A program made the position numbers and the translations under genes. Positions 1 to 64,000 of a stretch of DNA of 64,000 nucleotides are shown one piece after another. Source of the DNA: Eledone cirrhosa (taxonomy: Eukaryota). The DNA lies in the NCBI GenBank assembly GCA_964016885.1, contig OZ024740.1, forward strand, positions 242,854,001 through 242,918,000. Reading direction: 5' to 3'. Below the pieces are notes generated by a model. That model saw only the letters and a program-made list of their open reading frames with translations, did no database searches and was not told the DNA's origin. The stretch's first letter is position 1, and every line of letters starts with the position of its first letter.

Positions 1-345
1 CCAGCAGAGCATGCAATATTGTATGCTGTACATAAGTCTCATATTATTTGACTTTCACTCAAAGAAAAACTTAATTTGTTGCCAGCACATATAATAGTGC
101 ACAGAACGCTTCTCATTCCTTCTTACTGTGACTAATGCATTTGGATTACCATCTTCCATTGCTGCTTAGGTCACCTAGGTAAAAAAAAAAAGCTGTTAAC
201 TACTTTTAGGGAGCCTTATGGGTATTTGAAAGAATTTTTTTCATCAACTCTTACTGCTAACTATTCTGGGAGGGACATCTGCTATGTACAAAGTCCTTCA
301 ACTCACTTAATTTCCCTGTAATTGTAATTCATGCCTTGTGTATCC
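1..345 (-). mobile_element. Highly decayed RTE-clade LINE fragment (RT C-terminal region)
   Basis: By-eye DNA similarity to the RTE copies at 3900-4250 and 43500-43850 (e.g. gtcacctaggta...gctgttaactac); no intact ORF. Confidence 0.6.
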
Positions 346-548
346 ATAATTTACCTTTTCTGTATAACAAGCATGGCCACTGCCCAGATGATAGTAGAGT
401 TCAGTATTCACTTTCACAAAAATATTCATCTTTGATAAGTTTACTTTTTGACCACTTGATTCCAATAGGTATCATATCGATATATTTGAGATATTTCATT
501 ATTTATTTTACTTATATAAGCAGAATTTTAATAGGAAGATAACTGCTA

Positions 549-1647
549 CATCATCATCATCACCATCTTACATCCATTTTTCCATGCTAGCATGGGTTAG
601 ACGAGTTGTCCTGTTGTGGGTAATGCTAGGTTATGTGACCATGTCTTGCTCATACAGAATTGATTTGGACTTGGTTTCTACAGCTGAATGCCCTTCTCAA
701 TGCCAATCTCATTTACTGTGAGTACTTTTTGTCATGTTGCCTACACGTCCACTTTACAGTGTGTACTGGGCACTTTTTGTTGTGACACCTACACATCCAC
801 TTTACTGTGTGGGCTGGGTGCTTTATATCGTGACACCTACACGGTCACTTTACAGTGGGAGGGTAGAAGGTAGGGTATACTGAGTGTGTGCTTCAGTTTC
901 GGCCTGTGCCCGTGGAAAGTCGGATCTTCTGTATTAGTGCATAATGCCAGAGATCTTGGTCCTGTGTCATCACCTTTGAGAGGTGCAATTGGGCAAGGTC
1001 AGCTTTTATCACCTCAACCCAAGTCTTCCTAGGTCTCTTCACCCCAAGATTTTCATCGATTTTGAGTGCTCTGCACCTTTTTTTTGCAGTTGTCATCCTT
1101 CAGATGCATCACATGTCCATACCAACATAATCTCCTCTCCTGCACACAGCATTTGATTCCTCTTATGCCTAATCTCTCTCTCAGTTTATTTATGCTTTGC
1201 CGTTCGCGTATACTACTATTATACATCCATCGGAACATGCAAGCTTCATTTCTTTCCAATCTTCGCAAGTCTTCAGCACACAGCGCCCATGTCTCACTAC
1301 CATGCAACATTGCTGTTTGTATGCACGCATCATACAGTCTGCCTTTCATTAAGAGGGAAAAGCTTTTTGTAGCCAGTAGTGGTAGTGGTAGTAGCTCCCT
1401 GAACTTCTTCTATCCCGTTCTTACTCTGGCTACTGTACTTTCAGAATACCCACCACAGCTGCTAATTCAATCACCTAAATAGCAGAAGCTGTCTACTGTT
1501 TCTACAGAGCCCTCCCAGAATTTGGTAGTGCTTGTTTCCTGCGGTCGTTTGCTGCTTACTGTTCCAATGCAACTCCTACATGTGAAGCCTACATTCTTAG
1601 CTAAACTTCCGTAGATCTCACTACATCTCTTGTGTACCCATAGTTTG
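549..1647 (-). mobile_element. 5'-truncated RTE-clade LINE with 3' UTR and (ATG)n tail
   Basis: ORFs 1053-1349 and 893-1096 (KGRLYDACIQTAMLHGSETW, RRLCWYGHV, RPRKTWVEVI) are RTE ORF C-terminal motifs; tail ccatgctagcatgg...gatgatg. Confidence 0.9.
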
Positions 1648-2078
1648 GCTCAACTTATAATAGAATATTATAAGTTGAGCAGAAGCAAGGGATCATCCTG
1701 GTGGGAACTTATAGAGCTTCATATGCAAATGAGATTAATCACCTCATTTACACAGACGAGAAAACTATATATTTTCGCCTGTTTTCAAAGTCCAGTGGTT
1801 ACAAGTGCAGGAGGGATCATCCTGGTGGGAACCAGTTCAGTTCGAAATGCATTAACTATTGTCCCCCTTGCTTCTGCTGGACACCGCCAGGTGGTGATAG
1901 CTTCCGGTGTTTTGTATAGCTACGGCTTTCTAAATGTTTATTTATAAACATACCGTTTATATATATATATATATATGTTGTATTAGGTAATTCTGAAGAA
2001 AAAGCAAAGGAAAAAAGAGTGCTCTATGTATAAAACAGAGCTATTTAATTAGAAAGTGAACAACACAATATATAACTA

Positions 2079-2146
2079 CTCTATTACCAAAGGTTTCTGG
2101 CCCCTAGACAATATTAATATACGTCTGGACCGTTCATCAGACAGAG
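2079..2146 (-). ncRNA. Minimal type I hammerhead ribozyme motif (Penelope-type)
   Basis: Minus strand: CUCUGU-CUGAUGA-stem II (GGUCC/GGGCC, AGAC/GUCU)-GAAA-CC(UUU)GG-UA-AUAGAG. Stem I 6 bp, core intact, base of stem II imperfect. Confidence 0.7.
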
Positions 2147-2149
2147 ATG

Positions 2150-2216
<67 letters not shown>

Positions 2217-2344
2217 TATTGACTTGAATTTTTCATTTTTTCCTCTCTTTACGTTGCCTCACCATTCTTGTCTGTTTACTTGTCTTTCTCTTCTCACCCA
2301 ACTCTCTTTTTATCCCAATAACTTATTTTAGTTATTGTATCGCC

Positions 2345-2409
2345 CTAGGCTGAGGTATATTGTCTGTAATGCGAAGAAATACCCATGATGCCTAGTAGAC
2401 AACTGATGA
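2345..2409 (+). ncRNA. Candidate non-circularly permuted hammerhead ribozyme, copy 1
   Basis: CUAGGC-uga-GGUAU-A-UUGUCU-10nt-GAA-AUACC-6nt-GCCUAG-u-AGACAA-CUGAUGA; same 65-nt layout as the copies at 50289 and 51204, with compensatory changes. Confidence 0.55.
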
Positions 2410-2442
2410 TGGATATTCCTAACTTCTATTTCTAATTATATA

Positions 2443-3205
2443 TCATCATCATCATCATCATCGTTTAACGTCCATCTTCCACACTAGCATGGGTTTAGAC
2501 GGGAATTGTCCCACGTGAGGCAAGATTAGTTGTGTTGCTCGTATAGAACTGTCTGGCGGGTTTTCTACAGCTTGATGCCCTTCCTAAACTCAACCACATT
2601 TACAGTGTGGAACTGGGAGGTTTTTACCGTGTTTCCTACACAGCCACATTACAGCGTGGACTGTGTGTTTCTTTTTGTCGTGACACCTACACAACCTCAT
2701 TTATTTAGGACTGGATGTTGTGGTACCAACATAACTTTACAGAGAAAGGGGTGGTGTAGATAGGGGTGGAGTTAGGGGTAGTGGGATGGGGGTGTATTTT
2801 TGGTTAGGAGGTGCCTACTGACTGTAGGTTTCGCTTTGTACTTATGCAAGGCGGGTCTTCTGTATTACTGCGTAGCACCAAAGATCTCGGTCCAGTGACA
2901 TTGTCTTAGAGACGTGTAAGTGTGTAAGGTCAGAATTTGTCAAGTCGTCCCAGGTTTTTCTGGGTCTACTTACTCCGTAGCTTCCATCAATTTTGATCGC
3001 CTTACACTTTTTTATACAGCTGTCGTCTTTCATGCGTATCACGTGACCATACCAACATAGTCTTCTCTCGAGTAAACAGCATCTGATCCCTCTTATTCCT
3101 AATTTCTCACTTAGTTCATTTATGCTTTGCCATTCACAATTATTACTATTACACATCCAGCGGAGCATGCATGCTTCGTTCCTCTCCAGTTTGCGCAGGT
3201 GTATG
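2443..3205 (-). mobile_element. 5'-truncated RTE LINE with 3' UTR
   Basis: ORF 2842-3225 (LERNEACMLRWMC, RRLCWYGHVIRM, RPRKTWDDL); (ATG)n tail at 2443. Confidence 0.9.
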
Positions 3206-3209
3206 TTAT

Positions 3210-3436
3210 ATTGGTACCAGCCCACTCTGTAAAGTGGTTGTGTAAAAGATGCAGCAAAAAGCAGCCAGCACTCACTGTAAATGTGCTTGGTGCTAGGAAG
3301 GGCATCCAGCTGTAGAAAACCAGCAAGAAACAGTCGTATATGAGCGAGATATGGTCACCTGACCCAACTTGCTTCTATTTGGGATAAACCCGTCTAACCA
3401 TGCTAGCATGGAAGATAGACGTTAAACAATGATGAT
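3210..3436 (+). mobile_element. SINE/RTE 3'-end module fragment
   Basis: aggaagggcatccagctgtagaaa module followed by ccatgctagcatggaagatagacgttaaacaatgatgatg tail. Confidence 0.75.
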
Positions 3437-3461
3437 GTGTATATACATATATGTATGTATA

Positions 3462-6105
3462 TCATCATTATCGTCATTATCATGATTTTACGTTCGCTTT
3501 TCCTAACTTGCAAAGGTGGGACGAGTCCTCTTCAGCACAGCATCTCTTCATTTGTCATGTTCCTTCGTCATCTTCTCTGTGAGATTCAGCAACCTGAGAT
3601 CTGCTCTCACCACCTCCACTCATGTTTTTCATGGTCTTCCTCTACTGTGTCTTCCTTCCACTGTGATTTCATGGCACTTCTTCACCCAGCAGTCATCTTC
3701 CATGCACATCACATGGCCATACCAACATAGTCTTCTCTCCTGCATACCACAACTTATCCCTCTTATACCCAGTTTCTTTCTCAATTCATCCATGCTTGGT
3801 CATACACACACATTGACATTGCACATCCAACAGAGCATGCTTGCTTCATTTCTCTCCAGCCTTCACATATCATTCACAGTTACTACCCATGTCTCACTAC
3901 TATGCAGCATCACGCATCTCACACAGGCATCATACAACCGACCCTTTGTTCATTGGGAGAAACCTTTCATTGTCAACAGAAGAAGCAGCTCCCTAAACCT
4001 CTTCCATCCTGTCCTTATTCTAGATACTATGGCCTCGGAGCATCCACCTCCCTTGCTAATCTGATCACCTAGGTATCGGAAGCTATCAACCACCTCTATA
4101 GATCCTACCTGCATTTGAAAAATGTGCCTATCACTGACACTTCTACTATCAATTTTCCCTGAACATCTATTACATATGAAGTTTTCCTTTCCTGTTAGTT
4201 TGCCTGCTATCCCACTACATCTCTTGTGTATCCAAGATCTGCATTGTCTACATTCTATAGAGTTTATGCCAACGTCTTTCCTACATATCGAGCATGGCCA
4301 TTCAGAATTAGAGTTTTGTCCTCTTTGCTACTTATCAACACTTTAGTCTTTGCTAGGTTCATTCTCAGTCCTCTTGATTCCAACTGCTGTTTCCACAGCC
4401 AGAATTTATTCTCTAGCTCCTCTACTGATTCTGCTATAAGTACCAGATTATCAGTATAGAGAAGTTCCCATCGGCAGCCAGTCTTAAACTCCTCTGAAAT
4501 GGCTTGGAGAACTATAATGAATAATAGTGGGCTGAGGACTGAACCCTGATGAACTCCTACTTGTATCTGGAATTCCTCACTAAACTACATTCCTACTTTC
4601 ACTTTACTGACAGCTCCTCTGTACATAGCTTGCACTGTCCTCACAAGCCATTCCTCTATACCTAGTTTCCTTAGGGACCACCAGATGACAGATCAGGCTA
4701 CTCTATCAAAGGCCTTCTCTAGGTCAACAAAAGCCAAATATAATGGCTTATTCGTCTCTAAAATCCCCTCTTGTAATTGTCTCACCAAGAAGAGGGCATC
4801 TGTTGTACTTTTCCTAGGCACAAAACCAAACTGCATCTCATTTAATTTGTCTCTTTCTCTAATTAGTTGTGCTAGCACTCTTTCTATCACTTTAATAACC
4901 TGATCCACAAGTTTTATGCCCCTATAATCGTTAATCTCCATAGCATCCCCTTTATCTTATAGCAATTAACTGCTGCGCCAATCTTGGGGTATGACTCCGC
5001 CATATATAACTTGATTGACTATGTGAGCAACCAGTTTAGTTCCTACTTCTCCTGATTCCTTCAACATCTCAGCAACTAACCCTGACAGTCCAGCGGCCTT
5101 ACCACTTTTCATTTCCTTAATTGCCTCTTTGACCCTTTACTCATCAACCTCAATAGCTGGTCCTTCTGTTGGGTCTGTTGGTGGTAGTTTCTCTCTCTCC
5201 CATTCATTCTCATCATTCATCAGTCTCTCATAATGACATTTCCAGCCTCCTTTTTCTGAGCAGCAGTGACACTAAGTGCACCAGCATCATTTCGGACACA
5301 CTTATCTCCAACAACATCCTGATTTACACTAACACACTGCCTCATGATCTGATCCTCTCGTCACAGAACATTGACAAGCCTCCTACTCTCAGCTTCCCTT
5401 TGTACTATGTATGCCTAACGTCTAGCTTCTCTTTTAGCGGCTGAGTATCGGTTTCTACTTCCACCATTTTTTCAATCCTTCCATGTTTGTCTTTTGTCTT
5501 TAATGGCTCTATCTAATGTGTTGTTCTACCACCAAGTCATCCCCTGTCTGATTGGAGCTTTGCTCCAGACACAAGTCTCTTCAGTTGCATGCAGTAGGTT
5601 GTCACGTAAGAACTTCCAATTATCTTTTATATCATACAATTCTAATTGGTCTTCTTTCTCTCATACATATCTTGTAGGGCTTTCCTAAACTTATATTTAA
5701 GTGAAAGGTCCTTTAGCTTCCAGACTTTCATTTTCCGTACTTTCTTGTGTGTTTCATTCTGTCTCTTGGTTATTGAAATGTCACTAATGACTCACCTATG
5801 TTGGGGGGGTACATTCTTCCTCAGGGTAAGCCTTAGTATTCATAACCATGTCTGTCTCGTTGCCTAACAAGCAAGAAATCAATCTGGCTTATGTGCTTGC
5901 CTGATTGGTAGGTGATTAGGTGGTTGGCAGGTTTCCTGAAGTTAGTGTTGCAAAGAGTTAGTTCACTTGCATCCCAAAATTCAAGAAGCCTCACTCCTTC
6001 TTCGTTTCTTGAGCCATAACCATAACCATGATGTACCCCAGTGTATCCATCCTGGAGCTGTCCAACATGACTATTGAAGTCACCTGCTAGTATGACTAGG
6101 TCTCT
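3462..6105 (-). mobile_element. RTE-clade LINE, partial APE endonuclease plus RT, multiply disabled
   Basis: ORF 5833-6117 (LAGDFNSHVG, SQIDFLLV = APE); ORF 4693-4941 (YRGIKL, QFGFVP, AFVDLEKAFDRV = RT); tail ...gcgaacgtaaaatcatgataatg. Confidence 0.92.
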
Positions 6106-6130
6106 ATATATACCCATATATACATATATA

Positions 6131-9100
6131 TCCTTGGTTGTCCATCGTAAACGATGATGACATCTTCTTTATTTTAGTTCCCGTCTGCCATGGGCACGAA
6201 GGTGGCTGTGGAGGCCGATCCTTAACTTGCAGGTCTGTGGACAGTGGGGGCAGGGGAAGAGACCGGAGTCACTTGGGGCAGCTGTTGATGCCTTTCTCCT
6301 CCTTTCACGCACCTCAGTGACCTCTGTCCGTCTCTTCTCTTCAAAAGAGTCTTTGGCGCGTCTGGTAAGGGCTCGCCACTCAGTCCTGTCCTGAGCATGG
6401 GACTCGAGTTGTTTTGGCGCGATTCCAGTGTTGTTGATACTGGACTTCACGCAGTCTTTGAACCTCTTGAGAAGCCTGCCCCGCTTTCGTTTCCCCGAAC
6501 AGAATTCCCCATACATCAGTTGCTTCGGAAGCCTGTGATCATCAATCTGGATGACATGTCCCACCCATCAAAGTCAGCTCTTCAGTATCATAGCTTCGAC
6601 ACTGGTTGTCCCAGCCATGTCAAGAACTTCGAGGTTGGAGACCTTGACCTACCATTTGATGTTCATGATTGACTGCAGGCTGCGCATGTGGAACTGTTCC
6701 AGCTGGTTCAGGTGCCTTCTGTACAGGGTCCATATCTCATATCCGTAGAGGAGGCTGGTGAGAACAACAGCCCTGTACACCTTGAGCTTGGTGGACTGCC
6801 TGATGTTATGCTGGTTCAGGACAAGTGTCCTCAGGCAGCCAAGGGTTTGACTAGCCTTGCAGATCCTGGCGTTTATCTCCTTGTCGAGGCATCCATCGCT
6901 GCTGATGACACTGCCGTCTTTAGCTGGGTGCCTCCATCTTTAGCTGGGTGCCTCCGATGGATGGAGGGTGGGCGACGGAGGCAGGTGCAGGCTGGAACAG
7001 GACCTCAGTCTTGCCAAGGCTAACTGTGAGACCGAAGAGGCAGGAGGCCTCCACGAACTTGTTGACAATGACTTGGAGGTCAGACTCCCTGTGGGCCATG
7101 AGGACACAGTCGTCAGCAAAAAGTGCCTCCAGGACGATCCTCTGCACGGTCCATGTCTTGGCCATTAGGTGCCGCAGGTCAAACAGAGAGCCGTCCAGTC
7201 TGTATTGCAGATACACTCCGTGCTCAAGGTCCCTGACAGCATGATTGAGCACGCAGGTGAAGAACAGGTTGAAGAGGACAGGAGCCAGCACGCATCCTTG
7301 CTTGACACCGTTGGTGATTTGGAACGACTCTGATGCCTCTCCGCCCGAGCGCACCTGCCCGGTCATGTTGTCATGGAATTGCCGTATCAGGTTCACAAAC
7401 TTTGTTGGGCACAAAAAAAAATTCATCGACCAGAGGGCGTCCATGTTGACAGTGTCGAAAGCCTTCATCAAGTCTATAAAGACGGCAAAGAGGTCCATGT
7501 TCTGCTCAACACACTTCTCCTGCATCTGGCGTACATAGATCATGTCGATCGTGCTGCGGTTTGGGTGGAACCCACACTGGGCCTCAGGAAGGTTGTCTTC
7601 CGAGATGTTGGCGATGAGGCGGTTGAGCACGACCTGAGCCAGGATCTTCCCAGGAGAGAAATGCCCTGATAGTTGCCACAGTCAGTTTTGCTGCCTTTGT
7701 TCTTAAAAAGCGAGACAACTGTGGCATCCCTGAAGTCTTTGGGCACCTCTTCTTCCTCCCATATGCTGACGAGGAGGGTGTGGAAGGCCCCCAGGGCAGC
7801 TGGACCGGCCGACTTGAAGATCTCGGCAGGAATCCCGTCCTTCCCAGGGGCCTTTCCTGAGCTGGTCTGGTTGATTGCGTTCATGACTTCATCCAACGGG
7901 GGGGGGGGGAGGTCGAGGCTGCCGACTATGGGCTTCTGTGGGACCTGGTCAAGAGCGGCAGGGTCGACAATGGAGGGCCTGTTGAGCAGGTTGCTAAAGT
8001 GCTCTCTCCACCTCGAGTTGATGCTGCTCTTCTCCTTCAGCAGGATCGAGCCGTCAGCAGACAGCAGCAGTGTGGTGACAGGCTTGGGGGTCCGTAGACG
8101 TCCACGATGACGCTGAAGAACATCTTGGAGTTCTTTATGTCAGCAGATCTCTCGACTTCTTCAGCCTTCTTTTCCCACCTCCCACCATTTGTCCTGCATT
8201 CTGCTTCGAGGTGGAGGAGCTGTCATTCTGCCATTCAATGAAAGCCCACCTCTTCTCGTCCAGGATTTGTCTGATGCGCTCATCGTTTTCATCAAACCGT
8301 CCTGGTGGACTCTCTTCCTCGGCCCGATGGTTGCCTTGGCTGACTCTGTCACCAGCGACTGAACTGGTCCCACTGTTGAGTTGGGGGTCCGGTCAGTGCT
8401 CCATGGGCAGTCAGCCGGCCATCCAGGTCTTCCGTGAATGCATCACGATGCTCTGGCTGCTTGAGTCGTGCGACGTCGAAAGCTGGTCTACAGACTTTTG
8501 GAGTCTTGCGATGTGTCGGGGTGATGTGCAGTGATAGGATGGTCCTGACAAGGCGATGGTGGGTCCAACACTCTGCACCACGCATGGCCCTGGTGATTTT
8601 GACGTCACGGATGTCCCTCCTGCGGCATATGGCAAAGTCAATCAGATGCCACTGTTTGGATCTGCGGTGCATCCATGTCATCTTGAACTTGTCTGCCTGG
8701 CATAACAGTGTGCTGGTGAGGTCGTTCTCGGCGCATAAACTCAACAGTATGAGGCCGTTAGAATTCAGCTTCCTTCTGCCGTGAGGTCCCAGCACGCCTC
8801 TCCAGTTGCTGCTGTCAGACCCGACTCTTGCGTTGAAGTCTCCCAGTAGGATGAGTTTATCGCTTGGGAAGACACCCTTCAAGAATGCATTGAATTCCCC
8901 GTAGAAAGCGTCCTTTGCTTCATCGCTGCTGATGACTGTGACATGCCGAAATGGGTCGAGGGGGAAGCGGAGCTTCATCAGCCGCTCACTCACAGGTGTT
9001 GGGAGGTCTGGTAGCTGCTTGCAGAGTGAAGTCCTGGTGGCCAGGCATACCCTGTGGATTCTGTCCTCGTCCTTTGCATTGCCCTTCCAGAAGAAGGTGT

Positions 9101-9578
9101 AGCCTTCTTTCGGTTCTGCTACTGATCCTTCTTCGGCAAGTCTGGTCTCGCTGAGGGCGGCTATGTCGAACCGGTAGCAAGCTAATTCCCTTGCTATGAG
9201 GGCAGTTCTTCTCTTTGGCCTCAAGGAGGTTTCCCTATCCATGAGGGTGCACACATTCCATGCACCAAGAATCAAGTTCTTCTTTCTATTATGTTGGTTT
9301 CGACCGCTTGGAAGGGTAAAACCGCCAGCCGCGGTAGACTGGTCGACTTTGTGTAGGACGACCATTTGGTTAGGGTTCCTTTTATCGCCCCTCCCCCTGT
9401 GCGAGGGTGAGCAGTGCTCCCCTGAAAAGGGCTGCTCAGTCACCCAGTGGAACGCCTGATCTCCTCTGTCATCCCAGGGTCAGGAGGAGAATGACTTGCG
9501 CATCCAGGCCACCCACATGTGGGTTTGAGACTGGCAACTCCCAGAGGTTACCTCCACCTGTTACCTCCGCCTCTCGCC
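6131..9578 (-). mobile_element. Near full-length RTE-BovB-like LINE (pseudogenised by frameshifts)
   Basis: 8349-9443 APE (GAWNV, ALSETR, LLGDFNARVG, HLIDF); 6920-7896 RT (QCGF, GVKQGCVLAP, LFADD); 6169-6564 C-terminus with C2H2 finger CPHC...HSHLRAH; GC-rich relative to flanks. Confidence 0.95.
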
Positions 9579-9617
9579 ACATATATATACATACATACAT
9601 ATACATATATATATAAT

Positions 9618-9961
9618 GGAGGCACATGGCTTAGTGGTTAGAGCATTGGCCTTGCAATCGAAAGGGTGTGAGTTCAATTCTCAGACCGGGTGATGCGTTG
9701 TTTCCTTGAGCAAGACACTTTATTTCACATTGCTCCAGTTTACTCAGCTGTAGAAATGAGATGATAGGGACTGGGGTCCATATCATTCCACTGCAAAGTG
9801 GTCGTAGAGGTGCCACGGCAAAAAAGCACCCAACACTCACTGTAAATGAGGTTGGTGTTAGGAAGGGCATCCAGCTGTAGAAATCAAGAAAGAATCAGTT
9901 CCCGTCCCACCCTTGCAAGCAGGGAAAAAGCGGACGTAAAATGAAATGATGATGATGATGA
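9618..9961 (+). mobile_element. tRNA-derived SINE with CORE-like domain and RTE-derived tail (family A)
   Basis: A box tggcttagtgg, B box gagttcaattctc; ccttgagcaagacactt...cagtttactcagctgtagaaatg resembles the MIR/CORE domain; RTE tail plus (ATG)n; near-identical copy at 13179. Confidence 0.9.
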
Positions 9962-10004
9962 TATATATATATAGAAGTGGTTACACAACAGTTAGTTCAC
10001 CAGA

Positions 10005-10044
10005 CCGAGAACAATTGTTTCACCTTCGCGGATCTTCAGCTCGG
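10005..10044 (-). ncRNA. Minimal hammerhead motif, left arm of palindrome
   Basis: CCGAG-CUGAAGA-UCCGCGAAGGU-GAAA-CAAUUG-UU-CUCGG; perfect 5-bp stem I; palindromic stem III. Confidence 0.7.
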
Positions 10045-10048
10045 GATC

Positions 10049-10088
10049 CCGATCTGAAGATCTGCGAAGGTGAAACAATTGTTCTCGG
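10049..10088 (+). ncRNA. Minimal hammerhead motif, right arm of palindrome
   Basis: CCGAU-CUGAAGA-UCUGCGAAGGU-GAAA-CAAUUG-UU-CUCGG; core-proximal stem I pair mismatched. Confidence 0.6.
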
Positions 10089-10197
10089 TATGGTGAACTA
10101 ACTGTTGTGTAACCACTTCTACCTAACTCGTCCCTTGGACTGAGTTCTCTACCACTACGGATATTACCTTCCAGTGTTCTACCTCTATATATATATA

Positions 10198-10850
10198 CTT
10201 CTTCTTCTTCTTCTGCTTCTTCTTCTTCTTCACCCACTTATTCCTCAGAGGAACGTGGGTACTGAGTCCTCAAACACACCTTCCAGAGGGTCCTATCAGA
10301 AACAACCATTTCCAAATGATCTGGTTGGATCCCCAAGCAAAATCAGCCAACTCATGGATCTTATCCAACGATCTTGCTCTGGGTTTCCCCTTGGTTTCCT
10401 GTCAGCTGGATTTGCCCATAAAATCAGTCCAGCAATTCTTTCCTGAGACATTCTAACCACAGGCCCATAGTACCAGAGCTGTGATCTCTCAATTTGGATA
10501 AGTATCAGCTCTATCTGAAGTGACTTTCTAATCTCCTACTTGTATGGCCACTTGTATTCATAATCGTATTCTTTTGGTCATTATCCAAGATTCATGACCT
10601 TAGGTAAAGGTTGGTATGAATACAGAATTAAAGATAGCGAGTTTGGCTTTTACACATACCTCTCTTCTTCTGATTACTGAATGTTGAAGCTGGCGCATTA
10701 CTGCAGCAGCTCCTGTAATTCTTGCAATTAATTCAGCCCCCCTACCTTCTATCACTTATGAACATCATCCCGAGATACTTGAACTTTTCTACCTGCTTCA
10801 GTGGACCACCGATTCCTGGTGGAACATGGCCATATGCCTTTTCATGGTCT
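10198..10850 (-). mobile_element. 3' fragment of a (GAA)n-tailed RTE-clade LINE
   Basis: (TTC)n at 10198-10230; minus-strand remnants of KQVEKFKYLG and GHVVRM...RPTG.KPRG.P motifs; same family as 15926-16270. Confidence 0.75.
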
Positions 10851-11229
10851 ACAAAGCAAAAATATGAATTAAGTTGTCATTGTTATTATCTTATCCATAC
10901 ATACTCCACTTACTTGCCATTAGCACCTTTTTAATTATTTCCCCCTTCTGAAGTCTGTTTTTCCCATGATACTCTTGTTCCTTTCTTCATTACTCCCTGC
11001 CATGACTGTCTTTCTTTCGTAATACCCTTCCATTACTATATCTGTACAATTATTCCTTCCAGTAGAGTATCTCTCATCACTCTCTCCTGTACCACCTTTC
11101 ATTCAAATTCTTCTGTCTCTTCCATCATGCTCTTCACCTACTCACTCGGGTTCTTCTCTCTCTTTTATTCACTTTCTTGGTTTCACTGCTTCAAATGAAT
11201 GTAAACAATTTTGAGTAATGCACACTATT

Positions 11230-11570
11230 TAGTATTGCAGGATTCAAAGCAACTCACTAATGTTAGTGCCACAATAAAATGCATCTAATACACCCTGTAA
11301 AGACATTGGTAAACAAGTGAAGACAATGTAGGGTAAATAGAATCTTTTAGAACAGCCACTGGCATTACAACCCAATGTACTCTGTAAAATTGTTGGTATT
11401 AGGAATGGCATTCAGCTGCAACACCTGTACAAAAAATGGAATGTACAAATTGGAAATAGTCCACTGACCCAACAAGAAGAGAAATAACTATAAATAAGAA
11501 TTTACATCCAACCCATGCTAGCACGAAAATTGGATGTACGATGATAATGATAATGATGATGATGGTGGAG
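11230..11570 (+). mobile_element. Decayed RTE/SINE 3' module with tail
   Basis: gtattaggaatggcattcagctg...acccatgctagcacgaaaattggatgtacgatgataatg. Confidence 0.6.
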
Positions 11571-12040
11571 GCAGATGGTGGGGGTGTAGGTGATATATAA
11601 TGTATTACTAAAACATCTCCAAATTTGAATAAACCAATACTTTTATTTGATTTTAAATTATTATAAAATTCTATCAATATCATAATAATAATTTTACATT
11701 TGCAAGTGTAATGCTTTCTACTCCAGAAAGCCATGAGTTACAATTTCTTCTCTTTCAAATTATCAGTCCCAAATGGCTCTGTAAATGCCATCATGGCTAC
11801 TGCCCTTGCTATTTTGACCAAGCCATAAAAAAATGATAAGGACTAACTTTCTAAATAGTTTGGTCTACTTGATTGGCAAAAGCATTAGGAAACTACTGCA
11901 GTGTATCTCTATCTTATGTTAAATACAAAATGAGAAAACAAATCAAGTTTTGAGGAGGGAGAATGGTATTTAATCAAGAATTAATTTGTCTGATATATGT
12001 AATAGGTATTTCTTTTACCAACTTCTGGAATGATATATGT

Positions 12041-12338
12041 CATGTGTGTGCAACATATTCCATTGGCGGGCCACTTTTGAACATTGGAACAACTATTAGG
12101 GCCATTAATATTTATTAAGCACTATTTTAAAGATTCACCACAACTTCTTTCCATAACATGGAACTAGGAAATGATAACACACACAACCCTATCAGTGAAG
12201 CCCTTTAGTATAGGTCAACTAACAGAAAATTGTATTACGGCTACGAAAAAAATTCTAAATAAGCCTACAAGGTAAAAATTAAAAAGTCATCACAGGCCAC
12301 TTTGACTGGTCTGACGGGCTGCCTGTTGCACGAACCTG
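12041..12338. mobile_element. Non-autonomous hAT (Buster-type) MITE
   Basis: Imperfect TIRs catgtgtgtgcaac / gttgcacgaacctg; exact 8-bp TSD atatatgt (12033-40, 12339-46) with central TA. Confidence 0.8.
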
Positions 12339-12444
12339 ATATATGTAATACCGTTTATATGAGTTGACCAAAATGTGAGCAGTAGACAATTACATTTTGT
12401 CAGTTTATCATATTTTTAATCATACGTCTTTTCCAAAGTACTAG

Positions 12445-12815
12445 CATCATCCTCATTATTATCATTTTACTTCTGTTTTTTAATGCTTGCACAAGATGGA
12501 CATGTCTTTTTCAGCACAGTTTTCCTCTTCCTGTGTTCTTTCATCGTCTTCTATATGAGGTTCAACATTCTGGGGTCAGATCTTACCACTTCAGCTCAGG
12601 TTTTTCTCAATCTTCCTTTTCTGCAACTTCCTCCCACAGGGAACACTTAGCACTTCTTCACCCAACAATCATCTTTTATGTGCACCACATCTCTATACTT
12701 GTGCAAATATTCTCTCTTGTACACTGACTCTGATTCCTCTTATGCCCAGTTGTTTTCTCTCAGCTCATTCATGCCTTGTTATTCATGCACACTAACATTA
12801 TACATCCATAATTAT
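12445..12815 (-). mobile_element. Decayed RTE 3' fragment
   Basis: Aligns by eye to 3480-3830. Confidence 0.7.
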
Positions 12816-13178
12816 ACATCTAATTGTAATAATCACTAAAATGAATGCCTAGTAGTTAGTTGCATATTCGAAGTAGCATGGGATAATGGACAAAATACGT
12901 TACCATATTTAATTATGTCTCCTTACATTTCAAATTCAAATTTACTTTTGGGTTTCATTCTGCCAGGGTCAATAGAATATGCACCAGTTAAATATTGGAG
13001 TAACCAAAATGTGTTATCTTGAGACATAGTTATGCTTGTGTGGTTTAGAAGCTCACTTTAGAAATACATGGTCTCAGGGTCAATCTCGCTGAGTAATGCC
13101 TTGTGAGTGAATTTGGTTGATAGAAACTATGAAGAAATCCATCATGTATATATTTATGTAGATACAGATATTTATATA

Positions 13179-13527
13179 TGGAGGCACATGGCTTAATGGT
13201 TAGAGCATTGGCCTTGCAATCAAAAGGTTGTGAGTTCAATTCTCAGACCGGGTGATGTGTTGTTTCCTTGAGCAAGACACTTTATTTCACATTGTTCCAG
13301 TTTACTCAGCTGTAGAAATGAGATGATAGGGACTGGGGTCCATATCACTCCACTGCAAAGTGGTCGTGGAGGTGCCACGGCAAAAAAGCACCCAGCACTC
13401 ACTGTAAATGAGGTTGGTGTTAGGAAGGGCATCCAGCTGTAGAAATCAAGCCAGAATCAGTTCCCGTCCCACCCTTGCAAGCAGGGAAAAAGTGGACGTA
13501 AAATGAAATGATGATGATGATGATGAT
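13179..13527 (+). mobile_element. Family A CORE-like SINE
   Basis: Near-identical to 9618-9961. Confidence 0.9.
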
Positions 13528-14486
13528 ATCTACATATATGTTTGTGTGTGTGTCCGTGTGTGTCTGTGTGTGTGTCCGTGTGTGTCTGTATGTGCACATG
13601 TATACTGTGTGTATATGTTTGTGCCAATCACTGAAAACATGTTATTGACACTGAATAAAGATGTCAGCAATGACCTCTCCCTATAAAAATATGTCCTGCA
13701 ACACTGCATTCTGACAAATGTCAGTGGTATATACCATATTTAGAAAAATAAGGTATGGGTTGATTTCAGGAAGGGCATCCAACTGTAGAAAACTATCTTC
13801 AAAAAGTTTCATCTCAACTCATGCAAGTATATAAAAAGTGAACATAGAAAATGATGATAATGATGATGATGGCAATGAATGATGATGATGATGATGATGA
13901 TGGTAATGATGATGAGAATGATGCTGACAATGATGATGATGATGGCAACTTGTTCTAACTTGTGTTAGAAGTCAATTAGTTATATATCTTCAAATAGTTC
14001 CCAACATCAACTAGTGAAAATAATACAATAAACATGAAGAAAATTTTCGTTTTATATTTGCTACTTCTATTATTAAGACTAGAATGATGAAAGGAACCAA
14101 ATTCTGAATTACAAAGTTATAAGGTAATAACTATATTAATTAGAGAAAATTAATTAAAAGAGAAAATGTCTCTTATTTTATCACCTTCTAATTTTCTTGA
14201 TGTGAGTTGCAAATAGTGAAGTTGTAAAGTAGCAGACAGCTATCTGATTTGTCAACAATTGGTACTCTTTCAGTGAAACTGGACTGTGTACACAATAAAC
14301 ATTGTTAACTATCACTAGACCAGACTAGCCTAGTCATAAATAGATACTATAAGTTGACACAGCCCACTGTTAGAGGAAGAACTAAAATTGACAAATGCTT
14401 TATTAGATTGCATACAATGCTGAGTTTAACACAGCTTCCTACTGCCACTGCTGTTGTTGCTTTTTCATCATCATCATTATTTTACT

Positions 14487-15002
14487 GGCAGTGAATTGGC
14501 AGTATCGGTAGAGGGTTGGACGCCATGCTTTCTAGCATAGTTACGTCCCTTTACAGTCTGAGTTCAAATCCTGCCGAGGTTAACTTTGCCTTTCATCCTT
14601 ACGGGGTCGATAAAATAAAGTACCAGTAATGTACTGGGTAATTGCTGGCCTTGTGCCTAAAGTAGAAACAATTATTTTACTGGCAGTATCGGTAGAGAGT
14701 CAGACGCCATGCTTTCCAGCATAGTTACATCCCTCTACGGTCTGAGGTTCACTTTGCCTTTCATCCTTATGGGGTCGATAAACTAAAGTACCAGTAATCA
14801 TCATCATCATCATCATCATCATTTCATTTTATGTCCGCTTTTCCCTGCTTGCAAGGGTGGGACGAGAACTGATTCTGGCTTGATTTCTACAGCTGGATGC
14901 CCTTCCTAACACCAACCTCATTTACAGTGAGTGTTGGGTGTGTTTTTGTAATGTACTGGGTAATTGCTGGCCTTGTGCCAAAAGTAGAAACAATTATTTT
15001 AC
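14487..15002 (+). mobile_element. Two tandem family B SINEs; the second is interrupted by a minus-strand family A 3' fragment (14798-14947)
   Basis: Family B: tggcagtatcggtagag...gagttcaaatcc...gcctttcatccttacggggtcgataaaataaagtaccag (resembles the Meta-SINE domain); gtaat duplicated around the nested insert. Confidence 0.85.
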
Positions 15003-15464
15003 ATATGCTTTTTCATCCAGAACAGTTTCCCTCCTCCTACTGCACTCCTACTGCACCCCTACTTGTCATCTCTGGGAGGTTCAGCATTTTGAGATCTGCT
15101 CTCACTACTTCCGCTATTTTAGATGCAACTCATGAAGCTCAAATCTTCAGTGATACTATTGTAAATAAATGAGTTATGGGATTCATCAATTTCTTTAGTA
15201 GCTTTCAAAGCTGTTCATGTTTAAGACGGAACAAATTTTAAAAGAAAAAAAAATCTACAAAATTAGTAATATTTCCTAGCAGTCGTCAATATTCATTATG
15301 GATAAAAAATTGAAAACTCATTGGTTAAAGTTTTGGTAAATGATAAGGGAAGTACATTAAAACAGGTTTTGAACCTAAAAACATATATGAAAAATAAATG
15401 ACAGAACTTAATAGAAACCCTGAAGATAATAGGGAGAGGAGCAAAACAAGTAAACATTGAGTAC

Positions 15465-15585
15465 CTGAACACACTGAAGATATTGGAGCCAACGATGGTG
15501 CTCTCTGAGTGAAGTCAGATGAGATATCAAGAATGTTGTTCGTGTCAGCTACATTGGAAGGTTTATCAGATGTCATTTTGTTATC
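15465..15585 (-). CDS. Possible internal exon of an unidentified host gene
   Basis: Non-repeat sequence; tttatttag| acceptor and CAG|gtac donor; open frame DNKMTSDKPSNVADTNNILDISSDFTQRAPSLAPISSVCS; weak pyrimidine tract; no recognised domain. Confidence 0.3.
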
Positions 15586-15744
15586 CTAAATAAACCTTGA
15601 CTGTACAGACCAATGATGAGAGGTGTTCTGGTTGGAAGCATTCTATCTCATTGTATATCAGAATGACTACATTGTCTAATGTATCCTTCTTTATTTACAA
15701 TGGTAGGGTATGATTTGAGGGAGATTTGGCAACTATTTCTGAAA

Positions 15745-15925
15745 CGGGAAAGTGACTGGTCTCAAGTTGCAGATAACTAGATGCTGATCAATTGACAGCT
15801 CAGCCCCTCTCTTAACACATACATCCAGCACAGAATCAAAGAGATCAGAGACAATTACAAAATCAATTATTGATTTCTGTCCCTGATTCACCTTATACCA
15901 TGTATATTTAGAGTCACCCCAGGTA
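15745..15925 (-). mobile_element. RTE-clade APE endonuclease fragment
   Basis: YTWY...SIIDFVIVS...VKRGAELSIDQHLV (C-terminal APE motifs, SDH-like). Confidence 0.75.
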
Positions 15926-16270
15926 GAGCTGCTACTTATCTGAATTGAGAAATCACAGCTCTGATACAATGGGCATGTGGTTAGAATGTCTCAGGTAAGA
16001 ATTGCTGGGCAAATTTTACAGGCAAAAACCAACTGGTAGGAGACTCAGGGGTAGACCCCAAGCAAGATGGTTGGATAACATCTATGAGCTTGGCTGGTCT
16101 TGCTTGGTGACCCAGCCAGATCAGGTGGAGATGGTTGTTTCTGACAGGACTGCTGCAGGGAGTGTTTGAGGACTCTGCCCCCATGACCCTCTCAGGAATA
16201 ACTGGGTGAAGAAGAAGAAGAAGAAGAAGAAGAAGAAGAAGAAGAAGAAGAAGAAGAAGAAGAAGAAGAA
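15926..16270 (+). mobile_element. 3' end of (GAA)n-tailed RTE LINE
   Basis: Homologous to the reverse complement of 10198-10510; (GAA)n tail at 16208-16270. Confidence 0.8.
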
Positions 16271-16848
16271 AGTAAAGTGACGAGATAAGAGAGTTCCCTC
16301 AATGGCTCATCAAAACAAAATATAATCCAAATGAATATTACATAGAAAAAAAGTTTTAAGCTTTTTATGTACACTATATGTGATTGTTTTGTTGATCTGG
16401 GATTAAACCGTTTGAGTTATAATGTATATAAAGGAAAGAAAACTAAGGATTTGAAACAGAAAATTTTGTAGATCAAGCATGAAACTAGATAATATGTTGC
16501 TAAGTAAGATGCCAACCAATTAGAACTTCATAATTCTAAGATTTTAATCTCATAGAATGTTCCATCAAATAAATATATATTGCACAAAGCAGATTTAATT
16601 TACATCTCACAGACAATTTCACCAAATACAAAGAAGAAAAAATGTTTTTTCTTACTTTTTTTACCTTCTACCTGTATATATATGCACACTTTGAAATTAG
16701 AAAACTCTTGTTCAGCTTTCCATTAAACATACATCCTGTATATTACTGAAATATGGGAATACAGGGAGAGGGATATACATATATATATATATGTGTGTGT
16801 GTGTGTATATGCATATATTATATATAATATATGTATATACTGTAATAT

Positions 16849-16933
<85 letters not shown>

Positions 16934-17399
16934 AGAGAGAGAAAGAGAGAGAGATGAGTAAAATCATATGTTGTGCTGTTAATCTAATATCACTTGCATC
17001 AACCCTAAGGCACATCCAAAACATTGCAATGTTTGTTGGGGAGGGTCTTCTCTTATGTGTATAAAGTAGAACATTTAAAAAAAAATGCAATTCTCTTAGA
17101 CTAGAGCGAAATTAAGAATTTTTTGCCAGTTGTTTACAAATGCTACATTTAATGGTAAGCAATTTCTTCATGTAATGAATATTTTAATACAGTCTAAGAG
17201 TTGATGTTTAGGATTTTTTGCAAATATATATGAGAGAAAAAGGTTGTATAGTAAGAGCATGATACAAAATTGTTTCCTCAATATTTGTAGTAATTTTGTT
17301 TTTGTGCTGTTAAAAGAGATTAAGCTGTCATGTGCATATTGAAGGATATTCTTATGGAAGAGGAAATAATACAACTTTGGTGTTTGGTGTTTAGGTTAT

Positions 17400-18240
17400 G
17401 ATACCATTGTATTAAGGAGGAGTGTATGATAGTATCAAGTGCATAGCAGTGCATGTGTATTGTTAGAGATGAAAGTACATAGGTCATTAATGTACATGAA
17501 AGAGTATGGAGACTATAATGAAATCTTGGGGTGTGCCTGAGTTGGTAACATGTAAGTCAGAGATAGAGAGTGAGAGATAGAGTGACACACTAGTGCAAGC
17601 TCTAAGAAAAGAGGTTTGATGAAAGTGATGAGTGGTGTGTGGTCAGCTTAGTTTAAAAATTCTCATACCAGATATGGTTGAAGGTTTTGCTGATTTCAAG
17701 TTCATTTTATTGTTTTCCTGCAAATTATTAAGGATGAGAGATCACTAATGATTAATATAGGAGAAGCAAGTCTTCCCTAGATTTGGCTCTACAGAAGCCA
17801 TGTTGGTGATACTGAGTAAAGGCTGATGGTAACATAGAACATGATATTTTATGACCATTTCCACCACCTTAAAGATTTAGAAAGAGAGAGTAATTGGTCA
17901 GTAGGTAGCATGGAGGCTGCCCTTCTTGGGGATGGGACACATTTTGCATGTTTCCATAGAATATGGCAAATCCCACTAAAGAGGAAATATTGGAAAGTTT
18001 GAAGATAGCAGCTAAGTCTGAAATACATTTTGTAAGAGTAATAGATAAAACACTTCTGCGATAACTAGAGGCAACTGTATATGCTAATGATACTGGTGAA
18101 GAGGAAAAGGATAGTTTGAGAAAAGTTGTGCTTAATAGGGTGCAGTACAAAGTTAAAGGCAACACAAATAGCATATGTGGTGACTTTTTCAGTGAGAGGG
18201 CTTCTAACAGAAGCATCATGGTTAAGGAATGAGGGGTCAA
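17400..18240 (-). mobile_element. Decayed CR1/L2/Jockey-group LINE RT fragment
   Basis: Minus-strand DNA gives remnants of P.PKKG...Y.PI.L, QHGF, ISKTF motifs across frameshifts. Confidence 0.55.
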
Positions 18241-19354
18241 GAGATTTTGCAATTTGTGTGGTATTTTTTCTTTAGTTACCATGCAAGCATTAGAATGAAA
18301 CAAATATAAGAGATTAAATGATCCTTCTAGAAGATATAACAAAAAGATGGCATTTTTTATTTTATTTTCTATTAGAAAATATCTCAAAAGACGTTGCTAA
18401 ATTTATTATGTGGTAAGAAAAATGACAGACATTTTATCTATTGTTCAGTAATTAATAATGTTTCCAAATTCAAAAAGACACAGGAAAGATTTTACACAAA
18501 AACAATTTCCTGGTTGTTATAGCAATCATAAAATTTCTATTAAAACATAAAATGTTTTTATCACCTGTAAAGTGTATGAAGTTAATTGCTGCGAAATACA
18601 AATTAGAATTTACAGTTGACAATAGGAAATTCATAAATCTGCTGGAGGTATGTTGGTGGATATTTTGTCCTCAGTATTTGTTGTGTTTATTGAAATCTCA
18701 AAGCTATGTACAGAATGGCAAGCATGGCAATAGATTAACATGCTGAAGCAAGACAAAGGATGAGATGAAAAGATGACAATGTTGGTGGATGAGTGTGGCA
18801 CAAGATAAGAACAATTTGCACTGATTTGGAGGGTCCTTCACCTTGCAGGAGACAGATAATGGCTGAGCAAGATGATGTTGATATTGAAATCATAACAGAC
18901 CAGTCTACCCATCTCTAAGTTATTATAGAGTACTATGCAGGTATATTTCACTGAAATAACAATTGAGTGTACTGTAAACTTCATGAGTGTTTCATTGACT
19001 TGAGAAGTGTTACTGAGTATCACAAGTTTTATCATTCATTATACCCCCATGTAGTGTGAAAGTGATAGCCATTTTCCTAGATAATAGGGCAGAGAATCTT
19101 CTAATACTAAATGTCTACTTTCAGTGAAGAAATTCAACTAAATGAAGGTGAGATACAGAAATAACTGTCAAATGACTTTGTAGTCAAAAGATCTTCTGTG
19201 GTTCAAAAGAATAGATCAATGAGATTCCCATAGTCTCAATCTACTATAGAATAAAACCACAATCGTTATGAATAATTGGTAGAGGAACAACCCTATTCTT
19301 CTTGACTGCAGTACAGGCTCTAAGGAGAAATAAGACATGTCATGTTCTCATTTT

Positions 19355-20240
19355 CATCATCATTTGACATCTGTTTTTCTATGCTTCATTAATTGGATAA
19401 AACCTTTCTAACACAGCTTCTTGCTATTTGTTGCAGTCCCTTATCATCTCTTTTCTGTGGTTTAATATTCTGTGGTAAGCCTTTACAACTTCTTTCCATG
19501 TCTTCCTCTTCTGTAAGTTCCTCCCACATGAACTGCTTGGCACTTATTTAACCAACTGTAAAGGTCTCCTCTGCACAACATTACAGATGGATCCTCAATT
19601 TTCCCTTCGGATCATTTGTGCTCCATCGTTCATGTACACTAACATCCAGTAAAGTATGCTTGTCTTGTTTCTGTCCAGTTTTTACAAATCCTCCAAAATC
19701 AATGTCCATCTTCTAATATCACCCATTCCACTTTATACACAAGTTTCATATAATTTGCTTTTCATTCAGAGAAAGAATCCCTTTATTGCCAGAAGTAATA
19801 GCACCAGGATTTTTTTTATATCATTCTTATTCTAACTGCTACACTTATCATGTACTCACCTTCACTACTAATCAAGTCACCTAGGTAAAAAAAAAAAAAA
19901 GAAAAAAAGCTCTTACAACTTCTGGGGAGCGTTCCAATCACTTGAAATAATTTATTTCATCAAAGCTCTTATTGCTAACTCCTCCAGTGCACGAGTAGCA
20001 TATTAAGTTCTCTGTCTTTATCCGACTACCTGTGATTCCACCACAACTGTGACTTTTGTTTTGCTAGATTTATTTTTAGCGCTCTTGATTCTAGGCTAAG
20101 CTTCGATATTTGGAACTTATTCCTTAATTCTTTGACTGATTTAGCTATGAGAAAGGAATCATCAGTACATATAAATTCAAACAAAAAGCCAGTCTTGAAC
20201 ACCTCAGAAATGGCTTTGAGAAAATTATCAAACTCCTTAT
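19355..20240 (-). mobile_element. Decayed RTE fragment
   Basis: Collinear by eye with 3480-4520. Confidence 0.65.
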
Positions 20241-21793
20241 CATACTAAGCTATCTTGTTTCTCTTTTATCGATTCCTGACATTAGAATATGGCCATGTTG
20301 GGGCACAACATTTAAAGGTTTAGTTGAACATATTGACCCCAGTACTTATTTCAGTCTAATACTTATCTTATCAATTTCCATTTGTTAAACTGCTTAAGAA
20401 ATGACATGAACAACACCAGTCTTTAAACTGGTATAAACAAACACAAATACACACACAAGCTCCTGCAGTTTCCATCAACCTAGCCCCACACACAAAACAT
20501 AGGTCAAATTGAAGCTATGGTAGTAAATACTTAACTAAAATGGTGCATAGTGGAATTGAACCTGAAACTACATGGTTGTAAAGTGAACTTCATAACCACA
20601 CAGTGATGCATGCATTTGTGTATGTATAATATTGATTTCTAAGATATGAATATGACCATAATTTTGTAGGGCCCAGTTGATTATCCCAGTAGTTGACTGC
20701 TACTTATTTTATCAACTATCGAAAGATAAAAGGCAAAGTCCATGTCAGGATTTGAACACGAAATGTAAAGAGACTGAACTAAATACTGTGGACTATGACA
20801 ACCCATTCAACCCAGGAAAGCAGACGGAAAATACAAATGGTGATGATAATAATAATGATAGTAAGGATTTCTAAAATAAATACAAAGCCCATACGTTTAG
20901 GAAGGAAAAAACTCAATTAAATAAACCCATTACTTGACTGACCCATGGATGGATGAATGGCGAAATTAAAAATACTGAAAGACATTTTGTCTGAGCTTCT
21001 ACTACCAATCCTGCCATTCGCTGCAGTATCCATCACTTTAGAATAATAATAATGACATCAACAAGGTTATATTTTATACAAACAAAAATCACTTTTAATT
21101 CTAATTACCAAAATTATTCTATTTCAACATTTTCCCCATTGTTAGTTCAAAGATTGCATTAAAACTACTCTTGCCATTTAATATGTATGCTGTACAGAAG
21201 ATCTCAAACTCAGTGTTACTCTAATCTATAAATTGATTTTTTATAATAGAAATAATCTAAATGAAATAAAATTAAGCAACAAGAATTGAGCTAAAAATTC
21301 CCAATTGCCACAGGAGCAATTTACAACAGATAATTCAAACAAAGTATTTTTGATGTATCTGAAAATTGAAATTTCAATAAAAGAGAACCAAGTTATTTTG
21401 TTGATTTTGCCAGAAATCAATATTGTGGTCAGAATTGAAGTCTCAGACAGACATAGAATATGGAAAATTTGTATCAAGAAAGATAAACAGTTATTGGAAT
21501 TAAATTGCATTTTCTATTTAAAACAATATCACGTTATATAATATTTGCAAATGTATAAAAGCTATATGGTCAAGTGGTTATAACATTAAGATAAACTACT
21601 CAGGTAGTTTAGATGGGGGAAGGGGCAGGACACTTAAATTTACATTGTTCAATTCATTTGGCTGTTCCACCCTCAATTGGCTTATAACTTATTCAAGGGC
21701 AATTCATCTCTTATTTGTCTTAATACAACTACATATGAAACCAAGCACTAGATTTGTTAAGTTAAACTACTCTGGCTCATTACTTACAATAAG

Positions 21794-21985
21794 GGCAGTG
21801 AATTGGCAGTATCGGTAGGTCGGATGCCATGCTTTGCAGTATAGAGTTTCGGCCCTTTATGTTCTGAGTTCAAATCCTGCCAAGGTTAACTTTGCCTCTC
21901 ATCTCTCATCCTTACGGAGTCAATAAAATAAAGCACCAGTAACACACTGGGGTAATTGCTGGCCTTGTGCCAAAAAGTAGAAACA
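21794..21985 (+). mobile_element. Family B SINE with 15-bp TSD
   Basis: TSD attacttacaataag at 21779-93 and 21986-22000. Confidence 0.9.
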
Positions 21986-22741
21986 ATTACTTACAATAAG
22001 TGAAACAAATTATGGTTATTTAAGTTTTATCTTGAGTCATATATATTCAAACTGCTTGTAAACATGCCTGATAGTCAGATGAAAATACTTAAGGAAAACT
22101 AACTGCTGCTATTGAAAAAACAGTGGCTAAGGAAACAAAAAAGTGGGATGAAGATAAACATCACAAAGCTTCCGTTACAGTTTTAGGATCGGTCAGGGTG
22201 GGGGTGGCTTAAGTATATATGCTGTACATGCATATTATTATTATTAGCTCACACTTTTTTTTTATCATCAATATGAGACTAAGAAAGAAATTAAAAACAT
22301 GATCATACAAACATATTTAGAGACAATAGAAAATCAATGTAGTAAAAACGAAAGTACAAGTATATTGAAACAAATTATTTCTATACTATTGGAGGAGCTT
22401 AAGCCTCTTAGTGGCAGAAGGTTTGAATCAAGCTGGTGCACACAGAATCCAAAGTTACAATAAGAAAGACAGAGAAGTGAGTTGAGGTCAAACAATTAAG
22501 TTAGAGCACAGGAAAGAGCAACTGAAATAATTCTTATTGGAAATAATTTTCAGCCTCACAGTTTTGTGGCTCAAATTCCATTCAGACTGATTGGAGCTTT
22601 CATTATATTGCCATTAACCCTTTCATTATAATATTTCTAATTAAAGACACTACCTATGATTTACAAATAATTTTGAAAATACTCAAGAATATGAATTTAG
22701 TAATATAGTTAACTTCCTCATCGTTTATCTATTGCTTAGAT

Positions 22742-25411
22742 CACAGGTTCTCAACCCATTTAGGCCAAACGCCCCCTTTTGTCCCTCGAAATCACGAAAC
22801 GCCCCCTACCCTATTTTTCCATTTTTCAATATACTACTGATTTTGATATCTGTAGATTAATAAAAAATTGATTACTAAAAAATTGATTACTAAAAAATTT
22901 TTTGATTAACAATATTCCAAAAAATTTTTAAAAATTGATTAACAATATTCCAAGCCTTACTTGCAGGCAGCTGAGAGTATAAATACATTCTTGAAAGGAA
23001 ATATATAAATTTCCATAAAAGGAACATAAATGTTCTTTTTTATGAATAAGGACCAGTTGAATTTGTTATATTCCCACCAGACGATACCAACTATTTTGAA
23101 CATTTATACAAGAGCAACTCTGTCTATCCAAAGAGTGCTCTTATCTGGAAGAAAGTGGCAATTATATCATTTCAAAGCTTTCCAATTTTCCCTTTAATGA
23201 AACAGACAGAATAAATGTTGATATCTAACTTGATGTCCCCTCTGCTTTGTGAGCTTAGAGACCACGGCAGAGGGTTTTCATGACCATGTGGGAGGGTATA
23301 TTTATTAGTAAATGGTAAAATATATACAACAAATGAGTAAGTGAATTGTAGTAGATGGTTTCCAGTCCAGTCAGACTGCAACTACAAATAAAAAAAATTG
23401 TTAGTTTGCTTTGTAACAATAGCATATCTAAGTTTTCGGATAAATCAACTTACTTTAACTTTGACCTCATTTCAATGGGACCCTTGAACTTTATGGAGTC
23501 TAGCTAACTCTTTGACATCAGGCTGGATTTTTCGTAAGATGTAGCCGGAGATCTCCACATGTAATTACATTGTAGCAGTTGCAAGCCTTACTGTGCAGTC
23601 TGGAAACAGCACCAAACCTCCTCTTGACTAAGTATGAGCTTGGAAAAGGCAGAGCAAATCTCTTAGCCTCTGCATGAATTTCCTCTTGCATCCAAAAAAG
23701 GGGTTCACCTATTTTGGGAAATCTAATTTTGATCATGTCATCTGCTTGAAGTTCAATGAATTCTTCCTGAAATATAACGTCCAAATCATCGACGTTAGCT
23801 ATGAAGGGATCTGCTACCCACATTGGGATGTCCATCGGCAAAAGGTCGACAAACCATTCTCTCATGTTGTCTTGTAGCACACGGAGGTGAGCAGTATAAA
23901 TTTGGAGTTGGTCATCGCTTACAATGTTTTGAACATTGGCGACACTAGGAAAATTATAGAATTCCCGTCAACAAAGATTCCTTTCGATGACATTCAATTT
24001 GGCCAGGAATGTTTTCACAGCATTCCTTGCTTTAAGCAAGGTGATCTTCTTCCCCTGCAAAGCCAAAATGACGCTATTGCATTTGTCAACGATGTTGGCG
24101 AGGTAGGCGCAGTTTTGCCTCACATCGAGGGTTTTCTTGTACAGTTCTGTGTTGCGTACTCGCAGAAACTCAATGATAGAGTCAAACAGTTCAAAGAAGT
24201 GAGGCACTTACCCTTTGAAAGCCACCTCACTTCATTATGAAGGAGCAACTTGATGAATTCTTCGTCATTATCTTGGCACAGTTGCCGGAAAATTCGTTCA
24301 TTGAGGGAATGCCGTTTGGTAAAATTGATGAGATCAAGGGCCACCTGCAAGGACTTGCTCAGTGGCTTTCTGAGTTTCTTCACAGCCAAGTGTTGTCGGT
24401 GAATGACACAATGAACAACAAATACAGATAGATTTTCTCTCTTCAGAAGAGTGACGAAACCCTTATGTTGGCCGACCATTGCTCTAGCGTCATCCGTAGC
24501 ACATGATACAATGTGTGTTGTATTTGGTCCTAGATGTATGTATTACCTGCCTGTGTGTTGTAGGTAGTCCTAGATGTATGTATTACCTGCTTATGTATTG
24601 CATGTGGTCCTAGATGTAAGTATTACCTGAATATGTGTTGTATGTGGTCCTAGACGTTTGTATTACCTGATTATGTGTTGTATGTGGTCCTGGATGTTTG
24701 TATTACTTGTCTGTGTGTTGTATGTTGTCCTAGATGTGTGTGCTACCTCCTTATGTGTTGCATGTAGTCCTAGATGTGTGTATTACCTGCTTATGTGTTG
24801 TATGTGGTCCTAGATGTGTGTATTACCTGCTTATGTGTTGTATGTGGTCCTAGATGTGTGTATTATCTGATTATGTGTTGTGTGTGGTCCTAGATGTGTG
24901 TGCTACCTGCTTCTGTGTTTTTTTTTTCTTTTTTTTATTTGTAATATTATTTATACAATAGGAAATACAATAGATCTACATAGTGTTAACTCGTTACGGT
25001 TGAGTCAATAACTTCAGACATGAAATACATTGTTATCGGTGAAGGAAAGACAAGATTCTAACTGGCTGCGATTGAAGTGTCCTTGACCCAGTTGACTGTG
25101 GGTTTTTCCATTGTTAGGATCTCAATTGCCGGTTAATGTCTAGACATGCCTGCACACCTGCTCACAGCTGCGGTCAGACTATAGTTATGCTGTCTGCATG
25201 CTCATTCAAATGCATTTACCCTGGCTGTCTCAAAGACATACAAATATGGCTTATAAAACTTACCAAAGTAAAGAGCCTTCCAGTGCACTCCAAAGCTCCA
25301 AACTCCCCCCTAATGCCCCCTTGCTCCCAAACGCCCCCTTGCTCCCAAACGCACCCCTGGATTTCCGAAACGCCCCCTGGGGGTGCATATGCCCCCCGTT
25401 GAGAACCTTTG
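22742..25411 (-). mobile_element. Defective hAT DNA transposon (Buster/Charlie group)
   Basis: TIRs cacaggttctcaac / gttgagaacctttg (13/14); 8-bp TSD gcttagat with central TA; transposase remnants about 23470-24510 (HCVIHRQHL, EVRWLSKG, LPFPSSYLV, DLRLHLT); subterminal aaacgccccc repeats at both ends. Confidence 0.93.
24511..24918. repeat. Minisatellite, about 10 x 40 bp
   Basis: Unit ggtcctagatgtgtgtattacctgcttatgtgttgtatgt with exact 40-bp period. Confidence 0.95.
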
Positions 25412-25967
25412 GCTTAGATCATAACAAATATTCTTACATAAAATTATCATGGAATATTTGTAGATGAATATATACACTTTAAAATAAATAGTTTTGATGA
25501 TAGAACCAGGGACAGTTTCAGGTAGTTTGGTATCAAAAAGATTAATAAAGAGAAGAAAAAGTTGCATCGTGCCTATATATAAAAGGTAAGTGTAATAAAA
25601 GTATAAGGTTTTAAACTAAGTTGATGATTAATTAAGCATCAATCTGAATGAAAAAAATAACTTCCAAAACAAATTCTAAATAACAGATTTGTAATAAATC
25701 AAAACAAATTGCCATGTTAAATGTATATGGTCTTGTGGTTTTAGTGGAAATAGATACATTACCATATTTCATTAGCAACAGCTATACAACCTTTTAATGG
25801 TCTGCAAACAATTAGGCATCAAATTAGACACAAATTATAAAGATTATCTAAGTAGTTTTATTGATGTTAATATTTGGTGTGTTTGGGTGTATGTAAGTAT
25901 ATATGCATGTAAGTATGTATGTATGTATGTATGTATGTATGTATGTATTTTTTTTGTATTTTTTTTT

Positions 25968-26274
25968 GCGCGGGGACATAAAAATAATCGGGCTGGATAT
26001 CCGATCGTGCAGTTAAACCACTGGGAGTGAAGAACCCCTAGCCCTTTTCAGGGCATTCTTCTAAGAGAAGGCATCTCAGGAAACTGGGTTAACTCCGACA
26101 TAAAACCTGCGGCTCAGTAGTTACCGATGATGTTGATCTTTTCTTCTTTTCAGGTTATAGCTACTGTCGCTCAGAGAGTGGGATTGGCTCAGTGCACAGT
26201 CTTTCCTCACTTTAAAAATATTCGTCACGCACAGGCATTGCACGAGTGCATTAATAATTATTAATAGTGTACTA

Positions 26275-26305
<31 letters not shown>

Positions 26306-26310
26306 TATTA

Positions 26311-26341
<31 letters not shown>

Positions 26342-29300
26342 CCAATTCAATGATGTTCCAGAACAATATAAAAGAGATAATTGGCAATTTAGGTTCTGGA
26401 ACAAAAAAGATCATTGGCAATAAGGGCAGGGGCCCCAGGTTATCACAGCCTGGGCCCGCTCGTCATCATGCCATTGTAATAGAGCCAAACAAGGCATTTA
26501 GTCTTGGCTGCTGGAACGTACGGATGCTTCTTGACAGGGATTCCTTGGAGCGTCGTGAACGAAGGACCGCTCTTGTTGCAAAGGAGCTTCGACGTTACGA
26601 TCTTGACATCGTGGCTTTATCTGAGACGAGGTTAGCTGGAGATGGTCATCTTACGGAATTTTGTGGAGAATATACATTCTTCTGGAAAGGAAGAGATGAA
26701 GGAACCAGAAGAGAGGCTGGGGTAGGATTTGCTGTTAAGACTGTACTTGTGAACAAATTAGAAGAATTCCCAGTAGGGATTAGTGAGCGTCTTATGTCCA
26801 TGAGATTTCCGCTGGACAAGGGAAGATATGCTACCCTGGTGAGTGTGTATGCTCCAACTATGAGTTCTGTCGATGAGGAAAAGGTGTCCTTTTACCATGC
26901 CTTGAAAGGTGTTTTAAGAAATATCCCTCAGGCAGACAAAGTCATCGTGCTTGGTGACTTTAATGCTAGAGTGGGTAGGGATTTTAACACATGGAATGTA
27001 ATCGGAAGGCATGGGGTGGGAAAGTGTAACAGCAATGGTATGCTCCTGCTGCAGATGTGTGAGGAGCTGGATCTGTGTGTTACCAACACCATGTTCCAAC
27101 AAAAGAACAAATTCAAGACCACATGGATGCATCCTGCATCTAAGGAATGGCATCTTTTGGACTACGTCCTAGTCAGGATGCGTGACAGACAGGATGTGCA
27201 GTGTGTTCGTGTTCTTCATCGAGCTGAGTGCTGGACGGACCACCGCCTGGTACGCGCAAAAGTGAAACTAATCACTAAACGTAAAATCCAGGCTCCTGGT
27301 GTTGCCCTGCCCAAAAGATTGAATGCTGCTCGTCTTAAGGATAAAAATGTGAAGAGGACATTGGAAGAAGAGATGCAGGCTGCAGATCTTGGTGAGGATT
27401 GGCCAACCCTTAAAAAGTCGGTTTATGATGTAGGCAGGCGTGTTCTGGGATTGGCGCAGAGGAAACATCAGGACTGGTTTAATGAGAATGATGTACATAT
27501 AGAAGACTTGTTGGCTGATAAGAAGCGTGCTCTGTCATGCTACTTGACGGCAAAACCACAGGAGAGGAATACGTTGCATGAGGAACTCAGGGATGTAAAA
27601 TCACGTGTTAGGCGGAGTCTTTCTCAGATGAAGGATCAGATGAAGGTGGAGTGAGAAGGCTGGTGAGAAACAAACTGCGTCTGATTCCAATAACACAAAG
27701 CTGTTGTACAGTCTCTTGCGTGAGGTTTATGGACCGTCTTCTTCTCTGGTGACACCGCTTCGCAGCAGGGATGGCAAAGAACTTCTTCGTGACTCACAAG
27801 GAATTCTACGAAGGTGGCGAGAGCACTTTGATGATCTTTTGAATCAGCCGTCTGTCGTCAGTGAAGATTTCCTCAATCTCATTCCAGAAAGTCCTGTGAA
27901 AGTAGCTCTCGCAGAACCTCCGACGCTTGTGGAGGTTGCAGTGGCTATTTCGAAGCTGAACAGTGGAAGATCTCCAGGTATGGATGGCATACATGCTGAG
28001 CTCCTACAATATGGTGGTGAGAGACTCCTGCAACATCTGCACTTTTTGTTTGGAAGGATATGGGCTAATGAATCCGTACCTGAGGACTGGAGAGATGCAG
28101 TAATGGTGGTCTTGTACAAGGGAAAGGGTAACAGGAATGATTGTGGGAACTACAGAGGTATATCATTGCTTTCTGTCGTAGGGAAAGTTTTATGTAGGGT
28201 GCTTCTGGACCGTCTGCTGACACACATTGCAGATTGTGTTCTTCCTGAAAGTCAATCTGGTTTTCGTGCTGGACGCGGCACTACTGATATGATCTTCTCA
28301 GCTAGACAGCTCCAGGAGAAGTGCATTGAACAAGGCTTGGATCTGTATCAGGTTTTTGTCGATCTGACAAAGGCTTTCGATACTGTCAACAGAGATGCAT
28401 TATGGAAGGTTCTCCAGAAACTTGGTTGTCCTGATAAGTTCCTTGCTTATAAGTTAGGTCTTTCCATGACGACATGAAGGCTTGGGTTAATGTCGGAGGT
28501 AACATGTCGGAGCCTATCTCAGTAAAAAATGTAGTGAAACAGGGGGATATTCCAGCACCGACCCTGTTTGCCATATACTTTGCAATGCTTTTCTGTATTG
28601 CATTCAGGAATTGCGAGCATGGTGTTTACATCCGATATCGAACCTCAGGCAGCATATTTAACATCAGGCGCTTTGCTGCGAAGACAATGGTATTTACATC
28701 AATCATAAGAGACCTCTTGTATGCAGATGATTGCGATCTTGTAGCGCACACAGAGAGTGATATGCAGCACATTTTGAATGCATTTTCTGACGCTTGCACT
28801 GCCCTGGGTTTGACTGTCAGTCTCAAGAAAACCGTCGTCATGTACCAACCTGCCCCTAGTAAGCAGTACATTGAACCAAACATCTATGTGTATGGCAAAC
28901 GACTTGGAGTGGTTGATCAGTTTGTCTACCTGGGAAGCACTGTCAATCGATACGGCAACCTTGACGGTGAAATCTCACTTAGGATTAGGAAAGCAAGTGA
29001 TGCTTTCAGAAAGCTAGAAAGGCGACTCTGGGGTCGGCGAGACATATGTAGGAGGACAAAGGTAAAGGTGTACAGGGCATGTGTACTCTCTTGTCTTCTT
29101 TATGCCTGCGAGACCTGGGTCACATATCGACACCACCTTAAGCAATTGGAGCGTTTCCATCAGATGTGTCTCAGACGGATCCATGGCGTTCACTGGAGGG
29201 ACCACATCAGTGATGTCGAGATTTTGGAAAGCTCTATGTGTGACAGTATAGAAGCTCTTGTGCTTAAGCAACGACTCCGTTGAAGTGGTCACCTTGCCAG

Positions 29301-30015
29301 GATGAAGGATTCTAGAATACCAAAACAACTCTTCTATGGAGAGTTGGTTAAAGGAAAACGACCGCCACATAAACCAAAAAAGAGGTATAAGGATTCCTTG
29401 AAAGCCTCTCTGAAAGACGCTAACATCTCTGCTGATACATGGGAAAATATTGCTGCTGGTCGTAATAAATGGAGAAAAACTGTATATGAGGGAAAAGTTT
29501 CCTTTGAGGCATCTCGAATCGCACACGAGAAAGTAAAGCGGGATGTGAGGAAGGGCATTGCTGTTGCACTTCAGACGGCGAGGGTCCTCCTATGGTGCTG
29601 ACATGCAGCGTCTGTGCGAGACTCTGCCTAAGCAAAGCTGGACTCGAAAGTCATCTTCGCAGTCATAAAGTAAGACCAGTGGTTGACTACCAGGCTGCTG
29701 TTGGAGATACTACTCATCATGCTTGCCAAACATGTGGTAGAGAATGTAAATCAGCAGGAGGGCTCAAGCGACATGCAAAAGTACACGAACTCCAACCACA
29801 GCCAACTATTCCCAGTGAATGTTTTGGTTGCCGACTCTGTGCAAGACATTTTAGATCATTGGCTGGGCTAAAAAGCCACATTTGATCGCAGCACTGTTAG
29901 TTGCTATCGTGTGTGTGTGTGTGTGTGTAGATATGCTTATGTGCGTGCGTGTGTGTGTATATATATATATGAATATGTATATTATTATTGTTGTTGTCGT
30001 TATTATTATTATTGC

Positions 30016-30049
<34 letters not shown>

Positions 30050-30117
30050 GTTATTAATGTATGTGTGTGTGTATATGTGTATGTGTGTGTATGTATGTGT
30101 GTATGTATGTGTGTATG

Positions 30118-30162
<45 letters not shown>

Positions 30163-30302
30163 TTTATTATTATTATTTTATTTTATTTTATTTATTTTAT
30201 TTTTTTTTAAATTTATTTATTTATTTATTTATTTATTTATTATTATTTTTTTTTTCTTCTCGTGCAATGGCCATACTCGATTACGAGGGGGCAGCCATCA
30301 TC
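25968..30302 (+). mobile_element. Near full-length RTE-BovB-like LINE with three C-terminal C2H2 fingers
   Basis: 26350-27654 APE (GCWNV, ALSETR, VYAPT, LGDFNARVG, LLDYV, WTDH); 27704-29283 RT (QSGFR, FVDLTKAFD, LYADD, YLGS); C-terminus to 29885; terminal tail 30262-30302 after a compound microsatellite; only a handful of disabling lesions. Confidence 0.95.
29909..30257. repeat. Compound microsatellite (GT, TA, ATT, TATG, TTTA, polyT)
   Basis: Directly visible. Confidence 0.95.
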
Positions 30303-30355
30303 ATGTATGTATGTATGATATGATATGATATGTATGTATGTATGATATGATATGA

Positions 30356-30878
30356 TAGGTCAGGTTGCTCTTCAGCGCTATTGTAACATGTAACTCAGTA
30401 CAACCTGTTCATTGTTAGGTCGTTGGCAACTAAACCACCAACCCCAACAAGCAAGCTTGGTGAGGAGGGGGATTTTGGACAACCTGTGGGATGGAAAACA
30501 AAACCCATCAAAGGGCAGAGGAACTCAGGAGAGTCAACAGCCATCACATAAAGTTTTTTTGTTTTTTTTGTGAAGCAAGACTCTCCTAGTCTTCATTAAG
30601 ACATCTCGCTAGGAGAACGTCACTCTGATATAAAACCTGCAACTATGTAGACCAGTTCTTTTTTGGCAAATGCAGAGAGTGGGAATGATCCTGTTCAAAG
30701 CCTTTCCTTACTTAAAATAGCTTAAAGCACAGGCATCGCTTGATATGTTACATTTTTTTGCAATGCATGGTATTATTGGCCATATGCAAGTCTCTAGCAG
30801 AACTCAAAAGGCACATCTATGATACTCATGCTTAAATATCAAGCGATGGCATTAGTCGAAATCGAGTTGCAGCCATCA
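30356..30878 (+). mobile_element. Non-autonomous RTE derivative (5' UTR plus 3' terminus), copy 1
   Basis: Shares actc(t/c)ga(t/c)ataaaacctgc and gcacaggcat(c/t)gc with the LINE 5' UTR (26090-26240); ends tcgaaatcgagttgcagccatc-(ATGT)n like the LINE tail. Confidence 0.75.
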
Positions 30879-30937
30879 TGTATGTATGTATGTTAGTATA
30901 TATGTATGTATGTATATATGTATGTATGTATGTTATG

Positions 30938-31545
30938 TCAGGTCACCAGTTGGTGCTACTGGTAACATGTATCCTAGTACAACCTGTCCCATGGTCAGGT
31001 CGTTGGCGACTAAACTGGCAACCCCACCAAGGTTTCTTGGTGAGGAGGGTGACTTTGGACATCCTGCAGGACTAAAAACAAAACCTGTCAAAGGGCAAAG
31101 GAGCTCTTAAGAGTCAATGGCCATCCAAAATCACTGGGAGAGATGACCCCTTAGCCTTTGTCAAGGCAGAATTCTAGGAGAAGGAAAACTCTGATATAAC
31201 ACCTGCAACCCTGATGGTATCCAATGATGTTGACTTGTTCTTCTTTTTGGTAAATATCATCTTGGTTAAGAGAGTGGGACTGGCTTTGTGCAGTGCCTTT
31301 GCTCACTATAAAAGCTTCACGGCACAGGCATTGCTTTATATCTGGAGATCTCTCTGCACTTGTCGTCACATGGTACCATGGGCCCAGCACTATGTGTCAA
31401 TAATTGTCACAAGTGTAGTGTTTTTACTAGAGTTTTCAAGTCGCTGGCTGGACTAAAAAGTCACACTAGTTCAGCTCATCGGTAGGGGTTCTCCTACATG
31501 GATATAAAGTAGTGGCCGTACTCGAAAACGAGTTGGCAGCCACCA
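30938..31545 (+). mobile_element. Non-autonomous RTE derivative, copy 2
   Basis: Homologous to 30356-30878 and 26090-26240; ends ctcgaaaacgagttggcagccacc-(ATGT)n. Confidence 0.78.
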
Positions 31546-31869
31546 TGTATGTATGCCTACATACATTTATGTATATATGTATGTATGCCTACATACATTT
31601 ATGTATATATGTATGTATGCCTACATACAGTTAATGGTGGCAGCAGTCATGTCCTTTTGTTTGTTCGCTCTGCCTCTCTGATGTGCAAAACCCCTGGCAT
31701 ATGTGGTGTCATGGTCCAAGTGGACAGAATTCACAAGGCATTATGTCAGATGATAACAAAAGAGATGAGAAATGTGTTGAAATGGCCATTCTTGTGGGTA
31801 GCTAACAGTGAGTAGGGAGGATGGTTCAGGGACTCAAGATGCCAGAAGTTTCTTCCATTATATGTTTAA

Positions 31870-32380
31870 TGATAATTGGTAAATGGTCAATATTTTAACA
31901 GCTTACAATCTTCAGATTGTTGAGCAACAAAATCTGGGTCTGTCACCAAATTTATAAGTTTGCTGCTGGAGAAAGAGTCACTGCATGTCATATTCCAGAT
32001 TGCCACTGCAGAATGGGAAGATTGTGATGTCCTCTGATTTTTTGTTACCCCCTCTGCTGTGATGGTAAACCAACAGAATCCAAGCCATACTTATCTTGAG
32101 AATGGCATGCTCTGGAGGGCAACTGGCACTGTGACAGCATGACAGCAGATGTAGACCAAAAGCATCTACCATGGAACCACAATGGCATTTGTGTTGCAAA
32201 CAGATCTGGAAAAACACCAATAAGGAAACAGAGACATTTGCCTCCTGCTAGATACCAGTTGATCACGATAGTGTTAGGCACCACTATGGAGAAGGCAGGC
32301 ATAGCAGAAATATGCCAGATGGTGTTGGTCAAGCAGGTGAGCAAGGCTTTTTAAAGTGTTGGTGCATTGGATTGCATTGA
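31870..32380 (-). mobile_element. CRE-like non-LTR retrotransposon remnant (zinc motif plus restriction-like endonuclease)
   Basis: CHCGSMVDAFGLHLLSC...H followed by GNKKSEDITIFPF..G...YD, a decayed match to the KRPDG...PW..G...WD RLE motif. Confidence 0.6.
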
Positions 32381-33648
32381 GGAAATTTAAAAATGAAGGT
32401 TCCTAGTTCAAATATAGTGTGGGGAAATTCAGTAATGATAAACCTGATGATGATAATGATGATGATAAAAAATCAAGCCACTTAAAACTGTGTATAAATA
32501 TTGATGACCATGATTATGATGATGATTATAAAGAGACATTTAAAGAGGAGATGTATAACAGAGAAAGCATGATCATCTTAAAGCTTATTTTAACCTCAAA
32601 CAGAGAATTGATATCCAACTATACAGCAAGGGATTTAGGATAAAGGATAAAGGATGAGATCACCTAATGAGCCTCTGTTTGGTCGTTCAATCCGCTACTA
32701 ATAGCTGTCATATCTTTCCTAAATCATATCATACTATTTTTAAAAAACGGAAGGGTACATTAAATAATGTAGTTTTAGGTACACAATGTTTGAAAAATGG
32801 GAAGGAATCATTATGACAAGATTGTCTTTCATCATAAATCTGCTTCTTCATAGTTGATCTGAGGCTAAATTACCACAACCTGAGTTGGAAACTTGCAAGA
32901 CAATCTAGAAAAGCAAACAAAAAAGAATAATTGAATTTAGAAAAAGGAAGAACTGGAGAACAATTGTATTCATATTAGAAATGTATAGATCTATAAACGT
33001 CTCTACTGCCTCATGATCATTTTACCCTTACTATTTATCAAGGCAAACCACCATTTATTTTCTTGAATTCTACTGCTTTTCTCTAAATTTTAATGATTGA
33101 TGTGATAAAATCAGCTTATATCTCAGCAGAGTGAATGAAATCTACTTCAAAATTGGATTATAAACTGAAAACTCATGTTGTTAAATCCTTATTATATTTC
33201 CCATGATAATTCAACTCAATCTCTATCTCTGATAAGTGAAATGTAATCAGAACAGATAATATATATCTTGGCAATATCAAGCTGAGATGTCATATAAACA
33301 TTCTACTGAATATATAACTTGAATATCAGCCAAGTATTAACCATTGGTAATCAAAGAAAACATATTTTTGCTTTTCATCAAAGAACTTCATATATGCCAA
33401 TTGATCAAATGAAGCAGGAATATTTTGGTAAATATAGTTAACTTACTTTCTCAAAGATGTAAAACGAACTCTTGTAACAGAATATGATCTTATAATTTGA
33501 ATAGAAACACAGAAAGTTGTCTTCTTTTTCATCTATCCCTCTTCAAAAATTGGAGTACTAGCCTTTCTCCTTTGTTCCACTCGCTGGCAGTGACGACTCA
33601 CACTTGTCTTAGAGAAGTTTATAAAGCCTTTGAGCCTGTAACCATTAA

Positions 33649-33873
33649 CCCTTTAGCATTTACATTACTCTATATATATATACTATTATATTTTCATGGT
33701 AAAGGCTTTACCTCACATAATTATCTCACATAATACTGAATCTATGAGATTTGGGTATTATTTATTTTGAGAACAATACCTTAACATCAGTATGAGCAGT
33801 TGGTTACAGCCAGTTTGAACAGAAAGAGGTGAGAGAATTCTGGCTGGATACGGCTGGTTTAAGTGCTAAAGGG
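33649..33873. mobile_element. piggyBac-type MITE
   Basis: TIRs ccctttagcattta / taagtgctaaaggg (13/14); TTAA on both sides. Confidence 0.85.
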
Positions 33874-33959
33874 TTAATGTTTTCATGAGTCTGTGCCTGA
33901 GATGTTCTGAGGTGTATAACTGGTAGATGAATCAACCAATGCTGCTTTATAATACACAT

Positions 33960-34855
33960 GTGCCTCCTCCTCTCCAATAGCTCTCTTTAGCAGCTATCAT
34001 AGCCATTACTGTACACCCACCCCATCCATTCCCCTTAGTAGTTATTCTCACATCACTACAGCCCTCTAAAGTTCTGACACACCAGTAATAGCACCCAAGG
34101 AGCTACTATCCCCAAAGTACTCTCAAGCAATTAGAATTCCCACTTCAACCCACTCATCACTCTGTCAAATCCCACCATATCCGTCATACACCCATGACAT
34201 CCTACACCATGCTACAGAGTAGAGAAGGCTCTACATTTGAGTTAATCTGACAATCTCTTGATGCAGTGCCATGAAAAATACACACAATACACCTTGTAAG
34301 ATGGTTGGTGATAAGAATGTCAACCCACTGTAGAAAGCATGCCAAAAAGGTTGAAGAGGACTCTTCAGATGTATTAATGACACAATAACCTCACTAGAGT
34401 TTGTGATCTTCATGATAAATGCACCCAGTACACACTGCAAAAAGGTTGGTGAAAAGAAGGGCATCCAATTGTAGAAAGCTTGCCAAAGAAAGGGTAAGAA
34501 GGATTCTTCATTTGTGTTGATGATCTATGTGATAAATATACCTAGTACACACTGTAAAATATTTGATGATAGGAAGGGTATCCACACATAGAAAACTTGC
34601 CAAACAAAGAATTAGGAGGACCTTTTAGCTGTGTCATAGACATGACAACCTGCCTTGTGCTAGAGCTAAAATAAAATGTGCTTGGTAAAGCATGGGAATG
34701 TATGTAAGAGAGATGCAGTCTCTCCTCACACTCCACTTCTGTCTCATCTGAGAGGTTAGTAGATCTGCATTGATCTGTGAAGACCCATCCAACCCTTGCT
34801 AGCAGTGAAGATGGATATTAAATGTAATGATAATGATGATACCGATGACGATGAT
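33960..34855 (+). mobile_element. RTE 3' UTR remnant with about 3 tandem ~130-bp modules and tail
   Basis: Repeated acac(a/c)(c/t)tgtaa...ggtgata(a/g)gaagggcatcca...tagaaagcttgccaaa module; similar to 47900-48722 and 55500-56030. Confidence 0.65.
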
Positions 34856-36365
34856 ATAATGTGTTTGTTCATTTGTTCATGCCTATATTACAGGAGGGAG
34901 AAAAGCATACTATAGCGTGGAACAAAAGACCTGGACTTACCTTTGTAGAATCAATGCTACTCAGCACAACTGAAAAAGATGCTACTGTCTAATGGTGCCC
35001 AAATTGTTGTGATCTCCAGTCAACAGCTGATGAAGATTATGTCCCATACTACAGGCTATATTTAAACAATAATAATTTGACAGACATGTTGATGTTAGTA
35101 TAAATGATTCAAGCAAGAAAACTGATAAACCAATTTATTTATCATAGACGAGAATAATAATAGAGAATTGATTGGATAGTGTTAGCTAGCTATACCTATG
35201 TAAAGTCTAAGTAACAGTTTGTAGGTGTTTTCTTTTGCTTGTAGATAGTTTGAGATGTGCAATTTTCTTTTAAGGGTCAGCTGAGACATGCAGCTAGTTC
35301 CTTCTGACATATATTAAGAGCTAGCTTGAGCAGATGAAATAGTAAAGTTTATATTCACCTGTAATGATGGTAAAGTTTAAAGTAATTGCTCATATTTTTT
35401 AATTCTCTCCCTCACATATAAGAGATTGTAATTGGGAGATGTTAATAATTGAGAAAAAGTTGCTTCTCTTTTTATGCAGTGTTTGATGGGTCCTCCTATT
35501 TGCCACACTTCAGTCACAGGAATATTAGAGTATACTCCTTGGTACATTTAAAACATCGTTTGTGCATATATTTTCCCTGTTAGATTTTTATAATACAACG
35601 GATATTAATAACAAGTAATCTGAGATTGCCTTTACTACAGTTTCATAATTAAATTTAAAAAATCTCAAATTCAAATTTTCCTATAATATGAATGATATTG
35701 TAAGTTTCCAGTTGGTCAAAACTAGTATAGCATATACATATATAAGTTATAGATATTTTACTAAACTCTTCCAAATTCTTCATTATCCTGAAAATTAATA
35801 GAAACATATAAACAGTCATCTTAGAAATATAATCATGAAAAGGTTTTAAACTTCAATAATCCTTAGTGTGGACAATTTATATTGATAAGCTTGCCCTGGT
35901 AACCTGTACAAATCAATTGCAGACAAACACTGCTGAACAAACCCAAATTTGAAAAAAAAATATTAGATGAGAGAAAGAAATAGAGACGGAGGAAAGAGAG
36001 ACAGAGACAGTGTATGTGTCTATTCAACGGGAGAAGAATCATTATAAAGACAAACTTTATCAGAATAGCTTTATTGTAGAAAACTAAACAAGTAATTTAT
36101 GCTGTGAGTCAAGGATATCACTTGACATCTCTAGCTCTTAACAGCAGGACTAAATAAATTCAATAAATGAAGGTTGATAGGAAAACACTAAAGTATCTCT
36201 GTTAAACAGAGGAGAGATGACATGATGTTTAATTGAATAAAGTTGTTCTGAAAGGACAATGACATTTGGAATTATAAACTTATGTATTAAGATTCCAAAA
36301 CGTATCATATATAAAGATGAATTGCTCTCATAGACATAAACTGTGAGATTTTTAGAAAAGAAACA

Positions 36366-36512
36366 CAGGCATGGCTGTGTTGTTAAGAATTTCCCTTTAA
36401 AACCACATGGTTTTGGGTTCAGTCCCACTGTGTGGTACCTTGAGCGAGTGTCTTCTACTATAGCCCCAGGCTGATGAATGTCTCATGGGTAAATTTTGTA
36501 GATGGAAACAGT
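36366..36512 (+). mobile_element. tRNA-derived SINE, third family
   Basis: ggcatggctgtgttgttaaga...gggttcagtccc...ccttgagcgagtgtcttctactatagc; related decayed copies at about 13025-13145 (+) and 20455-20610 (-). Confidence 0.65.
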
Positions 36513-39500
36513 GAAAAAGAGAATGCATAGGACTTGGTTGTACTTTCATATTCTTTCTACCAGCTGGTGTGTTGACACTGACAGTGAGCAGCTGAAATAC
36601 TTAGAAACTTGCTTAAAGACTTCCTAAGTTCATGGCCATTTTTGCTGGGCTTCTAACATCTCAGCTTTTTTCTGGTGACAGGAGGTAGGATTTGAATGTT
36701 AAGCACAGAGAGCCAGAACAAATACCACAAAATACTTAATCTGGTACTCAAATGACTTCTGTTTTAATGATACACATGTACACACACATACACATGTACA
36801 CACACATACACACACATATGGGGGTTATGTATGCATGCCAGTCACCATAAGTAGTCCCAAGCCACCATAGAAGCATTGGAAAAAAAAGAGATGAAAACAA
36901 TAAGGATGATGAAGACAAAGGAAAGTGTGATAGTTATCTTTTCAATAGAAACATAAGTAAAATTAAGCTGCTTCAGGTGGAAATTGAAAACAGCTTTTCA
37001 ATAGATCATACTACCACACTGTTATGTTTAGTTTCTAAGATAGTTGTGCAGATTGAGAGTTTTAGGAAGAAATATGATGAGATTTTGTGGTGCTTATGTT
37101 TTTTATTCAGGGACATTTTAAATATGTGTTTCAAGAACATGAAGAAGGTATACATATTCATGCAGTCTTACATCATTAGCTTTTATTCATCTTGCTCCTG
37201 CCATTGAAAGTGATAGAGTTTAGTAGAAAATATGCCACTGGCAATGAAAATTCTTTTAAAATGATAATGAATGCTAGAAAATCAAAGGATTAATAGTAAT
37301 TCTATCTGGATAAAGAAGCATGGAAGCATAGCATTGAAGTAATAGAGATTCATTTGAGTAGTTGAAAGGAATCCAGTCTGTATGAACTGATAAGTTTATA
37401 TATTATAGATACATTTAAGAGTAAATTCAGCAGTGAACAAATCAGTGTTTTAGATATGACAGACTTACAGATTTGCATAATATAAATGGTCATAGGTCTT
37501 ATAAGTTAAGGATGGATAAGTTGAATACCTTATATCACCAAGAAAAGTATGAATATAACACAATCATTATTCATCTTTCCTAAAAAATTCAGGCCTTCAC
37601 CTTATATAACAATCTATTAAAAGAAAGAAATATGAAATATATATAAGAAATATATATGAAATTTTAGAAGTATCTTTTCTGTGAGTATATGAAATATTTA
37701 ATTATATTAAGAAACAAATTTTACATAGAGACCAAATGATTGGAATGAATGGAGTTTGACATATTGTATTTTATACTTAAGTATATTATTCTTTTAACCT
37801 TAATCTGCCATGCTTCCTGAGTCTGACTCAACCATAGGAATAGCCTTTTCACCAGACTAAATAATTAAAAAATAAACAAAATTTTTGATTTGATGCAAGA
37901 AGCGTAAAACTTGATATTTGGTAATTGACAATAAAAAAAAATTATCCAACCATGAACATTTGCTCTTATAACATAAATATCCAAACTCTCAGGAACATTC
38001 AGAGTAGTATGGGGAAATAAAACAGATCAAGAAACAGAATGTCATATATTTTTTCTTGCTTATCTATTGTCTTACAAATAGGATTAGTAAAAAAGCTGAA
38101 AAATACAAATCAGGGTTCAACCAACTATACATAATTTTAAGATGAATTGTTGCTTGAGTAGCTTATGATTATTTGGACTATTAAACACTCACATTTTCTG
38201 CTTTTGTGTTCAACACTACAATGTAATTTATCTATTCTTCAATCATCTCAGGATACTGTTGTTTAGTGATTTAGAAGTAAAGTTATAGGTTCTTATGGTC
38301 AGGTGAATATATATGTAGGTACAGAGTACCCGAAAACAGTTAGAGAATAGCACAAATGAGATCAATAGTCCATATAATTCAAGATACATTCAAGATTCAA
38401 ATAAGATTTAAACTAACAATGATGACTCTCAAAAGAACGATCTTTATTTGTTGTCTATCATAAGAATAGAAACAATTACAGCATCTTAAGCAGCTGTGAA
38501 GTTTAAAGGAGATTTTCTCAACAGTTTTTTTTTTATTTCAATAACAAAGTTTATATATAAAGAAAAATATTTTCAATGAATCAGACAAAACAGTCATAAA
38601 TCTCAAAGAAAAGAGAGTAAACTTGCCCCAGTATTATAAAGGCAGACCTCACCAGCTCTTTTGTTGTATTATGACAGCAGTCAGAATTGGAGAAAAGAAT
38701 AGAGAAAAGAGAATATTTAGATTTAAGCAATTAATGAAGATGAAACTTTGCCTCCTCCTCTTCCTCCTCTTATAAGTTCAACTCTTTCTCTACCAATTCA
38801 GCATAGTATTGATTAAAATTATTTATAATCAATAAAATTTAGGAGCTGCTGTGAAGTGACTATTGATTATATCATAGCTGTCACACATCCAACCAGCCGT
38901 GTGATGGATAAGTTCACTTCTGTTGCCACAAATTATTTTCTAAATTATCAATACATATCATGTTTCTTGGATTTTATTAAAAATTTGAGCATTTGAGAAA
39001 ACTTTTAATATTATTATTATTATCATTTTATTTTTGAAATGTCATTTTTAGATGCTACTTATAAATTCATTATCATAAGTCAATACACTTTTGATTCTTC
39101 TAGAATGATTTCAATCACAAACTATTTGCTTCATGAAAATTTACTAATATTTTATTTATTAGATTTATTATTATCATATGCATATACACATACTGAGTGA
39201 AGCTTTGAAGATTGTTTTGGATTAATATCCTATTTAATGAAAGCATGTGATCAATAAGTTGACCACATTGATTGCAATTAACCCCACAAACTCTTCTTAG
39301 ACTAAATGTACTGGAATCATGTGCTCTCTGGTTTAGTTGCAGAGACATTCATTACTCTATTTCTAATGACACACATTCTATTTCAATTAATTAATGAAAG
39401 ATTTGGAGGGGCATACAATAATTATTGATTATATCATTAAGATAGTATTTGTAACAAATAGTTCATATATAAAATTATGCTGGAAGATTTGACTTTAAAT

Positions 39501-40195
39501 AAAACAACTTTAAAATAGGTGGGCTGTTTTCATAGAACCAAAACTGATTTTGGCTGGATTAGTATCAAAAGGGTTGTAAACATTCTACTGTTTTAGCAAA
39601 ATATGAACAGAGATTAATTAAACACTATTCCATACAACTTATATTGCATATATTTTTAATATAAAGAATGATGGGCTTATGTGCAGAGATACTATAAAAT
39701 AGGGTAAAGACCCTTAAAAGATGAAAAAAGAAGTTGCCATTGGCTGCTATGAGGAATCAAATTCCATATCTCCCAGATACTGGCTCTGTACTTTTAACTG
39801 TTAAGCCAAGAGACTGCGACAAATCTTAACATCTTAAATTAGATAGAGACCTGAATCACAGCTTTCAGATGTGAGCAGACATCCATATGTAAAAAAACAA
39901 ACATTGTATGTTTGTAGCCAATAATAGAGACTCCCACAAAGCACTGAGAAGATAAAATTGATATAAAGAATGATGTGCTCATGTACAAAGATGCTATAAA
40001 ACGCATGGTGAAATATCATTTTTAGGGTCTTCACTATATTTTATGAGCTATTTATAGCATTTTCACATATGAAAACATCATTCTTTATATTAACTTCTCA
40101 GCATTTTGTGGGAGTGCGAGAGATTGGCTACATATACATGACGTTTGCCTATATTGTGTTTATGTATCATTCTAGACCAGTTCCTGACATTAAGA

Positions 40196-40231
<36 letters not shown>

Positions 40232-40234
<3 letters not shown>

Positions 40235-40497
40235 AAGGTGGTCATGTAGGTGTCATGTCAAAAAGCACCCAGCCCACACTGTAAAGTGGTTGAGTAGGCA
40301 TCACAACAAAAAGCACCCAGCACACACTGTAAATGGGGTTGACATTAGGAAGGGCATCCAGCTGTAGAAATCTAGCCGGAAACAGTTCCATATGAGCCAG
40401 GCATGGTCAACTGACTCATCTTGCCTCAAATGGGACGAGCCGTCTAACCCATGCTAGCGTGGAAAGTGGATGTTAAACGATGATAATGATGATGATT
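40232..40497 (+). mobile_element. SINE/RTE 3' module with (ATG)n tail
   Basis: aggaagggcatccagctgtagaaa...acccatgctagcgtggaaagtggatgttaaacgatg. Confidence 0.8.
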
Positions 40498-40498
40498 A

Positions 40499-40830
40499 TA
40501 TGTATGAGTAACCCTGTCTTAACATTTTGTAACTGGAAACTACATTGCCCCTACTCACCAACATTTTGTTGAGGATACACTATTGATGGGAATTGCTTTT
40601 GTCTTGCTTAAACCAGTTTATCTTGTGGCATTACAACATAACTTCAAAGGATAAACACCCTTATTATTACATATATATAAGATAAACTACATATATATAT
40701 AAGATAAATCAGCTTAAGCAATCCAAAAGCACTTCACATCAGTAGTGAATCCCAAACGAAATGTTGGTGAGTAGGTGTGATAGAGTTGCCATTAACAAAA
40801 TTTTGTTAAGACGGGGTTACTTTTACATAA
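40499..40830. mobile_element. Fold-back / long-TIR MITE-like element
   Basis: Arms of about 125 bp (40499-40625 vs 40698-40830), e.g. cctactcaccaacatttt / gaaatgttggtgagtagg and gtaaccctgtcttaaca / tgttaagacggggttac. Confidence 0.75.
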
Positions 40831-41243
40831 TTGTGTTATTGCATAATATATATTGCAATGACATGGTTATACAATGCTTGTATCATTGATAGTCCCCATG
40901 TGACATCATCAGATGCTCATACAATTACAAGGTGTAGTCATGCAAGTATGGTGGTATGCTGCTGGTAATGTATTACCATCTTGGTGTGATGCGAGCAAAC
41001 ATCACACCAAGATGGTAATAAGGTTATTAATCCTATTTTTGAATCCTGTGAGTATATCAAGATTTTCCTGTCATAAGATCAAACAATTATCCAGGTGCAT
41101 TTTCCAACTGTTTTTTTAGTTCTGTGTGAAATGTGTCTCCAATACGAAATTTTGCTAGTTTATCACAGGGGTCATCAGGCAAAAACTCAGCCATCAATCA
41201 TATATATATATATAAATGTAAGGAGAATTGTTTGTATACTTCA

Positions 41244-41463
41244 ACTGCTGGGTAAAGAAGTGCCAAGAAATCCTAGTAGAAGGAAGACACAGTAGAGGAA
41301 GACCACGGAAAACATGGGCGGAGGTGGTGAGAGCAGACCTCAGATCACTGAAGCTCACTGAGGAGATGACGAAGGACCGTGACAAATGGAGAGATGCTGT
41401 GCTGAATAGGACCCTGGCAGGGAAAAGCGGACGTAAAATGATGATGATGATGATGATGATGAT
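41244..41463 (+). mobile_element. RTE extreme 3' fragment
   Basis: WVKKCQE...GRPRKTWAEVV...DRDKWRDAV followed by (ATG)n. Confidence 0.9.
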
Positions 41464-41574
41464 ATAATACACTTTGGATTTGATATATAAAGTACCAGTT
41501 TAATACTGGTATCAGTTTCTCTCTGTCTCACTCTCTCATTATTACTCTCTCTCTCTCTCTCTCTCTCTCATTAT

Positions 41575-41625
<51 letters not shown>

Positions 41626-43057
41626 TTAACTATACCTATATTTCAAAGATACAGTTGTGTCCCATTGTGTCACACTGATATGTCCTGAGAATTAAGTTAA
41701 AGCTATACATGTCTATGGAATATTCTATGACATGTTAATTTCACTATTAAGAATTCAGTCGACTAAACAACTAAAGGTTCATTATATGGAGAATTGTGCC
41801 ATGTATGTGTGTGCCTATGTTTCCACCAGTCAAAAACCTTATGGTAATTATATTTGTTTCCCTTGTGTAATTGAATGATTCAACAGATAAAAAGCAACAA
41901 GTAGCAGACTGAAATAAGTACAGGAGACAATATGAATTGTTTTTTACTGTTTAGTCAGGGAGACACTTTTCAGGACCTCCAAAATTGTTGGGAGGGAAAA
42001 AGAAGATATCTTCAATACTTGCAACAGAGTGGACTCTGTTAAAGGTACACCAGAGCCAGATGATGGCATTAAACCAGGTGACAGATTAAGTCTACCAATC
42101 AAGAGCATCCAGTATAAGATTGACTAAATTCTCAATAAAGTAGCCCAGCATGGCCACGCTTTAATGGCAGAAACCAATAAATGAATAAAAGAACCAAACT
42201 GAAGCTTTACAATGTTAATGACAATATAAATATCTTCAGAAATGTGAGATCTGTGAGCTTCCTGTTGGAGTCTAGTATTACTGCCTTAGATCTATTTTTA
42301 CAGTAAAAATAGTGATATTTATTGAAGTAATTGTTTTTTTAATTTACATGCAAGATTGTCGTTCATAATGCTGAACACTCAACTGTGAAGAAGATATGTA
42401 ATCTGAGCTACTGTTATTCTATTTAAAAGAATCAATGAAAGTTAGAAGCTTTGGTTTAACCTCATTGCTGTAGTAGCAGTGCTACAGAAGTCATGTGTTC
42501 ATCCAGACTGAAGGGTCCTCTTAAACTCTCTATTATCTCAATTTGATCACCAACACTGTAGCCTCTGAACACTCCCCACATTTACTTTTGTGTCGCAAAT
42601 CTTAGTTTTTGCTGGGTTTGCTTTGAAACCATTTGATACATCATCATCATCATCATCATCATCGTTTAACGTCCATCTTTCACGCTAGCATGGGTTAGAC
42701 GGTACATATATATATATATATATATATTCTTTCTCCCTCCCTTTCAATATTTTTTCTCTCTCCCTCTCAATATTTTTTCTCTCTCCCTCTCAATATTTTT
42801 TCCCTCTCCCTCTTACACCTCCTTTCTTCCAACAGTTTAATTTAAATAAACCGTTGTTTTTTCAATTTTTCTGACACTCATTTGCATACTCACTCATAAC
42901 TTTGTATCACCCTCAATAAAATATTATCTCCACTATCCAGGGAACTTCAACTGTTAATGTTGTCTTTTTTCCGGGTATGTCAATATTTATTTATAAAACA
43001 AATCTGTATTTTATCTGATAAAAGTGCACCATAATTTGCCTTGGTTGCCCTTGAAAT

Positions 43058-44040
43058 CATCATCATCATCATCTTCGTTTAACGTCCATTTTCCACGCTA
43101 GCATGGGTTAGACGGGAGTTGTCCCAGCGTGGACTGTGTGTGTTTTTTGTTGTGACACCTACACGATCTCAATCTCATTTTCTCGTGCTGTTGGTGGGAG
43201 TGGGAGGATAGGGTATGAGTAGTGGATTGGGGTGTATATTTGGTTATGAGGTGCCTACTGACTGTAGGTTTCGCTTTGTACTGTATTACTGTGTAGCGCC
43301 AAATATCTTGGTCCAGAGACATTGTCTTAGAGAGATGTAAGTGTGTGAGGTCGGAATCTATCAGATCATTCCTGGTTTTTCTGGGTCTACCTACTCCGTA
43401 ACTACCATCAATTTTGATCGCCCTACACTTTTTTATGCAGCTGTCATTCCTTTCCAGTCTACGCAGGTCCTCTGCACGTAATGCCCATGTCTCACTGTCA
43501 TGTAACATTGCTGTTTGTATACAGGCATCATACAATCTGCCTTTCATTTTTAGAGGGAAACCTTTTGTGGCCAACAGCGGTATAAGCTCTCTGAACTTTT
43601 TCCATCCTGTTCTGACTCTGGCTACTGTACTTTCAGAACACCCTCTACCACTGCTGATTTCGTCACCCAGGTAATGGAAAGTGTCTACTATTTCTATAGA
43701 ACCATCTGGGCAATAGGAGCTAGTATCCTTTGGACACTTGCTACTTATTGCACCTGAGCATCGGCCACATATAAAGTCTATGTTCTTAGATAGTTTACCT
43801 GTGATCCCACTACATCTTTTATGTACCCATACTTTGCATTTGGGACATAAAATGGAATTTCTGCCTACGCCTTTCCTACACACTAAGCATGGCCATTTCC
43901 CTGAGGGGACCTGTGCCCTATTTTCCTTTCTACAAACTAGAACTTTAGTCTTAGACAAGTTAACTTTAAGGCCTTTTGATTCTAGGCCATGCTTCCATGT
44001 TTCGAATTTCTTCTCTAGTTCAGCCATTGATTCAGCTATG
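43058..44040 (-). mobile_element. 5'-truncated RTE LINE with PHD-like finger and internal deletion
   Basis: ORF 43098-44027: GLKVNLSKTK, C4HC3 motif, FHYLGD, KGRLYDAC; (ATG)n tail. Confidence 0.92.
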
Positions 44041-44097
44041 AAATATATATAATAAAATAATTATGGTTTTATAAATATAGTTTCCATTTATTAATAT

Positions 44098-44167
<70 letters not shown>

Positions 44168-44171
<4 letters not shown>

Positions 44172-46216
44172 ACCACCACGGCAGCGGACTTGTTAACAGG
44201 AAATATACAAGTCGAACTAGTACTGCGGCAAGCCTTGGCCAGCATCATAATAGCAAAGGTGGTAGGCCAGGGGGACCCCTACACTGGTACCAACTTAGGT
44301 CAGGCAATATAATTAACAGCAGCATACTAGAAAAATTCCCCACATACAGGAAGCATAGGGTAACCCAGAGCGGCCCAGCAGGGGTAGGTTAGCACATGGG
44401 ACTAATATGAACAGAGCGCACAATAGGCAGCAGTCTAACTGCCATGGTAGAAACACCCACCAGGGCTTAAACGACCACACTGACCCAACGGTGACATGGA
44501 AACGCCGGCGTAATGTCTTATGGTTCCTTCCCCACTACTCTAGGAGTATAGCCTCAAACATACCTATAATCTTCTTCGACACCTTAGAGAGGAACTTCCC
44601 ACCTAACCACAGGTATCACAAGATCCTCAACAAGAATAACATCAAGATATCTTATTCGACTACACCTAACTTAACCGACCTCATAGCACTTAGCAACCAC
44701 AGTAAGCCCACTAGAACAAAACCAGCCCGTAATGCCAACATTGGTGAATCTGGCTACCAGTAATAGAAATCAGGGTAATAATCATAGTATTAGCAGTAAC
44801 GTCTACAATAGCAACACCATGGAGACTAACCACAGTGCTAATAGTTAGGACGATGACCAAGATAGGAACCATAGTAGCGATAACAACGGCTGTAGAAGCG
44901 CCGTAATAGGAACAATAACAATAGAAAGAGCACCATTTCACAGGACTTTAACTTCAATAATGCCAACCGCAACAATGACGACAATGGTGATGGGATAATG
45001 ATAGTAATAGGGTTAGCAGCAGTCCTCACCAAAAAACACTGCAATTGCCAAAACCTCAACAACTGTCCACTCCAAGGCTACTGCTTGATTAGAAGCGTAA
45101 TATATAAATGCACAGTCACGAGTTATAATAGTGCTAGGTCTTACGTAGGCGCTACTTCTGGTGAGTTCAAGACTAGATTTAGAGCACATCTCCACTCATT
45201 TAGGAATAGGAAACTAAGATTCTCTACCTCCCTCGCTAAATATATTACTCAATTAACCGACTCTAACATTAGCTACACCACTCAAGGTAAAATTGCCAGC
45301 TATGCTTAATGGAATTATACTACATAGTACAAGCACCCCAGGAACTCATTAATAGTCGGGCTGAAACGGTTATCAATTGCGGCCACCGACTGCAGCGATC
45401 CTTCTACAGATGGTCCCCTGAACCTGAATAACATTGTATCTCCACAGCTCTCTGCATCGCACCTCAATTTGGCCCACCAGCAATAGGTATACCAATGCGC
45501 AGTGTCTAATGACACTATCAACCATCCATCGGTTTCCCACTAAGGCACTGCATAACACCTACTGAGTTAAACCCACTCTACTAAATTCTCTCCCTGGCTG
45601 GGTTAGGTTAAAATAAACTTAGGAACCTACAGCCTGAACCCGAATAACATCATAGGTTAAATAAACTTAGGAACCTACAGCTTGAACCTAAATAACATCA
45701 TATCCCCACAGCCTCCTACATCACACCTCAATACAGCCCCCCTGCATTAGGTATACCAATGTGCAGTGTATAATGACACTATCAACCACCCATCGGTTTC
45801 CCACCAAAACACTGCACAATACCTACTGAGTCGGACCAACCCTGCTAATAAAAATCTTCACCCCCTGACTGGGGTTGGTTAGAATAATCTGAGGGACATA
45901 CAGCCTGGCACTGAATAATTACCTCCCTTAGCGGGTTATGTCCCTTTCACCGACGCCATTGTGTTTACACTTTTCAAACAAAATGCAGGGTGATGTAAAG
46001 TTGAGATGATAATTTCTCAATGGTATTTATACTTACTGATGTAACCATAGGAGCTTCTGCCTCTGAAGAGCCCTTCTGGGTGAAACACGTGTAAGAGCTA
46101 TATAAAGATTTGTTTTAACAGCTTGTAACTCCTTCATTCACTCATTCATTTTTCCATATTTCATATTTCATATCCTGCAGACCTTGTTCCATATTTCCTG
46201 TCCATTATAGTTGCTG

Positions 46217-46218
<2 letters not shown>
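44168..46218 (+). mobile_element. Penelope-like element remnant (GIY-YIG endonuclease, no RT visible)
   Basis: RRRNVLWF.P.YS...KISYS linker; CNC...CPLQGYC...VIYKC...YVGAT..FKTRF..H (GIY-YIG); 3' tandem repeats and hammerhead; (TA)n on both sides. Confidence 0.85.
46059..46098 (+). ncRNA. Minimal type I hammerhead ribozyme in the Penelope-like 3' repeat
   Basis: GCCU-CUGAAGA-GCCC(UUCU)GGGU-GAAA-CACGUG-UA-AGAGC; intact core, palindromic stem III, GUA site at 46091-93; stem I short and bulged. Confidence 0.8.
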
Positions 46219-46300
<82 letters not shown>

Positions 46301-46302
<2 letters not shown>

Positions 46303-46605
46303 ATCATCATCACCATTTTACGTCCATTCTTCCACGCTAGCATGGGTTAGACAGGTTGTCCTGCTGTGGGCAGTGTCCAGTCAGCTGACCTTGTCTTGCT
46401 CATACGGGAACTGATTCTGGCTTGATTTCTGCAGCTGGATGTTGGGCTGGGTGCTTTTTTACCGTAGCACCTCCACGATCACTTTGTAGTGGGGGGGGGG
46501 GCATATTGTCTATATGCTTCAGCTCTAGCTTTGTACCCGTGGGAAGCCGGGTCTTCTGTATTACTGTGTGACGCCAGAGGTCACAGTCTTGTGTCATCAC
46601 CTTTA
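46301..46605 (-). mobile_element. RTE/SINE 3' end fragment
   Basis: DCDLWRHTVIQKTRL followed by family A-like module and (ATG)n tail. Confidence 0.75.
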
Positions 46606-46611
46606 TATATA

Positions 46612-48722
46612 TAATCAAGGACAGAATCAAGTTAGATGAGATGCAGTTTGGATTTATGCCAGGCAGGGGTACTACCAATGCCCTCTTTCAGGTGAGACAA
46701 CTACAGAACAGGCTCTTAGCTAAGAGTAAGCCAGTGTATCTGGCTTTTGTAGATATGGAGAAAGCCTTTGACATGATCCTATACTCTGTAATCTGGTGGA
46801 AACAAGGTGTAAATGAATGGCTTATGCGGGCCATGGAGGACATGTATAGAGCAGCCAGCAGAGTGAGAGTTGGAAAAAGTAGAGTGATGAATTTAAAGTG
46901 CAGGTGGGGGTCCACCAGGGCTCTGTCCTCAGTCCTCTTCTATATTTCATTGCCCTTCAGACCATCATTGAGGAGTTTAAAACCAGCACCCCATGGGAGT
47001 TCATATATGCTGATGATCTAGTCCTCATAGCTAAAACTATAGGAGAGTTTAGTGACAAAGAATGGAAGAAGAACCTAGAGTTGAAAGGTGTAAAAGTAGA
47101 CTTTTACAAAAATGAAAGTTTTAATAAGTAGGGAAGGACAGGAGAGTGATACCATCAAGGAAGTGGCCTTGTTCAATATGTGAAAAGGGCTGGGAAGAAA
47201 TTCTATATGACGCATACATGATAATCTATGGTCACACAAGGGATGTAGTGGCATTGCAGGCAGTTAGATGGAAAAGAGAGACTTTGTATGTGGCAGATGC
47301 ACAGGAAAAGTAAGCACTTTTAAATTGTTGACAGCTTTTGTTAGTTAGGTGATCAAATTAGCAGTGGGAGAGGATCCATTGAAAATGTGATTGACAGAAT
47401 CAGGACAGACTGGAAGGAGTTTAGAGAGTTGAAACCTCTGCTAACAACAAAGGGCTTCTTTCTCAGATTGAAGGGCAAACTGTATGATGCCTGTGTGTGA
47501 ACTGCAATGCTACATGGCAGTGAAATATGTGCCTTGATCACAGAAAACCTGTAAGAGGCTGGAAAGAAATAAAGCAACTGTGCTACAATGGATATGTAAT
47601 GATAGTGTACATGAATGATATAGCATAAATGAACTGAGAGAAAAACTTGGCCTAAGAGGAATTGGATGCTGTATGCATAAGAGAAGATTGTGATGGTATG
47701 GACATGTGATGCATATAGAAGATAGCAGCTGCATAAAGAAATTAAAGAAATGCAGATAAATCCCAATGGTTGGGACCCATGGAAATAGCTGACACAGGAA
47801 GACTTGGGATGAGGTAGTGACCTTAAGAAACTAAACCTTACAACTAAGATGAAAAACGATGATGAAAACCTGACCACAAGCATACAATATGACTTGACCT
47901 ATCCATATGTCCCACACCTTCCACTAGCACTCCCTAGCAGCTATCATTTACACCACTGCAGCCCCACCCATACCCCCTCCAGTACAACTCTTTAACTACA
48001 CCTCCTTCTAAAGCCCTTAGATGCCCTCACTATCACCCCTTAGTAGCCCTTTCTCTGCTCCCTGTGAACTATCTCCACTACAACCTCTTAGCTATCCCAC
48101 AATACACTCTCGAACCCCTTGTTCACATTATCCCCTCACCCCTTCCCCTTACTCATCACTCTGCCAAATCACCACATACACTTAATTCCTATCACCCTCC
48201 CCTATCACTCTACCCTCACCCCATTAAGCTGAGGACCCCTCAGTTGTGTCAATGACACAACACCCTTTCTAGAGTTGGAGATCTACACAATAAATGCACC
48301 CAGTACACATTGTAAAGTAGTTAGTGAAAGGAAGAGCATCCAGCCATAGAAGCCTTGCCAAACAAAGGGTTGAGAAGACCCTTTAGTGGTGTCAAGGACA
48401 TGGCAACCTCCCTATTGTTGTTGTTTTACATGATAAAAGCATCCAGTACATGCTGTAAAGAGGTTGGTGATAGGAAGAGCATCAAGGCATAGAAAACTTG
48501 CCGAACAAGTGGTTGGGAGGACCCTACTGTTTATGTCAATAGATCCAACAACTTCTCCTCTGCACGCAATAGAATGTATGACTGTATATAAGTGAGATGC
48601 AGACCCCTCAGCTTATTGATGAGGTCAGTAGCCCTGTTTCAATACTGACTTGTCTATGTTGACCCATCCAATCCTTGCTAGCAAGGGAAGCAAATGTTAA
48701 ACAATGATGATGATAATGATGA
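46612..48722 (+). mobile_element. Decayed RTE LINE (RT to 3' UTR and tail)
   Basis: MQFGFMPGRGTT, AFVDMEKAFD, GVHQGSVLSPLL, IYADDL; modular 3' UTR; (ATG)n tail. Confidence 0.88.
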
Positions 48723-48771
48723 ATATGCACATATGTGGTCATGACAAAGACACCTGGAAAAATGGGTCATA

Positions 48772-48955
48772 TTGGCAGTATCGGTAGAGGGTCGGACGTC
48801 ATATTTTGCAGCATAGAATCACGGCCCTTTACGGTCTGAGTTCAAATCTTGCCGAGGTTAACTTTGCTTTTCATCCTTACGAGGTCAATAAAATAAAGTA
48901 CCAGTAATACACTGGGATAATTGCTGGCCTTGTGCCAAAAGTGGAAACAATTATT
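48772..48955 (+). mobile_element. Family B SINE
   Basis: Match to 21794-21985. Confidence 0.9.
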
Positions 48956-49548
48956 TCTAGAATACATAGCTAACTAGATAATATATGTAACTGCTAACAT
49001 TACCATTATCATTTTTTTATCTAATTAAAATAAAAGCCTAATACCATTAACATCATATGCCTTAAGTCTAAAATTACAACAAATATCAGGCATCTGGCTG
49101 TATTTTATATCATAGTGTAATCTATATTCATCTAATAAATAGTAGCAGATGAGCCTACAAGGACAGGAATACACCAGTGGAATTGATAAACTAGAATATG
49201 GAATTTAACAATATCTAACATAATTCATCTTCCTCGTGTCATTTTCTACATCGTTTATATGTCATTTATATGACTTATTTTTCTGAGTTCAAATGCCATC
49301 AAAGCCATCCTTCATTCCTTTATAAGGAATCAAGAAAATAAGTATGAGTAATGTAAATGACTCAGTTATGAAAAATATCCCATAGTCCATAATGAGTTAT
49401 AGTACAATAATTTTCATCATGTCTCCTGTTGGAAATTTCTATAACTTATGGTAACACTATGTTTCTGGCTTTCAAAATGTTTCTTATTTCACCAACAATA
49501 AGCCTAGATACCCAAACTCCTTGATGTTTCAATGATTCAAGAAATAAT

Positions 49549-49724
49549 TGTTTCTACTTTAGGCACAAGGCCAGCAATTACCCAGGGCATTACTGGTACT
49601 TTATTTTATCGACCCCGTAAGGATGAAAGGCAAAGTCAACCTCGGTGGGATTTGAACTCAGATCGTAAAGGGACGTAACTATGCTGGAAAGCATGGCGTC
49701 CGACCCTCTACCGATACTGCCAAT
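49549..49724 (-). mobile_element. Family B SINE with 17-bp flanking duplication
   Basis: atgattcaagaaataat on both sides (about 49532 and 49733). Confidence 0.9.
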
Positions 49725-49853
49725 GGAAACACCATGATTCAAGAAATAATGTGAAGAATTAGATCTAGACAGGAAATAAGAATAACCCATAATGGCTGTT
49801 CTGTCACCACAGAAGGCTTTAACGCTGGCTGGTGGCAAAGTTCTCTCTCTCTC

Positions 49854-49884
<31 letters not shown>

Positions 49885-49908
49885 GAGACTCTATATATAT
49901 ATATATAG

Positions 49909-50178
49909 AGGAGACTGAGGTGGTATGAACATGTGATGCGCATGGAGGATGACCGATGGGTGAAGAAGTGCCAGGAAATGCCAGTTGAAGGAAGACGTGG
50001 TAGAGGTAGACCACGAAAAACATGGGCAGAGGTGGTGAGAACAGACCTCAGATCATTGAAGCTCATGGTGGAGATGACAAGAGACCGTGACGAGTGGAGA
50101 GATGCTGTGCTGAATAAGACCCGTCCCACCCTTGCAAGCAGGGAAAAGCGGACGTATGATGATGATGATGATGATGAT
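49909..50178 (+). mobile_element. RTE 3' fragment
   Basis: ORF 49933 (WVKKCQEM, GRPRKTW); tail. Confidence 0.9.
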
Positions 50179-50288
50179 ATATACAGAGAGAGGGAGAGAA
50201 TAGGATGGCTGTGTAGTTGCTAGTAAAGTTAAGCTTAAAAACGGAATGAGAATAAGAAGAAAGCAAGAACAGGATGGGGGAGGTTTCC

Positions 50289-50353
50289 TCATCAGTTGTC
50301 TACTGGAGGTCTTGGATATTTCAACGCTTTAAAGACAATATATCTACTCCCAG
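50289..50353 (-). ncRNA. Candidate non-circularly permuted hammerhead, copy 2
   Basis: CUGGGAG-ua-GAUAU-A-UUGUCU-10nt-GAA-AUAUC-5nt-CCUCCAG-u-AGACAA-CUGAUGA. Confidence 0.55.
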
Positions 50354-51203
50354 AGCGTTCAATAACCATGTAGGTTATTGGGAAAACAGAGGAGGGAGAG
50401 AAGGAAAAAAAGGGAAAAGGGGAAAAGGGAAGAAAAGGGAAACAGCAAAAAAGAAAACAAACCAAAGAATGTGCAGCAACTGAAGACAAGAGAGTCCAAG
50501 ACCACAGCGGTAACAGAACATAAGTTCAAGAGCATGTGATCGAACAAAAGAAGACGCGACTGACCCAAGCGAGTGTAAGTGAGAAAAAGACTGCTAGGGA
50601 AACAATGAGGTGGCAGGCAGAGAGAGGGTGAGTGAAAGTGAGAGGGAGAAAGGGAGAGGAAGAAAGAGTAGATAGTAACGAAACAGGTTGGTAGAGGGAG
50701 GGAGAAGACAGGTCACAGCAAAACATGATAAAATATATGGAGAATAGGGTGGTTGTGTAGTTGCTAGTAAAGTTAAGGTTAAAAATGAAGTGAGAATAAG
50801 AAGAAAGCAAGAAGGAAGGAGGGGGGGTTCCTCATCAGTTGTCTACTGGGGGTCTCATTTCATTACTATCTAGTCTTCCCCCTCTTTCTTCCTCTCCCTT
50901 TCTCCCTCTCACTTTCACTCACCCTCTCTCTGCCTGCCACCTCATTGTTTCCCTCACCTGACCTTCTAGCAGTCTTTTTCTCACTTACACTCGCTTGGGT
51001 CAGTCGCGTCTTTTTTTGTTCGATCACACGCTCTTGAACTTATGTTCTGTTACCGCTGTGGTCTTGGATTCTCTTGTCTTCAGTTGCTGCACATTCTTCG
51101 GTTTGTTGTTTTTTTCGCTGTTTCCCTTTTCTTCACTTTTCCCTTCTATTTTCCTTCTCTCCCTCCTCTGTATTCCCAATAACTTACCCAGTTATTGAAT
51201 GCT

Positions 51204-51268
51204 CTGGGGGTAGATATATTGTCTTTAAAGCATTGAAATATCCGACACCCCCAGTAGACAACTGATGA
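51204..51268 (+). ncRNA. Candidate non-circularly permuted hammerhead, copy 3
   Basis: CUGGGGG-ua-GAUAU-A-UUGUCU-10nt-GAA-AUAUC-5nt-CCCCCAG-u-AGACAA-CUGAUGA. Confidence 0.55.
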
Positions 51269-51324
51269 GGAAACCCCCTCTCCCAAATTCTTGCTTTCTT
51301 CCTATTCTCATTCCAATATTTAAG

Positions 51325-51369
<45 letters not shown>

Positions 51370-51373
<4 letters not shown>

Positions 51374-51447
51374 CCTCGTCTGACAAACGAATGAAGACGT
51401 TTCTTTCGTATTCGCCTCATTCGGGAAACCTCTGGTAATGAGGTAAT
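51370..51447 (+). ncRNA. Degenerate type I hammerhead (same family as 2079-2146)
   Basis: 10-bp stem I AUUGCCUCGU/AUGAGGUAAU; core CUGACAA (G8 to A); stem II CGAAUGA/UCAUUCG; GAAA-CC(UCU)GG-UA. Confidence 0.65.
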
Positions 51448-51575
51448 TATATTGTATTGATTTTTATACATTATATATATATATATATATATATAAAAAC
51501 ATGAGAAGAAAGAAGAATACTGCGTGGTTGCACATGGGTTAATGGGTTACATATGATAAAAATAGTCCTTCGTCA

Positions 51576-51627
<52 letters not shown>

Positions 51628-52011
51628 GCACTGAACTCTGCCAATCTACAGACATAAATCCTCCCTCTCAAAACACCAGCCGACTATGGTTGACCTGCTG
51701 GCTGACCTGCTAACACTACTACCACTACCACCATGGTAAAATAGGTCAGCTGGACTTGAAGATACTGATAAAAGCAACAATAACAGGCTGACCTGTTTCT
51801 GAAAATTTTCAATAGACTTTCGGCTGGGGAGTGGTATGATAGCTGACCAATGAGGTGGGAGCATATCCTTTTGACACTAAATTTCGTTTATTCTTGCCCA
51901 TGTGATTCCAGTTCCTTTGAGAACTAACAACACACCCAGGAGCTGGACATATCGATGAATTAACAGGGTAGAACCCATTACAACATCATGTTTTCCTGTT
52001 TTTTCTGCCTT

Positions 52012-52078
52012 AATTCTTACTGCCTGATGAGGTCACAGCCAATAATGGCTGTCACTGAAATATCTATAGCAGCGAATT
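52012..52078 (+). ncRNA. Minimal type I hammerhead motif at the end of a (TA)n-adjacent segment (51624-52115)
   Basis: AAUUC..CUGC-CUGAUGA-GGUcACAGCC(AAUAAU)GGCUGUcACU-GAAA-UAUCUA-UA-GCAG.GAAUU. Confidence 0.72.
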
Positions 52079-52117
52079 GGAATAAACGACGCCAACTTTA
52101 CCATATTTGACTTACAC

Positions 52118-52298
52118 TGGCAGTATCGGTAGAGGGTCGGACGCCATGCTTTCCAGCATAGTTATGTCCCTTTACGATCTGAGTTCAAATCCCACCAAGG
52201 TTGACTTTGCCTTTCATCCTTACGGGGTCGATAAAATAAAGTACCAGTAATGTACTGGGTAATTTGCTGGCCTTGTGCCTAAAGTAGAAACAATTATT
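52118..52298 (+). mobile_element. Family B SINE
   Basis: Near-identical to reverse complement of 49549-49724. Confidence 0.9.
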
Positions 52299-52307
52299 TG
52301 ATATATG

Positions 52308-52339
<32 letters not shown>

Positions 52340-52778
52340 ATGTGTGTGTGTGTGTGTATTAGTTTTTACTACTTTGCTACTTTACTACAATTTCTATATT
52401 GATTACATTCATTTAGGTTTTGCAGTAACTCAAGGGCTACCTTAGCCCACCTACACAGTCTGTACATACCTTTGAAAATTAATCCCCAAATCAAGTGGGG
52501 TTTTTTTCATACTATCAATAACATGTCAATATCTTATACTTTTCACAAAGTTAAAGATAACACGTATACCACTCTTTAACAGTAAATAAAGGACACAGCT
52601 CTATTGTTAGTGACCTTGTGATGAAATTGATTGAGCAGTCAAAATGTTTCTTGAGCAAACAACATGCAAATAAACATGTGAAATCTTTTTCTGATCTCAG
52701 GAGTTGCCACAAAAACTTTATCCACTTTGCTATGTTCATATGATATCAGACATACCATCTTTATATGTATATAATAAT

Positions 52779-52996
52779 AAGTGCCAAGTAATCCTAATGG
52801 AAGGAAGATGCAGTAGAGGAAGACCACGGTAAACATGGGTGGAGGTGGTGAGAACTGTCCTCAGATAGTTGAAGCTCACAGAGGAGATGAAGAAGGACCA
52901 TGACAAATGGAGAAATGGTGTGCTGAAGAGGACCCGTTCCACCCTTGCAAGCAGGGAAAAGAGCGCGTAAAATGATGATGATGATGATGATGATGA
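52779..52996 (+). mobile_element. RTE extreme 3' fragment
   Basis: Match to 41244-41463 and 49966-50178. Confidence 0.85.
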
Positions 52997-55900
52997 ATAT
53001 TTGATATTGCTATGTAATATTTCATGTAATATTTCATGTAATGCTAAGAACTCATTGTCTGAAGCTTCAATAATTATATAATGTGTTTACCGTCAGCCTG
53101 TTGATTATATAAACTTTTGATGTTATACATAACTGAAAAGACAGTTAAAGCAAATTACGTAGGTGGGTGCTGCAGTAAATGGGAATATAAATATTCAAGC
53201 TCTTTTATGGTTTGTTACTTAACATTGGCATTTTGACAACATAAATGTTTAGTTAACTGATATAGATATATTTGTATACAGCCATTTAATATTGATAAAG
53301 GGAAAAATAAAAGAATTATTTAAAGAAATGTCCATACCCTAGAATAATTTATAAAAATTAATTGAATCATTTTCCTCTTAACATTTTAAAGAGAATTTCA
53401 CACTGAAAATCTCATCATCGTACAATGATGCTTATTATGTTCCTAATCATGTTAAAGTTTCAGCTTGTGTATGAATGCAGACAACCAATTGTTTCATTAT
53501 TGAATAATCCTAAGAATACATGTTTTCTCTGGAAATATCAAATGATTGATTTTTCCATTTATATTTCAGAATACTTTTTTTTTTAGCCTTTTAAAAATAA
53601 TCCAATAAAGATATATTGTTCAAGGTCTTGACTGCTGAACTTTTATGCAATACTGAAGCCATCATAACCAATTTGCCTTTCTGGTGTTTAGAATCGACTT
53701 TATGATGACTGTAGTTATTTTCTTAGCAAAACTAACAGAATATTTGATATTGCTATGGAACAATGATTGGTTTAATAGATAAATAATATTACTCTCCTTG
53801 ATTCCTATACATAAATTTTTGTTTAGTTTACCATTTCCCCTGGTTTTCAACATTACTCTTCCTTTCAATTATAAAAATGATAAAAGCCAATAAAATTGGC
53901 CAAACCATTCACCACTCATTTATGTTTCCTAATCAAACCATCAAACCAACTAGCAATATTGATCAATGTCTCAAAAGACAAGTCTAATCAATAATTTTGG
54001 CTAAGCATCCAGTGCTTCCATTACATAGGAGTAGCATAAAAACTATAAAATATTCATGTAGTTCAATAACTTTTCAACATTTTGATTAAATCAACATTAG
54101 TTTTGAGTTCCTAGAGATTTTCTTTTTTAATTTCTAGATCGTTCTTCAATTCAGAGTTATTGAATCAATCAAAAGATAGCCAGCAAATCAATTTAGTTAT
54201 ACCTTAATAACTCCTAAAACAAGGATCGTTAAACTGAATTGCATCGGTTAGCATGACACACTTTGAGGTTAGCTGATTAACAGTAAAAATACTAATAACT
54301 TATAAATACATCCTAACATTAAAAAAATAACAAAGAAACACCAATGCCTAATATCATATTAAAAAATAATTTCAAGCAACTTTTAGGTATGATAGTGCAG
54401 TAGAGATGGTCAAAATAACAGGGTGTCAGATTGAATCGATTGCAGTATTTAATCGCATTCCTCTAATGTTTTTCATTAAAATCTGACTGCAGTTATTAAT
54501 GTTTTTCTTCTCTTTGGGGTTCATAATGTGAGTACAATAACAAATCTGACTCAAGTGAATCCTCTTGAACTCTTCCCAGCAACTTTGACCCCTACACACA
54601 GCAGTTTGGTTTACTGTTTATGTACCATAGTTATGCTTGATCATAGCTGACCCTTATTTTACAATTCAGTCAGAAAAAAGAGCTGTGCCCTTAAGTATTA
54701 CAAGCTCTCCTGTGGATACGCAACCAGAATAACTTGAACCCTTCGGTTATTAGCTCTAATTTTTGTAGCTTTAAGTGAAAGAATAGAATTAAGGGCCTTA
54801 TTTAGACCAATCACACTGAATTTTTAGTTCATTATGGAGAGAGATTGAATTTAAAAAAGGTTTTTGTAAATTCTAAGAAAACATTACAAGATTTTAAGAA
54901 CCAGTCTAGCTCTCGTTTTGTGTTCCTAAGAAACATGAGAGGTAAATCTTCTCTTGTATCTCATATAATATAACCAGAAGATCTTGTACTTATTCACAAC
55001 TCCAAAATGAAGTGAGACATAGAGTTAAGTGTATTACTCATGTACACAACAAAATAACTTCAGAATATTTGAACTTAAGAACTTTGATTTAGTATTCACA
55101 TACAATATCTACTTTACAAACGACCACAATGACAGGTGGGATGCAGTGCTAGAGTGGACCTGTCTCATTAAGTCCTCTTCTCTTCTTCTTACTACACTAT
55201 CTGTTATGTACTCTATCATTTATTGATATTCTGAGCTCTGTCAATATACAGTGAAGTGTGACACTAGGCCTGACTGTAACCGATCAATCCACCTTCTTTT
55301 TGATAACTATTTTCATTGTCACCCTCTCTCTCCCTCTCAATATGATTTAATCACCATGCCACTATCCAGCCTTTGCTTACTCTTCTCCCATTTCTCCTAC
55401 TATTACTATTCAACCTTCTACCAACAACCAGTATGTAGCTCCACCACTCTCTTCCTTACCACATTGAAAATCATACATCAACACACACCTTAGCACCCCC
55501 TCTATCTTTACTATTTATCACATTTCCACAGAATAAACCACCACGCCTACATCACCAACTCCTTCTCTCTCTACTTTCTAATCATACCTCAAAACAAGGC
55601 AACTTTGATGCCACTACAAAAATATTTGGTACACTCCCAAAGTTGTTGGGAGAACTCTACATTTGGGTTGAAGATAAGACAGCTTCTCTAGTATTGGTAC
55701 ATAGGGGTTAACATTATGAAGGACATTCAGCCATCATAGCAACCATGCCAAAAAAGGGTAGAGAGGACTCTTCAGTTGTATCAAGGACAAGACAGCCTCT
55801 CTAGTAGTGGTTCCACAATATAATGTACTCAGTGCACCATAAAAAATTGCTGATATTAGGATGTGCCTTCAGCTGAAGAAATCATACCAAAATGGGATGT

Positions 55901-56221
55901 ATCTACTTGAGACAGTCTCTTGACCCATCTAGGAGGACAGTAATTCCAATTAAGTAATGATTTAGTCTGTAATGAGCTGTCCAACCAACAACAGCTTAGA
56001 AATGATGATAATAATGGTGGTGGTGGTGGTGGTGGCTTGATTCTCACATGAAGACAGAAATAATTGAAACAGATATCAAGTTTGATCATTTCCATCGTTT
56101 CTCATATCCACACTGTTTCAATTTCTATTAATGAAGAGTTGTACCAGTCTATGGTACATATTAACAACTAACTAGAGATAGTAATGTGAATACAACACAA
56201 TGCCAAAATACAAACTATTAA

Positions 56222-56453
56222 CACTTTTGATACCTACCCACCTGAGACCAGCTCTGGTTCTATGAAACAAAACCACCAATTTTAAAGGATTCTTTTTAAT
56301 TTAAAATATTCAAACATGATTTTATATAAAAACCATACATTAAATTATTAGTGTATTAATGAAATGATTAATAATTTTAGTAAAACATTCAAAATTCTTC
56401 ATTAATTAATCGAAATATAGTATATTTCATTAGAAATATGGTCACAAAAAGGG
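56222..56453. mobile_element. piggyBac-type MITE
   Basis: TTAA flanks (56218, 56454); ends cacttttg / caaaaaggg; homologous to the split copy at 22618-25541 and a decayed copy near 39350-39573. Confidence 0.7.
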
Positions 56454-56679
56454 TTAACCTTGTGGTTGGTTGTCAATTTTCTATCATGTTGCCAATAAGT
56501 ATCACTAGAAATACATCAAAACACTTTGAAACATGTACAACGTAAATATAACAAATGAGTGTATAAATTGAATGTTTATAGCTGGAAATGTTTAATCATT
56601 GTTTGAAGTTGTGATTCTATAACATTTATAGACCACACATTGTTTGTTTATTGAGCTAAGCATAAACTCCTCAAAATAT

Positions 56680-56863
56680 TATAATTGTTTCTACTTTAGG
56701 CACAAGGCTAGCAATTACACAGTGCATTACTGGTACTTTATTTTATCGACCCCGTAAGGATGAAAGGCAAAGTCAACCTCGGCGGGATTTGAACTCAGAT
56801 CGTAAAGGGACATAACTATGCTGGAAAGCATGGCATCCGACCCTCTACCGATACTGCCAATCC
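56680..56863 (-). mobile_element. Family B SINE
   Basis: Match to other copies. Confidence 0.9.
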
Positions 56864-57643
56864 ATATAATGTTAGGGACAAGTTGTATTTTTGTAGAAAA
56901 AGTTAATATGATTTGACCCAGGTTATTACTAGCATGCTACATGTTGATTTGAATATCAAATCCCCTCTTGCCATCACCCTAATTCACTGCTAACCAATAC
57001 ACACATTCTCTCTCTCTCTCTCTCTTTCTCTCACATTCACCTAACACTCATCAATGACATTGATCACTCTCTCTTTCACATTCTTCCTCTCACTTACCAT
57101 AACCCAACTGACTCTCACTTGTCACCTACTTTACTGTTATTGATCACTCTCTCTCTCCCACTCACATTACTACCTCATCTGATACTATTGATATTCATCC
57201 CTCTCTCTCTTTTATCACTCTCTCTTTTACTATCTAGCTACTCATGCTGTTTCTATTCAACTTTCTTACCAACAACCATCATTTAGCTGTCTATCATTTT
57301 CTCTTTCCTTATCTACTTTTCTTTTACTTGAATGAAATGTTAATTAATCAAAATTATTTTTGCTTACAAATACACCAATTATGTTAGTGCCTACTTTATT
57401 ATGAAGTATTCTTGGTGCAAACACCCTTGAGTAATTTCCCCAGTCAATCCTTTCACATATACTTAAGTGGGAACTAACGAAAGTTTAATTAATTATAATA
57501 TATCCATAATGAACAGAAAACTCATTGGTTCTACTAATTTTATTTGTTAAAGGCAAAGACATGTTTCAGACTCTTTAGCAAAGTATATGACATACTAATA
57601 CTTACCAGACATTAAAATGACTGTGAATATGTATATATATATA

Positions 57644-57958
57644 TCATCATCATCATCATCGTTTTACATCCGTTCTTCCACGCTAGCATGGGTTAGATGG
57701 GTTGTCCTGTTGTGGGCAGTGTCCGGTTGGCTGACCTTGTCTTGCTCATACGGGAACTGATTCTGACTTGATTTTTACAGCTGGATGCCCTTCCTAACAC
57801 CAACCTCATTTACAGTGAGTGCTGGGTGCTTTTTTCCCGTGGCACCTCCACGACCACTTTGCAGTGGAATGATAGGGACCCCAGTCCTATCATCTCATTT
57901 CTACAGCTGAGTAAACTGGAGCAATGTGAAATAAAGTGTCTTGCTCAAGGAAACAACA
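57644..57958 (-). mobile_element. 5'-truncated family A SINE with the alternative RTE tail
   Basis: Body matches 9700-9900; tail acccatgctagcgtggaagaacggatgtaaaacgatg. Confidence 0.88.
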
Positions 57959-57999
57959 TATATATATATATATTATATATTGTCAAATCGGACCAAGGA

Positions 58000-58165
58000 A
58001 ACAATGTTTCCAAGGGTCTTTCTATAGCAGTTGCAACTCCAGGTAGAAGGAGCAACATGAGATAAAGTGTCTTGCTCAAAGACATAACACATTGCCCGGT
58101 CCAGGAATCAAACTCATAACCTCATGATTGCGAATCCAATTCTCTTACTACTCAGCCTCGCACCT
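58000..58165 (-). mobile_element. tRNA-derived CORE-like SINE fragment
   Basis: Minus strand: ggctgagtagtaagag...gagtttgattcctggaccgg...ctttgagcaagacacttt. Confidence 0.7.
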
Positions 58166-59429
58166 GTCGATATATATATAGGTATTAGTGAAAAACATTT
58201 ACTGATTAAGCAATTTAAAATAATGACAGTGGAAATTTTCCCAGGGATGCCTTCTGCATGCAGAACACATACTTAAGTTTGTGCTAATGTACTTAACAGG
58301 GTGAGCCCCCTTTAAATGCTTAATCCATTAGAATTACATGTCTTTCTTTTATAATTAGAATTGTTTTATGTATTGCATTTGTAGGTATGTGTTGTATTTA
58401 ACTTTTAATGCCCAATTACAAACAAGATAACAAGATATACTGGAATCATAGAATGTCTTAATATATGGATACAATTGAAGTATAAGTGCAAGTAGTCAAA
58501 ATCATGTCTAGACCAAATGAGATATATGTTTACTTGAAGTTACACAGGGAAGAAGTGAGAAGCATGAGATCACATAGAATGGCAATACATAAGTTCATAT
58601 GAACAAATAGAGATTAGTTTAAGTGAAATTAATAGGTAACAAATCATCACATCCTTCATTGTTTATTCATGTGGAGGAATGGATAAATCTGGTTTTCCTT
58701 CTTCCAAAGCAAAGGAATCCCTAGTAGTTGTATCAGTTAAATTATTGCTTGTTTCATCAGTATGAGTTAGATACTTATAGGATATCAGTTACATTCTTAT
58801 GTTTTCCAGGTTTTCTGAAGCAAGCTGCTCTCAATAATTATTTGAATAAGAAGAAATGGGAATTTTGTGTCACATATGAGTGTCGGCTGAAAATTTCATA
58901 GACTGACAAAGTTACTCTCATGGGTTATTTTTCAACATAGTCTCTGGAAAGAAACAACGCAGTTATTAGTAAGAAAAGTTGAAATTAATGCATGCAAGAT
59001 TTCACAGCGCTAGCTTCATAGTCAGCCTATGAACATTTCAGCCTACCCTTGTAATTGATGGTTTTGTCTGAATTTGAAATTGACTTGATCAACATGACAA
59101 TGATGACAGGAGCTGTCACTGGTATCTAGAATGTTAACCATGCAAGTCTCTATAGGTTTCAGAACATTGTCACAGCTAAAATTATTATTAGTTCCATGGA
59201 AGAGAAAGCAAAATATTACATTACATGGGAGACCCGCGTTTTTAATAGAATTGTTGGATTTTCTTTTATAGTTGAATGCCAAGGATTTCAGTAGTGTGTT
59301 GGATATGTGTTTGGGTTCTTTGAAGGTCATTGATGATTCTATAGAATCAGAACAAAATATTCTGATTAACCATTAAATTGTGGGTCTTGTAGTACAATGA
59401 AAATATGTTTTCATTCAATATCATTTAGC

Positions 59430-60600
59430 CAATGAACAATACAAGAAGCAGTAAAATGTGTTCTGTAATCTGTTACTAGCTCCATTAGAATAACCTTTTG
59501 ACTGGCTTTTTATTGTAGGGGCTTAATTAGAAATCATTTCCTGGTGAATTTGTGAAATATACCCCGGTCACTTAGAAAATGAATCAATAATCATTAATGT
59601 GTAATATTTACCAAGAAAAGGACAATTATAGTCTATATGAATACATTGCCAAACTTCATATGATAATGACCAAAGATGCCATTTTGATACAAGATTGTGA
59701 AGTTTGTGATCACACTGAACACATTTTGGAGTGATCTGAGATAGATGAGCATTAAGCTCAGATCTCGAATTTGATAAGTGAACTAACAACTTCATCTTGA
59801 CAATGTGTATAATGGCTTTACATAGTGTATGGAGAACAGTAATGCTCTTGATATAACATAGATCACCATCTAGAGCAACTGAAATATCTTCACAAATGAA
59901 GAACTATTTAAGTATGTAATTTTTATTTCAATGATCCCTGCTAACACTTCTGAAAGATTGAATGATGACTGCGAAATAATGTTAAGTATCATATATTAAA
60001 TTACTTCTGTTAACAGATAAAAATAGACTAAGCTGGCATTTCAATATGGATGTTCATGTAAGAATATTGAAAATGAACATCAATATGTCATAAAGATAAT
60101 CAGCACTCCAACATTGAACAATCGTCCTAGAATTTTTAAAAAGGATTTATCAGGTCTATAGATGAATTGAAGTGCTTTATGATGTGTTTCAATAGTGAAA
60201 TGTCTATTGAATAGACACTTGGAGCAATTGTTCAACATCCCAGTAAATGGCTAAAGCTTTTAAGAAAGTCTGTAAATAATATTTTCTGCTTTAGACAAAT
60301 CTTTTGAGATACACAGGTCAGAGTGACCATCGTCTTCTAACACTGCACCAAATCTAATGCAAAGCATCAGTAATCAATGTTGATTTCTTTTGTAGTGAAT
60401 AGGTACAGAGAATAACAGGAGTTGAATGAACAGTTATCCATTTGAAATTTTATTCTAATTATAATTTGAAAAGTGAGTTAGTTGCTTCAGTGAAATTTAG
60501 AATAAATCGTGAATAGCACAAAGCAAGGAACATAATCTGCCAAAGTCACTAGGGGTGGAAATTCATTACAGTTGACAGTAATTCAGAATCTGAACCAGGA
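59430..60600 (-). mobile_element. Gypsy-type LTR retrotransposon pol remnant (RNase H to integrase)
   Basis: WQCIHIDYNCPFLGKYYTLMIIDSFSK (integrase core start), preceded by K.K.L...C..C zinc region; RNase H-like TLITDA, HFTIETHHKAL upstream; RH-before-IN order. Confidence 0.75.
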
Positions 60601-61105
60601 AAGAAATAAGAAGTATGAGGTTACAAGGAAATGTGGTACATATGTTCAAATGAACAGGTAGGGATTAGTCCAAGTGATACTATTAAGTCACAAATCATTA
60701 CATTTTCCAAAGATTATTTAGCTGTTTATGAAGAAAAAAGCAGGATGCTTCAACTAGGAATCAATGTTGAGATCCAATCTTAACACATCAGCAACTTTAC
60801 TCCAATGGTAATGCTTTTATCTATATCTGGAATAGATGTGGAAGGGAGGTTGTTGTTGCTGTTGTTTAGCTCCAGGATGGCCAAGATCAAGAAGACATGC
60901 TGCCCAATGATCAAAAACATTTCAGCTGTGACCATCCAATCTCATTTTTGTTTTCAGACATGTCTTTAGGAATAAACAATTTAGTGTGTATATTTTTCTT
61001 TTTAAAATAGCAGGGTATAATTTGAAAGTAATTTTGCTGATAAAATCAAATATTGGATCCCTTGTTTGTTTGTTTGCTTGCTTTTGTCGTTATTTATTTA
61101 TTTGT

Positions 61106-61295
61106 GGCGGTGGATTGGCAGTATTGGTAGAGGGTCGGACGCCATGCTTTGATGCATAGAGTTACGGCCCTTGCCATTCTGAGTTCAAATCCCGTCGAGG
61201 TTAACTTTGCCTTTCATCCTTACGGGGTCGATAAAATAAAGTACCAGTAATACACTGAGTAATTGCTGGCCTTGTGCCTAACGTAGAAACAGTTA
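61106..61295 (+). mobile_element. Family B SINE
   Basis: Full length; gttatttatt on both flanks. Confidence 0.9.
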
Positions 61296-62815
61296 TTTAT
61301 TTATTCATTTTAAAATCTTTATTGTTTCAATCTAGTACAGCAGAAGACACAATCCTCATGTAGTTATTCAAAGAAGAATATACTGGACTGGTCTCTTATT
61401 GAATTCTGGCCTACAGGTGAACTTGAACACATCAATACCAACTAACAGAAAACTCAGAAAGTTTGCAATTTTGCCTTCAGTGAGTTATGTACACCCCTGT
61501 GGTACCTATTTTAATGTAGCTAAACTCAGCTGTTGAGAGTTAAGTGCTCTGACAACAGACAGAAACTACTGTCAATAATGGAATACAGACCGCTAACCAC
61601 TTGTCATTCTTTGATTTATCAAATTGGTGAACTGAAATCTTACATAATTAGTTACAACAGATGATACGTTTTGTTGTATTTCAGGAAATAATTAAAATCC
61701 TCTTATATACCAGAGATTCCATCCAAAACACCCATCCTCACATGTGTCTGAGAACTCAGTAAGATGTTTGCTTTAATAGTTATTTGACAAGAGAAACGCA
61801 CTCAGCAAACAAATAAATAAAGAAAAAAAGAAAAGAAAAATAAAGAAATTAGAAACCTAAGAAACAATGCCAGAAATTACAGCAGTAACAACAAAAACAC
61901 TCCAAAATCTTATACAAATTTGCAGTTTTATTTGATTACTACAACTAGAATGAAATTATATACCACTTGAGGTACGGGGGTGGAATGACAAATCACCTGT
62001 GTGCTATAATATCTTTTGTATCATCCATAATCTAATCAATTATCATGAATGATTTCTATTGTTTTAGAAATATGAACAATGGACGCCTCAGTAAAAACAA
62101 ATGGATTAATTCAATGTAAACGTCCATACAGAGATTTTTTAGCATGAATTTAATCTAATCTGTCTGCTAGACAGATTTAATATTTCTTTGTATCAATAAA
62201 GTATTGTTTTTCATCTTAAGTTGGGGATGACCCTAAAGTTAAATGTATTATTTCTTGAAAAGCTTTAAAGCGATGAGTGTATATGAATTTTCGTAAAATT
62301 GTAGTATTGTTAGTGTGAAGGGAACACAGCTGTATACTATATGTACAGTAAAAAATCAGGTTAAGATATAACCTCATATCGAATGGAAAATGGAGAAAAA
62401 GGAAGAAAGAGAGTCTAAAGCATAAGATGAGAAATGAGATGGTTATAGAGAGAGAGAAGGGAAGAGGAGAAGAAAAAAAGCAGGAACGATATTGATGGAG
62501 CAGGACTTATGGAGGATTATGAAAAAGGATGGAGAAAGTAAACTAATAAGAAATTGAATTTTAGCACCATATGAATTATCAGCTTCCATCAAGATTAACA
62601 TAATTTCTTGCGGGAGAGGAAGGACTATGTATAGAATTCTTGCCCGTGCAACAGGACTTAAATTTCTGTTCTTCTGATGCTGGAATAGGGGAATAAGAGA
62701 GCAGTGGGGCATGTCCAAGCTAAGCCATGGTCAGCAAGAAAAGAAGCTGTCAGGTATGCTGAAGGAAACAGCAGCAGCAGCAGCAGGTGACAAGAAAGCA
62801 GAAGTAAAAGTAGCA

Positions 62816-63325
62816 GTAGTGGCAACAAGGGAGGTGATAGTGGGAGAAACAAAAATAGATAGAGAAGGGGGGAAGAGAAAGAGAGACAAAATAGGTATAT
62901 AGATAAAGATATAAAGAGTTACCTGTTTCTGGAACCATATCAATTCAATTTAGAAAGCTAAAATGGTTCAAATTATGAATGTAAACATTAATTAAAAAAG
63001 TTTGAAGTGTTGAGTGTAAATGAATTTTTGGTTATATCTTAAACCGACTTTTTACTACACATATAGTATCCAACTGTGTACCCTTCACACTGAGAATGCT
63101 ACAATTTTATGAATATTCATATACACTCATCACTTCAAACCTTTTCAATTAATGTTTATATATATAATTTGAGTCATGTTGGCCTTCTAAATCAAACGGA
63201 TATGGTGCCAGGGACTCATAACTCTTTATATCTTTATCTATCTACCTATTTTGTCTCTCTTTCTCTTAAACCCCCTCTCTATCTATTTTTGTTTCTCCTG
63301 CTATTGCCTCCCTTGTTGTTACCAC
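62816..63325. repeat. Fold-back element: ~215-bp inverted arms, ~80-bp spacer
   Basis: 62816-63030 is the diverged reverse complement of 63110-63325 (e.g. gagagacaaaataggtatatagataaagatataaagagtta / taactctttatatctttatctatctacctattttgtctctc). Confidence 0.85.
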
Positions 63326-63506
63326 ATTATGCAATTTAGACTGGCCATTTCATTTATTTCCTACATTTATTTCCTACATCCTGCATCGCAGAATCATAGA
63401 GTTAGTTATTTTCAGATGAAGTGACAATGATCTCTGAAATGCATAAAGGTAATGTGTTGAAAGGAAATATTAGAATCTGTTTATACTTCATTATTTTCCC
63501 AGACTA

Positions 63507-63868
63507 GGACGGTGGATTGGTAGTATCAGTAGAGGGTCGGGTGCCATGCTTTGCAGCAAAGAGTTACGGCCCTTTATGGTCTGAGTTCAAATCCCGCCGA
63601 GGTTAACTTTGCCTTTCATTCTTACGAGGTCGATAAAATAAAGTACCAGTAATGCACTGGGATAATTGTCGGCCTTGTGCCAAAAGTAGAAATAATTATT
63701 TTCCCAGACCAGAGGATTGGCAGTATCGGTAGAGGGTCGGACGCCATGCTTTGCAGCATTGAGTTATGGCGTTTTATGTTCTGAGTTCAAATCCCACCGA
63801 GGTTAACTTTGCCTTTCATCCTTACGGGGTTGATAAAATAAAGTACCAGTAATGCACTGGGATAACTG
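63507..63868 (+). mobile_element. Two tandem family B SINEs
   Basis: First copy flanked by attattttcccagac (63490-504, 63695-709); second starts immediately after. Confidence 0.9.
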
Positions 63869-64000
63869 ATCGACTATTATTATGGCCATTTCAAATTTCA
63901 GATTAAATATGTATTCAATATTTTATGTATGAGAAATTGCATCTAAAATTCATGTTTTGGATAACTTTCTTACTTTTGATAAATCATTCATTCTCTTTCT

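Follow-up and report, generated by a model that had tools for sequence, protein, structure and literature searches.

The window analyzed here is a stretch of 64,000 nucleotides from Eledone cirrhosa. The locus at 50196-51328 is a single insertion of a non-coding repeat, ~545 nt per unit, whose anatomy is Penelope-like. It is a head-to-head pair. On the minus strand, a copy of 1.2 units (50856-50196) starts with a partial unit truncated at its 5' end (50856-50740), continues with one complete unit of ~545 nt and is closed by a 34-nt tail (50230-50196) that is missing from its inverted partner. This partner, a 5'-truncated copy on the plus strand (50858-51328), is an inverted copy of 50683-50230 with 87% identity; within the minus-strand copy, 50740-50855 is a direct copy of 50196-50312 (89% identity). 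A (TA)n tract at 51327-51371 forms the end of the plus-strand copy, and the unit has no open frame of at least 250 aa. TA targets, partial tandems, inverted 5'-truncated copies and an optional 30- to 40-bp tail are the features described in the literature for Penelope-like elements. The window insertion shows a (TA)n flank, a partial tandem, an inverted 5'-truncated copy and the 34-nt tail. The very high-copy 3' end of a LINE-like element (49900-50178) directly adjoins the repeat, and LINE-like endonuclease/RT open frames lie at 26161-29280 (plus strand), 9479-6923 and 44060-43101 (both minus strand).

The repeat carries the conserved strands of a hammerhead ribozyme. AGACAACUGAUGA is present at 51256-51268 (plus), 50301-50289 (minus) and 50844-50832 (minus), the last two lying 543 nt apart, and the strand with the predicted cleavage site is found at 51213-51224 (plus) and 50344-50333 (minus). 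The earlier note had reported these motif positions and the 543-nt spacing, together with a 10-nt stretch between stem I and GAAA and a 1-nt link between the outer stem and AGACAA; all were confirmed. The module that we call copy 2 is complete (50283-50387, minus) and contains six helices, termed X, Y, Z, P, III and I. Its upstream part comprises the 5' strand of X (50387-50381), hairpin Y (50380-50360) and the 5' strands of Z (50359-50354) and P (50353-50347). Stem III (50344-50340), the predicted cut after 50339 and stem I (50338-50333) follow, then the 3' strand of Z (50328-50323), GAAA (50322-50319) and the 3' strand of P (50309-50303). The second strand of stem I (50301-50296), CUGAUGA (50295-50289) and the 3' strand of X (from 50288) close the module. 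Copy 3 (51170-51274, plus) is also complete, with Y at 51177-51197, the 5' strands of Z and P at 51198-51203 and 51204-51210, stem III at 51213-51217, the predicted cut after 51218 and stem I at 51219-51224. Z3 (51229-51234), GAAA (51235-51238), P3 (51248-51254), the second stem I strand (51256-51261), CUGAUGA (51262-51268) and X3 (from 51269) complete it. Compared with copy 2, copy 3 shows compensatory changes in Z and P.

Copy 1 (50826-50856, minus), which contributes the isolated CUGAUGA strand, is truncated: the inversion junction cuts it at +27 from the site, leaving only P3, the 5' strand of stem I, CUGAUGA and a degenerate X3. A fourth copy, absent from the earlier note along with helices X, Y and Z, is a solo module at 2307-2419 (plus; predicted cut after 2359). 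It belongs to a diverged subfamily (~75% identical) and has the architecture of copies 2 and 3 with compensatory changes and a k-turn of the box C/D type; BLAST similarity between the two window subfamilies is limited to the motif (72-77%). The asymmetric loop between stem III and P spans 51211-51247 in copy 3 (51211-51212 facing 51243-51247). It is intact in copy 2 and in the fourth copy (2351-2388) but not in copy 3, where C replaces G at k-turn position 1b (51246). In the fourth copy, the loop carries box C/D-type k-turn letters with a U.U pair and is a candidate site for a eukaryotic k-turn-binding protein.

All elements of the hammerhead core (CUGANGA, GAAA and an NUH site) are present. 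As the earlier note had proposed, their order is permuted: the strands run 5' to 3' as site, GAAA and CUGAUGA, the non-circular order of type SGC (Eckert et al. 2023). Core invariance in our alignments is partly built in by the search patterns, although the cleavage site was left unspecified both in the pattern that found the L123/L124 family and in the wider genome pattern (see below). The site base was A, C or U in 74 matches to our structure descriptor, which shuts out G. The three further helices extend the motif ~35 nt upstream. The strand before GAAA pairs with an upstream strand to form helix Z (median duplex energy, -5.2 kcal/mol), the strand after CUGAUGA pairs further upstream to form helix X (median, -5.1), and hairpin Y lies between the X and Z strands; X, Y, Z and the core thus form a four-way junction. 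The earlier note had read the 10-nt linker as a bare bridge, a reading at odds with the pairing of six of its bases with the upstream strand in Z.

In a canonical hammerhead, the strand that follows A9 pairs with the one preceding G12 to give stem II. This stem is absent here: only 0 to 2 contiguous pairs can form in 71 of 71 distinct matches (median, -0.3 kcal/mol), and helix Z stands in its place. Without Z, the stem II position offers at most two G-U pairs. Because the 71 matches had been selected for having Z, independent support for this helix comes from covariation and from the stem-blind tests described below. Nor does a stem II of a single pair at 10.1/11.1 hold generally, as these positions can pair in 46 of the 71 matches and are mismatched in 25. 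Z is tied to stem I by a linker of 3 to 5 nt in 58/71 matches, and the links joining the far ends of Z, stem I and P are mostly 0 to 2 nt long. In the k-turn consensus, a bulge of 3 nt precedes a G.A pair, and A.G or A.U comes next. The stem III/P loop, which we take to be k-turn-like by this consensus, has a 3-nt bulge followed by G.A (1b.1n) in 60/71 matches, and the next pair is A.G in 37 and A.U in 20.

Covariation was assessed in two alignments; shuffle counts overstate significance where the aligned sequences are related, as the tool itself warns. In the first, 31 copies chosen by us across subfamilies, 93.8% of 943 cells were paired and 18 of 31 pairs showed compensatory changes; none of 500 shuffles scored as high, and slid registers gave 33 to 46%. 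Stem I was 100% paired (compensatory in 3/6 pairs) and stem III 96.8% paired (2/5), while compensatory changes affected five of the six pairs of Z and six of the seven pairs of P, which covaries strongly. The second alignment included X and combined 20 pattern-found copies with the 3 window copies, one row (L347) being without the upstream helices and shown there as gaps. Here 96.2% of cells were paired and every helix had at least one compensatory pair; 16/500 shuffles reached the pair count and 334/500 the count of pair types. In the stem-blind test, 22 of 28 matches from the animal's own genome to a pattern of core and k-turn letters satisfied the descriptor (site, I, III, Z and P), and 21 of them also had X and Y; of 118 metagenome matches to the same pattern (4 of 64 parts scanned), none fitted. 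L123/L124, an unrelated-looking family in the same genome, has different letters, the same architecture, a perfect four-way junction with 0-nt junction linkers, and a plain 3-nt bulge in place of the k-turn. The structure descriptor matched three times in the window, compared with one weaker match in 20 dinucleotide shuffles (1.28 Mb), and not at all in 197 reversed loci. The six helices I, III, P, X, Y and Z are thus complementary and covarying, and we consider it very likely that the motif is a conserved hammerhead-type structure. Rfam at gathering thresholds returned no match in the whole window; the split of CUGAUGA from its stem II strand would explain why Rfam and standard descriptors miss the motif. 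At 52017-52075 (plus), 700 nt from the permuted motif, lies a conventional minimal type I hammerhead whose stem II is long and stem III tiny; other Penelope-like elements are known to carry hammerheads of this kind.

The permuted motif is not a chance occurrence and belongs to a large repeat family. In the 3.0-Gb genome, the family pattern had 1,050 exact matches compared with 0 for the reversed control, and a wider pattern, in which only GAAA, CUGAUGA, five letters of the k-turn and the spacing between them were set, had 10,801 compared with 3; window copies 2 and 3 belong to a subfamily outside the reach of the latter. Among 88 loci, a single full motif was present in 68 and an inverted pair in 13; the other 7 had full motifs in tandem on the same strand, spaced 557 to 644 nt apart with one at 329. 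Of the first 100 wider-pattern matches listed, 27 fell by eye count into same-strand groups 445 to 637 nt apart. The tandems of two full motifs and the ~545-nt unit bear out the earlier suggestion of a retrozyme-like non-coding retroelement. Further families (L127, L128, L133, L136 and L140, in addition to L123 and L124) keep the permuted layout with different stems; in all seven, bulges or insertions replace the k-turn, and L133 is a three-copy array. An inverted family (L121/L122) was set aside as a canonical type I element.

We then turned to the Naiads, Penelope-like elements that prefer (TA)n and that, in Craig et al. (2021, PMC8557442), are reported without canonical hammerheads. According to that study, some carry a half-core with GAAA 35 to 50 nt away, flagged as 'HHR_core' or 'HHR_half_core' without a structure. 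We read by eye the last ~420 nt of the 47 Naiad consensi in its File S1. The SGC order with stems I, III, Z and P was seen in 11/47 3' ends: Bfor (a name inferred from table order), Chem-3, Amil, Aacu, Anas, Movir-2, Plae, EuTe, Obim, Ovul and Esco. Among these, X and Y could be discerned everywhere but in Plae; Movir-2 has them in loose form, and Esco has weak Y and Z helices. By the same reading, the letters differ from those of the window family in every stem, and the ends of Naiad_Obim and Naiad_Ovul have the six helices, the spacing and the C/D-type k-turn of the window family. Stem III/P lengths vary independently among Naiads (5/8, 6/8, 10/5 and 12/10 bp), and several Naiads have long straight stems without a k-turn. 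Six nematode ends (Nbra-1, -2, -3, Hcon, Hpol and Asuum) read by eye as type CSG: stem II is canonical, and a further helix connects stems I and II on their free sides. The published type CSG had been based on two metagenome sequences. The remaining 30 of the 47 ends could not be parsed within the ~420-nt stretch. Those of bivalves, hemichordates and some hydrozoans showed no CUGANGA there by eye and have a different conserved motif in common; in spider and ostracod ends, CUGAYGA follows a run of C.

The earlier note had suggested looking for an autonomous Penelope-like element carrying the repeat, and none with the motif was found in this genome. The motif was present in none of the 30 best GIY-YIG loci, and the endonuclease was C-terminal in the 28 that were translated. 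RT fragments near two loci (L019 and L067) were rejected as partners, as TA tracts intervene and the fragments look like nested insertions. A motif search based on the published end of the octopus Naiad returned 11 sites, and the architecture was present at none of them; a Naiad-like remnant family (70 to 79% identity) had no motif downstream in 30 loci or 9 extensions. Such remnants are too decayed here to show a 3' end shared with an element of N-terminal GIY-YIG and RT. One decayed Naiad-like element (L157; G000:C2:153410000-153417300, minus) has an N-terminal endonuclease region, is interrupted by a LINE and has about 40 relatives at 68 to 89% identity. Because only decayed Naiad-like remnants without the motif were found in this genome, the Naiad partner of the ~545-nt repeat is inferred. 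The repeat is likely a non-autonomous passenger of Naiad-type Penelope-like retrotransposons, and we regard the Naiad link as probable. The permuted layout would account for the apparent lack of a hammerhead reported for Naiads.

The ends of the insertions bear on whether cut RNA served as template. Repeat 3' ends fall into two classes ~35 to 40 nt apart (14 and 26 of 50 alignments). In 30 copies spanning a unit junction, breakpoints are scattered from +102 to -179 relative to the site, with 19 at +8 to +102, 4 at -4 to -8 and 7 further upstream. At 22 TA-abutting loci counted by eye, where TA microhomology is a confounder, 15 breaks lie at +9 to +16, 4 at -1 to +1 and 3 upstream. Since TA microhomology shapes the junctions, the breakpoints do not clearly mark ribozyme-cut templates, and the 7/30 partial tandems that run more than 10 nt upstream of the site indicate that uncut templates were copied too. 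AUAUAU, matching the (TA)n target, is found just past the insertion 3' end in two subfamilies (window 50740-50735, minus; L041:1138-1143) and possibly reflects priming by microhomology with this target; an anole Penelope-like element is described as starting insertion without homology.

The lack of a clean signature of cut templates would also fit a motif that cuts rarely or no longer and serves as a folded recognition element for a Naiad protein near reverse-transcription start sites. The missing canonical stem II agrees with such a role, as does the anole element (Poseidon), for which hammerhead cleavage was dispensable for insertion in vitro. We nevertheless find this explanation quite improbable: although every stem changes, the core letters and the NUH site are kept in a family found stem-blind and, by eye, also in Naiads from ctenophores to cephalopods.

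We instead favor a model in which the motif is an active ribozyme. The 3' part of the repeat would form a hammerhead core in the order site-GAAA-CUGAUGA, with stem II replaced by the four-way junction. Since Z abuts G12 and 3 to 5 nt tie it to stem I, Z would take the place of stem II; X and Y would stack off to the side, and the link from A9 to 10.1 would therefore be broken. A lone unit would rest as a rod of stem III and P, one end of which would carry the site/GAAA loop and the opposite end the Z5 and CUGAUGA strands. Tandem or multimeric transcripts would hold two such rods in antiparallel orientation, each loop taking up the Z5 and CUGAUGA strands of the other unit. The swapped pair would cut both sites and release unit-length RNA, which, perhaps circularized, would be copied into (TA)n by the Naiad RT/endonuclease. 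In RNAfold predictions, the III+P rod is the minimum-energy fold of four of five modules, the exception being copy 2.

The case for a swapped pair is largely geometrical. In the hammerhead, stems II and III are coaxially stacked and stem I lies beside stem II. Because the far ends of Z, I and P meet, P would have to return from below the core to above it within a single molecule. In a back-of-envelope estimate of the Z-to-P link only, using approximate helix parameters, the reach in the subfamily of copies 2 and 3 is 6.5 A compared with a best-case gap of 15 to 23 A, so that 2 or 3 P pairs must open, and in L124 the best-case gap is 48 to 60 A; the 2307-2419 subfamily closes as a monomer at 40 to 50 degrees with no pair opened. 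For copies 2 and 3, this rough geometry lends support to the doubt, voiced in the earlier note, that one unit can close on itself. Antiparallel modules close by symmetry at any stem length, a property that favors the swapped dimer and fits the varied stem III/P lengths of Naiads. In the model, such variation is tolerated by a symmetric dimer but would not be by a monomer loop. Penelope-like elements and amphibian retrozymes offer known examples of dimer-gated hammerheads. Counting against the dimer, most copies are solo (68/88 loci), the k-turn is conserved, as a fold-back monomer would want, and the window locus has one full module per strand and would therefore need a partner in trans. On balance, we put efficient cutting only when two complete modules swap halves at about even chances.

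The same observations can be read in favor of folding within one unit, with the k-turn folding P back and end pairs fraying or, in a variant, with P opening altogether once the lock is released by an L7Ae-family k-turn binder or the element's own protein. Besides the prevalence of solo copies, the k-turn letters are kept across subfamilies (60/71) and in the octopus Naiads, the 2307-2419 subfamily closes geometrically, and a monomer with P fully open is feasible by our estimate of contour length. Other type-SGC hammerheads cleave in cis, some with links seemingly too short for the crystal structure. In contrast, the plain 3-nt bulge and 0-nt links of L123/L124 would require 5 or 6 of 10 P pairs to open, several Naiads have, by eye, long straight stems and no k-turn, and P shows strong covariation (6/7 pairs). 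We had at first read the k-turn as enabling monomer closure in every family; the geometry and the families lacking a k-turn weakened that view. Taken together, the two single-unit variants appear rather unlikely.

The earlier note had already placed the assembly across repeat units, and exchange between neighbors is retained in the swapped-dimer model. It had envisaged the CUGAUGA strand alone coming from the neighbor, the 10-nt linker unpaired, and 50832-50844 as the partner of copy 2. Such a strand does exist 543 nt upstream on the same strand, and 6 other loci of the 88 have an upstream partial unit starting between site and CUGAUGA. However, the linker pairs as helix Z with compensatory changes (5/6 pairs), without which only the two G-U pairs noted above could form at stem II, and a swap of CUGAUGA only would leave the 0-nt Z-to-P link unrelieved; two complete modules would be needed. 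The isolated strand ends at the inversion junction (50856), one of the 30 scattered breakpoints (+27), and carries no partner for Z, and the minus strand lacks two complete modules. We therefore consider the exchange in that exact form very improbable.

We regard the motif as a real, conserved and apparently undescribed hammerhead variant, for which both cleavage and the dimer step are predicted. The literature covered by our searches contained no description of permuted hammerheads in Naiads or animal genomes. In its most extended form, our proposal is that Naiads across animal phyla carry non-circularly permuted hammerheads, the main form of which would lie outside the six published permutations, with A9-to-10.1 broken and stem II supplied by a fourth strand in a four-way junction, and would act as an obligate dimer with swapped domains, counting tandem copies and releasing RNA of unit length. 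As a joint claim, we hold this tentatively, at somewhat less than even chances. The half-cores noted by Craig et al. gain a specific, testable structure. Non-circularly permuted hammerheads, so far found in anonymous environmental contigs, would gain a place in animal genomes, this one alone holding over 10,000 pattern matches, and the assumed inseparability of CUGAUGA and its stem II strand would be broken. If true, a ribozyme needing two complete copies would be a natural copy-number sensor.

Among known systems, type-SGC hammerheads (Eckert et al. 2023, PMC10085705) share the block order, the core letters and the short stem I linker with the window motif. That study knows the SGC and CSG forms only from metatranscriptome and metagenome data, in no genome of a known organism, and assumes that CUGAnGA is inseparable from its stem II strand. 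Both types have a canonical stem II there, and the CSG search pattern demands CUGAUGAG...CGAAA pairing. In the window motif, by contrast, CUGAUGA runs into X, Z replaces stem II as part of a four-way junction, P follows stem III beyond a kink and connects stem I with Z, and the motif sits in an animal genome. With regard to membership in type SGC, the order and the short stem I-to-II linker (3 to 5 nt in 58/71 matches) agree, whereas an intact block C and a helix that bridges stems I and II on their free sides are missing. The element has (TA)n targets, partial tandems, an inverted 5'-truncated copy and the 30- to 40-bp tail in common with Naiads as PMC8557442 describes them, and this anatomy is also common to other Penelope-like clades. 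It differs from Naiads in having no open frame of at least 250 aa, and no intact autonomous partner was found in the genome.

Non-LTR retrozymes (Cervera & de la Pena 2020, PMC7229834; Li et al. 2026, bioRxiv 10.64898/2026.07.22.740005) are likewise short non-coding tandem units. They have one hammerhead per unit, derive from Penelope-like elements and measure ~170 to 400 nt (PMC7229834) or 51 to 972 bp (10.64898/2026.07.22.740005), and amphibian representatives show better cleavage when dimeric. Type I hammerheads define the class, whereas the window motif has the SGC order and no Rfam match; circular RNAs have been shown for these retrozymes. The closest precedent for copy-dependent action is provided by the minimal type I hammerheads of Penelope-like elements (Cervera & de la Pena 2014, PMC4209133), in which a lone copy is off and a tandem assembles. 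Those dimers repair a stem III that is too short, whereas stem III is long in the window motif and the predicted exchange concerns the strands of stems I and II. Judged from its sequence, the window element appears to work like a hammerhead-bearing retrozyme that lies outside both type SGC and the non-LTR retrozymes as these are defined.
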